A DNA stretch of 5,758 nt from the NCBI RefSeq assembly GCF_020969955.1, contig NZ_JAHDSX010000078.1:1-5758 (forward strand), in the 5' to 3' direction. Source of the stretch: Allobaculum fili. GTDB lineage: Bacteria; Bacillota_I; Bacilli_A; Erysipelotrichales; Erysipelotrichaceae. The translations under genes were made by a program, and so were the position numbers. Below, one piece after another: positions 1 to 5,758 of this stretch. Positions within the stretch are counted from its first letter, which is position 1; every line of letters starts with the position of its first letter. The notes under the pieces are model-generated. The model saw only the letters and a program-made list of their open reading frames with translations. It was not told where the DNA came from and did no database searches.

Positions 1-79
<79 letters not shown>

Positions 80-194
80 TATTGACTCAAACGCTTATGC
101 GTTTAATGTTTCGTGAATAAATGATTGCTCGAGTACTTTTTGTGATTTTAAGAATCGACGTTGTGTATTTCGAATTTCTTGATCTGTCTGTAAA

Positions 195-208
195 GTTTTC
201 AAAGAGCC
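195..208 (-). promoter_or_regulatory. boxA-like rRNA antitermination element in the 16S leader
   Basis: The minus strand reads GGCTCTTTGAAAAC. This is close to the boxA consensus TGCTCTTTAACAA and to the CTTTGAAAAC form that I recall from Firmicutes rrn leaders. It lies between the candidate promoters and the mature 16S 5' end. Confidence 0.5.
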
Positions 209-381
209 ATCTGCTTGTGAGAAACTCGATGCCTCTCACAAGGCTTGTTTATCATATCATCTGCAGAAATCTCTGTCAACAACTGTTTGTGAATTTCTTT
301 ATGATTTTCACTTAAGCTGTTTTCTTCGATATCTAAAGGTGATTTGATGCGTTTTGGAAGTCATTTCCTTAACGCTCACTT

Positions 382-410
382 AGAATATCACAGCATTTTC
401 TCCTATGCAA
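382..410 (-). promoter_or_regulatory. Candidate rrn promoter (proximal, P2)
   Basis: The minus strand reads TTGCAT (405-410), a 17-nt spacer ending in TGa (extended -10), then TATTCT (382-387). An A/T-rich UP-like tract (GAAAATGTTTTAAAAATTCACAAATAA) lies upstream. Assigned by eye only. Confidence 0.4.
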
Positions 411-508
411 GCCTTATTTGTGAATTTTTAAAACATTTTCACATCTAGGAATTGCTAGAGATTCAGCTGTGTTCTTCAAGCGGCTGTCTGCTTTCAAACA
501 GCTTTGTT

Positions 509-538
509 AAGATACTCCTTCTTTACGGAATCTGTCAA
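509..538 (-). promoter_or_regulatory. Candidate rrn promoter (distal, P1)
   Basis: The minus strand reads a consensus -35 TTGACA (533-538), an 18-nt spacer, then TATCTT (509-514). It is preceded by the A/T-rich GAGTATTTTAAT. Tandem promoters are typical of rrn operons. Assigned by eye only. Confidence 0.4.
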
Positions 539-713
539 ATTAAAATACTCTCGCCGCATTTTCCAGAAAATTGAAATAGTAAATTCCAGTCCTGGGCGAT
601 TTTTTTCGTTTCGTCTTTCTGGAAATTCTAACTTCCATTTCGAACTTAAATTCCAGTTTTCTTTCCTGCGAACCGCGCGTCTGCTGGATCTTCTGCCTGC
701 AGAACCTGGCAGA

Positions 714-763
714 CAAAAAGGCTGCTCAAATGCAGGACAGAACCGTCTGTCTTCGAGCAGCCT
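714..763 (-). terminator. Rho-independent terminator of the GntR-ABC operon (also insulates the rrn promoters)
   Basis: The outer stem has 9 bp (719-727 AGGCTGCTC pairs with 755-763 GAGCAGCCT). The inner stem has 6 bp (736-741 GACAGA pairs with 746-751 TCTGTC) with a 4-nt loop. On the minus-strand RNA the hairpin runs directly into UUUUUGUCU, whose first U is the closing base of the stem (719) and whose remainder is 718-711. It lies about 80 nt downstream of the permease stop. Confidence 0.7.
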
Positions 764-842
764 GGATTCTCAAGTCGAGCACGATGGGAAAAGGACTATC
801 CGTTTCCACGGGATCCGCGCACTGTTTGAGATTTTTCTGTTT

Positions 843-1490
843 TTATTTCTGATCCATTTTCGCGAGCAGTCTGGGAACGATCAGGTAAGAAAGCACGACG
901 CAAAGCACCATAATGGCAAAGCATGTCCACAGAAAATCGGTCTGCATGCTGAAAGGGGCTGCATCGGCTGTGGCCATCGCTTTCGCCGAAGCCTCATTCA
1001 GTTTGATGCTCCACAGAGCAACGCAGGCACCGCCGGGCAGGAGAGATCCAAAAATACCCAGGATGAAGGCGCTCTTTGGCAGCATGGTGATCAGCGGAAT
1101 GCCAAAGCCGAGGGCGGAAAACGACAGAATCCAGCCGAGCAGAATATTGATCAGTACAACTTCCTGATCTTTTCCAAAGCCAAGACCATAGACGATTGCC
1201 AGACTGAGTCCGAACCCAAACAGTCCGCAAAGCAGACTGAGGATATATTTTTCGCGGATGGCGGTCGGTCTGGAAATGGGCAGTGCGGTCTGATACAGAT
1301 TCCATCCGCTCATTCGATCGGTAATGATCGACGCTACGCCCTGCATCAGAAAATAAATTGTAATATAGGAAATCAAGCCTTCACTGGCGTCCATCCAGAT
1401 CATGAAAATACTGATCAGGGCGAAGATTCCCAGCATTACAATCCACTGGGTTTTCAGCATCATGAAGTCCTTTTTCATAAGTCCTTTCAT
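843..1490 (-). CDS. ABC-2 type transporter permease (integral membrane subunit of the YtrA-type ABC system)
   Basis: This is a 215-aa ORF with about six long hydrophobic segments (for example WIVMLGIFALISIFMIW, ILSLLCGLFGFGLSLAIVYGLGF, LWTCFAIMVLCVVLSYLIV). An AAAGGAG RBS lies 6 nt upstream of the ATG. Its start overlaps the stop of the upstream ABC ATPase gene by 4 nt (ATGA). The function is inferred from context and hydropathy, not from a diagnostic motif. Confidence 0.8.
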   Translation of the reverse strand: MKGLMKKDFMMLKTQWIVMLGIFALISIFMIWMDASEGLISYITIYFLMQGVASIITDRMSGWNLYQTALPISRPTAIREKYILSLLCGLFGFGLSLAIVYGLGFGKDQEVVLINILLGWILSFSALGFGIPLITMLPKSAFILGIFGSLLPGGACVALWSIKLNEASAKAMATADAAPFSMQTDFLWTCFAIMVLCVVLSYLIVPRLLAKMDQK

Positions 1491-2353
1491 CGGCTTTCTC
1501 CTTTCCGCTGCCCTTTGGACAGCATGACGATCATTTCATCGAGCGTCGCCGGATGAATTGCATAATCCGGATACCGCCGGCTGAACTCGGTACGGTCTTT
1601 GACCAGCATTTCGGTATGCAGACTTTGCGCTCTTGCAGCCAGGATCAGCTGCTCATCGACGAACTGAACCTGATCCGCGGTCAGCTGGGCAATGCCAAAC
1701 CGATCGATTTCCTCACGGTCGAGCTCGAACAGGATTTTTCCGTCCTGAATGTAGAGAATCGAATCTGCAATCCGTTCCAGATCCGAAGTAATATGACTCG
1801 TCATCAAAATGGCATGGTTTTCGTCTTCCATGAATTCCTGCAGCAGATCCAGAATTTCTTCGCGTACGACCGGATCCAGTCCGGCGGTCGCCTCATCAAG
1901 CAGAAGCAGGTCCGGCTGATGCGCCAGTGCCGTCGCAATCGAGAGTTTCATGTACATGCCGCGGGAGAGATGGGCAATTTTCCGATCCAGCGGTACCTGA
2001 AAACGATCCAGAAAACGGAAGAAGTAGTCTTCCTGCCAGTTTTCATAAATCGTCTTCATGATGGACGAGATTTCTTTTGGCGTGAATGCGCCCGGCAGAC
2101 CTTTGGAGTCGCCGGAATAGCCGATTTGGTTGTGCAGGCGCGCATTGTCCAGGGCATTTTCGCCGTACATCAGAATTTCGCCGGACTGGGGAATGTCCTG
2201 TCCAAGAATGCATCGAATCGTTGTACTCTTTCCCGAGCCGTTTTCACCGACCATGCCGACAACCCGGCCGGCCGGGACGGTAAAGGAAACGTCCTTCAAA
2301 GAAAAATCCTTAAAGGCTTTATTGAGACGGGTTACTTTAAGTGCGTCTTTCAT
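1487..2353 (-). CDS. ABC transporter ATP-binding protein
   Basis: This is a 288-aa ORF. It has Walker A GENGSGKST (aa 36-44), an ABC signature variant LSRGMYMKLSIA, Walker B LLLLDEATAGLD and an H-loop MTSHITSD. It overlaps both the regulator stop and the permease start by 4 nt. Confidence 0.95.
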   Translation of the reverse strand: MKDALKVTRLNKAFKDFSLKDVSFTVPAGRVVGMVGENGSGKSTTIRCILGQDIPQSGEILMYGENALDNARLHNQIGYSGDSKGLPGAFTPKEISSIMKTIYENWQEDYFFRFLDRFQVPLDRKIAHLSRGMYMKLSIATALAHQPDLLLLDEATAGLDPVVREEILDLLQEFMEDENHAILMTSHITSDLERIADSILYIQDGKILFELDREEIDRFGIAQLTADQVQFVDEQLILAARAQSLHTEMLVKDRTEFSRRYPDYAIHPATLDEMIVMLSKGQRKGESR

Positions 2354-2736
2354 ACTTCGTCTTCCTCATACAGCAAAGAAACCAGATTCAGCAGCTCTTC
2401 CAGAGTCATCTGCGTTTCTTTCGCTTTTTTAATCAGCGCTTCCGCACAGGCTTCCACTTCTTTCTGTCTGGCTTCCTGCGCTGCCTGGCTGTCGATCTGG
2501 GCAACAACGGTTCCCCGCCCGACAGCCGACTCAATCAGGCCTTCCTGTTTCAGATCTTCGTAGGCTTTCTGAACGGTAATGACGCTGACTTTCAACATTT
2601 TTGCCAGAGCCCGCATGCTGGGAACCGACTGACCCGGGTTCAGCTTGCCGGAAAGGATCTGGCTTCGCATCTGTGTTTCGATCTGCTCATAAATAGGGAC
2701 GTCTCCCCGAAAGCTAAGAACGATTTCCAGTTCCAT
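2350..2736 (-). CDS. GntR-family transcriptional regulator, YtrA subfamily (short C-terminal domain)
   Basis: This is a 128-aa ORF. The N-terminal winged HTH is typical of GntR proteins: PIYEQIETQMRSQILSGKLNPGQSVPSMRALAKMLKVSVITVQKAYEDLKQEGLIESAVGRGTVVA. Only a helical tail of about 50 aa follows, as in YtrA-type regulators that precede ABC ATPase/permease genes. A GGAGA RBS lies about 10 nt upstream of the ATG. Confidence 0.93.
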   Translation of the reverse strand: MELEIVLSFRGDVPIYEQIETQMRSQILSGKLNPGQSVPSMRALAKMLKVSVITVQKAYEDLKQEGLIESAVGRGTVVAQIDSQAAQEARQKEVEACAEALIKKAKETQMTLEELLNLVSLLYEEDEV

Positions 2737-2758
2737 AATGGGTGATCTCCTTTTAGAT

Positions 2759-2774
2759 ATTGTATATATACAAT
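2759..2774. promoter_or_regulatory. Perfect 16-bp palindrome ATTGTATATATACAAT; probable YtrA-type operator overlapping the operon promoter
   Basis: The sequence equals its own reverse complement. It lies 23-38 nt upstream of the GntR start codon, in the A/T-rich region where the -10 must sit (TATATA/TACAAT on the minus strand; a possible -35 TTGAAA or TTGCCA lies further upstream). GntR and YtrA regulators are dimers that autoregulate through short inverted repeats. Confidence 0.55.
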
Positions 2775-2800
2775 CAGTACATTAAACACATTTCAAACGT

Positions 2801-3376
2801 TTGGCAAGAGCTCCGCAAAAATATTCGAATGAGACCTTTTACGCGATGCATTTCCCGCTCCCTGTTAAAAGCCAGACAAAAAGGAAGAGAAACGCTTCGC
2901 CTGTCTTCTCTTCTTCTGGATGGAATCCATCGCTTGGATGGAAGCCATCGCTCATTGCGGATATAAACGGTCCGCTTATGAGCAAGGCGTGCATTTCTCT
3001 TCCTGATTTTGTATTGCGTTGTCTATTGGGTGTTGTATGGCAATTCGTTTCGCGCTTTGAATACGAGCTGGTATTCGGGCGGCTTAGTCGTGAACAGTCA
3101 GGCTGTGCAGCATTTCCACAAATCTATACGCAAATCGGCTACTGGAACGAAGTAGTCAAACGGAATCTTCCCAGAACTCATTTTCTGACCATCGATAACA
3201 ACGCCACCTTTACCAGCGCAGCCGGGATTGGCGCCTTCCCCTACTTTGTTTCCAACTGGCTTCCGCATGCGAATGAAGGCGTCGTCGTCCGTCCCGTCGA
3301 AGACATGACCATTCAGTACTGGCTCGTCTGTCTTCGCCAGAATCAGGAAATGGTCCGTTTCATTCGATCGCTCTGA
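2801..3376 (+). pseudogene. ORF of doubtful status; the C-terminal ~70 aa resemble the end of a LysR-type effector-binding domain (probable truncated remnant)
   Basis: This is a TTG-initiated 191-aa ORF. The tail LTIDNNATFTSAAGIGAFPYFVSNWLPHANEGVVVRPVEDMTIQYWLVCLRQNQEMVRFIRSL follows the LysR C-terminal pattern (x-aaGlGia-lP ... l-v-p ... lv-r ... fi-fl). Its codon third positions look like those of the real genes. The N-terminal ~100 aa look non-protein-like (KRKRNASPVFSSSGWNPSLGWKPS, which comes from translating the tandem repeat). No HTH is present in any + frame, and there is no room for a full ~300-aa LysR protein before the GntR gene. Confidence 0.25.
2917..2952. repeat. Tandem direct repeat, 2 x 18 bp (TGGATGGAATCCATCGCT / TGGATGGAAGCCATCGCT)
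   Basis: The two units (2917-2934 and 2935-2952) differ at one position. Each unit contains the dyad GATGG-N3-CCATC. Confidence 0.85.
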
Positions 3377-3533
3377 AGATCTCTGAGAAACACGCAGTCA
3401 GGGACAGCGGTCCGGCGAGCAATGTTTCTGAGATCCTGGTTCGAATTCTCTGCTGGCTCTATACTGGCTTTCCACTGGTTCTCTGTACCGATACTCTGTA
3501 TCGATTTTCTGTACTCCGTCTTCGAGCGCACTG

Positions 3534-3592
3534 AAAAAAGACAAAGACAGGCTGCCCATCCGGTATTTTTTCCGTTTGAGCAGCCTGTTTTT
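3534..3592. terminator. Bidirectional rho-independent terminator between the ATPase gene and the + strand remnant
   Basis: The stem has 9 bp (3547-3555 ACAGGCTGC pairs with 3580-3588 GCAGCCTGT), with a small inner CGG/CCG stem. On the + strand UUUUCAAUUUGU follows. On the minus strand CUUUGUCUUUUUUC follows. It lies about 70 nt downstream of the ATPase stop (3657). The 24-nt loop is large for an intrinsic terminator. Confidence 0.6.
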
Positions 3593-3656
3593 CAATTTGT
3601 ATTTCTGTTCTGAACTTCTTTGTACAGGGTAGGCACCTGCAGTAGAAATCGTCTGT

Positions 3657-4940
3657 TTAATGGATCAGACGCTCGTAGAAGCTTTTCTGCTGGCGGGCTT
3701 CCTCTTCAAACGCCTTCTGGACCTTCTGGTAAACCGGGTGGTCGAGGACCGGATAGCGCTGCGTGCGAAGCGGGCGGCTTCCGACACGGAAGATGATTTC
3801 TTTTCCGACCGGCATAGAGAGCACGTCTTCCAGCGGCAGATTTGCGCGAATGCTGACGTTTTTTGCCGTCTGCAAGTCCATGCCGCCAAGATAGACGTAT
3901 GTGTTGCAGTTGTTGATAATCGTCGTCGCATCCTCCCGTCCATACATTTTGTTCAGCTGAGATTCGGACTGCAGAAGAAGGGTAACGGAAATGTTCTTTT
4001 CGCGGAAAACCGAAATCATTTCCGGAAAGTTTTCGATGCAGCCGCCGCTCGCAAAGTCGTCGCAGATCATGTGTACGCCAATCGGCAGACGGCCGGAACC
4101 GCACGTATCCGCGAAGTGAAACAGCGTACGGAACACCTGGCCGTAAAAGATATTCAAATAATTCTGAAGACCATTGTTTGTGCTCGAAGTGGAAACAAAC
4201 AGAACGGTTTTCTTCCAGCCCATCTCCGCAATATCCAGCCTCTCCTTCTTGCGAAGCAGTTCCCGCATGGATGAAGGAAACAGGCGGTCGATTTTGGAGT
4301 TCAGATCGCTGAAAATACATCCGGCTGTCCGGATCGGCGTACTGACAAACGTTGACCAGCAGCGGGCCTCAAAGCTGTCCGGCGCAATTTCCAGAATTTC
4401 CCGGAATTCCTTATCCACGCTCGTCTGCACCAGATCGCGCGAATAGTCCAGGTGAATGCGGCTGTGAAACTGCAGCACCTCGTCCAGACCGGCTCCCGGA
4501 TGAAGGCGGCACACATGCGCAATTTCGGCGCTGAACAGCGAAGCAGCGGCCTGTGCCCAGTATGGATCGGCTTGCGAATACGGATTTTTCTGCCCGTCGC
4601 CCACGATGAGCGAGGTGGCAAAATACTCGATGTCTTCATCGGACATCATGTAATCGAGCGGATCAAAGCGGACATCCGATCGTTCCGGATCGATGAAATT
4701 CAGATCAATCACTTTGTAGCCGCGCTCTTCAAACAGACGGCGGTACGTATTGACCAGACGGCGCTTGGTGACGGTAACGACCAGAGACGATTCGGTCGTT
4801 TCCAGCAGGCGCGGTTCGCAGATGGACATCGTTTTTCCGCTCCCGGAAAAGCCGCAGACCATCACGTTGTTGTTGATGCCAGTCAGAGCGCAGTCGCTCG
4901 AATAAATCGCGCGATCGCCGAGAATGATTTTTTCACTCAT
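3657..4940 (-). CDS. Type IV coupling protein-like ATPase (VirD4/TraG/TraD family), short form without N-terminal transmembrane anchor
   Basis: This is a 427-aa ORF. Walker A is GFSGSGKT at aa 30-37. Walker B is VHMICDDF at aa 289-296. The family-typical block REKNISVTLLLQSESQLNKMYGREDATTIINNCNTYVYLGGMDLQTAKNVS follows the pattern R..gi..l.lQS.sQL...YG...a..i..Nc......g..D..TA. A helical insert with DPYWAQAAASLFSAEI resembles the T4CP all-alpha domain. A GGAGGG RBS lies 8 nt upstream, inside the end of the protease gene, and only 4 nt separate the two genes. Confidence 0.88.
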   Translation of the reverse strand: MSEKIILGDRAIYSSDCALTGINNNVMVCGFSGSGKTMSICEPRLLETTESSLVVTVTKRRLVNTYRRLFEERGYKVIDLNFIDPERSDVRFDPLDYMMSDEDIEYFATSLIVGDGQKNPYSQADPYWAQAAASLFSAEIAHVCRLHPGAGLDEVLQFHSRIHLDYSRDLVQTSVDKEFREILEIAPDSFEARCWSTFVSTPIRTAGCIFSDLNSKIDRLFPSSMRELLRKKERLDIAEMGWKKTVLFVSTSSTNNGLQNYLNIFYGQVFRTLFHFADTCGSGRLPIGVHMICDDFASGGCIENFPEMISVFREKNISVTLLLQSESQLNKMYGREDATTIINNCNTYVYLGGMDLQTAKNVSIRANLPLEDVLSMPVGKEIIFRVGSRPLRTQRYPVLDHPVYQKVQKAFEEEARQQKSFYERLIH

Positions 4941-4944
4941 ACGC

Positions 4945-5532
4945 TTATCCCTCCTGAATCAGTTCTCCCAGCTGTGCCTTTCCATCGCACAGCCCAAAAT
5001 CGATGGCTTCCTGCAAGGTGAAATACCGGTCTTTGGCGGACGCTTCCTCAATTTCCTGCACGCTCTTTTTCGTATGTGCAGCCAGAATTTCATGAATGCG
5101 TCCGGAATAGTCGGCGAGTCTTTTCATGACTTCCTTCAGCGATTCATGGTTTCCCGCAAACGAAGAATTCAGCAGAGGCTCATGAATCATGAGCTGGCTG
5201 TCTTCAAACATCAGACGCTTCGCGCCTGCCGCAAACAGAACGGCAGCCATCGAATAGCCTTTCTGCATGCAGACGGTATGGATGGGTGCCGGACTCGACT
5301 GCATGGCGTCATAAATCAGCAGGCCGGCCCCAACTTCCCCGCCGGGTGAATTGATATACAGATCAATGGGCTGACTGGGATCTTCCTCATTGAGTGTCAG
5401 CAGCTGCAAAACGATGCTGTTGGCTTTTTCTTCATCCACTTCTCCAAACACCAGGATGCGCCGTCTGGACAGATGCCGGGTTTCCATAGGAATCAGGGTG
5501 GTTCCCTGACAGGTCTTTTCACTCAGATACAT
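4945..5532 (-). CDS. clpP: ClpP-family (peptidase S14) serine protease paralogue
   Basis: This is a 195-aa ORF. It contains DLYINSPGGEVGAGLLIYDAMQ, CMQKGYSMAAVLFAAGAK, LMIHEP and AKDRYFTLQEAIDFGL. By eye these align to E. coli ClpP [39 protein letters not shown], MIHQP and ERDRFLSAPEAVEYGL. The catalytic Ser94, His117 and Asp168 are all retained. A strong AGGAGG RBS lies 6 nt upstream of the ATG. The symbol is given at family level only; this is probably not the housekeeping clpP. Confidence 0.9.
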   Translation of the reverse strand: MYLSEKTCQGTTLIPMETRHLSRRRILVFGEVDEEKANSIVLQLLTLNEEDPSQPIDLYINSPGGEVGAGLLIYDAMQSSPAPIHTVCMQKGYSMAAVLFAAGAKRLMFEDSQLMIHEPLLNSSFAGNHESLKEVMKRLADYSGRIHEILAAHTKKSVQEIEEASAKDRYFTLQEAIDFGLCDGKAQLGELIQEG

Positions 5533-5548
5533 AACTGGCCTCCTTTAC

Positions 5549-5613
5549 CAGGAAAGAAGAAGTTCGACCTGCACCTCGTCCGGGTCTGCAGGCTTTCCTT
5601 TTCTTCTTTCCTG
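5549..5613 (-). promoter_or_regulatory. Long compound hairpin in the 5' leader of the clpP-like operon, ending 4 nt before the SD
   Basis: The outer stem is 13 bp and perfect (5549-5561 CAGGAAAGAAGAA pairs with 5601-5613 TTCTTCTTTCCTG). The inner stem is 6 bp (5568-5573 CCTGCA pairs with 5587-5592 TGCAGG) with a 13-nt loop. No U-tract follows it on either strand, so it is not a classic terminator. Its function is unknown. Confidence 0.5.
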
Positions 5614-5669
5614 TCCTGATTCAGTTATACGAAGTAAGCGTCAAATAAAAGACGGGTATTTTCTCGACC

Positions 5670-5708
5670 GCCTCCTTGGGATAATTCCTTTATTCAAGGA
5701 GGCTTTTT
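5670..5708 (+). promoter_or_regulatory. Terminator-like hairpin that sequesters the SD of the downstream + strand gene
   Basis: The stem is 9 bp and perfect (5670-5678 GCCTCCTTG pairs with 5695-5703 CAAGGAGGC) with a 16-nt loop. It is followed by TTTTT (5704-5708) and then by C and the ATG at 5710. The 3' arm contains the AAGGAGG Shine-Dalgarno. Confidence 0.5.
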
Positions 5709-5709
5709 C

Positions 5710-5758
5710 ATGGAATCAATCATCCCTGCAATCGATCTCGGTATCGATTTCTCCAAAG
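5710..5758 (+). CDS. 5' end of an unidentified protein-coding gene (runs off window), N-terminus MESIIPAIDLGIDFSK
   Basis: The ATG at 5710 is preceded by AAGGAGG (5696-5702) with a 7-nt spacer. The frame stays open to the window end. Only 16 codons are visible. The AIDLG motif is reminiscent of the phosphate-1 motif of actin/Hsp70-like (ASKHA) ATPases, but this is weak evidence. Confidence 0.45.
   Translation, partial: MESIIPAIDLGIDFSK

Follow-up and report, generated by a model that had tools for sequence, protein, structure and literature searches.

The locus analysed here raises the question of why a ClpP-like peptidase should be encoded next to a soluble ATPase of the type IV coupling protein (T4CP) class, and what the two proteins might do together. 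T4CPs are RecA/FtsK-HerA-class motors and are not AAA+ proteins. The characterised partners of ClpP are all AAA+ unfoldases, and the characterised T4CPs all act at a membrane-bound secretion channel; no T4CP is known to power ClpP or to unfold proteins. The window is a whole contig of Allobaculum fili, 5,758 bp in length, in which an earlier note had recognised the two genes and proposed an ATPase-protease conflict module. We put the probability at about one half that a specialised ClpP and a dedicated soluble T4CP-class ATPase form the core of a modular conflict-type unit.

The clpP-like gene lies upstream of the ATPase gene (Table 1). Its stop codon (TAA, 4947-4945) is separated from the ATPase start codon (ATG, 4940-4938) by the 4 nt GCGT (4941-4944), and the ATPase ribosome-binding site is embedded in the end of clpP, exactly as first described. 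The clpP ribosome-binding site stands 6 nt from its own start codon (ATG, 5532-5530). ClpP and the ATPase would be made from a single, translationally coupled transcript. The structured leader and the terminator proposed in the earlier note were both borne out by folding. The 116-nt leader folds at -39 kcal/mol in RNAfold (z = -3.15; 1 of 200 shuffles is equally stable). The inner stem of its hairpin is formed by CCTGCA and TGCAGG, and the minimum free energy fold contains an extra outer helix in which 5'-AUAACUG pairs with the start-codon region. An Rfam search of the leader matched no family. The leader differs by only one loop base from that of an IS-free Allobaculum locus (L060), which indicates that it is native and not IS-derived. 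The terminator stem comprises 12 G+C-rich base pairs followed by a T-run, and none of 200 shuffles was equally stable (z = -4.98).

Table 1. Coordinates of the features of the gene pair and its borders in the window.
Feature	Position	Strand	Basis or detail
clpP-like serine peptidase gene, 195 aa	4945..5532	-	ORF and Pfam CLP_protease
Soluble T4CP-like P-loop ATPase gene, 427 aa	3657..4940	-	ORF and Pfam/NCBIfam
ATPase ribosome-binding site GGAGGG	4949..4954	-	Within final clpP codons; read from sequence
clpP ribosome-binding site AGGAGG	5539..5544	-	Read from sequence
Leader hairpin	5549..5613	-	RNAfold; outer stem 13 bp, CAGGAAAGAAGAA / TTCTTCTTTCCTG
Intrinsic terminator 3' of ATPase gene	3547..3588	-	ACAGGCUGCUCA...UGGGCAGCCUGU then U-run
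IS66-family insertion end	5634..5758	+	Terminal repeat GTAAGCG...; first IS ORF from 5710

The peptidase had been called ClpP-like, with Ser94, His117 and Asp168 as catalytic residues, and these assignments stand. It matches Pfam CLP_protease (PF00574; MEROPS family S14) at 151.2 bits (gathering cutoff 20.2; E 3.6e-44) and aligns with E. coli ClpP over residues 5-184 (E 1.4e-34), with a catalytic triad of Ser94, His117 and Asp168 in register with Ser97, His122 and Asp171. It falls below the curated NCBIfam cutoffs for housekeeping ClpP (129.3 against 308.6 for TIGR00493; 149.7 against 249 for NF001368). As judged from its sequence, the protein is a divergent ClpP paralogue. The catalytic Ser and His are retained in all 24 paired ClpPs and the Asp in 21 of them, with Asn in L007 and Gly in L013 and L014. 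In the 120 closest ClpP homologues, taken regardless of pairing with the ATPase, Ser and His never vary, and 115 have the Asp.

The paired ClpPs differ from those of ClpXP, ClpAP and ClpCP at the surface that receives the unfoldase. In the pocket for the IGF/LGF loop, Phe82 is replaced by Ser or Ala in 24 of 24 paired ClpPs, and none of the top 120 homologues has an aromatic residue there; Tyr62 is mostly Leu and Tyr60 mostly Asp. The window ClpP has Asp57, Tyr59 and Ser79 at the positions of Tyr60, Tyr62 and Phe82. The N-terminal pore loops are also changed and read 'MNVQVKSSNGITLVP' where LVPxVIE is canonical. Two residues are inserted in the handle, 'ERDRF' is replaced by 'SFDHYF', and the E/D-R 'sensor' residues are altered; the handle and sensor changes may bear on assembly of a tetradecameric double ring. 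The housekeeping ClpP of locus L015, which is encoded in a tig-clpP-clpX operon, retains the canonical residues. The loss of Phe82 together with the remodelled N-terminus and handle fits a putative partner other than ClpX.

The candidate partner scores best to T4CPs by both sequence and fold, in agreement with the earlier assignment, which had also placed the Walker A lysine correctly at Lys36. The matches are to T4SS-DNA_transf (PF02534; 125.1 bits, 4.5e-36), TraG-D_C (PF12696; 73.5 bits, 1.9e-20) and TrwB_AAD_bind (PF10412; 45.1 bits, 8.3e-12), all of which exceed the Pfam gathering score, and the NCBIfam model NF045973 'VirD4-like, CD1115 family' scores 245.8 bits, marginally under its cutoff of 250. 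Walker A spans Gly30 to Thr37, Walker B comprises Asp294 and Asp295, and a QSxxQL...YG motif is present. An AF2 monomer model (pLDDT 82.9, pTM 0.85) was compared with solved structures by Foldseek, and the top matches were Cagbeta (8dol; E 3e-14, TM 0.67-0.69), TrwB and DotL, with TM values of 0.52-0.69 for the three T4CPs; HerA and HerA-effector complexes form the second tier. A profile of the ATPase family searched against PDB sequences retrieved nothing at E <= 0.001; the link to solved T4CP structures came from the fold search only.

The ATPase shares the nucleotide-binding and all-alpha domain fold and the Walker motifs of TrwB, VirD4, TraG/TraD, Cagbeta and DotL, but it lacks their N-terminal transmembrane (TM) anchor. 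The view of the earlier note that it is soluble holds by hydropathy: no TM-like segment was detected, and the maximum 19-residue value is 0.83. Walker A lies at about residue 30 in the soluble clade but at residues 139-168 in the canonical T4CPs recovered by the same scan, which possess two TM segments. A cyanobacterial outlier, L041, has one TM segment and Walker A at residue 117. The soluble ATPases are monophyletic on a long branch, and the window ATPase is only 25-29% identical to canonical T4CPs. A plasmid database gives just 27-28% identity, again to canonical 'CD1115-family' T4CPs. The clade has many members (after clustering at 50%, each of the best 150 representatives exceeds 289 bits), its ATPase motifs are invariant, and about 65 C-terminal residues (364-427), which lie beyond the T4CP Pfam match, form a conserved segment of its own.

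The earlier note asked whether the pair recurs as a unit across genomes, and it does so. Of 27 close-family loci, 20 have ClpP adjoining the ATPase: in 18 it lies upstream with both genes on one strand, and in L013 and L014 it lies downstream. The gene order is reversed in three lineages overall. The deeper subfamilies L064 and L065-67 retain the pairing, with identities to the window proteins of 36-39% for the ATPase and 37-41% for ClpP. Of the 23 distinct pairs, 22 have genes that overlap or lie only 2-22 nt apart. The pairwise distances among the ClpPs correlate strongly with those among the ATPases (r = 0.92, Mantel p = 2e-4); the two proteins co-diverge though their flanking genes vary between loci. 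The pair is found in many human and animal gut Firmicutes with a patchy distribution among genomes, and one variant is present in more than 1,000 sequence-collection blocks, mostly human-gut metagenome assemblies. Comparison of these loci indicates that the pairing is not due to chance; ClpP and the ATPase probably make up a functional unit that is conserved and moves horizontally.

Seven close-family loci (L016-L021 and L026) carry the ATPase with no adjoining ClpP, and one such group is nested inside the ClpP-linked clade; the ATPase can therefore apparently occur without a neighbouring ClpP. The alignment columns conserved in ClpP-linked ATPases and altered in ClpP-less ones are limited to Gly21, Pro43, Phe82 and Phe270. 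These were considered as interface-specific residues and set aside, since they track the ancestry of one clade and are uninformative. Fusions of ClpP to the ATPase were sought among the top 150 representatives and in both homologue lists, and none was found. Seven long matches (P0298, P0319, P0328, P0395, P0426, P0430 and P0439) were rejected as Rosetta-stone fusions: their extra segments are not ClpP and consist of an additional N-terminal domain or TPR-like C-terminal tails.

These comparisons bear on whether the peptidase is simply an ordinary second proteostasis ClpP that works with ClpX or ClpC beside a functionally meaningless ATPase neighbour. Many Firmicutes have two clpP genes, and the alignment with E. 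coli ClpP is full-length. We nevertheless regard this as very improbable, because the adjacency survives sequence divergence of 36-56% and a reversal of gene order, the two proteins co-diverge, the docking pocket and handle are remodelled, and the locus is patchily distributed among variable flanks. The pair is accessory, in contrast to the housekeeping ClpXP, ClpAP and ClpCP systems.

The window itself says little about the neighbours. One edge holds a 16S rRNA gene, represented by its 5' end (1-78, minus strand), and the other an IS66-family element, inserted 101 nt upstream of the clpP start codon; the gene calls of L001 include TnpB_IS66 and DDE_Tnp_IS66, and homology to the IS-free locus L060 begins at window position 5633. 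The IS66 element is outside the module and cuts the pair off from its native upstream neighbours. An IS66 element also adjoins the pair at locus L056. The earlier remark that the 5,758-bp window holds no relaxase, VirB4, capsid or portal gene is correct, but the contig is cut off by the 16S rRNA gene end and IS66, so such an absence is weak evidence on its own.

A wider survey was more informative. No relaxase, VirB4 or other conjugation-cluster protein was found within about 10 kb in approximately 25 distinct pair contexts, whereas the canonical T4CPs of the same scan (L028-L042) are all located in conjugation clusters and never beside ClpP. It is quite improbable, in our view, that the locus derives from or serves a conjugative element, with an ATPase descended from a coupling protein by loss of the membrane anchor and a ClpP that an integrative and conjugative element uses for processing or carries as cargo. 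Such an origin would agree with the conjugative T4CPs being the top sequence and fold matches and with the IS66 elements beside the window and L056 loci. The size of the soluble clade, its invariant motifs, its low identity to canonical T4CPs and the missing conjugation genes together argue for long-term selection for a separate function.

The least probable of the readings considered is a phage or satellite morphogenesis module, in which the ClpP-like protein would be a prohead protease and the ATPase would be of packaging type. The peptidase does match the phage head-maturation families phrog_94 (3.8e-33) and NF045542 (90.6 bits), but the latter falls short of its cutoff (120), and models of cellular ClpP give a higher score (149.7 bits). 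The ATPase has no PHROG match, identity in a phage database is at most 31%, no relative was found among 2.9 million IMG/VR contigs, and no capsid, portal or terminase gene is present in any pair flank. L015 encodes a further ClpP between proteins of about 440 aa, an arrangement that looked phage-like and was considered as a portal-protease-capsid module but discarded; its sequence and neighbours are those of the housekeeping tig-clpP-clpX operon. The earlier note had named several computational outcomes that would speak against it, namely homologous pairs confined to conjugative or phage-head loci, an ATPase closer to another family and a lack of synteny, and none of them was found.

The flanks point in another direction. 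In IS-free Allobaculum, the genes directly upstream of the pair encode a PP2C phosphatase, a kinase of 1,441 aa and a protein of 677 aa, and at least five further lineages, all distant, have this trio together with the pair. In L008 the kinase orthologue has a Card1-like nuclease domain; kinases with this domain yield PADLOC matches to PD-T4-6, MkoA and PglW-like proteins. In several lineages a YbjN-like gene overlaps or abuts clpP on its upstream side and is translationally coupled to it; in others RyR-domain proteins accompany the pair or a Card1-like nuclease lies downstream. Card1-like nuclease domains recur beside the pair, in some cases as part of the kinase and in others encoded by a gene of their own. 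Further neighbours include two TIR proteins with a NADAR protein, Cas13a, nSTAND ATPases, a RAMP protein, a HerA-like ATPase and a JAB-E1 fusion, together with type III-B CRISPR genes. No CRISPR array was present in the four flanks searched. About half of the pair contexts consist of plain housekeeping genes. A universal third gene was considered and rejected, since the immediate flanking genes are homologous only within sub-clades. The description of the locus as a self-contained bicistron is accordingly only partly right: the pair is real, but its autonomy was overstated, given the trio, YbjN-like or Card1-like genes found elsewhere.

By guilt by association, this neighbourhood suggests that the pair may have a defence role. 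PADLOC-DB v2.0, which includes IetAS and the HerA systems, returned no family for ClpP or the ATPase at E <= 0.01, and no description of a ClpP/T4CP-like pairing was found in the literature searched; the combination appears to be undescribed, as had been supposed. IetAS, attributed to Gao et al. in 2020, is reportedly a defence pair of an ATPase and a subtilisin-like protease. Our locus would resemble it as a two-gene combination of an ATPase and a serine protease with a proposed defence role, by analogy only; both protein families are unrelated to those of IetAS, and neither IetA nor IetS was matched by PADLOC.

A closer parallel is offered by Sir2-HerA and DUF4297-HerA, in which a hexameric ATPase of the same superfamily and an enzymatic effector form a two-gene operon in defence islands. 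By analogy, the T4CP-like hexamer may serve as a DNA-end or DNA-translocating sensor and scaffold, co-regulated with ClpP and not stacked on it ring on ring. ClpP would then be a separate effector or processing protease that acts alone, acts with host ClpX or ClpC, or exerts toxin-antitoxin-like control by degrading a protein that inhibits the nuclease encoded nearby. The rank of HerA and HerA-effector complexes as the next-best structural matches, the recurrent Card1-like nuclease domains and the clade ATPases without an adjacent ClpP all lean this way. We consider the arrangement rather unlikely, however, because ClpP peptidases are self-compartmentalised and require an unfoldase for protein substrates, the canonical docking-pocket residues needed for host ClpX or ClpC are lost, and translational coupling with co-divergence at r = 0.92 better fits stoichiometric partners. 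The pair also differs from the HerA systems in that its effector is a self-compartmentalised peptidase instead of Sir2 or a nuclease, and its T4CP-type ATPase has no HAS-barrel and is not matched by the PADLOC HerA models.

A dedicated ClpP and T4CP-class ATPase acting together resemble ClpXP, ClpAP and ClpCP in the full-length ClpP homologue with its Ser-His-Asp triad, and resemble a clpP-clpX operon in the placement of a peptidase gene beside a P-loop ATPase whose nearest structural relatives are hexameric rings; they depart from these machines in the T4CP (FtsK/HerA-superfamily) fold of the ATPase, which is not AAA+. A hexameric ATPase ring would occupy the place of ClpX, ClpA or ClpC, pick a specific protein or nucleoprotein substrate, and use ATP to deliver it to the ClpP-like chamber or to gate that chamber. 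The remodelled ClpX/ClpA docking pocket of the paired ClpPs is the one molecular observation that speaks for such an unfoldase-peptidase machine; we infer the 6:7 docking, unfolding or translocation by the T4CP motor, the substrate and the defence phenotype. The pair would be the constant core of a modular system of conflict type, probably directed against mobile elements. Its lineage-specific partners would supply sensing, adaptor or effector functions: the kinase-nuclease, PP2C and a protein of 600-680 aa in Allobaculum, and elsewhere RyR-domain proteins, a Card1-like nuclease or a YbjN-like adaptor that resembles secretion chaperones. Small chaperone adaptors pass substrates to T4CPs, as in DotL-IcmS/IcmW and VirD4-VirE1. 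The YbjN-like (type III secretion-chaperone-like) gene directly upstream of the pair in several lineages may be comparable, a likeness that derives from its domain family; the window has no such gene.

A more specific version is possible, and we advance it tentatively as doubtful in its full extent: the non-AAA+ T4CP-class ring might capture proteins of invading DNA (relaxases, terminal proteins or phage proteins) or a self-inhibitor and feed them to its dedicated ClpP. This would constitute a new class of immune protease that plugs into kinase-nuclease, chaperone-like and cyclic-oligoadenylate-type partner modules. If ClpP and the ATPase form a conserved, co-evolving machine, it would represent a new way of powering a compartmentalised protease; if they work as proposed, coupling proteins would have a new, soluble job; and if the unit is an immune module, it is a system type that current defence catalogues have missed. 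The pair occurs in cultured bacteria, namely Butyrivibrio sp. CB08 and Allobaculum spp., which makes the hypothesis directly testable. In Allobaculum sp. Allo2, an IS66 element has inserted, the kinase gene is in fragments and the ATPase gene is frameshifted near codon 358; this locus looks to be decaying.

The gene pair is supported as a conserved, mobile two-gene core, and its ClpP-like peptidase and T4CP-like ATPase (VirD4/TraG/TrwB fold; WP_230268508.1, Allobaculum fili) most likely work together. Both open reading frames are intact and located on the same strand of the window, which is the entire 5,758-bp contig under which the ATPase protein is recorded. A gap of 4 nt separates the clpP stop codon (4947-4945) from the start codon of the ATPase gene (4940-4938), and clpP carries its own AGGAGG motif 6 nt ahead of its ATG. 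The two reading frames, the short gap and the embedded ribosome-binding site described in the earlier note, the last as a GGAGGG motif, were all read in the window sequence, and the catalytic residues (S94, H117 and D168 in the peptidase, Lys36 in Walker A of the ATPase) are at the positions that it gave. The structured leader and the terminator that it proposed are also real. The leader matches no Rfam family; it was compared among Allobaculum strains only, which differ by one loop base and provide no covariation evidence. In the minimum free energy fold (window 5525-5640, minus strand), an outer helix forms between 5'-AUAACUG, located at the IS junction just within native sequence, and a CAGUUAU that overlaps the start codon of clpP. 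The translation of clpP might be structurally gated by this predicted helix. NCBI annotates both products generically, as 'ClpP family protease' and 'type IV secretory system conjugative DNA transfer family protein'.

The peptidase matches Pfam CLP_protease (3.6e-44), and its residues 5-184 align with E. coli ClpP without large gaps (E 1.4e-34), which identifies it as a genuine ClpP-type peptidase; the prohead protease identity was rejected, with NF045542 scoring 90.6 against a cutoff of 120. Scores against cellular ClpP models reach 149.7 bits, still below the equivalog cutoffs, and the reading as an ordinary ClpP2 is contradicted by several tests. All 24 T4CP-linked ClpPs retain the catalytic Ser and His, and the surface of these proteins is remodelled. 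F82 (E. coli numbering) is replaced by Ser or Ala in 24 of 24, Y62 is mostly Leu, Y60 mostly Asp and A45 mostly Lys. The N-terminus is 'MNVQVKSSNGITLVP' compared with LVPxVIE in canonical ClpP, the handle contains a two-residue insertion ('HEPLLGNRVGGNSSSIKS'), and 'ERDRF' is changed to 'SFDHYF' ('AKDRYF' in Allobaculum). Residue 82 is non-aromatic in all 120 of the closest ClpP homologues. The canonical residues are kept in the housekeeping ClpP of a tig-clpP-clpX operon, which by chance falls in one surveyed locus (L015). ClpX, ClpA and ClpC insert their IGF/LGF loops into the pocket that the altered positions form, and the loss of these pocket residues is consistent with a partner other than these three.

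The T4CP-like nature of the ATPase, as first proposed, is borne out by its Pfam matches (T4SS-DNA_transf, 4.5e-36; TraG-D_C, 1.9e-20; TrwB_AAD_bind, 8.3e-12), its best NCBIfam model (NF045973, 'VirD4-like conjugal transfer protein, CD1115 family'; 245.8 bits, cutoff 250) and its predicted fold. The AF2 model, built on a 37-sequence alignment (pLDDT 82.9, pTM 0.85), has T4CPs as its best structural matches: Cagbeta (8dol; E 3e-14, TM 0.67-0.69), TrwB (1e9s/1gl6/1gki; TM 0.55-0.68) and DotL (6sz9). Walker A (G30-T37), Walker B (D294, D295) and a QSxSQ...YG motif are invariant in the family. Compared with the canonical, membrane-anchored T4CPs, which in the same scan exhibit two N-terminal transmembrane segments and Walker A at 139-168, the window ATPase has no hydrophobic segment and its Walker A starts at about residue 30. 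A cyanobacterial protein (L041) is the exception among the canonical T4CPs, with one transmembrane segment and Walker A at 117. Residues 364-427 of the ATPase fall outside the Pfam T4CP match and are strongly conserved (N367, P369, L370, V373, L374, P377, G379, R385, G387, P390, T393, R395, Y396 and Y404).

A pattern search across 185,579 species genomes, with tblastn confirmation, yielded 39 loci, to which the Allobaculum genome locus L001 and two loci from close-homologue look-ups (L002, L003) were added. Of the 27 close-family loci (40-56% identity, ~420 aa), 20 have ClpP next to the ATPase; it precedes the ATPase on the same strand in 18 and directly follows it in L013 and L014. Conversely, none of the 15 canonical T4CPs (L028-L042; 21-29% identity, ~600 aa) has a ClpP beside it, and nearly all share a conserved conjugation cluster. 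Further look-ups (L043-L059) found ClpP adjacent in all but L059, a 1.9-kb contig too short to reveal the region upstream of the ATPase. When distant ClpP homologues (37-41% identity) served as the start, a T4CP-like gene (36-39% identity) was again adjacent; the ATPase comes first in Butyrivibrio sp. CB08 (L064), where the genes overlap, and ClpP comes first in L065-L067. The genes overlap or lie 2-22 nt apart in 22 of 23 distinct pairs. ClpP and ATPase have co-diverged (pairwise distances, r = 0.92, Mantel p = 2e-4), a correlation that inherited linked genes would also give; unlike these two, the flanking genes do not travel with the pair across loci. In a neighbour-joining tree, every soluble ATPase falls in a single clade on a long branch, with the ClpP-less L021 basal and the ClpP-less L016-L020 nested. 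The best 150 representatives (50% clustering level) all exceed 289 bits, and 1,601 reach E <= 1e-30, canonical T4CPs probably among them.

In this survey, the pair is conserved as a unit independently of T4SS and phage genes: none of its flanks contains a gene for a T4SS component, relaxase, capsid, portal or terminase. A conjugation relic is contradicted by several tests, including the absence of T4SS and relaxase genes from these flanks; plasmid matches are only 27-28% identical and are to canonical T4CPs. A phage morphogenesis module is likewise contradicted by several tests, including the absence of capsid, portal and terminase flank genes and of any relative in IMG/VR; identity in the phage collection is at most 31%.

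The simplest mechanism would be ATP-dependent proteolysis with a T4CP-type ring in place of the AAA+ partner. In this putative machine the ATPase would dock on ClpP and unfold substrates, and the pair would have a role in immunity. A YbjN protein, secretion-chaperone-like, would be the adaptor in some lineages, with sensing or effector roles for the kinase, phosphatase and nuclease modules. In the main rival reading, the two products are still functionally linked but form no ring-on-ring machine: a HerA-like sensor or scaffold would work with a separate protease, possibly controlling an adjacent nuclease. HerA and HerA-effector complexes are the second-rank structural matches of the ATPase model, far weaker than the T4CPs. 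The pair belongs to the ATPase-protease modules as a kind, and there is a real chance that its mechanism has no precedent, in which case the ATPase would be the first ClpP partner that is not an AAA+ protein. No PADLOC-DB v2.0 model matches either protein, and full-text literature searches found no paper on a ClpP/T4CP-like pairing. The idea of the earlier note is partly supported: its module is real and undescribed, but it is not fully self-contained, given its flanking gene sets, and its function is a proposal.

These sets recur without being universal and are scattered over the ATPase tree. The K set (Allobaculum, L006, L008, L011, L012, L057) comprises a 590-680-aa protein without a Pfam match, a PP2C phosphatase and a Ser/Thr kinase of ~1,400 aa whose C-terminal domain is a Card1-like PD-(D/E)xK nuclease. 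The kinase matches PADLOC models of PD-T4-6, MkoA and PglW kinases and also CARF-nuclease models, and the trio probably constitutes a defence system by itself. It often occurs with a small RyR-domain protein (L003, L011, L012) or a TPR-RyR fusion (L008). In the Y set (L002, L004, L007, L048-52, L057, L058, L013, L014), a YbjN-like protein of 200-225 aa overlaps or abuts the first gene of the pair. The S set (L002, L043-47, L053-56) combines an OmpA-like protein and about eight unknown genes with a second, divergent ATPase of the T4CP/HerA-like type. In a divergent cluster of about ten genes, which recurs near the pair in three arrangements, the second ATPase has 434-474 aa with weak PADLOC matches to mad8 and HerA, the OmpA-like protein has ~420 aa, the unknown proteins have 90-415 aa, and Endonuclease_NS_2 and an M48 peptidase are sometimes present. 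The Card1 set is a stand-alone Card1-like nuclease (L064); the N-terminal half of this nuclease looks CARF-like by eye. It belongs to a compact four-gene islet of a cultured isolate, flanked by glycolysis and sugar-metabolism genes, and this islet is probably the best experimental entry point.

Several further neighbours are of a defence type. L057 encodes two TIR proteins together with a NADAR and a GreA/B-N protein; L065-67 have Cas13a, nSTAND ATPases and a RAMP protein; one surveyed locus carries type III-B Cmr and CARF genes; a HerA-like ATPase (L008) and a JAB-E1 fusion (L002) are further examples. The left flank of L065-L067 alternates between nSTAND ATPases with the RAMP protein and Cas13a with a TPR protein, and the conserved >1,135-aa protein that follows the pair there has a faint RdRP match. 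The L002 island, which looks like an unexplored conflict island, also encodes proteins of at least 2,952 aa and of 899 aa, HD-domain and transglutaminase-core proteins and six small proteins (~100-200 aa); its JAB-E1 (ThiF) fusion has 561 aa. Among 107 neighbours in ten further loci, Pfam matches are otherwise mostly to unrelated housekeeping genes (PEPCK, SecA, CPSase, aconitase, glycosyltransferases), so that the contexts divide roughly in half between conflict-type and ordinary chromosome.

Coordinates of features in the window and in surveyed loci
Feature	Location	Strand	Basis or remark
16S rRNA gene 5' end, cut by contig end	window 1-78	-	Rfam RF00177, 58.4 bits
Operon: GntR-family regulator, ABC ATPase, ABC-2 permease	window 843-2736	-	stop/start codons overlapping
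ORF convergent with ATPase gene	window 2801-3376	+	191 aa
Same ORF	L060 11565-12203	-	called 212 aa
Terminator	window 3547-3588		z = -4.98
T4CP-like ATPase, 427 aa	window 3657-4940	-	ORF call
ClpP-like peptidase, 195 aa	window 4945-5532	-	ORF call
GGAGGG motif, within final clpP codons	window 4954-4949	-	sequence
Leader hairpin	window 5549-5613		-39 kcal/mol, z = -3.15
IS66-family terminal repeat (GTAAGCG...) and first ORF	window 5634-5758	+	right end of window
IS66-family element, three ORFs	L001 7505-9823
K-set trio upstream of pair	L060 1443-9151; L008 2435-9132; L012 23-6522; L011 455-8220; L057 1-2581		six lineages
RyR-domain proteins adjoining pair	L003 3066-3479; L011 8478-8750; L012 6525-6797; L008 2044-2322		PF02026
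S-set-type cluster near pair, about ten genes	L053 729-9359; L056 2684-12411 (-); L002 18287-21263		three arrangements
Islet: HTH_3, T4CP-like ATPase, ClpP, Card1-like nuclease	L064 5283-8847		Butyrivibrio sp. CB08, GCA_003625485.1
Pair region: 119-aa protein before pair; 798-aa and >1,135-aa conserved proteins after	L065-L067 6592-14591
Island around pair	L002 1-8547 and 11366-18210		very common in human gut

The IS66-family element entered the locus at a site 101 nt ahead of the clpP ATG, with the leader hairpin on the native side of the junction; an IS66 fragment also lies just upstream of clpP in another family member (L056). This element and the rRNA operon account for the breaking of the assembly into a 5.8-kb contig. 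The stretch at window 80-540 is AT-rich and would contain the promoter region of the rRNA genes. In the Allobaculum contigs that lack the IS (L060, L062, L063), the order starts with proteins of 252 and 677 aa, a PP2C phosphatase (329 aa) and a protein kinase (1,441 aa); after a 257-nt gap come ClpP and the ATPase, and then an opposite-strand 212-aa gene, the GntR regulator, ABC ATPase and ABC-2 permease genes and the rRNA operon. Three features of Allobaculum sp. Allo2 (L001) point to decay of the locus in that strain: it carries the IS, its kinase is broken into fragments and its ATPase gene has a frameshift near codon 358. The frameshift replaces the conserved C-terminal 65-70 residues of the ATPase (L001 11657-11872), and the product is nonetheless annotated as intact, with 424 aa. 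The kinase is also fragmented in L061. The GntR/ABC operon, linked to the pair in Allobaculum only, resembles the staphylococcal phenol-soluble-modulin exporter regulon; its best NCBIfam matches (regulator PmtR-like, 119 bits; ABC ATPase PmtA-like, 215.5 bits) are all below equivalog cutoffs. The convergent ORF has no Pfam or NCBIfam match; its C-terminal half resembles by eye the end of a LysR-type substrate-binding domain, so that the ORF may be a remnant.
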